Part shown: one piece after another, positions 1 to 9,864 of the stretch
Numbering within the stretch: position 1 is the first letter of the stretch
How the letters are laid out: each line of letters starts with the position of its first letter
Virus record (IMG/VR): IMGVR_UViG_2695420817_000017
DNA from: a virus
Taxonomy: Duplodnaviria; Heunggongvirae; Uroviricota; Caudoviricetes
Strand: one strand, 5' to 3'
Length of the DNA: 9,864 nucleotides
Made by a program: the position numbers and the translations under genes
Notes under the pieces: generated by a model
Databases searched by the model: none
What the model saw: only the letters and a program-made list of their open reading frames with translations
What the model was told of the DNA's origin: nothing

Positions 1-381
1 TTACCGCCGCAGTCGTTCCGGCTTCTTCCACTGGTAAGTACTTTTCGCGCTCTCCCTCCGTTGTTGAGAACGGCGACGGTATGCCAGCAACTCAAGGACT
101 CTGGTTCGTATGTTGCGCATATCCACGCCGTTAAGCTCAATACCATCACGGCGCATCACCTCAGCAACAACACGCGCGTAATTTTCGGCTATCACGCTGT
201 CCGGCTGCGTGGCCTCCTGTTCGCCAGCCTGCTGGCTGATTCCGGTAATACTGCGGATTATCCCGAGCGCTTCGGTCTCGGTCATGGTCATGGTCATGGC
301 CTCCATAGTGATGGCGGGTCCTCCTTGTGGGGTGCCCTGCCACGGGGCGGGAGCATCGCGGAAAAAGGCTAGTTTTTGCAT
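1..381 (-). CDS. Hypothetical protein (maximal ORF 126 aa; start uncertain)
   Basis: Minus-strand ORF, ATG at 381..379, stop TAA at 3..1. No Shine-Dalgarno before the first ATG. Internal ATGs at 306 (AGGAGGA 12 nt upstream) and 291 (GGAGG 8 nt upstream) are better supported, giving 101 or 96 aa. Contains the in-frame (GGTCAT)x3 repeat encoding TMTMTM. No family recognised by eye. Confidence 0.45.
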   Translation of the reverse strand: MQKLAFFRDAPAPWQGTPQGGPAITMEAMTMTMTETEALGIIRSITGISQQAGEQEATQPDSVIAENYARVVAEVMRRDGIELNGVDMRNIRTRVLELLAYRRRSQQRRESAKSTYQWKKPERLRR

Positions 382-542
382 TTTTATTCGTCATCACCAC
401 CAATGCAATATATTGATATGACTTGATGTTTTATTTTTCGGTGTCGATTTCGATTGTTTTTTGTTCATCACTGACGCATAACGCCCACCAGCGCAACGCT
501 GAAAGCCAGTCAGTAAACTGGCTTCGGTCATTGTGCACTACG

Positions 543-1085
543 TTACTTGTCTTTATCCGGCTGAAACTTATCAGGCACATTTCCGGTAGTTTCCATCAGA
601 TAATCGGACAGCATTCGCGGGATGTTTTCATCAAGTTTTGTGCATGCGTTACAGGCTCTGACAACTTCTTTTTTCAGGCCATCCAGCATGACGGGGGTCA
701 TCTGTGGGAAGCTCCTTTGCATAGTAAGCGGGAGGCTGTCCATGATTGATGAAATCTGACTCGCCAGTTTTGAAAGCGCGTACATGCAAAACTCTGTATC
801 AATCACGTCACCGCGATCGCGCTCGTTTTTAAGTTCCTGCGCCTCCGCCTGTGCTGTCAGTAATCTGATCCTGACTCGTAAGAGTTCATCATCATCAATC
901 TCGCCTTTGTCGTTTGTAAGCTGGCTAATTGCATTGTTAACCCTATTGTCTATCACGCTGGCAACATCATAAAACGCCTCACGGCCTTTACGTTCAACGG
1001 GAGTCACTCCCCACTTGTCGAATGCTGTAGCACTTACCCGGCAGCTTTGCGCCATGGTTTTTTTGTTCATCAGGTGCGATTTCAT
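543..1085 (-). CDS. Small terminase subunit, lambda Nu1-like (TerS)
   Basis: ATG at 1085..1083 (the track ORF begins 3 nt upstream at TTG), stop TAA 545..543, 180 aa. The C-terminal two thirds (RLLTAQAEAQELKNERDRGDVIDTEFCMYALSKLASQISSIMDSLPLTMQRSFPQ...LDENIPRMLSDYL) match, from memory, lambda Nu1 (RLTRAQADAQELKNARDSAEVVETAFCTFVLSRIAGEIASILDGLPLSVQRRFPE...LDELIPGLLSEYI), which is also about 181 aa. N-terminal ~50 aa are divergent but HTH-like (MNKKTMAQSCRVSATAFDKWGV). Lies ~135 bp downstream of a cosN site, as in lambda. Confidence 0.8.
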   Translation of the reverse strand: MKSHLMNKKTMAQSCRVSATAFDKWGVTPVERKGREAFYDVASVIDNRVNNAISQLTNDKGEIDDDELLRVRIRLLTAQAEAQELKNERDRGDVIDTEFCMYALSKLASQISSIMDSLPLTMQRSFPQMTPVMLDGLKKEVVRACNACTKLDENIPRMLSDYLMETTGNVPDKFQPDKDK

Positions 1086-1089
1086 CAAT

Positions 1090-1260
1090 ATCCCAACTTG
1101 GTCAAGGTTTCAGGTTGGTGTGTTGGTGTTATCTTTCCCTTTTTATTCATGGAGATAGAGCAAACAACAAAACCACCACCACCACCCTGAAAAAGCTCAT
1201 AAATAGCGAAAAACCGCGAGGTCGCCGCCCCGTAACCTGTCGGATCGCCGGAAAGGACCC
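1090..1260 (-). other. lambda-type cos site: cosQ/cosN (about 1197..1260, 12-nt cohesive-end core at 1219..1230) plus divergent cosB-like region (1090..1196)
   Basis: Minus strand reads GGGTCCTTTCCGGCGATCCGACAGGTTACG|GGGCGGCGACCT|CGCGGTTTTTCGCTATTTATGA. From memory the lambda cos junction is ...CCGGTGATCCGACAGGTTACG|GGGCGGCGACCT|CGCGGGTTTTCGCTATTTATGAAAA..., so the 12-nt cohesive end is identical and the flanks nearly so. Similarity stops after TATTTATGA; the segment between cosN and the TerS start carries (ACC)5 and a tandem GTTGGTGT repeat instead of lambda R-sites. Confidence 0.8.
1172..1186. repeat. (ACC)5 trinucleotide tandem repeat inside the cosB-like region
   Basis: accaccaccaccacc read directly at 1172..1186, between cosN and the TerS start. 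A tandem octamer GTTGGTGT GTTGGTGT also lies at 1114..1129. Confidence 0.9.
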
Positions 1261-1286
1261 GCCAGCCAGAACGGGCCCTAATTTCA

Positions 1287-1670
1287 TCAACCAATCAGCT
1301 TATAGCGACCTTCCCGTGCATTGCGGCGTACACGCTCAATCTTGAGGCATAGCGCCGCATCTGGCTTTTTTGGGACAGATACGCGGCAATATTCAGAAGC
1401 GCGAGGGATATTATTTATCCAGTCAATTACTTCACTTAAATACCATGCCTTACGCCCCTCAGTAACCTGAACACGCTCAGGAAACTCACCACGGGCTTCA
1501 AGGTTTAACAAAGTTCGACGGCTAAGGGTGGTCAGTTCCATAACCTGGTTCATATCTACCAGGCGTTCGCTTAAGCGCATTTTGTCAGCAATAGCCTTTA
1601 ATTCCTCTACTGCTGGATCCGGATACATCATTTCGGCAATTGGCTTAAGGTCATTGTAATGATTCTGCAT
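1287..1670 (-). CDS. AlpA/excisionase-like HTH domain protein (127 aa), function unassigned
   Basis: ATG at 1670..1668 preceded by AAGGGGGAT, 4 nt after the decoration-gene stop, so probably co-transcribed. The central segment LTTLSRRTLLNLEARGEFPERVQVTEGRKAWYLSEVIDWI fits the AlpA/Xis (HTH_17/MerR-like) DNA-binding pattern. Ends ~55 bp before cosN. Confidence 0.6.
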   Translation of the reverse strand: MQNHYNDLKPIAEMMYPDPAVEELKAIADKMRLSERLVDMNQVMELTTLSRRTLLNLEARGEFPERVQVTEGRKAWYLSEVIDWINNIPRASEYCRVSVPKKPDAALCLKIERVRRNAREGRYKLIG

Positions 1671-1681
1671 TGTATCCCCCT

Positions 1682-2023
1682 TTACACACGAGCCAGCGGC
1701 TGAACAGAAATACCTGAGCCAACAAACGCGGCAACCTTTGCCGACAGTTCTTTTACAGACTCAGGCCAGTTCAGAGCATCAACATTTAAAACACCTGTCT
1801 TATAAACCTGTGCCTGTGTTTTTTTCGCTGTGTCGATTTGTACAGCGGAAACATAAACCGCTTTGCCTGCGCTCGTTCCATCCCATACCACTAGCGCACC
1901 AGTTGCATCTTCCTGCATCAGTGGCGTAAACGCAGGTATTACCCCTTTATTGGCTGAAAATATCCCCAGCGTAGTAACCAGTGCTTCAGTGCCAGACATG
2001 AGTTCAGTGTAATGAGTAGCCAT
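1682..2023 (-). CDS. Head decoration protein, lambda gpD-like
   Basis: 113 aa, ATG 2023..2021 preceded by AAGGGGGAG. AFTPLMQEDATGALVVWDGTSAGKAV...QVYKTGVLNVDALNWPE...AAFVGSGISV aligns by eye with remembered lambda gpD ([26 protein letters not shown]...TFYKSGTFRYEDVLWPE...TAFAGTAISIV). Directly downstream of the capsid gene. Confidence 0.8.
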   Translation of the reverse strand: MATHYTELMSGTEALVTTLGIFSANKGVIPAFTPLMQEDATGALVVWDGTSAGKAVYVSAVQIDTAKKTQAQVYKTGVLNVDALNWPESVKELSAKVAAFVGSGISVQPLARV

Positions 2024-2032
2024 TGCTCCCCC

Positions 2033-3079
2033 TTAGCCAATGCGAACGGTAACAAAACGATTGATGCGGGCCGGTATTGGCTGTGGTGCAGAGTGCGTTT
2101 GTACGTACTCAATAGCCGGATCACCAGGCACAATATAGTTTTTCGGTGCAAGTTCGGCTTTAGTCAGCCCCATTCGGATTAGCTCCGGATCCTGAATACC
2201 GCCATAGGCGACAATCCCCTGAAGAGCCGTATTGCCAAGCACCATCAAATCAGGATCAAGGAAATGTTTTTCAGTTCCGTCCTCGTCGGTATAACGTCCG
2301 CTGTAAACAACAATCGCAACATCGCCCATATACCCTTTAAAACTCACCGAATCACCAAGGTCTTTAAGGGCCGTTTCCAGTTCGGAATTAGAACCACGAC
2401 GGGTATCCAGAGCCTCTTTTATCGCTCTGAATGAACGGTATTTCTTCCATACATTACCGCCCATAATGATGATATTAGTGACGCCCTCACTAAATTCTGC
2501 GTAGCTCTCAATATCATCATTTGGATCAAAAGTTTCTTTATCCTTACCTGACCACTCAGCACCGCCAGACTGCGTGATAATATTTTGTGGTTTTATATTC
2601 CAGTCCAGTTCATAACGTTCAATACCATCGCCCTCAATGATATTTTTCCCCGTTGTGATTGCCTGAACAGCAAGCCATTCAATACGTGCACGTATAGCTT
2701 TAGCCTGATTTACAATCGCCTGTTTAACTTTAATATTACGCGCCCCAAAAGCATTGTATTGTTCAGGTGATACACCAGCAGGGCGCACAGCTAACTTATT
2801 TGGATCAATGCTGCTTTTCGGTTTCATATAGCCAGGGCGAATTGTTTTTGATTCGTATCCCTCATCTCGTGAAACTTTACTGCCCACCATAGGAGAGCAA
2901 AACGCCGCGATCGGGATATTTGGATCGTCGATCGTATCAAGAATAATGTCTCTCGATTCAAACATTACCGAGCGAGTGAAAAACAAACTGGTAAACAACG
3001 CATTTAATTTTTTTTGCACATCTTCAGCATTAGCCACCTGCACAAGCTGTGTAGGCGAATATAAATCAACCATACTCAT
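2033..3079 (-). CDS. Major capsid protein, lambda gpE family
   Basis: 348 aa from ATG 3079..3077 (MSMVDLY...); the track ORF extends further upstream, but homology favours the MSM start (lambda E begins MSMYTT). Long blocks match remembered lambda gpE, e.g. ITQSGGAEWSGKDKETFDPNDDIESYA...LDTRRGSNSELETALKDLG...GDVAIVVYSG...MVLGNTALQG. An alternative start lies at 3073. Confidence 0.85.
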   Translation of the reverse strand: MSMVDLYSPTQLVQVANAEDVQKKLNALFTSLFFTRSVMFESRDIILDTIDDPNIPIAAFCSPMVGSKVSRDEGYESKTIRPGYMKPKSSIDPNKLAVRPAGVSPEQYNAFGARNIKVKQAIVNQAKAIRARIEWLAVQAITTGKNIIEGDGIERYELDWNIKPQNIITQSGGAEWSGKDKETFDPNDDIESYAEFSEGVTNIIIMGGNVWKKYRSFRAIKEALDTRRGSNSELETALKDLGDSVSFKGYMGDVAIVVYSGRYTDEDGTEKHFLDPDLMVLGNTALQGIVAYGGIQDPELIRMGLTKAELAPKNYIVPGDPAIEYVQTHSAPQPIPARINRFVTVRIG

Positions 3080-3244
3080 CCTCTTTACATTCATTACAAA
3101 TAATTGTGAATATATTCTATTACCGATGTCTGCTATGCGAATACATGCAACCAAGTGCAATGTTGTATAAAATATGCCGTGACAACTTCAGTGCTGATAA
3201 TTCGTGTTAATGTATTTACTTCCTTTGGTCGGGATTTATGTAGC

Positions 3245-3284
3245 ATGCCGGAAAATCTATTTTTTTTCCGGCATCTTTTTGTTT
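3245..3284 (+). terminator. Rho-independent terminator-like hairpin, plus-strand orientation
   Basis: Inverted repeat ATGCCGGAAAA (3245..3255) / TTTTCCGGCAT (3264..3274) followed by CTTTTTGTTT on the plus strand. No T-run follows the stem on the minus strand. No plus-strand CDS ends here, so its target transcript is unknown (see findings). Confidence 0.5.
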
Positions 3285-3358
3285 GCAGAATTTAAAACGG
3301 TATATTATCGCCGTACGGATCATCATTCCCCGACTGTTGTTTTGCCCTGTTCAGTGCG

Positions 3359-3715
3359 TCAGTGGCCTGCCCCTGCTGGCCTTTTTTTGCCGCCCGGTCG
3401 CGCCGTTCGCGCACTGATTACGCTGTCTGCGATAACCTGCCAGCCCTGCCGCGTTTCGCCGTTCTGGCCTGTCCACTGGCTTACCTGCATGTTACCCGCC
3501 ACGCTCACCAGTTCGCCTTTGTGGTGTTTTGCCAGTGCGTCGGCCTGTCTGCCAAACGCCAGGACGGATAACCACATCGTCGCCGTTCCGTCATCTGCCT
3601 GGCTGCACGGAAGGGGGACCGCCATACTAGCCATCGCCATTTGTGTACCCTTGCTGATGGTCTTTAACTGCGGGTCAGCCACCAGCCGTCCGTAAGCCGC
3701 TATCTGTGCTGTCAT
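3359..3715 (-). CDS. SSB-like OB-fold protein lacking the acidic C-terminal tail (118 aa)
   Basis: ATG 3715..3713 with GGAGAG 8 nt upstream; start overlaps the stop of the upstream ORF (ATGA). YGRLVADPQLKTISKGTQMAMASMAV...WLSVLAFGRQADALAKHHKGELVSVAGNMQVSQWTGQNGETRQGWQVIADSV follows the bacterial SSB OB-fold pattern (G-L-DP..., W..V..FG..A...KG..V.V.G...W.D..G..R). C-terminus is basic (PGGKKRPAGAGH) instead of an acidic DDDIPF-type tail. Confidence 0.6.
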   Translation of the reverse strand: MTAQIAAYGRLVADPQLKTISKGTQMAMASMAVPLPCSQADDGTATMWLSVLAFGRQADALAKHHKGELVSVAGNMQVSQWTGQNGETRQGWQVIADSVISARTARPGGKKRPAGAGH

Positions 3716-3954
3716 GCTGTCTGCTCTCCGGTTTTAACGTTGATGGTTGTTACCTGTTCCGCTTCGGCAATCTCCCGTTCTGTCATCGTGGCAAAGTTTG
3801 CAGCTGCCGTTGTCATGAATGCGCTAATCAGTTCGGGATGTGCTTTCGCATATCCTTCCCCGGCGTTGCGGTCGATGATTTTTATCGCCACTCTCAGCCA
3901 GTGCTCTGTAAGGTCAATAGCGCGGTAGTGTGGTTGTTTGCGGTTTGCCTTCAT
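3712..3954 (-). CDS. Hypothetical protein (80 aa), translationally coupled to the SSB-like gene
   Basis: ATG 3954..3952, stop TGA 3714..3712 overlapping the next start. No family recognised. First gene after the iteron origin. Confidence 0.5.
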   Translation of the reverse strand: MKANRKQPHYRAIDLTEHWLRVAIKIIDRNAGEGYAKAHPELISAFMTTAAANFATMTEREIAEAEQVTTINVKTGEQTA

Positions 3955-3994
3955 AGTTCAGATCTCAATTTTTCGTATATATATACAAAACAGT

Positions 3995-4309
3995 GCGGGT
4001 TATGCGGGTTAGCGGGTTATCTTCGCTTGCTAAGTATTTTTTATTCCTTAATATCAATACATTACAAAATTAACTGTTTACTGTTTAGCCGTGGCGTAAC
4101 CCGCAAAATGCTCAAAATAACCCGCAAACGGGGTTTTTTCTGCGGGTTACGCGTGGCTGTTTGCTGTCACTTCCTGTTATTCATCTGCGGGTTATAATCG
4201 CACTTTTGCGGGTTATAACTGCCGTTTTGCGGGTTACGTGCGGGTTATTGATTTCCTTTTTATTCATGCAGTTAATGCACTTATACACAGAGTAACCCAC
4301 ATAACCCGC
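3995..4309. repeat. Iteron array (8-bp GCGGGTTA, about 13 copies in both orientations) flanking an AT-rich segment: candidate replication origin
   Basis: Direct copies at 3995, 4004, 4012, 4142, 4187, 4208, 4229, 4240; inverted copies (TAACCCGC) at 4097, 4118, 4302 and a variant TAACCCAC at 4293. AT-rich stretch 4020..4096, plus GTATATATATAC at 3974..3985. Begins 24 bp after the primase/helicase stop, the position PICI/P4-type origins occupy. Confidence 0.75.
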
Positions 4310-4332
4310 AACTTTTCACCTCACACAGGGGG

Positions 4333-6456
4333 TTAATCTTCTGCCTCAGGCTGGAACATCAGCACGTAAAAAACATGCTGCTTCCCCCCAATTTTGCCGA
4401 GAGCCTTTTTCTTGTAACGGCGATCGTTACCCGCTTCCAGCATTCCGGCAGCACTCAACGCGCGGGCAAAGTGGGACGGGTTAAATCCCTGTGCGATCTC
4501 CCCCTCAAACACATGAGGAAACGTGTAAAAACGGAACTCATCATCTTCATTTCTGATACTCCCCTTTCTGTATCCGGCAAGGTCTTTAATCGGTAAATCA
4601 CGTTCATCACTGTTTGGGTAAGGAAGGTATCGACTGAACCCGAACGACGACAAAAACGCCTCAGCCTGTTCAACCATCTGTTTAAATTCCCTGTTACCCG
4701 TGCCGAACTCCTTCACCCAGGCATTAAAGTTATGCTGTATTGCGTCCCGGCATTCCTGCGCGGCCCAGCCAGTTACATGACCGGAAAGCACAAGCGCGGC
4801 CTCCAGTATGGCGAAACGCTCACCCACGCGGTGGACTTGCTCGCCGTAGCTCTCCGGTATCAGGTTGCGCCACCGTTCGCGGCATTCCCTTACCGTATCC
4901 TTTGCCTCCTGCTGGTGGCCTGCCAGCCATTTAACCCACTCACGACCCGCTGCCCCGTGATTTTCTGTCCAGGCATCCTTTAACGCGTCTGCGTGCGCCT
5001 TTCCGGTGCTGTATTCGTGAAAGTGCGTGGCTTTTTCCATCGGAACGTTAAGCAGGCGGACAAGCTGCCCCGCTTTGACTTTTATCCCCTCCGTTTTGAG
5101 GAATGTCTCAACGTCCATTTCTCCGGTGCTGATTGCCACCGTGCGCCAGTGTTTTATCTCCCGGTTGCCGCCGTCCTTCGCCCCCTGTAATTTCCCGGAA
5201 CCGTTAAACAACGTATAGGCTGACGTGGACACCTCCCGCGCGTTTCCGGCCTGGCCTATTTCATCCAGGGGTAACAGCCCGTCGTTGTGCGCCTCTGCCT
5301 CGTTAGCGATACCTAACGCTGTGCCGTACCAGGTCAGCCGTTGTGCGTCCGGCTCTCCCCATAAACTTGATGCGATGTTCTGCGTGGTGGTTTTCCCTGC
5401 CGATGACTGTTCGAAAAGATGTACCCCAAAGCCGTCAGCACCAACAAGGCCAATCAAAGGTGCTGCCAGTGACGTGGCAACACCCAGCATCATGGACGGA
5501 TTGCCACCAGCCAGCCGCGCCACGCAGTCGCGCCAGCCCTCCGACGTACCCGCAACCGAATAGCCATTAACAGTGGCACTTTTTCCGGTAAACAGGATCG
5601 GTTTTTCAGAATCACCAATGATTGAGCCGTCCGGCATGATATACGCGCCAAAATGCCAGCCCGTTGTTGTGCTTAGCTGCCATTCCTCATGGCTTCCGCT
5701 TAACTGCATCCAGTCAGCCAGGATAGCCCTGTATTTGCCGTTTGTTGTCACGTTCAGCCCGTGATCTTTAAGCAACCGCCAGCCGTCACGGTCGCCAATG
5801 CCACCACACGGGATCGCCATTGTGATGACTTCATGGTTTGCTAATTTTTTCCAGCGCATCACGCGGTAATGCTCTTTACCGATCGTCCCCGTTCCCAGTA
5901 GTTCAAGCGGAGAACATAACCACGTCTCAGGCCGGATAATTTCGCCTGACTGCTTATCCACTTTGGGCGTTACCCAGAAAACACCATCGACGCGACTTTC
6001 AACGCGGGGCTTTAATTCATCATCCTGATAGCATGGCTCTTTTTTCTTTACAGGCAGTTCAACTACCTTTTTCTTTTCCGCCTGCTCTGCCCGTTCACGT
6101 TCCAGATATTCGCGCCAGTTCTCCCGTTTCTGGCTGTGCATTCCTTCAGGGTAATAATCAGCATCCCTGACACCTGCCGCTGCCAGTTTCTGCCCGATGG
6201 TATTAACAAGCCCCGGACGCAATAACCCCGCCTGATAGAGACGCACGCGATAGCGTCCGTCCGGTACGATTTGCAGGTTGTCCAGTTCGGCAAGTTGTTG
6301 CTCTCCAAGCCAGACAGGAGGCACGTTATCGCCAGCCAGTCGCCCGTCCTGTTCCTGCCACTGCTTCGCATGTGCCCACGCATCACTACCCGCAAAAATG
6401 ATGACTTCCGTCATTTTGTCACGCGGCTGGTGTTTTAAATTTGGCGCTTTTTTCAT
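4333..6456 (-). CDS. Primase/helicase-family replication protein (pri-rep, P4 alpha-like role), 707 aa
   Basis: ATG 6456..6454 with GGAGAGAG upstream; the track ORF starts 15 nt further up at GTG. Walker A motif FEQSSAGKTT mid-protein. Size, position after alpA and adjacency to the iteron array fit a satellite primase/helicase. Exact family not verifiable without a search. Confidence 0.85.
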   Translation of the reverse strand: MKKAPNLKHQPRDKMTEVIIFAGSDAWAHAKQWQEQDGRLAGDNVPPVWLGEQQLAELDNLQIVPDGRYRVRLYQAGLLRPGLVNTIGQKLAAAGVRDADYYPEGMHSQKRENWREYLERERAEQAEKKKVVELPVKKKEPCYQDDELKPRVESRVDGVFWVTPKVDKQSGEIIRPETWLCSPLELLGTGTIGKEHYRVMRWKKLANHEVITMAIPCGGIGDRDGWRLLKDHGLNVTTNGKYRAILADWMQLSGSHEEWQLSTTTGWHFGAYIMPDGSIIGDSEKPILFTGKSATVNGYSVAGTSEGWRDCVARLAGGNPSMMLGVATSLAAPLIGLVGADGFGVHLFEQSSAGKTTTQNIASSLWGEPDAQRLTWYGTALGIANEAEAHNDGLLPLDEIGQAGNAREVSTSAYTLFNGSGKLQGAKDGGNREIKHWRTVAISTGEMDVETFLKTEGIKVKAGQLVRLLNVPMEKATHFHEYSTGKAHADALKDAWTENHGAAGREWVKWLAGHQQEAKDTVRECRERWRNLIPESYGEQVHRVGERFAILEAALVLSGHVTGWAAQECRDAIQHNFNAWVKEFGTGNREFKQMVEQAEAFLSSFGFSRYLPYPNSDERDLPIKDLAGYRKGSIRNEDDEFRFYTFPHVFEGEIAQGFNPSHFARALSAAGMLEAGNDRRYKKKALGKIGGKQHVFYVLMFQPEAED

Positions 6457-6752
6457 TTCTGCTCTCTCCACGCGGCAATCATGTTTTTCAGTTCCTGTAG
6501 TTTTTTATCCACATTCACACGTGACACATGGTTTTTTCTGGAAAGCGGGATTTCCCGCCTGAATCTGCTAATAAAGATCTCCACGTTCAGCGAACTATGA
6601 AATGAATAGCCATCACGAATAAAATACACACGGTCAAACATCAGTTCTTTTACCGTTACTCTGTTACCGTTCTTATCCAGATAAATAGCGCCGGGGATAA
6701 TTTTGGGGTGTGCATAACCGCTGGCAGTCAAGCCAGATAAATATGTTCTCAT
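6453..6752 (-). CDS. Hypothetical basic protein (99 aa), AT-rich cassette gene 2
   Basis: ATG 6752..6750 with GGGGAT upstream; stop TGA overlaps the primase ATG (ATGA). Net charge about +9 by residue count. Visibly AT-richer than the flanking primase gene. Confidence 0.55.
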   Translation of the reverse strand: MRTYLSGLTASGYAHPKIIPGAIYLDKNGNRVTVKELMFDRVYFIRDGYSFHSSLNVEIFISRFRREIPLSRKNHVSRVNVDKKLQELKNMIAAWREQK

Positions 6753-6758
6753 GATTAT

Positions 6759-7079
6759 TTATCCCCGATTTGAATCAGTATTCGCTTTCTTTATAGCATT
6801 TAATGCATCTGTGGCATTTTCAATGGTGCACCGTAACGAAATATCAAAATGTCCAAGCATTGCCAGTAACAAACCAATATTACCCATATCAATGCGCATG
6901 GCCTTTTCGTCATAGTCCTCATTTTCTGACGCATGCCACATCAGGCTACCAATTGACGCAACAGCCATTGATATATTGTCAGTAGCCCCATCCGCAGCGG
7001 AATAAACCTTTTTAGCAATATCATGCTCACAGTTAAAATGCGGATTAATCAGGTACTGGTAATTTGACATATCAGGCAT
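6759..7079 (-). CDS. Hypothetical acidic protein (106 aa), AT-rich cassette gene 1
   Basis: ATG 7079..7077 with AGGGGG upstream, overlapping the stop of the upstream small ORF by 8 nt. Net charge about -7. Alternative start at 7070. No family recognised. Confidence 0.55.
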   Translation of the reverse strand: MPDMSNYQYLINPHFNCEHDIAKKVYSAADGATDNISMAVASIGSLMWHASENEDYDEKAMRIDMGNIGLLLAMLGHFDISLRCTIENATDALNAIKKANTDSNRG

Positions 7080-7275
7080 GGCACACCCCCTGACGAATAC
7101 GGGCAGCGAATACCATCACGCAGCCAGCCGGGGATTGCAGGCGTGCTTCCTGTTCGCTGGCGGCCTCAATGGTAATCACGCGCGGTTGTGCCGTGCTCAG
7201 GGCGATAAAACGCCAGATGTATTTATTCAGGTTGTGCGAGTCCCGCCCTTGCGGGTGTGTGGTATGATTTAACAT
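7072..7275 (-). CDS. Small protein (67 aa), possibly host cell division inhibitor Icd-like family
   Basis: Only the last 67 codons of the 304-aa track ORF are credible: ATG 7275..7273 preceded by GAGG; MLNHTTHPQGRDSHNLNKYIWRFIALSTAQPRVITIEAASEQEARLQSPAGCVMVFAARIRQGVCHA. The WRF...FAARI pattern recalls Icd-like proteins of P4-like islands; this is recollection only. First gene of the operon leading to the primase. Confidence 0.5.
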   Translation of the reverse strand: MLNHTTHPQGRDSHNLNKYIWRFIALSTAQPRVITIEAASEQEARLQSPAGCVMVFAARIRQGVCHA

Positions 7276-7372
7276 AGCTACCTCGATACGCTTTCTATCG
7301 TTGGTGGTTAGAAGCCCGGTTAGTGTTAGCGCACTGCCGGGTTTCGTCGTTTCTGCACCTTGCATCAACAAG

Positions 7373-7424
7373 GTGTTGAACACCAATTTAAGCCCTGGTG
7401 TTAAACACGTCAAGTGTTGAACAC
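7373..7424. promoter_or_regulatory. Three operator-like palindromes GTGTTRAACAC in the divergent promoter region
   Basis: GTGTTGAACAC at 7373..7383, GTGTTAAACAC at 7398..7408, GTGTTGAACAC at 7414..7424 (centre spacings 25 and 16 bp). The third overlaps a possible plus-strand -35 (TTGAAC 7419..7424, 17-nt spacer, CATACT 7442..7447) for the RHH gene. Confidence 0.6.
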
Positions 7425-7474
7425 TTATTTTTTTTCCTGCATACTGCATTTGTTTTTTGTAAGGGGTACACAAC

Positions 7475-7654
7475 ATGGCGACAAAAGCAGTAAACGCAAA
7501 ATCACAAACAGTTGCGGCAAGGGTTCCGCATGAAGTTATGAACAATGTTGAGGCGGTAAAAATGCCTGGTGAAAGTACAGGGCAGTTTGTAACAGCAGCA
7601 TTAAAGCGAGAAGTTGAATACCGCCAGCGTCGCAAGGCCAAAGAGCAGGAATAA
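7475..7654 (+). CDS. Ribbon-helix-helix (CopG/Arc-like) small DNA-binding protein, 59 aa
   Basis: Absent from the ORF track (under 60 aa). ATG 7475 with AAGGGG 8 nt upstream, stop TAA 7652..7654. MATKAVNAKSQTVAARVPHEVMNNVEAVKMPGESTGQFVTAALKREVEYRQRRKAKEQE fits strand-helix-loop-helix. Divergent from the replication operon. Confidence 0.6.
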   Translation: MATKAVNAKSQTVAARVPHEVMNNVEAVKMPGESTGQFVTAALKREVEYRQRRKAKEQE

Positions 7655-7711
7655 CCATCACCAGCGCCGTGGTGTAAGGTATTACGGCGCATTGCTATGC
7701 AGGACAACACA

Positions 7712-7885
7712 ATGACCGATAAAGAATTGACCAAAACATTATCACCGGCACGGAAAAGACGGCGCAGAAAGATAGAGCATGAATCAGAAAGATTCGCGCC
7801 ATGTGCTTTTGCCCTTGAGCAATTCCTTAAAGAGTACAGGGAAACGCGCCCATTGCAGGTATGGCAACGAACTGAACCAGACTGA
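7712..7885 (+). CDS. Hypothetical small basic protein (57 aa)
   Basis: Second ATG of the track ORF, chosen because AGGA lies 7 nt upstream (7701..7704). MTDKELTKTLSPARKRRRRKIEHESERFAPCAFALEQFLKEYRETRPLQVWQRTEPD, with an RKRRRRK basic patch. Followed by a plus-strand terminator. Coding status uncertain. Confidence 0.4.
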   Translation: MTDKELTKTLSPARKRRRRKIEHESERFAPCAFALEQFLKEYRETRPLQVWQRTEPD

Positions 7886-7949
7886 TTGCATTGCCCACCA
7901 GCCTGATAGCGGCTATCATCCCCGTGCTTATGTTTAGTGTTTTCCCATT

Positions 7950-7977
7950 GGCGACCGCCCCCGGTCGCCTTTGTTTT
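7950..7977 (+). terminator. Rho-independent terminator between convergent genes
   Basis: Stem GGCGACCG (7950..7957), loop CCCC, stem CGGTCGCC (7962..7969), then TTTGTTTT. Sits 65 bp after the small plus-strand ORF and 20 bp after the alpA stop. The minus-strand reading lacks a U-tract. Confidence 0.65.
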
Positions 7978-7996
7978 ATGTGTCATATGCTCCCCT

Positions 7997-8206
7997 TTAC
8001 ACTGCCTTACCTGAATTAATGCGATCCCGGCTTTTAACCCATTCCATAACCTCGGACAGCAGCCACCCTACAGAACGACCGCCCAGATTAAGACGTGACG
8101 GAAAGCTCCCTTTTTTCTCCAGTTCGTAGCGTGTAGTGCGACACACTCCAGTTAACTTACGACATTCATCCTCACGGATTACGCGATCTTCATTTATTTC
8201 ACGCAT
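7997..8206 (-). CDS. alpA: AlpA-family transcriptional regulator (phage/island HTH activator), 69 aa
   Basis: ATG 8206..8204; the track ORF extends to a GTG at 8293 through AT-rich, low-complexity sequence that looks like promoter DNA. ECRKLTGVCRTTRYELEKKGSFPSRLNLGGRSVGWLLSEVMEWV matches the AlpA signature (...FP.P.KLGGRSV.W...EV..W.). Classic position between int and the replication genes. Confidence 0.85.
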   Translation of the reverse strand: MREINEDRVIREDECRKLTGVCRTTRYELEKKGSFPSRLNLGGRSVGWLLSEVMEWVKSRDRINSGKAV

Positions 8207-8625
8207 ACAAAAACCTACATAAAAATTACGTATATAAACTTTTCTCTTAGCTGTAGATATATGAGATCGGATATTACTTAGATTCTTTTTCACCTCTTAA
8301 ATTAAAAACACAACCATGCTAAAGGCTTTGTTCGCTAAGGTTCGTAGAAGCTCGTTAGTGTTTAAAATCGTGTCACGAGTTTTTAAGCGACGCAACAAAA
8401 AATGTCGTCATTTGGCATGACACCTTAATTACCTCATTAAAAACAAATAGATAAACCATCAGGTGTTGGAACAATCAAGAAACAGAGAATAAGAACTCAG
8501 AAGAAGACATTTCAATTTTTTTCGATAGTTGACACATATAAAGAGAAGATATTTGCAGATATTCCCCGATATTCTAAGATCTATTCACGGCTGTAATCTC
8601 TTAAAGAAAAAACAGCCGTAATTTG
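8207..8625. promoter_or_regulatory. AT-rich intergenic region between int and alpA (probable alpA promoter/control region)
   Basis: About 420 bp of visibly AT-rich non-coding DNA with no credible ORF. Contains inverted repeat ACGGCTGT (8587..8594) / ACAGCCGT (8612..8619) just 3' of the int stop. No promoter hexamers assigned with confidence. Confidence 0.4.
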
Positions 8626-9864
8626 TCAAGAATTTTGGGGGTAAATTCGCGGGGTCATAACAACGATTTTTTCATCATTGTTCTGGAGAAGCTCGAGACG
8701 GTCTACCCATAGATTAAGAGCATCACGTTTTGCATCAAGGTAGCGGGAGTGGTTATAGACTCGTTGCATCCCTGGCATCTGGTGGGCTGTAAGCTGCTCG
8801 ACAATATGCGGATCCACGCCTAAATCGTTCAGCATGGTTGTAAATGTGTGCCGGATATCGTGTAACGTCCAGGGGGCTTGATTAATTCGTCTGTGCGCTG
8901 TTCTTCCGTACTCTGCTACCGAAGATTGTCCTTTCAGTTCACCAAGCAATAAGCCTGAGTGTCTGTTCTGCTCCACCAGTTGCGTGACGAACGGCAAAAT
9001 GCTTTCCGGTATTGGCCTGAATATGGCGACCTTCGTTTTGCTGTGCTCCTTCGGTACTGTCCAGAGCATTTCTTTAAAATCCCACTCCTGCACCTCAGAG
9101 CGCCTTAGCTCAGTGGTACGGCATCCAAAAACAATCAGGAGGCGAATTAGGGCGCTGTAGTATGGCGGGAATATTTTGTCATCCAGGGCGCGGAGTAATT
9201 CCCCAAGCTCCTTATTTGTTAGTACGCGCTCGCTCACTTCTGCTTTTTTTCCCACATCACCGACAACCATATCATCAAGAACGTTGCTGATTGCGTATCG
9301 TCGTTTTCGGCAGTACTTAAGCGCCTGTTTGCATACCTGTAGCAAAAATCCGGCAGATACAGGGCTTCGCTTTGCCATCTGGTCAAAACATGCCAACCAG
9401 TGCCGTAGCTCGCATTTTTCCAACGGCAAAGCGCCAATCTGGCTGATTATGTGTTTATTGATCCGGCTTTTCAGTGATTCGTAGTCAGTGCGCTTTTCCT
9501 TTGCATACGATTCAAGCCAGTAAGTGAGCGCTTCCTTAACTGTCACGGGGGCTAACGCATCCTGTACAGCACGATTAAGCTCATAGCGCGGATTTTTCCC
9601 CTCAGCCAGCCAGGCGCGACACTGTGCTGCTTTTTCCCTGGCTGCTTTCAGGCTCAGATCGGGATAATTGCCCAGTCTCAGACGTTCCGGTGATACCTGC
9701 CTACCAGTTCCGGCCCTGTAAGTGAAATACCAGGTTAACAGGCCGCTGGTGGAATGTCTTACGCTAAGATTGCCACCGTCATTAAAAAAGGCGTTTTTTG
9801 TGGTTGGTGATCCGCTTAATTTTCGTAAAAGAGTGTCGCTAAGTCTATGAATTGCGCTGCTCAT
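8626..9864 (-). CDS. int: Tyrosine recombinase / integrase, P4-type (412 aa)
   Basis: ATG is the last three bases of the window (9864..9862), stop TGA 8628..8626. N-terminal region resembles the P4-integrase arm-binding domain. C-terminus carries the catalytic pattern HDIRHTF ... HQMPGMQRVYNHSRY (H-x-x-R and nucleophile Tyr). Whether the true start lies beyond the window cannot be excluded. Confidence 0.9.
   Translation of the reverse strand: MSSAIHRLSDTLLRKLSGSPTTKNAFFNDGGNLSVRHSTSGLLTWYFTYRAGTGRQVSPERLRLGNYPDLSLKAAREKAAQCRAWLAEGKNPRYELNRAVQDALAPVTVKEALTYWLESYAKEKRTDYESLKSRINKHIISQIGALPLEKCELRHWLACFDQMAKRSPVSAGFLLQVCKQALKYCRKRRYAISNVLDDMVVGDVGKKAEVSERVLTNKELGELLRALDDKIFPPYYSALIRLLIVFGCRTTELRRSEVQEWDFKEMLWTVPKEHSKTKVAIFRPIPESILPFVTQLVEQNRHSGLLLGELKGQSSVAEYGRTAHRRINQAPWTLHDIRHTFTTMLNDLGVDPHIVEQLTAHQMPGMQRVYNHSRYLDAKRDALNLWVDRLELLQNNDEKIVVMTPRIYPQNS

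Follow-up and report, generated by a model that had tools for sequence, protein, structure and literature searches.

The question raised by this locus is why an element with the replication and integration genes of a phage satellite also carries the head genes of a lambda-like phage. The window, by which we mean the whole analysed stretch of 9,864 nucleotides, had been described in a sequence-only reading as an int-alpA-primase-origin backbone followed by genes for lambda gpE-like and gpD-like head proteins and an HTH protein, a lambda-type cos site and a Nu1-like small terminase (TerS), and this combination was put forward as a possible distinct hijacking strategy. The description proved accurate, but the novelty did not hold up: the window is very probably nearly the whole of a 10.7-kb PICI of the classical Gram-negative kind, belonging to the EcCICFT073/EcCIIHE3034 family and inserted at a known PICI attachment site. 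Every element of the proposed backbone was present, as minus-strand integrase, alpA and primase genes and an iteron origin, among the following features:

8626-9864, minus strand: tyrosine integrase, 412 aa (Pfam Phage_integrase, Arm-DNA-bind_3)
7997-8206, minus strand: AlpA regulator (Pfam Phage_AlpA, 3e-16)
7656-7986: Icd-like pseudogene, second copy (PGAP annotation)
7475-7654, plus strand: divergent YlcI/YnfO gene (PGAP annotation)
7072-7383, minus strand: Icd-like cell division inhibitor gene (PGAP annotation)
6453-6752, minus strand: DUF4222 protein, upstream of pri and conserved within the PICI family
4333-6456, minus strand: DUF927 primase/helicase, pri-rep (Pfam DUF927, 3.7e-47; phrog_1139 DNA primase, 6e-180)
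3990-4312: replication origin, about 12 iterons TGCGGGTTA in both orientations, directly downstream of the primase gene
3712-3954, minus strand: conserved hypothetical gene, 80 aa (phrog_1231, 3e-48)
3292-3715, minus strand: SSB gene, frameshifted in the window copy (Pfam SSB, 1e-15, on a 118-aa ORF; PGAP frameshift call)

The origin is laid out like the Gram-negative PICI origins described previously (PMC6092414). CFT073 has the same Icd-like/YlcI arrangement, and the DUF4222 gene occupies a position common to CFT073, IHE3034 and other islands. Because the SSB gene is frameshifted and one Icd-like copy is a pseudogene, the window copy may be partly impaired. The remaining third of the window holds the late module, in which E, D, the HTH gene, cos and TerS were all found on the minus strand:

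2033-3073, minus strand: gpE-like major capsid protein, 346 aa (Pfam Phage_cap_E, 5e-41; phrog_29 major head, 7e-91)
1682-2023, minus strand: gpD-like head decoration protein, 113 aa (Pfam HDPD, 2.3e-15; phrog_49, 1e-26)
1287-1670, minus strand: AlpA-family HTH protein, 127 aa (Pfam Phage_AlpA, 1.3e-8; phrog_2790, 1e-47)
1231-1262, minus strand: cosQ-side flank; 29 of the 30 bases adjoining cosN (1231-1260) equal lambda's last 30 bases
1219-1230, minus strand: cosN GGGCGGCGACCT, exact lambda cosN and the single exact match
1089-1218, minus strand: island-specific cosB-side region between cosN and terS, holding GGTGGTGGTGGTGG and inverted ACACCAACACACCAACC
543-1085, minus strand: Nu1-type TerS, 180 aa (Pfam Phage_Nu1, 9.8e-23; phrog_57, 6e-52)
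341-360, plus strand: degenerate inverted second cos, with a cosN-like 12-mer GGGCGGGAGCAT (4 mismatches to cosN)
1-285, minus strand: terminal gene, 94 aa, function unassigned (phrog_1561, 2e-50)

As had been noticed from the letters, the gene that follows TerS is a short ORF and not a large terminase (TerL). This 94-aa gene is conserved at the int-distal end of the PICI family and shares 71% identity with its counterpart at the end of EcCICFT073; it had no match in Pfam, NCBIfam or PADLOC. The HTH gene, third in the E-D-HTH module, encodes a second AlpA paralogue with 32% identity to the island's own AlpA, a match to PDB 8C3T (3e-10) and a 71% identical relative in Kluyvera. Comparison with RppA and with the 137-aa gene that occupies this position in CFT073 showed no similarity.

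The window is 100% identical to positions 759912-769775 of E. coli AR_0077 (NZ_CP026755.1), and this source genome shows where the element ends. An 11-bp att repeat lies next to clpS, 685 bp past the left end of the window, and the other att core lies 174 bp beyond the right end; this one pair of repeats (core ATGATAGTTAT) encloses the entire 10.7-kb unit, integrated between cspD/yljB and clpS. Moving outward on the left, 685 bp without an annotated gene lead to the att core and then to clpS and clpA, while on the right the att core is followed by yljB and cspD. Of 5426 complete E. coli genomes, 5057 (93%) carry the reconstructed empty site without interruption. We found no portal, protease or TerL gene in the island when the source genome was checked out to both att cores, and because the att end lies only 685 bp to the left of the window, these genes are absent from the element and not merely from the window, in line with the sequence-only reading.

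These boundaries also bear on whether a decayed lambdoid prophage head fragment might simply lie beside an unrelated int-alpA-primase element, as the presence of lambda-type E, D, cos and Nu1 homologues side by side could suggest. The chance of this is next to nil: a single att pair brackets the whole unit, the site is found precisely empty in most genomes, and the flanking clpS/clpA and yljB/cspD genes are accompanied by neither a head module nor other lambdoid or phage genes, which together refute such an origin. In addition, purifying selection acts on the genes, which are intact, the order E-D-HTH-cos-TerS is not lambdoid, and islands with other integrases carry the same unit at other att sites. 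The late module is found at the int-distal end of islands at phoQ, within prophage gene E and in the yejO/tRNA-Pro region. The element is a satellite, as had been proposed.

The claim that did not survive was that described Gram-negative PICIs fall into two kinds, the Rpp type without capsid genes and another with a complete head module. EcCICFT073, the prototype of the Rpp type, has c1499 and c1500 where the window has its capsid and decoration genes, and the novelty claim fails because this prototype carries the same two genes. The supposedly distinct layout of capsid, decoration, cos and TerS is already found in EcCIIHE3034, and the window is syntenic gene for gene with both islands. Of 29 reference Gram-negative PICIs, 21 have been reported to carry a capsid gene (PMC10111431), and the SatelliteFinder PICI model names a capsid gene among its five core components, with integrase, regulator, primase (pri-rep) and terS (PMC10085698). 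The island is real but not new, because published classical PICIs have this layout: E, D, cos and TerS without portal, protease or TerL is the standard arrangement of an already known kind of element.

The likeness of the two head proteins to lambda E and D was borne out by matches to solved structures. The capsid protein, 346 aa as annotated and 348 aa if started at an ATG two codons upstream, matched lambda gpE (PDB 7VI9) over its full length (4e-77; 41.8% identity) and PDB 3BQW, the CFT073 c1499 protein, more strongly (1e-121; 55% identity). The decoration protein matched phage 21 SHP (1TD0, 3e-16) and lambda gpD (1e-12) and is 54% identical to c1500. The E and D genes are intact and under strong purifying selection, with dN/dS of 0.03-0.09 for capsid and 0.06-0.10 for decoration, and together with TerS they belong to satellite-specific lineages. 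The gpE/gpD homologues are a standard capsid component of the PICI family that is under selection.

One account of their role, that of the sequence-only reading, is that the island's E and D build a shell, possibly a smaller one, on helper portal, scaffold and protease, which the island TerS would then direct helper TerL to fill. We consider this unlikely, although both proteins are full length, their genes are intact with dN/dS of 0.03-0.10, and their lineage stands apart from that of every sequenced phage (at most 42% identity to lambda E). The parallel divergence of E (55%) and D (54%) between the two island types is what would be expected of an interacting pair, and SaPIbov5 Ccm is cited as an earlier case in which a capsid homologue from a satellite changes the size of helper capsids. 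However, scaffold, portal and protease genes are missing from the island, while lambda E requires Nu3, B and C. In EcCICFT073, moreover, deletion of c1499 or c1500 altered neither prophage-mediated transfer nor interference with lambda, and all packaged DNA was phage-sized (PMC6092414). If it were true, this account would cover hundreds of already catalogued PICIs and not one island.

The EcCICFT073 E/D homologues have been reported as dispensable both for transfer, which resident prophages carried out unaltered after either deletion, and for interference with lambda (PMC6092414). The purifying selection on E and D fits poorly with this dispensability in the prototype.

Selection with no detectable part in transfer could instead reflect an anti-phage role, in which divergent E and D co-assemble with capsid proteins from lambdoid phages that are competitors or non-helpers, or titrate the partners of these proteins, and so cut phage yield. 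PICIs often target the capsid and packaging steps when they interfere with helpers (PMC6092414, PMC6739421), and at 42-43% identity to lambdoid E a partial interaction is plausible. Such a role nevertheless seems quite unlikely: interference with lambda was not relieved by deleting c1499 or c1500 (PMC6092414), only rppA lowered lambda plaque formation when EcCICFT073 late-region genes were expressed singly, and a PADLOC search gave no match.

The module may also be a legacy of helper-embedded life, simply inherited in this chromosomal island, whose close relatives sit inside helper gene E and carry a spare E that can replace the interrupted copy, a backup idea proposed in PMC10111431. Indeed, dN between the window's capsid and decoration genes and those of L008 and L010, which lie inside a prophage major capsid gene, is 0.006-0.016. 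We regard this as very unlikely, given that the CFT073-type module is also under purifying selection at chromosomal sites (dN/dS 0.13-0.18), that backing up gene E needs no decoration gene, and that PMC10111431 itself calls the redundancy non-essential.

Whatever E and D do, the packaging region fits a classical PICI that supplies its own TerS. The exact cosN match, for which 0.05 would be expected by chance, lies within a stretch in which island and lambda agree at 62 of 64 bases (-30 to +34 relative to the nick), and of the 4748 E. coli genomes with any match to segment 1197-1262, most match it in cos regions. This similarity ends where lambda cosB starts. The adjoining region, 1089-1218, is conserved in 5 of 5 aligned TerS-type islands, is unlike both lambda cosB and the cosB side of Rpp-type EcCICFT073, and is a putative TerS binding site. 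The island thus joins a lambda-identical cosQ/cosN to an island-specific cosB that travels with its terS. The degenerate second cos corresponds to cos2 of EcCICFT073, aligning with exact inverted copies in the CFT073, IHE3034 and O157 islands; cos1 and cos2 were described in PMC6092414. TerS itself is a full-length homologue of lambda Nu1, with 37% identity across residues 6-166, is 47.5% identical to N15 gp1, and is under purifying selection (dN/dS 0.10-0.27). Among islands its N-terminal 60 aa are 93% conserved but its C-terminal 50 aa only 73.5%; a sequence search with the N-terminal domain found no match to solved structures.

Helper induction via alpA and cos packaging in phage-sized DNA have been published for this family (PMC6092414, PMC6739421), and EcCICFT073 experiments and lambda terminase biology suggest how the island might be mobilized. 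A lambdoid cos helper would turn on alpA, Int would excise the island, and the primase would replicate it from the iteron origin into concatemers. The island TerS would bind the island cosB via its conserved N-terminal domain, and its C-terminal region would recruit a helper gpA-type TerL to nick the lambda-type cosN; we infer both the TerS-cosB binding and the interaction with helper TerL. Procapsids made by the helper would then take up the island DNA, probably in multimers of roughly four copies (about 43 kb), and particles would be released using helper tails and lysis functions. With its TerS, the island has an alternative to the Rpp strategy that EcCICFT073 follows.

Parallels extend to Gram-positive satellites, although their sequences are unrelated. 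SaPI1 has a satellite TerS (TerS(S)) that redirects helper TerL to satellite DNA, a function that the genes suggest here, but uses pac (headful) packaging, and SaPIbov5 combines a capsid-protein homologue (Ccm) with a helper-type cos site. Ccm demonstrably makes small capsids, whereas none were seen for the E. coli prototype EcCICFT073 (PMC6092414). The cf-PICIs (e.g. EcCIEDL933) share the int-alpA-pri backbone and have their own capsid and TerS genes, but they also encode portal, protease, head-tail connectors, HNH and TerL, none of which occurs among the window genes, and form their own small capsids; in published trees their capsid and TerS separate near-perfectly from those of PICIs (PMC10085698).

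The helper-embedded 11capE-type PICIs (PMC10111431) carry an E-D-HTH127 module 93-95% identical to that of the window at the nucleotide level, with a similar replication module and layout, but lie inside the helper prophage capsid gene E and have a different integrase. Within this type, L010 has a TerS, and L008 differs in that its cosB resembles that of lambda and that it lacks both TerS and Rpp. EcCICFT073, the experimentally characterised Gram-negative PICI prototype (PMC6092414, PMC6739421), shares the backbone, the lambda-type cosQ and cosN, and the late layout of c1499 (PDB 3BQW), c1500, a third gene, cos1 and a packaging gene, followed by cos2 in inverted orientation and a terminal gene of 93 aa. 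It differs in its cosB side, its integration next to phoQ and its PerC, and its packaging gene encodes not a full TerS but RppA (144 aa), which re-targets helper TerS and has no sequence similarity to the window TerS.

EcCIIHE3034 (E. coli IHE3034, NC_017628.1, 920272-930825), which appears among the PICIs in Table S1 of Fillol-Salom et al. 2018 (PMC6092414), differs from the window in having a capsid/decoration module of the other, CFT073 allelic type (about 55% identical), a 137-aa hypothetical third gene in place of the AlpA-type HTH, a primase annotated as 'DNA primase family' and not DUF927, and an exact inverted second cos. The two islands otherwise share the cspD-clpS site with att core ATGATAGTTAT, a similar size (10.5 versus 10.7 kb), a first half ordered int, alpA, Icd/YlcI, DUF4222, pri, hypothetical gene and SSB, and a late half ordered capsid, decoration, third gene, cos, 180-aa TerS and 93/94-aa terminal gene, with the cosB side conserved and the TerS proteins 87% identical.

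The window matched the chromosome of E. coli AR_0077 (NZ_CP026755.1, 759912-769775) at 100% identity. In that genome, only 685 bp separated the left end of the window from an 11-bp repeat, ATGATAGTTAT, and this stretch held no annotated genes and no ORFs longer than 82 codons; a second copy of ATGATAGTTAT was found 174 bp past the right end. Beyond the left repeat came clpS/clpA and beyond the right one yljB/cspD, so that the 11-bp att core lies on both sides of the island at the published cspD-clpS PICI site, for which PICIs with an att core of exactly ATGATAGTTAT were tabulated in 2018 (PMC6092414, Table S1). The distance from att core to att core was 10.7 kb, within the ~10-15 kb size range of PICIs. 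When we rebuilt the empty site by fusing both outer flanks through one copy of the repeat, 5057 of 5426 complete E. coli genomes carried this joined sequence without a break, matching it at up to 100% identity. Because att repeats bracket it and the empty site is uninterrupted in these genomes, the island is a discrete 10.7-kb insertion. The window itself runs from the terminal 94-aa gene's stop codon (position 1) to the integrase start codon (position 9864), so that the island was cut gene to gene and both att sites lie outside.

Gene assignments from ORFs, Pfam, PHROG and the PGAP annotation indicated the following layout, in which every annotated gene except that for YlcI/YnfO lies on the minus strand:

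8626-9864, minus: tyrosine integrase gene
7997-8206, minus: AlpA regulator gene
Between AlpA and the hypothetical and DUF4222 genes: Icd-like pseudogene (7656-7986, minus), then a divergent YlcI/YnfO gene, then an Icd-like gene
Upstream of the primase gene, minus: a hypothetical gene and a DUF4222 gene
4333-6456, minus: DUF927 primase/helicase gene (phrog_1139, 6e-180)
3990-4312, intergenic, after the primase gene: iterons, ~12 copies of TGCGGGTTA
Between the iterons and the capsid gene, minus: an 80-aa gene, then an SSB gene (3292-3715, frameshifted)
2033-3073, minus: gpE-like capsid gene
1682-2023, minus: gpD-like decoration gene
1287-1670, minus: AlpA-family HTH gene, 127 aa
1219-1230, minus: cos site, with cosN GGGCGGCGACCT
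543-1085, minus: Nu1-type TerS gene
1-285, minus: terminal gene, 94 aa

The AR_0077 copy of the island may be slightly decayed, with a frameshift in the SSB gene and a pseudogene as one of its two Icd-like genes; no such damage affects int, alpA or the primase, capsid, decoration and TerS genes, all of them intact. A 304-codon mechanical ORF at 7072-7986 (minus strand) covers the Icd-like gene, the YlcI antisense region and the Icd-like pseudogene, which PGAP splits. For such a regulatory region a P1/P4-type C4 antisense RNA is a possible expectation; an Rfam scan of the whole window, 7072-7986 included, gave no matches. A tRNA scan of the window found none, and promoter predictions from a promoter/terminator scan were no better than chance. 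PADLOC detected no defence system among ten island proteins, the sole NCBIfam result was a helicase match to the primase far below threshold, and the 94-aa terminal protein had a single weak match among phages.

These features make the island a standard classical Gram-negative PICI: its family is known and abundant, and neither its att site nor its layout is new. It combines an integrase and a specific chromosomal att site with a direct repeat; AlpA after int, with transcription in one direction; a primase-replicase followed by an iteron origin; a capsid morphogenesis component, the gpE-like gene; and a small terminase with an exact lambda cosN. The PICI core in SatelliteFinder has five components, namely integrase, regulator, primase-replicase, capsid morphogenesis gene and small terminase (PMC10085698), and all five are present in the window in canonical order. 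No TerL, portal, protease, scaffold, tail or lysis gene was found among the ORFs, Pfam/PHROG matches or PGAP annotation of the island and both flanks. The sequence-only reading had listed int, alpA, primase, origin, E, D, an HTH gene, cos, a Nu1-like TerS and a last ORF of ~100 aa, and every item was borne out. Its proposal of a satellite with no portal, protease or TerL also held, since the AR_0077 flanks contain the gene-free left stretch, the att repeats and host genes, with neither a head module left of the window nor flanking lambdoid genes, either of which would speak against a satellite.

Three other classes were considered. A capsid-forming PICI (cf-PICI) was rejected, as its own TerL, portal, maturation protease, head-tail connectors and HNH are all absent from the island and its flanks. 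A lambdoid prophage or remnant was rejected, in agreement with the sequence-only reading, on the order E, D, HTH, cos, TerS (lambdoid synteny being cos, Nu1, A, W, B, C, Nu3, D, E), the host-gene flanks, the att-repeat bounds and the widespread empty site. A P4-like satellite was rejected because no Pfam or PHROG match to P4-specific proteins was obtained and the late region consists of E, D, HTH and TerS. Psu, Delta and Epsilon belong to the P4 gene set. In the literature this set also includes the Sid capsid-size determination protein and the alpha primase, and PICIs and P4 share few proteins, among them AlpA and the primase (PMC6092414).

The packaging region was compared with that of lambda. 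The cosN GGGCGGCGACCT occurs once in the window, against a chance expectation of 0.05, and 62 of 64 bases, from 30 before the nick region to 34 after its start, are the same as at the lambda ends; past this segment the island sequence is entirely unlike lambda cosB. TerS is 37% identical to lambda Nu1 end to end, 47.5% identical to N15 gp1 and 87% identical to the TerS of EcCIIHE3034, the PICI of E. coli IHE3034. A sequence search of solved structures with TerS, its N-terminal domain included, gave no meaningful match. A 66-base cosQ/cosN segment (1197-1262) was matched at ~98% identity in the majority of the complete E. coli genomes with any match (4748), often at places without annotation, which presumably represent cos sites of lambdoid prophages, resident or cryptic.

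In the prototype, EcCICFT073, activation of alpA by the helper is followed by excision of the island and by replication from an origin of its own, and the helper cos machinery packages phage-sized DNA (PMC6092414); specificity comes from Rpp, which binds the helper TerS and redirects it to the island cosB (PMC6739421). A disguised Rpp in the window was rejected for both candidates: by BLASTP, the HTH protein had no similarity to RppA and is an AlpA paralogue, and TerS had just a 17-residue insignificant match (E = 1.4). As a simpler alternative to Rpp, the island's own Nu1-type TerS would bind the island cosB and would recruit a helper gpA-type TerL to the lambda-identical cosN. From sequence comparison, we regard this as the most likely route for this island because the homology to Nu1 is full-length, because terS is co-inherited with a particular cosB side, because among seven PICI TerS proteins the N-terminal 60 residues are 93% identical and the C-terminal 50 residues 73.5% identical on average, and because terS is under purifying selection (dN/dS 0.10-0.27). 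In lambda Nu1 the DNA-binding domain is the N-terminus and contact with gpA is made by the C-terminus, so that a conserved N-terminus with a variable C-terminus is what would be expected of a protein whose DNA target stays constant while its TerL partner changes from helper to helper. The C-terminal variability may be an adaptation to differing helper large terminases. The C-termini of the seven proteins were of at least two types.

On the cosB side of the window (1140-1190, minus strand) we observed GGTGGTGGTGGTGG and, ~60 bases on and roughly inverted, ACACCAACACACCAACC; both were kept in every TerS-type island aligned. The cosB side of EcCICFT073 differs, carrying CACCACCACCAC in the opposite orientation. 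All three are candidate binding elements for TerS or Rpp. A second, inverted cos lies at 341-360 (plus strand), between terS and the 94-aa terminal gene. This copy is degenerate, with a cosN-like 12-mer, GGGCGGGAGCAT, that has 4 mismatches; the inverted cos is exact in CFT073-type islands (compared loci L003, 16298-16309; L004, 10867-10878; L005, 6788-6799; L006, 7348-7359), where it is the counterpart of the published cos2. The rpp or terS gene thus lies between inverted cos sequences, an arrangement that could favour swapping of the packaging gene as a cassette.

The islands compared have a common cosQ/cosN followed by one of three packaging variants: a full TerS, with a cosB side shared by all five aligned TerS-type islands; RppA, as in EcCICFT073, where the cosB side differs; and a lambda-like cosB with neither TerS nor RppA, seen in an island that sits within a prophage capsid gene. 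The capsid/decoration block is of two allelic types, the CFT073 type with a 68-aa gene before it and a 137-aa gene after it, and the window type followed by the AlpA-like HTH gene. Two other loci, L008 (NZ_CP195347.1) and L010 (NZ_AP043625.1), carry a nearly identical E-D-HTH module (93-95% nucleotide identity) and interrupt a lambdoid prophage's major capsid gene, which makes them helper-embedded PICIs; one of this pair lacks both TerS and Rpp and its cosB is lambda-like, and the other has TerS and an abortive-infection gene. Capsid relatives at 80-87% identity were found in Kluyvera, Superficieibacter, Cedecea and Kosakonia. Of these, a single locus was compared, that of Kluyvera georgiana (L011, 6001-8661), in which a gene for a capsid protein 87% identical to that of the window precedes a 113-aa ORF, an HTH gene (127 aa, 71% identical) and an exact cosN. 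Beyond that cosN lies a 199-aa ORF unrelated to TerS, which suggests another island-end variant or an insertion into another element.

The capsid fold is settled by sequence, through matches to two structures: lambda gpE (PDB 7VI9; 4e-77, full length, 41.8% identity) and PDB 3BQW, the best structural match (1e-121), annotated as a putative prophage capsid protein. We identified 3BQW as c1499, the capsid protein of EcCICFT073, because their alignments to the window's capsid are identical. The decoration protein matched phage 21 SHP and lambda gpD. Identity to any sequenced phage protein is about 42% at most for the capsid and at most 48% for TerS; these are old satellite lineages and not recent captures. 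Both capsid and decoration genes were intact in every island examined, and dN/dS was 0.03-0.09 for the window's capsid type, 0.13-0.18 for the CFT073 capsid type and 0.06-0.10 for the decoration gene. Such strong purifying selection (0.03-0.10) shows that E and D are not decaying relics. This sharpens the question of what capsid and decoration proteins do in PICIs without answering it; the literature has raised that question before, and it concerns PICIs at large.

The sequence-only reading held that the satellite's E and D supply the shell. We consider this improbable: it runs against the sole available data, in which deletion of c1499 or c1500 (the decoration gene) from EcCICFT073 left both lambda interference and resident-prophage transfer unchanged, and no small capsids were seen (PMC6092414). 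We found nothing on the function of PICI E and D homologues later than these 2018 deletions. If true, a satellite-supplied shell would be a property of a large known family and not of one island. There is a slim chance that with natural helpers, as distinct from lambda and the CFT073 prophages tested, TerS-type classical PICIs use their own co-evolving E and D to build or remodel the shell of the transducing particle on a helper portal, scaffold and protease. This would explain strong purifying selection despite laboratory dispensability, and would place these islands between capsid-stealing PICIs and cf-PICIs. That E and D act against competing phages, or that they are a legacy of a helper-embedded lifestyle, has little direct support.

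The satellite interpretation is thus right and the claim of a new architecture, a "distinct hijacking strategy", is wrong. That claim falls because it was built on the premise that Rpp-type PICIs lack capsid genes, which is mistaken, as EcCICFT073 has c1499 and c1500. Capsid genes occur in 21 of 29 reference Gram-negative PICIs (PMC10111431), and of 5426 complete E. coli genomes, 759 carry the TerS gene type and 395 this capsid/decoration type. The window re-identifies a standard member of a satellite family on record since 2018 and common in E. coli, and the finding itself is of little weight. Helper induction, excision, replication and high-frequency transfer have been shown experimentally for EcCICFT073 alone (PMC6092414). 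That island has the same backbone and ends in c1499, c1500, a 137-aa gene, cos, rppA and a 93-aa gene; relative to it, the window's capsid protein is 55% identical, its decoration protein 54% and its terminal protein 71%. The window's late region, TerS included, is also found at other att sites: beside phoQ in O157:H7, and in ATCC 25922 within the narP-yejO region. At cspD-clpS, EcCIIHE3034 (PMC6092414, Table S1) has capsid, decoration, a 137-aa gene, cos, a 180-aa TerS and a 93-aa gene, and this layout, like that of EcCICFT073 and the SatelliteFinder PICI model, was already known.

Follow-up and report, generated by a model that had tools for sequence, protein, structure and literature searches.

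The terS gene of an Escherichia coli satellite of the PICI type is a Nu1-family small terminase gene borne without a cognate large terminase (TerL), and its product is modular, the DNA-binding domain and the adjacent cosB site being exchanged as one cassette. The gene probably specifies a functional satellite TerS, which reads a private cosB and recruits a lambda-type TerL to a lambda-type cosN and cosQ. This kind of element and its terS are already published, the mechanism is not: EcCIIHE3034 (NC_017628.1:920272-930825) and EcCI18098 were listed at the cspD-clpS site with att ATGATAGTTAT (Fillol-Salom et al. 2018, PMC6092414) and stated to "encode TerS" (PMC6092414), in a study that contains no cos, cosB or domain analysis of the TerS-encoding islands and in which inducing the resident prophages did not mobilize these two islands (PMC6092414).

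Genomic Context and Identity of terS

The window (the whole stretch of DNA analyzed, 9,864 nucleotides) is found with 100% identity in the chromosome of E. coli AR_0077. The island has a length of 10.7 kb and lies between clpS and yljB/cspD, with ATAACTATCAT att repeats 10.7 kb apart. It is a PICI-type E. coli satellite of the EcCIIHE3034/EcCI18098 family, as it is unidirectional (all genes but one are on the minus strand), about 10 kb long and bounded by att repeats, carries int, alpA, primase/replication genes and a packaging module, and has no lysis or tail genes. The gene order is integrase, an AlpA-type regulator, Icd-like fragments, DUF4222, a DUF927 primase, a frameshifted SSB gene, gpE-like capsid, gpD-like decoration, a second AlpA-like gene, an intergenic cos, terS and a 94-aa ORF (Table 1), and by synteny the stretch from capsid through decoration, regulator and cos to terS is a conserved module. 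EcCIIHE3034 and EcCI18098 share with the island the cspD-clpS att site, a size of 10.5-10.8 kb and the gene order. The TerS of EcCIIHE3034 is identical at 153 of 180 positions (85%), including 50/52 in the DNA-binding domain and 51/52 in the core, and its cosB blocks are the same, whereas its C-tail allele agrees at only 23/39 positions and the capsid, regulator and primase alleles differ.

Several features of the surrounding genes may be mentioned. The SSB gene (3292-3715, minus strand) is frameshifted in this copy (PGAP pseudogene) and intact in EcCIIHE3034 and other copies. A 304-aa ORF at 7072-7986 (minus strand) is probably spurious; PGAP leaves it unannotated and instead has a YlcI/YnfO gene on the plus strand (7475-7654) and Icd-like fragments in this region. 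The capsid and decoration genes sit in an island without portal, protease or scaffold, and the islands have two capsid alleles with about 65% nucleotide identity; in EcCICFT073, deleting the homologues of the capsid and decoration genes has been reported to leave transfer and interference unaffected. The place of the second AlpA-family regulator is taken by an unrelated 137-aa ORF in the IHE3034, CFT073 and L005-type islands. The 94-aa ORF, for which no Pfam match was found, has a homologue of 93 aa (L009 3374-3655) following rppA in EcCICFT073, and accompanies both kinds of packaging cassette, terS and rppA, as a conserved partner. Beyond this ORF the cargo varies, one E. coli island (L097 21518-22279) carrying a gene for abortive infection and islands with the Enterobacter/Citrobacter-type TerS P0109 (L093-L095 6559-7916) carrying FRG/DUF3892 genes.

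The terS ORF is intact, with an ATG at 1085 and a stop codon at 543-545. The ORF listing extends the start to a TTG at 1088; the ATG is supported by a subfamily at 57% identity, which retains the N-terminal M-x-x-H-L-[ML]-N-K-K. The same CDS in E. coli AR_0077 is labeled "terminase small subunit" by PGAP. The protein matches Pfam PF07471 (Phage_Nu1) with 81 bits (cut-off 30) over aa 64-148 only, phrog_57 (terminase small subunit) over aa 1-174 (E 6e-52) and lambda Nu1 with 37% identity (BLASTP, E 1e-35; Nu1 query identical to the sequence in NC_001416), and the nearest true phage protein is N15 gp1, with 47.5% identity. The gene lies directly downstream of cosQ-cosN-cosB, its ATG being at cos bp 146. 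The lack of an adjacent terL marks terS as a satellite gene and does not exclude its product from the Nu1 family. Relatives at 64% and at 57% identity, the latter in Enterobacter and Citrobacter, are likewise found in the satellite module and not in phages, and a widening profile search gave mostly further satellite copies among the matches listed. Of 5,426 complete E. coli genomes, 762 carry the terS-cos module and 95 the RppA allele (this allele only, at high similarity).

Table 1. Features of terS, the cos site and the neighboring genes (coordinates refer to the window).
Feature	Position	Strand	Basis
94-aa ORF, always after terS	1..285	-	phrog_1561, synteny in 80 loci, comparison with CFT073 homologue
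terS, 180-aa Nu1-family small terminase	543..1085	-	ORF, PGAP CDS, PF07471, phrog_57, BLASTP to Nu1
Satellite-specific C-terminal extension TGNVPDKFQPDKDK, aa 168-180	546..584	-	Alignments; low model confidence
C-terminal tail, aa 129-167, variable module, at the position of the TerL-binding region of Nu1	585..701	-	33-34% identity to Nu1 and N15
Helical core, aa 77-128, most Nu1-like part	702..857	-	50-56% identity to Nu1; Pfam match
Linker and start of long helix, aa 53-76, shorter than in Nu1	858..929	-	Alignment gaps versus Nu1, 12-33% identity
DNA-binding domain, winged helix-turn-helix, assigned to the N15 class, aa 1-52	930..1085	-	
Recognition helix RVSATAFDKWGV, about aa 16-27	within 930..1085	-	
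cosB inverted-repeat arm, cos bp 111-123, candidate inverted R2	1108..1120	+	Repeat search, conservation
cosB block 1, GGTGGTGGTTTTGTTGTT, cos bp 51-68, candidate R3	1163..1180	-	At least 90% conserved or invariant in 60 distinct cos sequences
Inverted-repeat partner arm TTTCAGGGTGGTG, cos bp 39-51	1180..1192	-	Repeat search
cos bp 13-36, CTCGCGGTTTTTCGCTATTTATGA, nearly identical to lambda	1195..1218	-	
cosN cohesive-end 12-mer GGGCGGCGACCT, identical to lambda	1219..1230	-	
cosQ-like GGGTCCT, cos bp -30 to -24	1254..1260	-	Alignment with lambda right end
AlpA-family regulator immediately upstream of cos	1287..1670	-	PF05930, phrog_2790
gpD-like head-decoration gene	1682..2023	-	PF02924, PGAP, synteny
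gpE-like major-capsid gene	2033..3073	-	PF03864, PGAP, synteny

Domain Profile of the Island TerS

Similarity to Nu1 is highest in the central core of the protein, and the tail is about as divergent as the N-terminus. In the DNA-binding domain (Nu1 1-55; segments are given in Nu1 numbering, and ranges come from two slightly differing alignments), the island TerS is 39-43% identical to Nu1 over the aligned positions, with 15-16 positions gapped, and 59% identical to N15 gp1, with 1 gapped, the identity between Nu1 and N15 gp1 being 36%. The corresponding values (island-Nu1, island-N15 gp1 and Nu1-N15 gp1) are 33, 44, and 40% in segment 56-100, 50-56, 52, and 78% in the core (101-140), and 33-34, 33-34, and 80% in the tail (141-181), to which the island protein adds a 13-aa extension that both Nu1 and N15 gp1 lack. 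The first-pass annotation had proposed a modular small terminase, without TerL, whose similarity to Nu1 is concentrated in the C-terminal two thirds. Modularity and the lack of TerL are borne out (see below), but the proposed profile is not, since the only peak is the central core and the Pfam match is confined to aa 64-148. Similarity to Nu1 in fact comes close to being uniformly low, the outcome that the annotation itself had named as refuting its claim, with the tail at about the level of the N-terminus and only the core still standing out.

The N-terminal domain, described in the same annotation as divergent, indeed gives no detectable match to the DNA-binding domain of Nu1 in phmmer. However, it is not novel and, judged from its sequence, belongs to the N15 class: with N15 gp1 it shares length and gaps, the recognition helix reads SATAFDKWGV in the island and SVQAFDKWGV in N15 (8/10 positions alike), and Nu1 positions 20 and 24 are taken by D and V, as they are in N15. 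The pairwise alignment and structure prediction suggested at the outset identify a homologue of Nu1 with a predicted winged helix, which superposes on lambda-family TerS domains in a model of moderate confidence (pLDDT 69, pTM 0.30) built on a shallow alignment of 27 sequences.

The core occupies the position of the self-association region of Nu1, and the breakpoint of natural chimeras, AQAEAQELKN, falls at its start. It is known that the C-terminus of TerS binds TerL (gpA in the case of Nu1) and that lambda/21 chimeric TerS proteins are functional (PMC9026076). A motif near the C-terminus, LDExIPxxLSxY, is common to Nu1, N15 gp1 and, among the island alleles, this one only; the other tail alleles retain still less of it. 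Overall, the island protein and lambda Nu1 agree in family, length (180 versus 181 aa), domain order, cosN and the position of the gene just downstream of cos, and differ in that the island has no gene for a gpA partner, an unrelated cosB, indels in the DNA-binding domain, and a divergent tail with the extension. As for N15 gp1, the tail of the phage protein is lambda-like, unlike that of the island, and N15 terL adjoins terS.

A Lambda-Type cosN Next to a Private cosB

The island is near-identical to lambda over about 30 nt to the left of cosN, including GGGTCCT, and over 24 nt on the other side, beyond which its sequence is unrelated to lambda R3/R2/R1. The GGGTCCT element matches lambda in both sequence and distance, is conserved over 60 cos variants and is called cosQ-like here for standing at the position of lambda cosQ. 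PICI cos sites are reported to retain cosQ (PMC9026076). The right half of cosN (the equivalent of window positions 1219-1224) varies among related islands (L010-L089 cos regions).

The first cosB block sits at the position of N15 R3, whose critical sequence is GAGGTTGTTGTT at bp 48-59 (PMC4669245), and overlaps it with related G/T triplets (about bp 48-68) in a different sequence. The island reads GGTGGTGGTGGT at bp 48-59, which agrees with the N15 R3 at 7/12 positions, and the critical GTTGTT, which in N15 occupies bp 54-59, is found in the island at bp 63-68, that is, 9 bp further out, with GGTGGT at bp 54-59. As far as these sequences can tell, the specificity of the island is probably related to the N15/Monarch class and yet distinct from it. 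The (GGT)n tract in cosB (1169-1186, minus strand) has lost 3 nt or varies in its G-run in some of the copies (L053, L056), which suggests slippage.

The second block, ACACCAACCTGAA (minus strand, cos bp 110-122), is invariant over the 60 distinct cos sequences. It corresponds to one arm of an inverted repeat (1108-1120 and 1180-1192) of 13 nt, 92% complementary, with 59 nt between the arms; the left arm, at cos bp 39-51, varies among islands. The motif TTCAGGKTGGTG has 2 matches in the window, both in cosB, against 0.01 expected. N15 has one R3 together with a remote rR2 that lies within gene 1 (PMC4669245), unlike the island with its inverted pair in cosB, and no N15-style internal copy of the cosB block was found inside terS at up to 4 mismatches. 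A search for the IHF consensus WATCAANNNNTTR between the cosB blocks at up to 2 mismatches was negative.

Exchange of the DNA-Binding Domain Together With cosB

A chimeric terS of 194 aa (P0099) is present in islands adjoining phoQ, in three independent assemblies (L090-L092); the protein cluster is recorded in more than 100 contigs. The DNA-binding domain and linker of P0099 show 96-100% nucleotide identity to the phage-21-like terS of CFT073 prophage 4, and the sequence from AQ(A/E)AQELKN to 80 nt beyond the stop codon shows 98.7-100% nucleotide identity to the window. Instead of the GGT/GTT cosB, P0099 carries a 21-type cosB with three sites (R3 at bp 53-61, inverted R2 at bp 112-120, and R1 at bp 154-162) that are placed as they are in prophage 4, in a geometry that matches the two cosB blocks of the window, the inverted-repeat arm of which shares its position with the inverted R2 of the 21-type cosB. 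The satellite C-terminal module, i.e., core and tail, is thus retained even where a helper-type set has replaced the DNA-binding domain and cosB. In the Enterobacter/Citrobacter subfamily an N15-like domain goes with GGTGGTGGTGTTGTT at cos bp 51-65, so that the type of domain co-varies with the type of cosB in three subfamilies (the island, Enterobacter/Citrobacter, and the chimera). The chimera and the Enterobacter/Citrobacter subfamily therefore indicate that a change of DNA-binding domain goes along with a change of cosB and is independent of the C-terminal module.

Conservation of terS

The gene is intact and encodes 180 aa in all 81 copies, with an overall dN/dS of 0.15 (32 distinct proteins and 37 distinct genes were available for within-family variation). 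The DNA-binding domain is the most conserved segment, with a mean pairwise identity of 95.8% and a dN/dS of 0.04, and its recognition helix is invariant over the 32 protein variants. Mean pairwise identity and dN/dS are 87% and 0.16 in the linker, 90% and 0.13 in the core, 74.8% (minimum 51%) and 0.19 in the tail, of which six types exist, and 66% and 0.29 in the extension. All parts of the protein, tail included, are therefore under purifying selection. Positive selection as the source of tail variability was rejected, given the dN/dS of 0.19 together with a raised dS (0.73 in the tail versus about 0.40 elsewhere); the diversity of the tail looks like the result of mosaic ancestry, rather than of decay or positive selection.

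Absence of TerL and Candidate Helpers

Neither the island nor the 8 kb flanking it on each side contains a TerL, none is detected by tblastn of gpA against the window, and none follows terS in 80 related loci, where the sole gpA match lies upstream, in a host prophage. These results confirm that no TerL follows terS, as the first-pass annotation had noted; its further claims, that cosB differs from that of lambda in step with the DNA-binding domain and that the protein is modular, are upheld by the joint change of domain and cosB and by P0099, with its 21-type DNA-binding domain and cosB on the C-terminal module of the island.

In about a third of the IMG/VR copies, the island is inserted into a lambda-like prophage, within its portal (B) or capsid (E) gene (L007/L008, L097, and about 26 of L010-L089), a configuration that has been described for a PICI without terS (PMC10111431). 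Strains APEC 102026 and AST216 are among those whose lambda-like prophages host such copies. Two of the host prophages encode Nu1 proteins identical to lambda at 177-179 of 181 positions and gpA proteins identical at 638-639 of 641, and have the cosB of lambda. The lambda-type prophages hosting embedded copies are obvious candidate helpers for the published TerS-type islands. Two expectations regarding this relationship failed. First, the right half of the island cosN does not match that of the embedding prophage, as the L097 island, with GGGCGTCAGGCG, lies in a prophage with GGGCGGCGACCT. Second, the tail type does not track the N-terminus of the helper TerL, which in both hosts is identical to gpA at 60/60 positions, with different tail types in the islands. 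Lambda-type terminases are reported to lack cosN specificity between lambda and N15 (PMC4669245), so the mismatch between island and prophage cosN does not contradict a helper of the lambda type, for which the embedding prophage is no more than a candidate.

Discussion

The proposed mechanism can be outlined as follows. During growth of a lambda-like helper, the island would excise and replicate into concatemers, and its TerS would bind the private cosB via the N15-class winged-helix domain, for which the GGT/GTT block (cos bp 51-68) and the inverted TTCAGGKTGGTG element (bp 110-122) are the candidate sites. The core and the C-terminal module would then recruit the gpA-type large terminase of the helper, which would nick the lambda-type cosN and terminate at the lambda-type cosQ, so that island multimers would fill the helper heads, four copies amounting to about 43 kb. 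As the helper Nu1 would read another cosB, the two packaging channels would be orthogonal, and competition for TerL would come at a cost for the helper. In favor of this reading count the lambda-type cosN and cosQ beside a private cosB, the invariance of the cosB blocks and the recognition helix, the co-variation of domain and cosB, the purifying selection on every segment, and the lambda-like prophages around many copies. Points against it are the failure of EcCIIHE3034 and EcCI18098 to transfer, the low identity of the tail to Nu1, the two failed expectations on cosN and tail type, the moderate confidence of the structure model and the variable left arm of the inverted repeat. Binding at the candidate cosB sites, direct recruitment of TerL and interference with the helper are what we infer, the least secure step being the direct contact with TerL. 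The tail has the length and position expected of a TerL-binding tail and a dN/dS of 0.19, and it is 33-34% identical to Nu1 and N15.

A satellite small terminase that redirects the TerL of a helper, in an element without TerL of its own, is known from SaPIs in the form of TerS(S) (PMC6739421). SaPIs, however, use headful pac packaging and another TerS family, live in Gram-positive hosts and block the helper TerS by means of Ppi.

Among the Gram-negative PICIs, EcCICFT073, at the phoQ site, has the same succession of capsid, decoration, 137-aa ORF, cos, 144-aa ORF and 93-aa ORF, in which the 144-aa ORF has the size and position reported for RppA. The Rpp system resembles the present one in its lambda-type cosQ/cosN, in its private cosB and in its purpose, namely redirecting a lambda-type terminase to the island cos, and differs in the cosB sequence, which reads ACCACCACC at bp 55-63 instead of the GGT/GTT block. 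In islands of other strains at the same att site (L005/L006 versus L009), terS fills the rppA slot. This exact replacement within otherwise syntenic islands speaks for the main rival of the proposed mechanism, according to which the island TerS would work as Rpp does, pairing with the helper Nu1 through the interface of DNA-binding domain and long helix or through the 50-56% identical core, so that Nu1 would connect it to gpA and recognition of the island cosB would fall to the mixed complex. Bridging to TerL by the helper TerS has been proposed for Rpp-TerS complexes (PMC9026076), and the divergence of the tail from Nu1, as well as the failure of tail alleles to track the N-terminus of the helper TerL, would fit such an adaptor. 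Homology between Rpp and the island TerS was nevertheless rejected at the sequence level (RppA, BLASTP E > 1). In addition, Rpps have 139-154 aa, lack the C-terminal 30-40 residues and depend on the helper TerS for the connection to TerL (PMC9026076); the island TerS, by contrast, has 180 aa with a full core and tail, both under purifying selection. A dependence on the helper Nu1 is for these reasons judged unlikely.

The island TerS could also be an interference factor, a decoy or dominant-negative protein that titrates the helper TerL or poisons Nu1 oligomers, with packaging of the island being secondary or reliant on other features. The resemblance of the core to the self-association region of Nu1 points in this direction, as do the typical interference of PICIs with helper packaging (PMC6739421) and the presence of other defense cargo, such as abortive-infection genes, in the islands. 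A decoy, however, would need neither a DNA-binding domain held at a dN/dS of 0.04 beside an equally conserved private cosB nor the joint replacement of the two in the chimeras, and this explanation appears quite improbable as a substitute for packaging; interference as such is compatible with packaging by the island TerS and is not an alternative to it. That terS is a decaying remnant of the packaging region of a defective lambdoid prophage, devoid of present function, is highly improbable and, in spite of the missing TerL and the frameshifted neighboring SSB gene, effectively refuted by the conservation data (81/81 copies intact and of the same length under a dN/dS of 0.15, satellite synteny conserved across genera, the module in 762 complete genomes), int, alpA, the primase and the att repeats also being intact.

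Returning to packaging by the island TerS, a more speculative version of it, which we consider rather doubtful, is that the satellite C-terminal module is a distinct way of capturing lambda-type TerL, co-assembling with or out-competing Nu1 through the 50-56% identical core and thereby poisoning recognition of the helper cosB, as well as driving island packaging. If true, one protein would unite roles that are split in SaPIs between TerS(S) and Ppi and given to Rpp in EcCICFT073, and the many tail alleles would be the outcome of an arms race with the terminases of helpers.

Rpp is the only packaging mechanism that has been worked out for Gram-negative cos-type PICIs, and the terS-cos module is the commoner of the two (762 of the 5,426 genomes, versus 95 for the RppA allele), which makes it a worthwhile experimental target. 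The island supplies a concrete candidate cosB, and the terS-cos module, with an N15-class reader beside a lambda-type cutter site and a DNA-binding domain exchanged along with cosB, is a natural system for the study of TerS specificity.

Follow-up and report, generated by a model that had tools for sequence, protein, structure and literature searches.

P4 and SaPIbov5 are examples of satellites that mimic the cos site of their helper phage. SaPI1 and SaPIbov1 encode a small terminase, TerS_S, which partners the TerL of the helper at a satellite-specific site, in a system that uses headful packaging from pac and the protein Ppi to block the helper TerS. In the E. coli PICI EcCICFT073, Rpp in complex with the helper TerS recognises cosB, and the helper TerS is essential (PMC6739421). 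These three are the strategies named in a recent overview of how satellites are packaged, i.e., mimicry of the helper cos, SaPI TerS with Ppi, and Rpp, but no cos satellite with its own TerS. Yet, some E. coli PICIs, namely EcCIIHE3034 and EcCI18098, are known to encode a TerS (PMC6092414). A lambda-like cosQ and cosN combined with a differing cosB has also been published for E. coli PICIs (PMC6092414, PMC6739421, PMC9026076). In the literature that we searched, we found no analysis of the cos of the TerS-type islands EcCIIHE3034 and EcCI18098, and no paper that ties these islands to the packaging specificity of phage N15. Here, we analyze the cos region of such an island, contained in a stretch of 9,864 nucleotides (IMG/VR record IMGVR_UViG_2695420817_000017) that we refer to as the window.

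Identity of the island

The window is 100% identical to DNA of E. coli AR_0077, where the island lies between clpS and cspD and is flanked by ATGATAGTTAT repeats 10.7 kb apart. The cspD-clpS site, the repeat and the 412-aa integrase are those of the published EcCIIHE3034 (PMC6092414 supplement). All genes of the window are on the minus strand:

9864 to 8626, minus strand: tyrosine integrase of 412 aa (integrase by Pfam)
8293 to 7997, minus strand: AlpA (Pfam)
after AlpA and before the DUF927 primase, minus strand: Icd-like and DUF4222 genes
6471 to 4333, minus strand: DUF927 primase (Pfam)
between the primase and capsid genes, minus strand: SSB (Pfam)
ending at 2033, minus strand: major capsid protein of the lambda gpE family
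2023 to 1682, minus strand: decoration protein of the gpD family
1670 to 1287, minus strand: second AlpA-like HTH protein
between the second AlpA-like gene and terS: 200-bp gap that holds cos
543 to 1085, minus strand: terS, small terminase of the Nu1 family, 180 aa (Pfam Phage_Nu1)
after terS, minus strand: small conserved ORF

According to Pfam, the capsid gene E and the decoration gene D are the sole structural genes in the window. The size of ~10 kb, the unidirectional int-alpA-pri/rep order, the dedicated att site and the lack of tail and lysis genes are those of the Gram-negative PICIs (EcCI). Judged by its sequence, the element is a Gram-negative PICI at cspD-clpS, related to EcCIIHE3034. 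RefSeq annotates the ssb gene of this copy of the island as frameshifted.

Compared to EcCIIHE3034 and EcCI18098, with which it shares the att site, the repeat and the integrase, the island is 97% identical in int-alpA and ~90% identical in cosB/terS, whereas the replication and capsid modules are mosaic. Upstream of cos it carries the AlpA-like gene at the place where these two islands have a 137-aa gene, and it lacks a second, inverted cos; the window has one cos, while EcCIIHE3034 and EcCICFT073 have two. Among 5426 complete E. coli genomes, we found the cosB/terS module with intact ORFs in 767 (about 14%). A TerS search of contigs representing one genome per species gave no match, and scans of the window against Rfam and for promoters found nothing.

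A lambda-type cosQ and cosN

The first-pass annotation had placed a cos site at 1090-1260. Our analysis confirms this position: the right coordinate is the start of cosQ and the left one lies 5 nt before the ATG of terS (1085). Below, positions within cos are counted from the cohesive end's initial base, such that position n corresponds to window position 1231-n on the minus strand. The parts are as follows:

1254 to 1260, minus strand: cosQ, GGGTCCT, at -30 to -24, the packaging-termination signal
1231 to 1253, minus strand: spacer between cosQ and cosN, with GTTACG at its end
1219 to 1230, minus strand: cosN, cohesive end GGGCGGCGACCT, 12/12 identical to lambda
1197 to 1218, minus strand: segment shared with lambdoid phages, CGCGGTTTTTCGCTATTTATGA, at +13 to +34, 21/22 identical to lambda and to phage 21
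1163 to 1186, minus strand: R3-equivalent block, (GGT)5 (bp 45-59) and then TTTTGTTGTT; its conserved core spans bp 50-68
1109 to 1121 (bp 110-122), within 1109 to 1129, minus strand: R2-like inverted box ACACCAACCTGAA, overlapped by two copies of GTTGGTGT
1087 to 1099 (bp 132-144), minus strand: possible R1-like direct box AAGTTGGGATATT, just upstream of terS

The cohesive end is present as a single copy in the window, even with two mismatches allowed. Nicks are predicted at 1231/1230 on the minus strand and at 1219/1218 on the plus strand, which would leave a 12-nt 5' overhang. In an ungapped comparison at equal distance from the nick, the stretch from cosQ to +34 (1260 to 1197) is identical to lambda at 62 of 64 positions. 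By segment, the ungapped identity is 29/30 at -30 to -1, 12/12 in cosN, 21/22 at +13 to +34 and 6/10 at +35 to +44. The first-pass description of cosN and cosQ as lambda-identical thus needs a qualification: over the whole stretch from cosQ to +34, it stands for these 62 of 64 positions. The 12-nt cohesive end with its partial two-fold symmetry and the 7-bp cosQ at the lambda distance are those of a lambda-type cos. The single "terminator" predicted in the window is the symmetric cosN itself, and was dismissed as an artefact.

cosQ is identical to that of lambda, 21, N15 and EcCICFT073. Between +45 and the terS start, alignments with the cosB of lambda, 21 and N15 stay at chance level. A blastn search of 1000-1330 against 50,697 phage records gave matches that were confined to 1185-1262, with 91-95% identity among the best 40 records listed, which comprise lambda, 21, Stx and other lambdoid phages.

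To assess conservation within the island family, we extracted the corresponding regions of 8 E. coli genomes and of 80 IMG/VR contigs; 72 of these regions have a lambda-type cosN, and they yielded 45 distinct sequences that were aligned. cosQ is kept in 44 of these 45 variants and reads GGGGCCT in the remaining one. The stretches TACGGGGCG (-4 to +5) and +19 to +36 are invariant, and the right half of cosN is variable among related islands. The latter is in line with expectation, since cosN is functionally asymmetric and its left half is critical (PMC4669245). The left flank, consisting of cosQ and the spacer, is identical (30/30) to that of the lambda-type prophages hosting two embedded relatives of the island. 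Two alternative versions of the spacer occur among other islands, and the cosQ-side flank recombines independently of the right flank.

The cosB of the island

Local alignments of cosB (+45 to +145) were no better than those of shuffled sequences for lambda (z = 0.5-0.6), 21 (1.1) and N15 (1.3), nor for PhiR5_1, and the cosB portion was unmatched by all 50,697 phage records in the blastn search. The R3-I1-R2-R1 boxes of lambda are absent from the cosB of the window, which has boxes of differing sequence at R3-, R2- and R1-like positions. An IHF consensus scan of cosB found no site, and we claim no equivalent of I1. At the level of alignment, these results agree with the first-pass view of a completely different cosB that shares nothing with lambda. 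However, the R3 position is G/T-rich in both lambda and the window (12/24 identical at +45 to +68), and the GGT block is in register with R3 of N15.

Two repeats reported by the first-pass annotation are real. Tandem Repeats Finder recovered both at 100%: (ACC)5 at 1172-1186, which on the minus strand is the (GGT)5 of bp 45-59, and the double GTTGGTGT at 1114-1129. They fall where the R3 and R2 boxes of lambdoid phages lie. Among the 45 variants, the columns of +50 to +68 (TGGTGGTGGTTTTGTTGTT) are 80-100% conserved, ACACCAACCTGAA (+110 to +122) is the longest invariant run in cosB, and ATGAAT (+81 to +86) is invariant as well. In contrast, GGT units one and two and the leading copy of GTTGGTGT are not conserved; they differ among variants by substitutions and an occasional 3-bp slip. 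A 21-codon ORF across cosB was considered as a source of coding constraint on ACACCAACCTGAA. This is unlikely, because its other codons show mostly non-synonymous changes and because the ORF is absent in Enterobacteriaceae islands.

The two blocks are connected by a 13-nt inverted repeat, TTTCAGGGTGGTG (bp 39-51, 1180-1192) and CACCAACCTGAAA (bp 111-123), which is complementary at 12 of 13 positions. In islands of the O157:H7/IHE3034 type, the R1-like box is AAGTTGGTGTATT, matching the reverse complement of their own R2-like box at 12 of 14 positions. This third, direct copy produces a direct-inverted-direct layout, like that of lambdoid R3-R2-R1. The R1-like box of the window is weaker than theirs, and its R1 role is putative. 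Across the whole window, the R-box motif AGGTTGGTG with at most one mismatch was found 4 times against 2 expected, which is not an enrichment; the motif derives its weight solely from being conserved and from occurring within cosB as an inverted pair.

TerS and its DNA-binding domain

The Pfam family Phage_Nu1 (PF07471) matches residues 64-148 of TerS at 1e-22, and the protein can be aligned over its full length with lambda Nu1, 21 gp1 and N15 gp1. The nearest phage TerS is N15 gp1, with 47.5% identity versus 37% for lambda, and none of the 50,697 phage genomes contains a TerS more than 60% identical to that of the island. The predicted recognition helix has the same core, AFDKWGV, in the island TerS and N15 gp1, and both have a shortened wing due to a deletion relative to lambda. 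From these similarities, residues ~1-50 are predicted to form an N15-type winged-HTH domain.

The AF2 model of TerS has a mean pLDDT of 64, and values of 68-77 for residues 1-50. At the N terminus, the model is ordered as strand-helix-helix-hairpin-long helix, followed by long helices, a topology that is consistent, at modest confidence, with a winged HTH. Foldseek found no significant PDB match for the model; the weak top matches were MerR-type winged-HTH proteins and excisionases. In addition, phmmer with TerS against the PDB sequences did not find the structures of lambda Nu1 and Rpp. Structure comparisons thus give only weak confirmation of the DNA-binding domain.

TerS's C-terminal half shows the lambda/N15 pattern (LDENIPRMLSDYLMETTG versus ALDELIPGLLSEYIEQSG), which is absent in phage 21, and the C terminus reads IPRMLSDYLMETTG versus IPGLLSEYIEQSG in lambda. 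Compared to N15 gp1, this half is island-specific, with ~50% identity, and is followed by a 12-residue tail that ends the island TerS. The TerL-binding determinant has been assigned to the final ~40 residues of TerS, which are missing from Rpp proteins (Murialdo & Feiss, PMC9026076). Given the similarity of its central domain to Nu1, the island TerS may form mixed oligomers with the helper TerS.

Similarity to phage N15

Block mutagenesis located R3 of N15 at bp 48-59, GAGGTTGTTGTT, with bp 54-59 being most important (PMC4669245). N15 has (GTT)3 at bp 51-59, and the window has (GGT)3 at exactly these positions. The same (GGT)3 at bp 51-59 is found in Enterobacteriaceae islands with a TerS of 58% identity, although the cosB around it is unrelated. 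When compared at equal distance from cosN, N15 R3 and the window are identical at 7 of 12 positions, a match that is short and not significant alone. The G-N-T periodicity is common to both, but the middle base differs in every repeat, and GTTGTT in the window lies 9 bp further out, at bp 63-68. We call the GGT block the R3 equivalent because of its conservation in the same register and the shared core of the recognition helix. N15 differs from the island in its cohesive end (GGGCGGCGTCCG), in its simple cosB with a remote rR2, and in having its own TerL.

Experiments with a chimeric terminase set a precedent for the mechanism that we propose below. The chimeric TerS of lambda-N15hy4 has N15 packaging specificity and is functional with the TerL of lambda (PMC4669245). 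DNA with the cosB of N15 is packaged by lambda-N15hy4 and not by the lambda or 21 terminases, and lambda DNA is also packaged by the N15-specific terminase (PMC4669245). Feiss et al. further described a 'Monarch' prophage group that has the recognition helix of N15 and whose cosB is tripartite (PMC4669245). Possibly, Monarch is an island of the same type as that in the window.

Co-variation of cosB and the DNA-binding domain

A comparison of islands with the same backbone revealed three recognition cassettes. The window represents islands that combine an N15-type DNA-binding domain with a GGT-rich cosB. Three other islands (L101-L103) have a chimeric TerS of 194 aa, the first half of which is of the phage 21 type and the second half of which differs from the window TerS by a single residue; their cosB is of the 21 type and nearly identical to that of phage PhiR5_1. 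EcCICFT073 combines Rpp with (ACC)3 at bp 55-63. Hence, cosB moves together with the DNA-binding domain of TerS, as would be expected if this domain reads cosB.

EcCICFT073 and the window share the gene order of capsid E, decoration D, small gene, cos, DNA-recognition gene and small conserved gene. They also share a lambda-like cosQ and cosN, a non-lambda cosB and a trinucleotide-periodic element at the R3 position. However, downstream of cos EcCICFT073 has Rpp, a protein of 135-154 aa, while the window has a 180-aa TerS of the Nu1 family with a C terminus of the TerL-binding type. On the top strand, the R3-PICI of EcCICFT073 (bp 55-63) reads ACCACCACC, whereas the window reads GGTGGTGGT at bp 51-59; (ACC)3 and (GGT)n have opposite orientations and match only in reverse complement. 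Moreover, the cosB of the window has an inverted second box, unlike that of EcCICFT073. Two marks of PICIs with an Rpp-type cos, an rpp gene downstream of cos and R3-PICI on the top strand, are thus absent from the window.

Helper phage and source of TerL

The TerS lineage is an orphan one. In 86 loci with this TerS, the flanks, which extend to 2.5-4 kb, contain no homologue of gpA, so that the satellite carries terS without terL. Upstream of TerS, the island capsid gene is present in 79 and the decoration gene in 80 of these 86 loci. Two close relatives (L019 and L020) sit in prophage capsid and portal genes, i.e., in the capsid gene E in strain GN06758 and in a portal gene in Res13-Lact-PEA14-20, an arrangement already described as "helper-embedded satellite" (bioRxiv 10.1101/2022.07.18.500453). 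Their host prophages have a lambda cos with R3, R2 and R1, a Nu1 near-identical to that of lambda, and a gpA N terminus identical to that of lambda over the 90 residues compared. cosQ, cosN and +13 to +34 of the window match these prophages at 63 of 64 positions. The embedded relatives are the best available indication that the partner of the island TerS would be a lambda-type TerL. In CFT073, we located the cos of a 21-type helper prophage.

Induction of the resident prophages with mitomycin reportedly did not lead to transfer of EcCIIHE3034 or EcCI18098 (Fillol-Salom et al. 2018, PMC6092414). Both function and helper are therefore putative.

Proposed packaging mechanism and alternative explanations

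Our analysis covers the anatomy and conservation of the sequence, the kinship of the TerS domains, co-variation and genomic contexts; from these we infer DNA binding, TerL recruitment, cleavage and exclusivity. We consider it probable that 1087-1260 on the minus strand is the cos of a PICI satellite that uses its own TerS and obtains TerL, the missing head genes and tails from a lambda-type helper. The first-pass annotation had likewise assigned cosN and cosQ to a lambda-type TerL and cosB to the island's own TerS, and comparative evidence supports this core reading: TerS is full length, TerL is absent from 86 loci, cosB and the DNA-binding domain co-vary, and relatives are embedded in lambda-type prophages. 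The general idea thus holds, but it is not new, given the published E. coli PICI precedents (PMC6092414, PMC6739421, PMC9026076).

In this mechanism, the island TerS would bind its own cosB via the N15-type winged-HTH domain, with the (GGT)n/GTTGTT block (bp 45-68, the R3 position) as primary site, and the inverted box at bp 110-122 and perhaps the direct box at bp 132-144 as accessory sites. TerS's C-terminal half would recruit a helper TerL of the gpA type, which would nick the lambda-identical cosN to produce GGGCGGCGACCT 5' overhangs. The DNA would then be translocated into capsids until packaging stops at the next cosQ/cosN. The helper would supply TerL, portal, protease/scaffold and tails, all of which are missing from the island. 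Helper Nu1 would be unable to start at the island cosB, and the island would gain a private initiation signal on top of shared cleavage and termination signals. Recognition exclusively by its own TerS may apply in one direction only, because the N15-specific terminase also packages lambda DNA (PMC4669245). Like SaPI1 and SaPIbov1, the island would thus pair a satellite small terminase with helper TerL at a satellite-specific site. It differs from these SaPIs in having a complete cosQ and cosN, and we identified no analogue of Ppi in the island.

An alternative explanation might be that TerS acts in the manner of Rpp, where hetero-oligomers of the island TerS and helper Nu1 would redirect the helper terminase and block helper packaging, and the helper TerS would be essential. 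The island terS does occupy the position of rpp in the same island backbone, its central, oligomerisation region is conserved with Nu1, and the Rpp mechanism is experimentally established in sister islands (PMC6739421). Yet, we regard this explanation as unlikely. Rpp proteins of 135-154 aa lack the final 30-40 residues, to which TerL binding has been ascribed as a proposal (PMC9026076), whereas the island TerS has its full length, including a C-terminal motif of the lambda/N15 type, and hence needs no bridge to TerL. Furthermore, in the alignment TerS shows no similarity to RppA past a generic winged-HTH pattern. Mimicry of a helper is even less probable, and we would attach little weight to it. 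It would imply that the whole cos, including cosB, was copied from an undescribed N15- or Monarch-like helper, with the island terS being redundant or boosting efficiency. This would be consistent with the N15-type DNA-binding domain, with the recognition helix and tripartite cosB of the Monarch group (PMC4669245), and with the phage-like 21/PhiR5_1-type cosB of islands L101-L103. However, the 50,697 phage genomes contain neither a DNA match to cosB nor a TerS above 60% identity, all contexts that we examined for TerS proteins of this lineage with identities as low as 57% are islands that lack TerL, and the prophages that host the embedded relatives have a lambda-type cosB and Nu1.

We find it hard to believe that cos and terS are the non-functional leftover of a decayed lambdoid prophage, in which the repeats would be incidental low-complexity sequence. 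EcCIIHE3034 and EcCI18098 indeed showed no transfer in the one published test (PMC6092414), and the ssb frameshift called by RefSeq would fit with decay. Decay does not explain why int, alpA, pri/rep, capsid, decoration, cos and terS follow one another in PICI order between flanking att repeats, nor the intact and widely conserved terS ORF. Neither does it explain why the invariant runs fall exactly on the left half of cosN, on +19 to +36 and on the cosB boxes, with cosQ kept in nearly all variants. The many independent integration sites, some of them inside helper late genes, also argue against it.

Wider significance

The reading that we prefer, a private cosB served by the island's own TerS and cut by a lambda-type TerL, is not a new principle. 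It combines the stories of the PICI cos and of the satellite TerS, a combination that is not dissected in the literature searched. In a broader form, to which we would give an even chance, a large class of E. coli PICIs, present in ~14% of complete genomes, is the natural counterpart of lambda-N15hy4. These islands would fuse an N15-type domain, which reads the (GGT)3 R3 at bp 51-59 and the inverted box, to an island domain that engages the TerL of lambda. Initiation would be private in one direction and independent of the helper TerS, and would represent a third mode of hijacking beside mimicry of the helper cos and Rpp. The N15-, 21- and Rpp-type cassettes would be swapped by recombination at cosN and within terS.

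Packaging specificity determines which DNA leaves the lysing cell, and the rules that tie the recognition helices of TerS to the R boxes in the lambda family are only partly known. The island family offers a natural series of swaps of cosB and DNA-binding domain on a single backbone. One prediction is that PICIs of the window type, unlike EcCICFT073, should not need the helper TerS. Since pathogenic E. coli commonly carry these islands, with O157:H7, the ExPEC strain IHE3034 and ATCC 25922 among the carriers, their helper range and packaging signal matter for gene transfer and for PICIs engineered as delivery vehicles.

The cos region

The triplet repeat at the R3 position of the island cosB has a counterpart in EcCICFT073, the Rpp-type island of CFT073 (L007). 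The R3 of EcCICFT073 cos1 (L007 32559-32660) reads ACCACCACC and lies at bp 55-63, numbering from the cohesive end's initial base. The GGT repeat of the window (1172-1186) is the reverse complement of this Rpp-type R3, and both elements lie at nearly equal distances from cosN. Comparison of the cos1 R3 with the reverse complement of the window repeat gave a 12-nt match (z = 4.5). The same triplet repeat occurs in opposite orientations with two different readers, the Rpp of EcCICFT073 and, as proposed, the TerS of the window island.

The islands also differ in their number of cos sites. Downstream of the recognition gene, an additional cos in inverted orientation lies on the minus strand of EcCIIHE3034 (at L107 9878) and of EcCICFT073 (at L007 33309). 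In contrast, a search of the window island allowing up to 2 mismatches found no second cosN, and hence one cosN in total. Variant cohesive ends were seen among relatives in the cos region upstream of terS (L050, L053, L072-L085, L029, L032-L034).

A short ORF passes through the cosB:

1085-1150, minus strand: 21-codon ORF, ATG at bp 81, MNKKGKITPTHQPETLTKLGY

Its TGA stop overlaps the terS ATG. The reading frame is intact in all E. coli variants, with mostly non-synonymous differences, and the ORF is missing from the Enterobacteriaceae islands, relatives with a more distant TerS. It could serve as a coupling leader, or be a product of chance.

Neighbouring genes and helper prophages

Directly upstream of cos lies either of two unrelated genes (window 1287-1670 versus L007 32084-32497). 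An AlpA-like 127-aa HTH protein is encoded there in 47 loci, including the window. Another 32 loci, among them CFT073, O157 and IHE3034, encode a 137-aa protein with no assigned function at this position. The version of the cosQ-cosN spacer follows this gene, with one for the AlpA-like type and another for the 137-aa type. Other genes of the island include:

1682-3160, minus strand: a capsid protein of the lambda gpE family and a decoration protein of the gpD family
3292-3715, minus strand: ssb, frameshifted according to the RefSeq annotation of the identical AR_0077 copy

The intact remainder of ssb in the window is only a 118-aa ORF. Alongside the capsid/decoration pair, the window island encodes no portal, protease or TerL. 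EcCICFT073 likewise encodes a gpE-family/gpD-family pair. Deletion of this pair in EcCICFT073 did not restore lambda plaque formation (PMC6092414) and, as summarised in bioRxiv 10.1101/2022.07.18.500453, did not prevent transfer.

Two close relatives of the window island interrupt lambda-type prophages, as helper-embedded satellites:

NZ_CP147611.1, 3511-3523 kb: L019, in the capsid E gene
NZ_CP062871.1, 4260-4272 kb: L020, in the portal gene

Insertion in these prophage late genes places the island cos ~13–16 kb from the helper cos, on the same strand.

Chimeric TerS

The island TerS proteins end in a tail that is lacking in the TerS of lambda, 21 and N15:

543-580: 12-residue C-terminal tail (residues 169-180), NVPDKFQPDKDK / NVPEKLLQKKGE

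Three relatives (L101-L103) encode a chimeric, 194-aa TerS (L101 4001-4585). Their cosB and the cosB of phage PhiR5_1 are about 93% identical, as judged by eye. This TerS is almost phage 21 gp1 in its N-terminal half, and in the C-terminal half a single residue separates it from the window TerS. This combination points to recombination inside terS and to a C-terminal half with an island-specific role.

Follow-up and report, generated by a model that had tools for sequence, protein, structure and literature searches.

The locus examined here raises the question of what a second gene of the AlpA type does as the last gene before the cos site of a phage satellite. The window, i.e., the whole stretch of 9,864 nucleotides that was analysed, carries such a gene, here called AlpA2. 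The first-pass annotation offered two roles for it, a packaging-specificity factor resembling Rpp or a regulator of late genes. We conclude that AlpA2 is real and conserved and gives an E. coli phage satellite a second predicted DNA-binding protein of the AlpA family. AlpA2 is most likely a regulator of the capsid genes and not a packaging factor, because it travels as a unit with these genes and with a promoter bearing phased repeats.

The island and its genes

The window is a complete phage-inducible chromosomal island (PICI) of ~10 kb between cspD and clpS, with 100% identity to the insertion in E. coli AR_0077. It belongs to the EcCICFT073 kind of Gram-negative PICI described by Fillol-Salom et al. 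(PMC6092414, PMC6739421). All of its real genes lie on the minus strand, as follows.

8626-9864, minus strand: tyrosine integrase gene (int)
7997-8206, minus strand: canonical alpA (AlpA1), adjoining int; a paralogue of AlpA2 with another recognition helix
Between alpA and the primase gene, minus strand: Icd-like remnants, then a DUF4222 gene
4333-6471, minus strand: DUF927 primase gene
Between the primase gene and ssb, minus strand: ORF of 80 aa
3292-3715, minus strand: ssb, frameshifted
2033-3073, minus strand: lambda gpE-like major capsid protein (MCP) of type A, first gene of the capsid operon
1682-2023, minus strand: lambda gpD-like head decoration protein (Dec), second gene of the operon, with its stop 11 nt before the AlpA2 start
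1287-1670, minus strand: AlpA2, the gene under study, encoding a 127-aa AlpA-family winged-HTH protein
1185-1262, minus strand: helper-like cosQ-cosN segment
543-1088, minus strand: Nu1-like small terminase (TerS), at the position of Rpp in EcCICFT073; varies independently of AlpA2
1-381, minus strand: last small ORF, annotated as 94 aa at 1-285

The frameshift in ssb is given by RefSeq, and related islands have an intact copy. The last ORF is kept at the end of all these islands, shares 72-78% identity with its EcCICFT073 counterpart (c1504 by position), and has no matches other than PHROGs of unknown function. Immediately 3' of the primase gene, at least 12 TGCGGGTTAY iterons in both orientations surround an AT-rich stretch (3990-4311), and this cluster is very likely the replication origin of the island.

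AlpA2 is a conserved member of the AlpA family

The AlpA2 ORF runs from an ATG start to a TGA stop and has a strong Shine-Dalgarno sequence (AAGGGGGA), 11 nt past the stop of the decoration gene. Residues 36-85 match Phage_AlpA (PF05930; E = 1.3e-8, score of 35 bits with a cutoff of 21, spanning positions 2-51 of the 51 in the model) in Pfam, and residues 11-109 match PHROG 2790 (E = 1e-47), which is annotated as 'excisionase and transcriptional regulator'. Both matches bear out the AlpA-type HTH protein that had been recognised from the sequence at 1287-1670. PF05930 is also the precomputed Pfam assignment of all full-length AlpA2 homologues. The usual context of PF05930 is a short protein encoded next to int, from which AlpA2 departs in its 127 aa, its extra helices and its distance of ~7 kb from int; its membership stands despite this atypical context, which the Pfam definition does not take into account. 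Among solved structures, its best relative is the AlpA/excisionase of GIsul2 (PDB ID 8c3t; E = 2.9e-10, 43% identity over 53 residues). A PADLOC search gave marginal matches at the HTH level (E ~3e-3) and no defence-system component, an NCBIfam search gave nothing meaningful, and the Pfam and PHROG profiles gave no match to the Nu1/TerS family. RefSeq labels the protein as an HTH or AlpA-family regulator and nothing more, and our literature search found no published description of the second AlpA gene of these satellites.

Judged by its substitution pattern, AlpA2 is a functional gene under strong purifying selection: dN/dS was 0.07 against one E. coli orthologue, and dN in the HTH between genera was 0.025-0.064, with synonymous sites saturated. 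Among 5426 complete genomes of E. coli, 408 contain the gene. About 100 homologues are spread across Enterobacterales, nearly all of 127 aa, and their conservation reaches past the HTH to a 'WINNIP' motif and the basic C-terminal helix. A scan of genome contigs, in a collection with one genome per species, detected four loci. A tblastn search of 50,697 phage records returned zero matches; AlpA2 is a gene of satellites and not of phages.

An AF2 model of AlpA2 was built with 84 sequences and had a mean pLDDT of 80, with values of 89-92 in the residue blocks 41-80. The model places a wHTH core at residues 36-86, consisting of a strand (37-38), two helices (40-47 and 51-60), two further strands (67-70 and 73-77) and a last helix (78-86), i.e., a winged helix of the order beta-alpha-alpha-beta-hairpin-alpha. 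Outside the core it predicts two N-terminal helices (4-15 and 19-33) and the basic C-terminal one (105-120). A Foldseek search using the model revealed the closest similarity with 8c3t (TM 0.87, rmsd 0.9 Å), followed by RdfS, BldC, CarH/MerR domains and Pukovnik Xis. A TerS domain (7lw0) and an entry from the Rpp paper (6hn7) were weak matches with E of ~0.1. Among viral proteins, the structural neighbours were PrtN activators, AlpA-like regulators and excisionases. The head-to-tail binding of Xis, RdfS and BldC to arrays of direct repeats agrees with the phased array found before the MCP gene (see below). BldC and PrtN act as transcription factors, and small wHTH activators of the PrtN type work on phased 'P box' repeats.

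The region between AlpA2 and cos

AlpA2 had been described as the last gene before cos, ~55 bp from cosN, and this holds: 58 nt separate its stop codon from the cosN 12-mer GGGCGGCGACCT, which lies on the minus strand at 1228-1217. The surrounding cosQ-cosN segment of 78 nt (1262-1185) has 93-95% identity to lambda-like phages. The accompanying statement that AlpA2 closes the capsid operon is correct as to its place before cos, but the following hairpin is weak, and terS and one more ORF continue on the same strand.

1255-1278, minus strand: weak hairpin GGGCCCG...CGGGTCC between the AlpA2 stop and cos, with its 3' arm within the cosQ segment

The terminator scan of the window did not call this hairpin a terminator, and other islands have a clear intrinsic terminator in its place. 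The scan flagged cosN itself (1217-1232, minus strand), where CGGGGCGGCGACCTCG is joined by a T-rich run. This terminator-like hairpin is probably incidental, because lambda has the same sequence.

As a packaging-specificity factor, AlpA2 would bind near cos and/or partner with TerS and direct terminase to the island cos. We regard this role, which the first-pass annotation had favoured with Rpp in mind, as very improbable. It would agree with the position of AlpA2 as the last gene before cosQ-cosN in every island, and with the broad MerR/excisionase-like fold that its wHTH shares with the DNA-binding domains of Nu1 and Rpp. However, we found no sequence relation to either packaging protein: hhalign of the AlpA2 family profile gave a probability of 0.1% for RppA and 0.5% for the island TerS. 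AlpA2 is also on the wrong side of cos. Rpp, whose HTH is N-terminal, sits downstream of cos in the position of terS (PMC9026076), and in CFT073 rppA lies at L010:25660-26094, past cos at 25559. AlpA2 lies upstream of cosQ, and the slot downstream of cos in the window is filled by a full Nu1-like TerS.

Furthermore, AlpA2 occurs with at least three packaging solutions, as judged from modules mapped in 16 loci and from reading their cos regions. It is found with a TerS of 84-100% identity or with a TerS of 54-56% identity. In two islands (L005 and L014) it is found with a lambda-like cosB bearing R3/R2/R1-like elements and with neither TerS nor Rpp, and in Serratia it is found with an unrelated 208-aa gene. 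The cosB sequence tracks TerS and not AlpA2. No conserved DNA motif was found between the AlpA2 gene and cosQ, and this spacer is not conserved across genera. A tie between AlpA2 and the island TerS was considered separately and rejected: TerS-like genes occur in 766 genomes against 408 with AlpA2, TerS is also paired with the unrelated c1501 gene in the EcN and O157 islands, and some AlpA2 islands have no TerS.

The corresponding slot of EcCICFT073 is informative in this respect. We located this island in the CFT073 genome, where c1499 is the MCP gene and c1500 the decoration gene; the order is then c1500, a 137-aa ORF (c1501, judging from its place between c1500 and c1503), cos and rppA (c1503). 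No homology of AlpA2 to c1501 was detected, and c1501 itself had no Pfam or NCBIfam match. EcCICFT073 islands carrying c1501::tetA, or with cas9 or melA in place of c1498-c1501, were still transferred, and therefore the slot before cos is not needed for packaging there. The mixing of modules, the c1501 slot, the negative profile comparisons and the unconserved spacer thus leave no evidence in the sequences for a role of AlpA2 at cos.

Several other features were seen around cos. In cosB, an inverted repeat that includes a (GGT)n run (1108-1120 and 1180-1192; TTTCAGGGTGGTG ... CACCAACCTGAAA on the minus strand) begins ~46 nt from the left end of cosN, and Murialdo and Feiss reportedly predicted an R3-like site at this position. 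The repeat is probably the recognition site of the island TerS, because it is kept in all islands with the TerS type of the window, whichever gene precedes cos. A Rpp-type island has a (GGT)n-type run in the opposite orientation (CACCACCACCAC). Three islands with the other capsid type, type B (see below), contain the cosN 12-mer a second time, in inverted orientation, at L010:26309 (EcCICFT073), L011:6734 (EcN) and L012:6737 (O157). This copy lies between rpp/terS and the last ORF (c1504 by position in CFT073) and is absent from the window. In the two islands with a lambda-like cosB (L005:8400-8700 and L014:10450-10660), cosN is followed by this cosB and then by an ORF resembling the lambda gpI-type tail-assembly protein, an identity assigned by eye. 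The ORF is full (199 aa) in L014 only; L005 has its first codons and no ORF of at least 40 aa. Such islands would package in a third way, by directly mimicking the cos of the helper.

AlpA2 is linked to one type of capsid module

AlpA2 follows a type-A MCP (80-100% identity to that of the window) and Dec at every locus examined. These loci come from E. coli at four integration sites, from Kosakonia, Kluyvera, Superficieibacter, Cedecea, Buttiauxella, Scandinavium and Serratia, and from one metagenomic lineage. The synteny MCP-Dec-AlpA2 holds in Serratia at 53% identity, as well as in Buttiauxella, Scandinavium and the metagenomic lineage. In E. coli, 395 genomes contain the block of promoter, MCP, Dec and AlpA2 at ≥80% coverage and 408 the AlpA2 gene itself, and the next tier of matches was the type-B MCP at ~65% identity.

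The type-B MCP, which is 54% identical to type A, is always accompanied by c1501 and c1498, and the capsid operon of type-B islands contains no HTH gene. It starts from a near-consensus promoter, TTGCTC-17-TATAAT (L010:23330-23460, with equivalents in L011 and L012). A strong leader hairpin with a 13-bp stem and a T-run follows directly after the promoter, before c1498. From its layout this arrangement looks like control by antitermination, unlike the repeat-bearing promoter of type A.

The other modules of AlpA2 islands vary. Their integrases share 23-100% identity and their primases are of different kinds (DUF927 versus D5_N/DUF5906). The prophage genes flanking embedded AlpA2 islands also differ, being lambda-like tail genes in L004-L007, and baseplate J and P2-type tail protein I in L022 and L144. 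Across the loci compared, AlpA2 is independent of the packaging, integration and replication modules, whereas the gene, the capsid type and the repeats are strictly linked. Many AlpA2 islands (L004-L007, L013, L016, L022 and L144) are embedded in the capsid gene E of a prophage and correspond to the helper-embedded PICIs of PMC10111431.

A phased repeat array overlaps the capsid promoter

When the region upstream of the MCP gene was aligned across islands, it had a common order of a hairpin, phased direct repeats and a promoter. The last two elements are the following in the window.

3135-3170, minus strand: four direct hexamers, TTATAC-N4-TTGCAC-N4-TTGCAT-N4-TCGCAT, in exact 10-bp phase; candidate AlpA2 operator
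3114-3141, minus strand: sigma-70-like promoter of the capsid operon, with -35 TTCGCA, a 16-nt spacer and -10 TAGAAT

The last repeat overlaps the -35 element, the array extends ~35 bp upstream, and the whole site lies ~60-90 nt before the MCP start codon. Such a hexamer array is expected by chance 0.01 times per window. Other genera have a conserved extended -10 (TGnTAnCAT) at the position aligned to the promoter of the window. Every AlpA2 island examined contains the phased array once, always upstream of the MCP gene, and across lineages it consists of three to five phased TTGCAY-like hexamers. The array is absent from type-B islands. A scan of IMG/VR gave 20 type-A islands among the 120 matches listed; the other 100 were unrelated, including 10-bp tandem repeats, and had no lambda-type capsid gene, so that no helper-phage target appeared among the matches listed. 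In the 19 of the 20 type-A matches with both coordinates, the match started 87-101 nt upstream of the start of the MCP alignment, mostly 87 nt.

The recognition helix of AlpA2 is SRRTLLNLEARG in five of the six AlpA2 loci compared, and SRRTLINLEARG, with a conservative L-to-I change, in that of Kosakonia (L013). In the most divergent lineages the recognition helix and wing and also the repeat hexamers are altered. The repeats are TTGTAC in Cedecea, TTATAC in Buttiauxella and Scandinavium, and TTAGAC or TTGTGC in Serratia; the recognition helix is SRRTLLDMEERG in Buttiauxella and SRQTILDMEARG in Serratia. This co-variation is seen in two or three lineages and parallels their overall divergence. 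We also considered the TTGCAY repeats as replication iterons and rejected this, since the iterons of the origin are TGCGGGTTAY next to the primase gene and the primase varies while the TTGCAY repeats stay constant.

The canonical alpA gene has its own repeats

A canonical alpA gene had been noted ~6 kb away, with AlpA2 as a second, distinct module. The canonical gene at 7997-8206 is indeed next to int and ~6.3 kb from AlpA2, and the two proteins share 29-32% identity in the HTH. In every complete island seen, the canonical alpA adjoins int, and islands with constant TTGCAY repeats have at least three different recognition helices in their canonical AlpA. The intergenic region between int and alpA contains repeats of its own.

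8548-8574, minus strand: phased triple repeat GAATATC-N3-GAATATC-N3-AAATATC in the int-alpA intergenic region, 10-bp phase

None of 200 shuffles gave such a repeat. Elsewhere the int-alpA repeats differ with the type of int and alpA1, being six copies of ACAACG in CFT073 and four of AACCAK in L003. The triple repeat of the window is a candidate for AlpA1 sites or Int arm sites. Sites near AlpA genes in these islands thus seem typically to consist of phased direct repeats, and the repeats of the int-alpA1 region suggest that the AlpA family uses such a site architecture here.

AlpA2 as a candidate regulator of the capsid operon

Of the two roles first proposed for AlpA2, the comparative evidence favours the late-gene regulator, through the linkage of the gene to the capsid type and the repeats. 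Our preferred reading, to which we give nearly even chances, is that AlpA2 is a module-specific, autoregulatory transcription factor of the late (capsid) operon of the satellite. The type-A module would then comprise a repeat-bearing promoter, the gpE-like MCP, the gpD-like Dec and AlpA2. AlpA2 would bind the phased TTGCAY-like hexamers (3170-3135) head-to-tail, as proteins of the Xis, BldC and RdfS types do, and from there set the transcription of its own operon in a feedback loop. We somewhat favour activation of the operon over negative autoregulation; AlpA2 would then act as a late switch that keeps the capsid genes expressed after early read-through has yielded a little of the protein. 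That AlpA2 binds the repeats is inferred from their co-occurrence in a block that is inherited as a unit, and linkage alone could produce such a co-occurrence. More tentatively, AlpA2 and its operator may form a self-contained late circuit that switches on the capsid and Dec genes with no need for either the Q antiterminator of the helper or the canonical AlpA.

Homology to a characterised excisionase, which the first-pass annotation had expected to speak against its proposals, was found at the domain level (8c3t), but the context argues against an excisionase role. A second excisionase would act as a directionality factor with the integrase of the island or helper at att sites. The closest solved homologue, GIsul2 AlpA, promotes excision on over-expression, and the label of PHROG 2790 includes this function. 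Nevertheless, AlpA2 lies ~7 kb from int while the canonical alpA adjoins it in every complete island, and L002 has no TTGCAY array near the island ends. The DNA-contacting residues of AlpA2 are near-invariant (apart from the L-to-I change in Kosakonia) over at least four unrelated or distant integrases and att sites, the latter being cspD, tRNA-Pro, prophage gene E and fis. This argues against a directionality factor, which should co-vary with the integrase and att, and we consider the role improbable. Alternatively, AlpA2 might act in trans on helper or host genes, in interference, manipulation or as a 'moron', with the array being bound by the canonical AlpA, the CII of the helper or a host protein. 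Regulators that target the helper, such as P4 delta/epsilon and PLE CapR, are common in satellites (PMC10111431). Related islands hold host regulators of the PerC type in the same region. The pattern TTGC-N6-TTGC is that recognised by lambda CII, and the array fits it. However, CII does not account for the TTATAC, TTAGAC and TTGTAC repeats or for arrays of three to five copies, and the spacing to the conserved extended -10 is unlike that of CII promoters. The repeats are constant across different alleles of the canonical AlpA, and among the IMG/VR matches listed the array occurred solely in type-A islands. We view action on helper or host genes as unlikely.

A lambda-like capsid gene, puzzling and apparently dispensable, is present in most E. 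coli-type PICIs; in EcCICFT073, deletion of the capsid and decoration genes altered neither transfer nor interference (PMC6092414). A dedicated AlpA2 with its operator would offer a direct handle on when, and by which signal, satellite capsid genes are expressed, and on the consequence of that expression for helper and satellite particles. The specificity of packaging in these islands lies downstream of cos, in TerS, in Rpp or in a cosB that mimics that of the helper, and not in the gene upstream. For the engineering of PICIs as delivery vehicles, MCP-Dec-AlpA2 is a probable self-regulated, replaceable cassette. If the self-contained late circuit is true, the capsid modules of Gram-negative PICIs would be exchangeable cassettes, each with its own regulatory logic. 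The type-B module of EcCICFT073 would do the same task by a promoter and a leader terminator, and AlpA2 would be a handle for finding the purpose of satellite capsid genes.

Comparison with known systems

The alpA of EcCICFT073 and the canonical alpA of the window belong to the same Pfam family (PF05930) and the same kind of element as AlpA2. EcCICFT073 AlpA is a transcriptional activator that acts on island genes as well as on its own promoter (PMC6092414). AlpA2 differs from the canonical PICI AlpA in its recognition helix and wing, in keeping with the 29-32% HTH identity given above, and in its size, with 127 aa and extra N- and C-terminal helices compared with ~70 aa. It lies in the late zone after the capsid genes and not beside int, and it is linked to the type of capsid and not to that of the integrase. 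GIsul2 AlpA (8C3T), the closest solved structure, is likewise short, adjacent to int and a promoter of excision, and lacks the extensions of AlpA2.

Rpp (RppA/RppC) of E. coli PICIs resembles AlpA2 as a small wHTH protein of the same broad fold class encoded beside the island cos. In Rpp, however, the wHTH is N-terminal (residues 1-64) and is followed by helices a3-a6, the dimerisation helices, whereas the HTH of AlpA2 is central (36-86). The two proteins are on opposite sides of cos and have no detectable sequence relation. Rpp binds the helper TerS (PMC6739421), a feature that nothing suggests for AlpA2. The definition of Rpp also includes a block of plaque formation by the helper. Proteins of the Xis, RdfS, BldC and PrtN types are structural neighbours of AlpA2 without significant sequence similarity outside the fold, and have unrelated targets and biology. 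The 'AlpA' antiterminator of P. aeruginosa was considered as a model and rejected, since it is larger and has a 21Q-like fold with a C-terminal HTH (DNA-contacting residues 128-142); in our reading it shares only its name with the small PF05930 proteins.

Vis of P4, like AlpA2, is a satellite-encoded member of the AlpA family. In the work of Polo et al. 1996 and Cali et al. 2004, Vis is said to aid excision and to modulate the late promoters PLL and Psid. Psid drives the capsid-size genes of P4, which to our knowledge carries no capsid gene. P4 has a single AlpA-family gene, located between its early and late regions, whereas the island in the window has two paralogues, between which the roles are apparently split.

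Follow-up and report, generated by a model that had tools for sequence, protein, structure and literature searches.

The question raised by this locus is what role, if any, is played by a region that the annotation leaves blank. In an Escherichia coli chromosomal island, the gene for a DUF927 protein (Pri-Rep, hereafter also Rep) is followed by a 380-bp intergenic region that carries no annotated feature in the RefSeq records examined. Within this region, which runs from the DUF927 stop codon (4333-4335, minus strand) to the start of the next open reading frame (ORF) at 3954, a cluster of short repeats occupies positions 3995-4309 of the window (the whole 9,864-nt stretch of DNA that was analyzed, to which coordinates refer unless another locus is named). 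From comparisons of sequence, it is highly likely that a phage-inducible chromosomal island (PICI) of E. coli, integrated at cspD-clpS, has its vegetative replication origin in this cluster.

Judging from its gene content and from an integration site published for PICIs, the window belongs to an E. coli PICI, a phage satellite, and not to a P4-like element. Pfam and RefSeq annotation together identify an integrase, an AlpA-type regulator, a DUF4222 protein, the DUF927 Pri-Rep, an 80-aa ORF, and ssb, as well as lambda E- and D-type capsid genes and terS. All of these genes share the minus strand. E. coli AR_0077 contains a sequence 100% identical to the window, and in that genome the island lies between cspD and clpS, the listed site of the PICIs EcCIIHE3034 and EcCI18098; thus, int, alpA, pri-rep, unidirectional genes, and a PICI-specific att site are all found. 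A second AlpA-family (Phage_AlpA) gene, besides the int-adjacent regulator, is present within the capsid/packaging region (1287-1670, minus strand). The Pri-Rep protein itself is intact; clustered at 90% identity, it falls into a group (P0001) of 1126 member sequences. However, the SSB-family gene (3359..3715, minus strand) is annotated by RefSeq as frameshifted in the identical genome, so the island may be partly decayed. The region is present in about 300 of 5426 complete E. coli genomes. A 163-aa ORF with a GTG start on the plus strand (3706-4197) spans the left half of the putative origin; it is unannotated in the RefSeq records and most likely spurious.

The octamer GCGGGTTA occurs as 11 exact copies in the window, all of them inside 3995-4309, whereas 0.27 copies would be expected by chance and none of 200 shuffled sequences reached 11; the repeat cluster described in the original prediction is thereby borne out. 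Eight copies are on the plus strand (starting at 3995, 4004, 4012, 4142, 4187, 4208, 4229, and 4240) and three on the minus strand (4097, 4118, and 4302). Since ten of the 11 are preceded by T, which extends them to TGCGGGTTA, the unit is a 9-mer. A further copy with one mismatch, GTGGGTTA, is found at 4293-4300 on the minus strand; because three relatives have a perfect GCGGGTTA at this very place, it is counted as an iteron, which brings the number of credible iterons to 12. The approximate count of 13 first proposed therefore holds but for its last member: GGGGGTTA at 4328-4335 overlaps the Rep stop codon, is not conserved, has no counterpart in related origins, and was rejected.

The iterons form two adjacent modules, and in each module they converge on an AT-rich spacer. 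This differs from the original description of a single AT-rich core with three copies to its left and about ten to its right, since there are two such spacers (4020-4096 and 4248-4292). Read along the gene strand, the first iteron begins 23 bp past the Rep stop codon, and the order is a pair at 4309-4293, a spacer, four iterons at 4247-4187, a neutral spacer, single iterons at 4149-4142, 4125-4118, and 4104-4097, a second spacer, and finally 4019-3995. The proximal module consists of the gene-side pair (4293..4309, minus strand), in which TGCGGGTTA is followed in tandem by the degenerate TGTGGGTTA, an AT-rich spacer of 45 bp (4248..4292, 69% AT), and four plus-strand iterons facing the pair (4187..4247) at start-to-start distances of 21, 21, and 11 bp. 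An iteron-free spacer of 37 bp that is only 51% AT (4150..4186) separates this module from the distal one. On the inner side of the distal module (4097..4149) are the iterons at 4097 (minus), 4118 (minus), and 4142 (plus); its AT-rich spacer (4020..4096) is 77 bp long and 69% AT; and on its outer side (3995..4019, plus strand) three abutting iterons, spaced by 9 and 8 bp, face the copies at 4097 and 4118. Consequently, each AT-rich region is flanked by opposed iterons, at least two per side: two and four across 45 bp in the proximal module, and two (plus one) and three across 77 bp in the distal module. The last iteron is followed by an AT-rich leader (3955..3994, 75% AT) that contains TATATATATA and reaches to the start codon of the next ORF.

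By nearest-neighbor energies, the segment 4035-4064 in the distal spacer shares the lowest stability of any 30-mer in the window, and it is here that melting would most likely start. The proximal spacer, at 69% AT, is among the least AT-rich of the first spacers across the family (range 63-91%). It also contains TTATACACA (4282-4290), which fits the DnaA-box consensus TTWTNCACA. This match is kept in four aligned origins of the GCGGGTTA class and missing at that position in the other iteron classes; a DnaA box was thus rejected as a family feature of the origin. Rfam and tRNA scans of the window gave no matches. The classical iteron plasmids (pSC101, F, R6K, and RK2, with initiators of the Rep_3 type) also have repeated initiator sites beside an AT-rich unwinding element, and there too the iteron defines specificity. 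However, their iterons are direct repeats of 17-22 bp, and their winged-helix initiator recruits the host proteins DnaA and DnaB, whereas the 8-9-bp iterons of the window converge on the spacer and their initiator is a putative helicase in its own right. With short iterons in mixed orientation, a DUF927 initiator, and a lone, unconserved DnaA-box match, the region was not assigned to the Rep_3-type plasmid origins.

Two of the iterons form a perfect 9-bp inverted pair, TAACCCGCA (4118-4126) and TGCGGGTTA (4141-4149), with a 14-nt spacer, exactly as originally described; we interpret this palindrome as two putative binding sites located where the modules meet. The pair had also been proposed to extrude as a hairpin and to terminate the Pri-Rep transcript. 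Read in mRNA sense, the palindrome can indeed form a stem of 12 bp around a 10-nt loop, followed by UUUU, the folding energy of an 81-nt region is -35.4 kcal/mol (z = -4.6), and P4 has an annotated terminator after alpha. Nevertheless, the loop (10-14 nt) is accompanied by a U-run of just 4, a consensus scan finds no terminator on the minus strand, the short hairpin is unexceptional (z = -1.9, with 8 of 200 shuffled sequences folding equally well), and a longer outer pair (4094-4108/4138-4152) competes with the inner palindrome for pairing. In 34 related two-module origins, moreover, the palindromic iteron pair is kept at 20-25 bp while the T-run is not, and the hairpin accounts for only two of the 12 iterons. 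The terminator role is thus unsupported, and it is extremely unlikely that an RNA hairpin, an intrinsic terminator of the Pri-Rep transcript, or a cruciform is the main function of 4118-4149, which may still act as a weak terminator in this particular island.

That the cluster would instead serve replication is suggested by the known origins of other islands. According to Fillol-Salom et al. 2018 (PMC6092414), a pri-rep-ori segment of EcCICFT073 drove plasmid replication and needed both rep and ori to do so, and Gram-negative PICI origins with this organization were already published there. EcCICFT073 is the same kind of island as the window, and its origin lies directly 3' of pri-rep, with two tandem iterons, an AT-rich spacer of about 45 bp, inverted iterons, and a second iteron group. 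The two differ in the protein, which in EcCICFT073 is a 584-aa member of the "DNA primase family" and not a DUF927 protein, and in the iteron, which is CTGTCTACC there and TGCGGGTTA here; the allele for which origin activity was tested is that of EcCICFT073. EcCIIHE3034 and EcCIATCC25922 share its 584-aa Pri-Rep, its iteron CTGTCTACC, and the same layout. The RepA-type alleles of EcCI042 and EcCI11128 are accompanied by AAAGTGAGG or AAAGTGGGG, and the 607-aa Pri-Rep of EcCIRM13514 by CTGTTCACC, with its origin at 8055-8300 of locus L010. A distinct repeat at the same position for each of these E. coli Pri-Rep alleles indicates that each Rep allele has its own iteron; the fourth Pri-Rep allele of PMC6092414, that of E. 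coli ED1a, lay outside this comparison.

The iteron of the window is also found in O157 strains. Element Sp7 of O157 Sakai, the counterpart of the capsid-forming PICI EcCIEDL933, encodes a Rep that is 89% identical to that of the window, with an identical C-terminal motif, and has 11 copies of GCGGGTTA in the same arrangement. EcCIEDL933 is reported to replicate upon helper induction, and the paper in question gives no description of its origin (bioRxiv 10.1101/2022.09.08.507074). A literature text search for GCGGGTTA returned unrelated primer matches only, and a search for iterons of DUF927-type PICIs found no text that describes them. The novelty claimed for this origin can extend at most to its iteron sequence, because origins of the same type are in print (PMC6092414), while the claim of an iteron-type origin 3' of a replication gene, with a specificity of its own, is supported by the comparative evidence. 

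The protein encoded beside the repeats is consistent with such a role. The Pri-Rep gene (4333..6456, minus strand; 707 aa in RefSeq) specifies a putative initiator and self-loading helicase. Pfam identifies DUF927 (E 4e-47) at residues 173-440 of the 712-aa ORF (5 should be subtracted for the 707-aa numbering) and nothing else, that is, no primase, D5_N, or Pox_D5 domain. Residues 223-607 match the "Pathogenicity island protein" of PDB entry 8tch (8tch_A, E 6e-15) and also the SCCmec Cch helicase 5dgk; by this homology of its core, Rep is related to the SaPI Rep/Cch self-loading hexameric helicases. Residues 1-150 (window 6007-6456, minus strand) have no Pfam match even at E 10. Since no primase domain can be recognized in this N-terminal part, the "primase" half of the "primase/helicase" label first given to the gene is without support, while its position next to the repeats and its helicase homology stand. 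The first ~125 residues are closely similar to those of the EcCICFT073 Pri-Rep (BLASTP gives a 231-residue alignment with 50% identity), and no similarity between the two proteins was found beyond the N-terminal part. At the other end of the protein, the last 105 residues have a match to the Pfam family HTH_56, "Cch helix turn helix", that is below the Pfam cut-off (E 5e-4); the same family is matched at E<=0.01 in five of 19 relatives. PDB sequences searched with a profile of the C-terminal domain gave no meaningful match, and an AlphaFold2 model of the C-terminal 149 residues (from a 40-sequence alignment) was discarded because of its pLDDT of 46.

SaPI Reps are self-loading helicases that bind their iterons via a C-terminal winged helix (PMC9371898). 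Like the window, the SaPIs have an origin immediately downstream of rep, in which at least two oppositely pointing iterons lie on each side of an AT-rich region (PMC9371898); the Rep core is homologous, and the region of specificity is C-terminal, as is suggested here by the HTH_56 match and by the covariation discussed below. Their iterons are shorter (5-6 bp, in 6-12 copies, as opposed to 12 copies of 8-9 bp in two modules), the window comes from a Gram-negative host, and its Rep has an extra N-terminal domain of about 150 aa that is common to other E. coli Pri-Rep alleles. Very probably, then, the origin in the window belongs to the known PICI/SaPI-type origins, with iterons matched to the island's own helicase.

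In origins that are 84% identical to that of the window (O157 strains and SF-468), the iterons remain exact and in place while the spacers diverge: between the window and such an origin, 93 of 96 iteron columns are identical, compared with 206 of the 271 other columns (Fisher p=1e-6). We take this as a sign that both modules are under selection. A comparison of the iteron across related islands, which the original prediction had proposed as a check, was made with 80 loci encoding Rep homologues, species representatives across Enterobacterales that were retrieved by means of an alignment of Rep homologues. In 73 of the 80, the first 450 bp past the stop codon carry 4 to 13 copies of one 8-9-mer, with the same pattern of orientation; the proximal module is present in all 73 and the distal module in many of them as well. 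The repeats fall into 17 iteron sequence classes. The commonest is GTTGGTTCA, others include GTTGTCTCA, GTCGGTTCA, ACGGGTTA, GTGGGTTA, and CTTATCCCA, and the GCGGGTTA class is confined, within the survey, to E. coli. Across the family, neighbors in the same orientation are spaced by 9, 11, 21, or 42-43 bp, and convergent pairs that span the AT-rich spacer by 44-46, 51-55, 63-65, or 73-75 bp, successive values being about one helical turn apart. A layout that stays fixed while the repeat sequence varies is as expected for an array recognized by a protein.

The part of Rep that would do the recognizing appears to be its extreme C-terminus. When pairs of homologues with matched core identity are compared, the last ~87 residues are 0.66-0.70 identical within an iteron class and 0.44-0.47 between classes, and a sliding window places the peak at residues ~670-700 (0.81-0.86 within and 0.37-0.46 between); the same comparison for residues 150-300 shows no effect of iteron class. 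The covariation of iteron class with the last ~35 Rep residues is suggestive and does not amount to a formal test, since the compared pairs are phylogenetically related and thus non-independent. The motif at this position is RRYKKKALGKIGGKQHVFYVLMF in the Rep of the window and RGYQRKSPRIDGRQINVYVL in Reps of the GTTGGTTCA class. The iteron GTTGTCTCA occurs with two distinct C-terminal motifs, ending in RGYQGRVREDGRQIRVYVL (L041/L046/L058) and in RSYQGKTPRLKHLGGIQQRAYIM (L064/L065/L069/L088), which may represent convergence on one specificity.

Short repeated sites in mixed orientation are known from operators too, and the cluster stops 40 bp short of the next co-oriented ORF, beside the TATATATATA stretch. 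The repeats could accordingly be read as an array of operator sites at which the 80-aa protein, an AlpA-type regulator, or a merely autoregulating Rep would control ssb and the capsid genes downstream, and not as an origin. The 80-aa ORF (3712..3954, minus strand), to which no function is assigned, follows the origin in most relatives. However, the repeat sequence follows the Rep allele and the Rep C-terminus rather than the downstream genes, the proximal module is present without the 80-aa gene in a one-module locus (L004), no σ70-like promoter was found in 3600-4700, and the same layout is an experimentally supported origin in EcCICFT073. An operator in place of an origin is thus very unlikely, although binding of Rep may have a regulatory side-effect. 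A role in packaging (pac/cos) was likewise considered and rejected, as the same iterons are found with three packaging modules (those of the window, of L002/L096, and of L005) and always after rep.

For the favored reading, that of a replication origin, the following sequence of events can be proposed. Upon induction of the island by a helper phage, the DUF927 Pri-Rep, encoded just upstream, would bind the iterons with a helix-turn-helix/wing region at its extreme C-terminus. Once bound to both flanks in helical phase, it would melt the AT-rich spacer and load itself there as the replicative hexameric helicase, in keeping with the model proposed for SaPI Reps. The iteron sequence would set the specificity of the replicon, other Pri-Rep alleles or family branches using other iterons in the same layout. 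Binding of Rep to TGCGGGTTA, melting, and origin activity are each inferred.

P4 offers another way to view a block of iterons behind a replication gene. P4 itself was rejected as the nearest relative: a BLASTP comparison of the window Rep with P4 alpha gives no significant similarity (E 0.12), the Rep of the window is related instead to the SaPI Rep/Cch helicases, and the P4 type-1 repeat TGTTCACC, present in 11 copies in P4, is absent from the window, so that the iteron was correctly said to differ from the P4 octamer. The P4 iterons are octamers in mixed orientation that are bound by the C-terminus of the primase-helicase. As in the window, an iteron region (crr, two 120-bp modules) is situated directly 3' of the replication gene, alpha; unlike the single 315-bp cluster of the window, P4 has its sites at two places, ori and crr, which lie about 4.5 kb from each other. 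The iteron CTGTTCACC of EcCIRM13514 contains TGTTCACC, so that specificity of the P4 type also occurs among PICIs, with another Pri-Rep allele.

By analogy with P4, in which alpha is directly followed by crr and not by ori, the cluster in the window could be a crr-like cis enhancer, or else a decayed or duplicated relic, with initiation taking place elsewhere or in one module only. A single, proximal module does suffice in many relatives, and there are other islands that carry an orphan distal module. Yet GCGGGTTA is absent outside the cluster throughout the whole island and the 18.5 kb surrounding it, leaving no second candidate site, and the iterons of both modules are kept in the 84%-identical relatives, as would be expected under selection. 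We consider this alternative quite unlikely. A division of labor, in which one module is the origin and the other is auxiliary in the manner of crr, may nonetheless apply and is compatible with the cluster being the origin.

One-module origins are found in the second island of E. coli 042 (L004 2940-3149) and in many of the loci L030-L094. They have only the proximal module (two iterons, an AT-rich spacer, and three or four iterons) after the DUF927 gene, followed directly by ssb; the 80-aa ORF is absent from L004, and the distal module and this ORF appear to be gained or lost together. The reverse case, a distal module by itself, is seen in E. coli K-15KW01 (L003 3001-3183, the same as L006 16001-16183), where the sequence matches window 3966-4130, the homology beginning within the AT-rich leader. 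This orphan has three direct iterons, an AT-rich spacer, and three inverted copies of TGCGGGTTA, and its host is a PICI with a CFT073-type Rep, CTGTCTACC iterons, and no DUF927 gene, in which it lies about 330 bp in from the clpS-side end. About one quarter of the sampled E. coli matches are partial ones of this orphan kind.

These results leave the current picture of PICI replication unchanged. They give a putative function to a 380-bp intergenic region that had seemed "empty", and they link TGCGGGTTA to the DUF927-type Pri-Rep, which is common to classical PICIs and to the capsid-forming PICI of O157:H7. The survey, with one layout, 17 iterons, and covariation in the last ~35 residues, can be used to test how self-loading helicase-initiators recognize their origins, and it could yield small replicons that are mutually orthogonal. 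Most worth following are the family-wide covariation of iteron and C-terminus and the orphan modules. Taken jointly, a compact C-terminal recognition code, a separable crr-like distal module, and orphan modules that act in trans make up a speculative and, on balance, rather doubtful proposal. Were the code real, a few wing residues (RRYKKKALGKIGGKQHVFYVLMF in the window) would switch Rep among at least 17 iterons while the helical phasing is strictly kept. Were the orphan modules active, they would be decoys, incompatibility sites, or origins for a co-resident island, and would thus amount to competition between satellites.

Follow-up and report, generated by a model that had tools for sequence, protein, structure and literature searches.

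[quoted passage not shown] In the SaPI-type elements this is Stl (Rpr), a large helix-turn-helix (HTH) protein that acts at the divergent stl-str promoters and is inactivated by helper-phage proteins. In the prototype Gram-negative PICI, EcCICFT073, the demonstrated helper-responsive regulator is instead an activator, AlpA, whose overexpression alone induces the island (PMC6092414), and no repressor had been identified. Control regions in which small proteins and RNAs act together have been described in other phages. In the immI region of phage P22, the ribbon-helix-helix (RHH) repressors Arc and Mnt bind short symmetric operators that overlap the divergent promoters Pant and Pmnt, one repressor autoregulates, and the small cis-antisense RNA sar adds translational control of the first gene of the repressed operon. 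In the immI region of phages P1 and P7 (c4 antisense RNA, icd, ant), an icd-type gene at the head of an operon is controlled by a small antisense RNA encoded in the same leader region, and both c4 and the CI RNA of P4 are processed from the sense transcript and act on upstream target sites. Finally, in Escherichia coli K-12, SymR (Rfam RF01809) is an antisense RNA of about 77-80 nt that starts at the start codon of the opposite-strand gene symE, next to a LexA-controlled promoter.

Here, we analyzed a stretch of 9,864 nucleotides (the window; IMG/VR record IMGVR_UViG_2695420817_000017) in which three copies of an 11-bp palindrome had been noticed between two divergent transcription units. The original prediction held that these palindromes form a repressor-operator switch controlling satellite replication, with the small RHH protein encoded next to them as the obvious candidate binder. 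We find that the observation is correct, and that the interpretation is supported, although by sequence comparison only.

Results

An island of the EcCICFT073 type

The window is identical to sequence from E. coli AR_0077 (NZ_CP026755) and comprises a whole island of about 10 kb inserted between clpS and cspD. It carries, on the minus strand, an integrase gene (8626-9864), an AlpA-family regulator gene, an Icd-like gene, orf106, a DUF4222 gene, a gene for a 712-aa DUF927 primase-type protein, orf80, a frameshifted SSB gene, homologues of a major capsid protein and of a head-decoration protein, a second AlpA-like gene, and a small-terminase (TerS) homologue. Only two genes run the other way: the 59-aa gene and a small downstream ORF, which is followed by a one-directional terminator at 7950-7969. 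This layout is collinear with EcCICFT073, which shares int, alpA, an inverted YlcI-family gene, icd-like, DUF4222, primase, SSB, and capsid (c1499) and decoration (c1500) homologues (PMC6092414), although the primase type and the integration site differ. The window therefore has the gene content of a Gram-negative PICI of this type, an island of about 10-15 kb with int, alpA and a primase/replication module, phage-like capsid and terS homologues, and no tail or lysis genes; dependence on a helper phage has been shown only for EcCICFT073 and a few others (PMC6092414). The features relevant to the control region are as follows.

4333-7079, minus strand: the rest of the operon under the predicted promoter P_L, comprising orf106 (6759-7079), DUF4222 (6453-6752) and the DUF927 primase-type replication protein (4333-6471)
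7072-7275, minus strand: Icd-like gene (67 aa), first gene of the operon, with its start at ATG 7275 preceded by a GAGG Shine-Dalgarno (SD) sequence
7260-7268, plus strand: extended -10 (TGgTATGAT) of a putative antisense-RNA promoter, inside the icd-like coding sequence
7273-7356, plus strand: putative SymR-like cis-antisense RNA of about 80 nt, with two hairpins and a U-run, complementary to the SD sequence, start codon and leader of the icd-like gene
7373-7383: putative operator O1, GTGTTGAACAC, immediately downstream of the P_L -10 at about +1, at offset -102 from the ATG of the 59-aa gene
7385-7413, minus strand: P_L, predicted sigma-70 promoter of the icd-like, orf106, DUF4222 and primase operon (-35 TTGACG at 7413-7408, 17-bp spacer, -10 TAAATT at 7390-7385)
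7398-7408: putative operator O2, GTGTTAAACAC, in the P_L spacer and overlapping the last base of the -35, at offset -77
7414-7424: putative operator O3', GTGTTGAACAC, containing the predicted P_R -35, at offset -61
7417-7445, plus strand: P_R, predicted promoter of the 59-aa gene (-35 TTGAAC at 7417-7422, 17-bp spacer, -10 CATACT at 7440-7445)
7475-7654, plus strand: gene for the 59-aa YlcI/YnfO-family protein, the candidate repressor with an RHH sequence pattern, whose predicted DNA-reading strand is residues 10-16 (SQTVAAR)
7712-7885, plus strand: small basic ORF of 57 aa (orf57; 62 aa, orf62, if started at 7697), probably co-transcribed with the 59-aa gene, matching phrog_21027 and annotated as a hypothetical protein in CFT073
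7950-7979, plus strand: predicted intrinsic terminator of the RHH-orf57 transcript, GGCGACCGCCCCCGGTCGCC followed by a T-run, with no T-run on the other strand
7997-8293, minus strand: AlpA-family regulator gene, converging on the 3' end of the RHH unit

Three palindromes overlap the core elements of two predicted divergent promoters

Exact matches to GTGTTRAACAC occur at 7373-7383, 7398-7408 and 7414-7424 and nowhere else in the window, with start-to-start spacings of 25 bp and 16 bp. Allowing up to 1 mismatch, the scan gives 6 strand-matches against 0.44 expected, and 0 of 200 dinucleotide shuffles reach 6. Relaxing to 2 mismatches adds only one unrelated hit, at 461, such that no extra copies were found at alpA, int or the late genes. 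Sites 1 and 3 extend to perfect palindromes of 13 bp and 15 bp. The interval 7276-7474 is exactly the gap between the ATG of the minus-strand icd-like gene (7275) and the ATG of the plus-strand 59-aa gene (7475), and the minus-strand unit does lead to the primase, as had been proposed.

A promoter scan returned a single minus-strand promoter in this region, P_L, which the original prediction had missed. Site 2 fills its spacer and abuts the -35, while site 1 begins two bases after the -10 and covers the predicted start site. On the plus strand, the proposal that the third palindrome overlaps the probable -35 of the RHH gene also holds, since TTGAAC lies inside site 3 at 17 bp from CATACT. This pair scores 8 of 12, below the scanner's cut-off of 9 of 12, and was read by eye, but its -10 is conserved as TATACT in most relatives. 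On both predicted promoters, these are positions at which a bound protein would be expected to repress.

The adjacent 59-aa protein has a ribbon-helix-helix sequence pattern

The 59-aa product matches the NCBIfam model YlcI_YnfO_N (NF041551) at 59.7 bits against a cut-off of 30 (E = 2.1e-16, residues 9-50), RefSeq gives it the same product name, and it also matches phrog_949, a family of unknown function. Its sequence shows the order characteristic of the RHH (Arc/MetJ/CopG) superfamily, namely an N-terminal strand with alternating polar and hydrophobic residues, helix A, a G-x-S/T turn and helix B (SQTVAARV / PHEVMNNVEAVK / GES / TGQFVTAALKREVEY), and G32, E33 and S34 are invariant in 31 homologues. 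The AlphaFold monomer places helices at 19-28 and 35-58, with pLDDT about 90 over residues 21-50, and shows only these two helices, as the strand would need a dimer to form. Searches for a known relative gave little. Pfam returned no hit for the RHH, orf62, icd-like or orf106 proteins, and at E up to 10 on the 31 homologues it gave only noise-level hints to CB_ParB_C and PSK_trans_fac, at E of 0.03 or more. A PDB sequence-profile search found nothing relevant, and Foldseek of the monomer against the PDB gave no match at E of 0.001 or better, the best being the SeqA N-terminal domain and an esterase at E above 4. Alignment with hhalign to Arc and CopG sequences that were not drawn from a database was in register but weak (P = 0.007 and 0.013, respectively). 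The RHH assignment is therefore likely but not proven. K-12 YlcI (DLP12), which like YnfO (Qin) belongs to the same N-terminal domain family, shows the same strand-helix-turn-helix pattern, but its gene lies beside cos and nohD in a lambdoid prophage rather than in a satellite control region.

The sequence of the sites changes in step with the predicted DNA-reading strand

The original prediction had suggested searching related islands for the motif, and we did so in two ways. First, a profile of 31 homologues retrieved 31 loci from a collection of one genome per species, to which we added three more classes found by exact-protein look-ups and CFT073 from RefSeq. In all 35 loci tabulated, from more than 25 species, the region upstream of the RHH gene has the same skeleton: a site about 100 bp upstream of the ATG (offset -102 to -98 where it is found, with outliers at -104 and -112), the P_L -10, a site at -77 followed directly by NTCAA (GTCAA in most loci, which is TTGAC on the minus strand, the P_L -35), the P_R -10, and a site at -32, just after it. 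Part of the GTGTTGAACAC class has an extra site at -61. The window has sites at -102, -77 and -61 and lacks the usual site at -32.

The sites have the form GTG-N5-CAC, or CTG-N5-CAG where the protein has an MTRD N-terminus. All copies within a locus carry the same central bases and change together, and these bases differ between loci in step with RHH residues 10-16, giving about 12 specificity classes (RHH residues 11-16, then operator).

QT[VLI]AAR: GTGTTGAACAC
[KR]KLEAR: GTGTCAGCCAC
QK[LV]Q[AT]R: GTGGACTCCAC
QSLKSR and QALKAR: GTGTGGCCCAC
KRFDVR: GTGTCGGACAC
QKTSVR: GTGryGGACAC
QKMSAR: CTGGCACCCAG
QKIQAR: CTGGATTCCAG
QSVTAR: GTGTCTTACAC
KKIDVR: GTGTCAGACAC
QALRAR: GTGGTCTACAC
a distant Klebsiella form: a 12-mer

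In several classes the center is asymmetric and individual copies are inverted, which rules out an RNA-hairpin role.

Since operators and the RHH gene are tightly linked, co-inheritance explains part of this concordance, but three natural swaps point to the RHH protein. Edwardsiella hoshinae (locus L002) has the same RHH (58 of 58 residues) and the same three sites in an island whose AlpA is 26% identical, integrase 22%, primase 44% and Icd 53%, and at the DNA level only 7207-7648 is shared, apart from short matches in the SSB gene and at 7942-7986. CFT073 is 97% or more identical to the window on both sides of the cassette, with near-identical icd and orf57 flanks, but diverges to about 50-60% identity between 7318 and 7620, a block that comprises the second RNA hairpin, the operators, the promoters and RHH codons 1-48; it has the strand QALKAR and the operator GTGTGGCCCAC. 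A second E. coli locus (L102) keeps the window's leader RNA and RHH residues 33-59 and swaps only the operators and RHH residues 1-32. Nor does the site simply follow overall protein similarity. Proteins only 58-72% identical to that of the window, with different helix A sequences, keep QT[IL]AAR and the same operator (at 58%, in locus L048, QTIAAR), whereas the 75%-identical L102 protein, with another strand, has another site. The site sequence thus co-varies with the RHH, the only neighboring gene product that does so, and not with AlpA, integrase, primase or Icd, and the determinant narrows to about residues 1-17, which is where Arc, MetJ and CopG read DNA. This covariation of strand residues with the operator sequence is indirect support for a dimer with a two-stranded antiparallel sheet inserted in the DNA major groove.

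Second, we scanned IMG/VR for two GTGTTRAACAC sites 5-30 bp apart, using no protein information. Of the 66 loci returned, 54 have an RHH homologue starting 49-77 bp from a site, and all 54 of these have SQT[VIL]AAR. The remaining 12 lack an RHH gene and are unrelated contexts, either coding tandem repeats or a different phage group with 23-bp spacing. Conversely, none of the loci retrieved from the species collection with other strand sequences has this motif.

A putative SymR-like antisense RNA occupies the left third of the interval

A second element, also missed by the original prediction, lies in the same interval. Rfam gives a full-length SymR match (model positions 1-77) at 7276-7348 on the plus strand, opposite ATG 7275, with 32.8 bits and E = 0.0038 for the whole window, which is below the family gathering score of 61; across the models used the match runs 7273/7276-7348/7356. 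In an alignment of 22 distinct leaders, RNAalifold finds two hairpins, and 14 of 18 pairs show compensatory changes. Overall 96.5% of cells pair, against 81% in shuffles (0 of 500 reach it) and about 40% in slid controls. The strand is settled by 36 G-U cells on the plus strand against 1 on the minus strand, together with a U-run after hairpin 2. The window RNA folds at -36.5 kcal/mol (z = -5.15). A covariance model built only from these leaders, without SymR, finds K-12 symR on the right strand at 25.5 bits, with a rough E-value of 8.5e-4.

The putative RNA and SymR share their length, their start at the start codon of the opposite gene, two hairpins, a near-identical apical GUGUU(G/A)GCGCAC and a U-run terminator. 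The opposite gene, however, is icd-like here (or another first gene in relatives) and not symE, and the LexA-controlled promoter of symER takes the place of the RHH operators. An extended -10, read from the sequence, sits the right distance upstream and fits the 5' end of the RNA-model matches. The loop of hairpin 1, or the bases just 5' of it in the window, carries the complement of the SD sequence. We infer from these features an antisense RNA of about 80 nt that would pair with the P_L leader and start codon, as SymR does with symE. In contrast to c4 and CI, this would be a true cis-antisense transcript, and no Rfam C4 or isrK match occurs in the window.

Discussion

Our analysis identifies the sites, their positions on consensus promoter elements, their covariation with the RHH strand, the mosaicism of the cassette, and the structure and strand of the RNA, whereas binding, repression, autoregulation, dimer formation, and both the transcription and the action of the RNA are inferred. 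The explanation we favor, to which we assign a probability of roughly 0.77, is that the three palindromes are operators for a dimeric RHH repressor, the 59-aa YlcI/YnfO-family protein encoded 51 bp downstream of the last site. In this view, dimers on O1 and O2 would exclude RNA polymerase from P_L and keep the icd-like and replication genes off, while O3', over the -35 of P_R, would provide negative autoregulation, and the antisense RNA would block translation of any escape transcripts. The cassette, consisting of the operators plus the N-terminal half of the RHH and often the adjacent RNA hairpin, behaves like a phage immunity region: it is exchanged by recombination among EcCICFT073-type PICIs of Enterobacterales and exists in at least 12 specificities. 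The support remains comparative and rests on predicted promoters, P_R being a sub-threshold consensus match. Moreover, since AlpA alone induces EcCICFT073 (PMC6092414), the repressor cannot be an absolute block.

The parallel drawn in the original prediction with the helper-responsive master switch of PICIs is not shown by these data, as in EcCICFT073, which carries the same cassette, the demonstrated helper-responsive regulator is AlpA. As to how repression might be lifted, our leading guess is AlpA-driven read-through from the convergent alpA unit. In EcCICFT073 the helper induces alpA, and AlpA alone triggers replication (PMC6092414). In the window and in about 25 of the 31 species-collection loci, int and alpA point at the 3' end of the RHH unit, and in the window no minus-strand terminator with a U-run lies between them. 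Read-through antisense across the RHH gene and into the operon could therefore both bypass P_L and interfere with RHH expression. Pseudomonas AlpA is a processive antiterminator (PMC7969949, PMC9371919), but this step is speculation.

The resemblance to P22 immI lies in short symmetric operators for a small (here predicted) RHH repressor on two divergent promoters and in the additional cis-antisense RNA. There is, however, no detectable sequence relationship beyond the RHH pattern, there is one RHH rather than two, the sites are 11 bp of the form GTG-N5-CAC in 3-4 copies, and the controlled operon is a satellite replication module and not an antirepressor gene. With Stl, the parallel is one of genetic position only: a candidate repressor gene is transcribed divergently from the replication operon of a satellite, with putative operators in the intergenic region. 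The RHH pattern argues against an HTH fold, although the fold itself is unconfirmed, no anti-repressor is known, and the gene lies downstream of alpA and converges on it instead of heading the int side.

Among alternative explanations, all of which we consider unlikely, one possibility is that another island protein or a host factor binds the palindromes and the RHH is a bystander, or that the repeats are replication-origin iterons. PHROGs labels the Icd-like family 'transcriptional repressor', AlpA is a DNA-binding regulator that activates island genes, and repeated short sites near a primase operon could be iterons. Yet identical sites occur in L002 with an unrelated AlpA, integrase and primase and a 53%-identical Icd, and near-identical Icd and orf57 occur with different sites in CFT073. 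A host factor would not call for about 12 site variants, several of them within E. coli alone. In addition, the origins of Gram-negative PICIs were mapped 3' of the replication gene (PMC6092414), and the sites sit at fixed positions on promoter hexamers.

About equally unlikely is that the RHH binds the sites but acts as an activator, or as an architectural or partition-type (ParG or omega-like) protein. RHH proteins include activators such as AmrZ and centromere binders, and a few family members give the weak CB_ParB_C hints noted above. Sites over +1 and inside the -35/-10 spacer are nonetheless repressor positions, the site at -32 also fits repression, and there is no ParA-type partner gene in the window. 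It is also unlikely that the RHH is the antitoxin and autoregulator of a toxin-antitoxin-like pair, with any effect on the replication operon being incidental. An RHH gene followed by a small ORF under an autoregulated promoter is the usual type II layout, and a site covers P_R elements in every locus, but the downstream ORF is not conserved: no orf62 homologue turns up in the loci from other genera, and other loci have 69-aa or 126-aa ORFs, or have alpA within about 250 bp of the RHH stop. By contrast, two of the three conserved sites flank the -10 of P_L in all loci. Finally, although the promoter scan flags site 1 as a weak terminator-like hairpin on the minus strand, chance or an RNA-hairpin role is effectively ruled out by the shuffles and by the conserved positions of sites that, in most classes, have only 3-bp complementary arms (for example GTGTCAGCCAC) and cannot form a hairpin.

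RHH repressor-operator pairs are already known. What is new here is a specific candidate repressor with defined putative operators in Gram-negative satellites, including the prototype EcCICFT073, and a first proposed function for the uncharacterized YlcI/YnfO family. None of the papers that we found on YlcI/YnfO, on PICIs with RHH proteins or repressors, on Icd-like proteins with antisense RNA, or on a master repressor in E. coli PICIs describes this protein, these sites or the RNA in PICIs, although the literature searched was incomplete and a prior description cannot be excluded. The description of EcCICFT073 (PMC6092414) does not mention the RHH or these sites, a survey of E. cloacae lists YlcI/YnfO only as a 'prophage-associated protein', and PMC10111431 mentions only C4/isrK-type immunity RNAs. 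The roughly 12 natural pairs of protein strand and operator amount to a ready-made specificity table for a predicted RHH family and predict immunity groups among satellites; matches to this region occur in 1787 of 5426 complete E. coli genomes, with up to 6 places per genome. The SymR-like RNA, in turn, links a chromosomal type I antitoxin RNA to mobile-element leaders.

It is tempting to go further, although we regard this as less likely than not, and to hypothesize that the cassette of RHH, operators and SymR-like RNA is the missing maintenance repressor, or immunity determinant, of EcCICFT073-type PICIs. Its 12 or more exchangeable specificities would define immunity groups that let several satellites share one cell without cross-repressing each other, and induction would work by AlpA-loaded RNA polymerase reading from the convergent alpA unit, antisense through the repressor gene and across the operators, into the replication operon. 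As a corollary, the chromosomal symR of E. coli K-12 would be a relative, or a relic, of this satellite leader RNA.

As a minor observation on annotation, PGAP places a 'pseudo Icd-like' gene on the minus strand at 7656-7986. A tblastn search found no similarity to the Icd-like protein there, and we therefore treat this call, together with the GTG 7383 start assigned to the icd-like gene, as artifacts of a 304-aa open frame.

Predicted antisense RNA and mosaic structure of the control region

Beyond the palindromes themselves, we identified the following features in the window.

7260-7268 (plus strand), promoter-like TGgTATGAT
7273-7356 (plus strand), predicted SymR-like cis-antisense RNA
7072-7986 (minus strand), 304-aa open frame
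7697/7712-7885 (plus strand), small, very basic ORF
7950-7979 (plus strand), one-directional terminator
3292-3715 (minus strand), SSB gene
1287-1670 (minus strand), second AlpA-family or excisionase-like gene

The predicted antisense RNA is conserved, has two hairpins, and lies opposite the leader and start codon of the icd-like gene, next to the promoter-like sequence. Its assignment is supported by strong covariation, by a plus-strand G-U asymmetry, and by a reciprocal model hit to K-12 symR.

Comparisons with related loci revealed sharp mosaic boundaries, at window 7318-7620 relative to the CFT073 locus (L035) and at window 7207-7648 relative to the Edwardsiella locus (L002). The cassette is swapped between otherwise near-identical islands and is also shared between otherwise unrelated islands of different genera, as is the case for lambdoid immunity regions. 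Moreover, both the window and L002 have lost the predicted operator that the family usually carries just after the P_R -10 (window 7440-7474, compared with offset -32 in the related loci L003, L004, L040, L048, L062, L079 and L081), but they keep an extra site on the P_R -35. Some relatives have all four sites. It is possible that this difference alters the strength of any autoregulation.

Parts of window 7000-8300 match 1787 of 5426 complete E. coli genomes, with up to 6 places per genome, and therefore several cassettes can co-reside.

Neighboring genes and annotation

The 304-aa open frame runs antisense through the RHH gene and the control region. In this stretch (locus L001, 12073-12384 and 12657-12987), PGAP starts the Icd-like CDS at GTG 7383, inside the predicted operator O1, and calls a "partial Icd-like pseudogene" at 7656-7986, although we found no Icd similarity there. 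CFT073 is annotated from the ATG equivalent to 7275. These PGAP calls are probably annotation artefacts.

The small basic ORF downstream of the RHH gene contains KRRRRK, matches phrog_21027, and is followed by the one-directional terminator. It is conserved in E. coli islands but was not found in the loci from other genera, and a TA-like role for it is not excluded.

The SSB gene is annotated as frameshifted in RefSeq, so this copy of the island may be partly decayed. The second AlpA-family or excisionase-like gene (phrog_2790, E = 1e-47) sits downstream of the capsid and decoration genes and upstream of the terS homologue. By analogy with the second, dispensable alpA_1 of EcCIMP1 (PMC11773190), it is possibly a late-module regulator.

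Similar motifs outside the island family

An unrelated group of IMG/VR viral contigs (L064, L085, L086, L090, L091 and L101) carries two GGTGTTWAACACC sites 22-23 bp apart with no YlcI-family gene nearby, presumably reflecting another regulator that uses the same palindrome. In K-12, YlcI (locus L109, 4752-4946, minus strand) shows the same strand-helix-turn-helix pattern, but its gene lies beside the DLP12 cos site and nohD. The region upstream of K-12 ylcI, to L109 position 5335, contains CCACGTCAA, which is reminiscent of the junction between O2 and the P_L -35.
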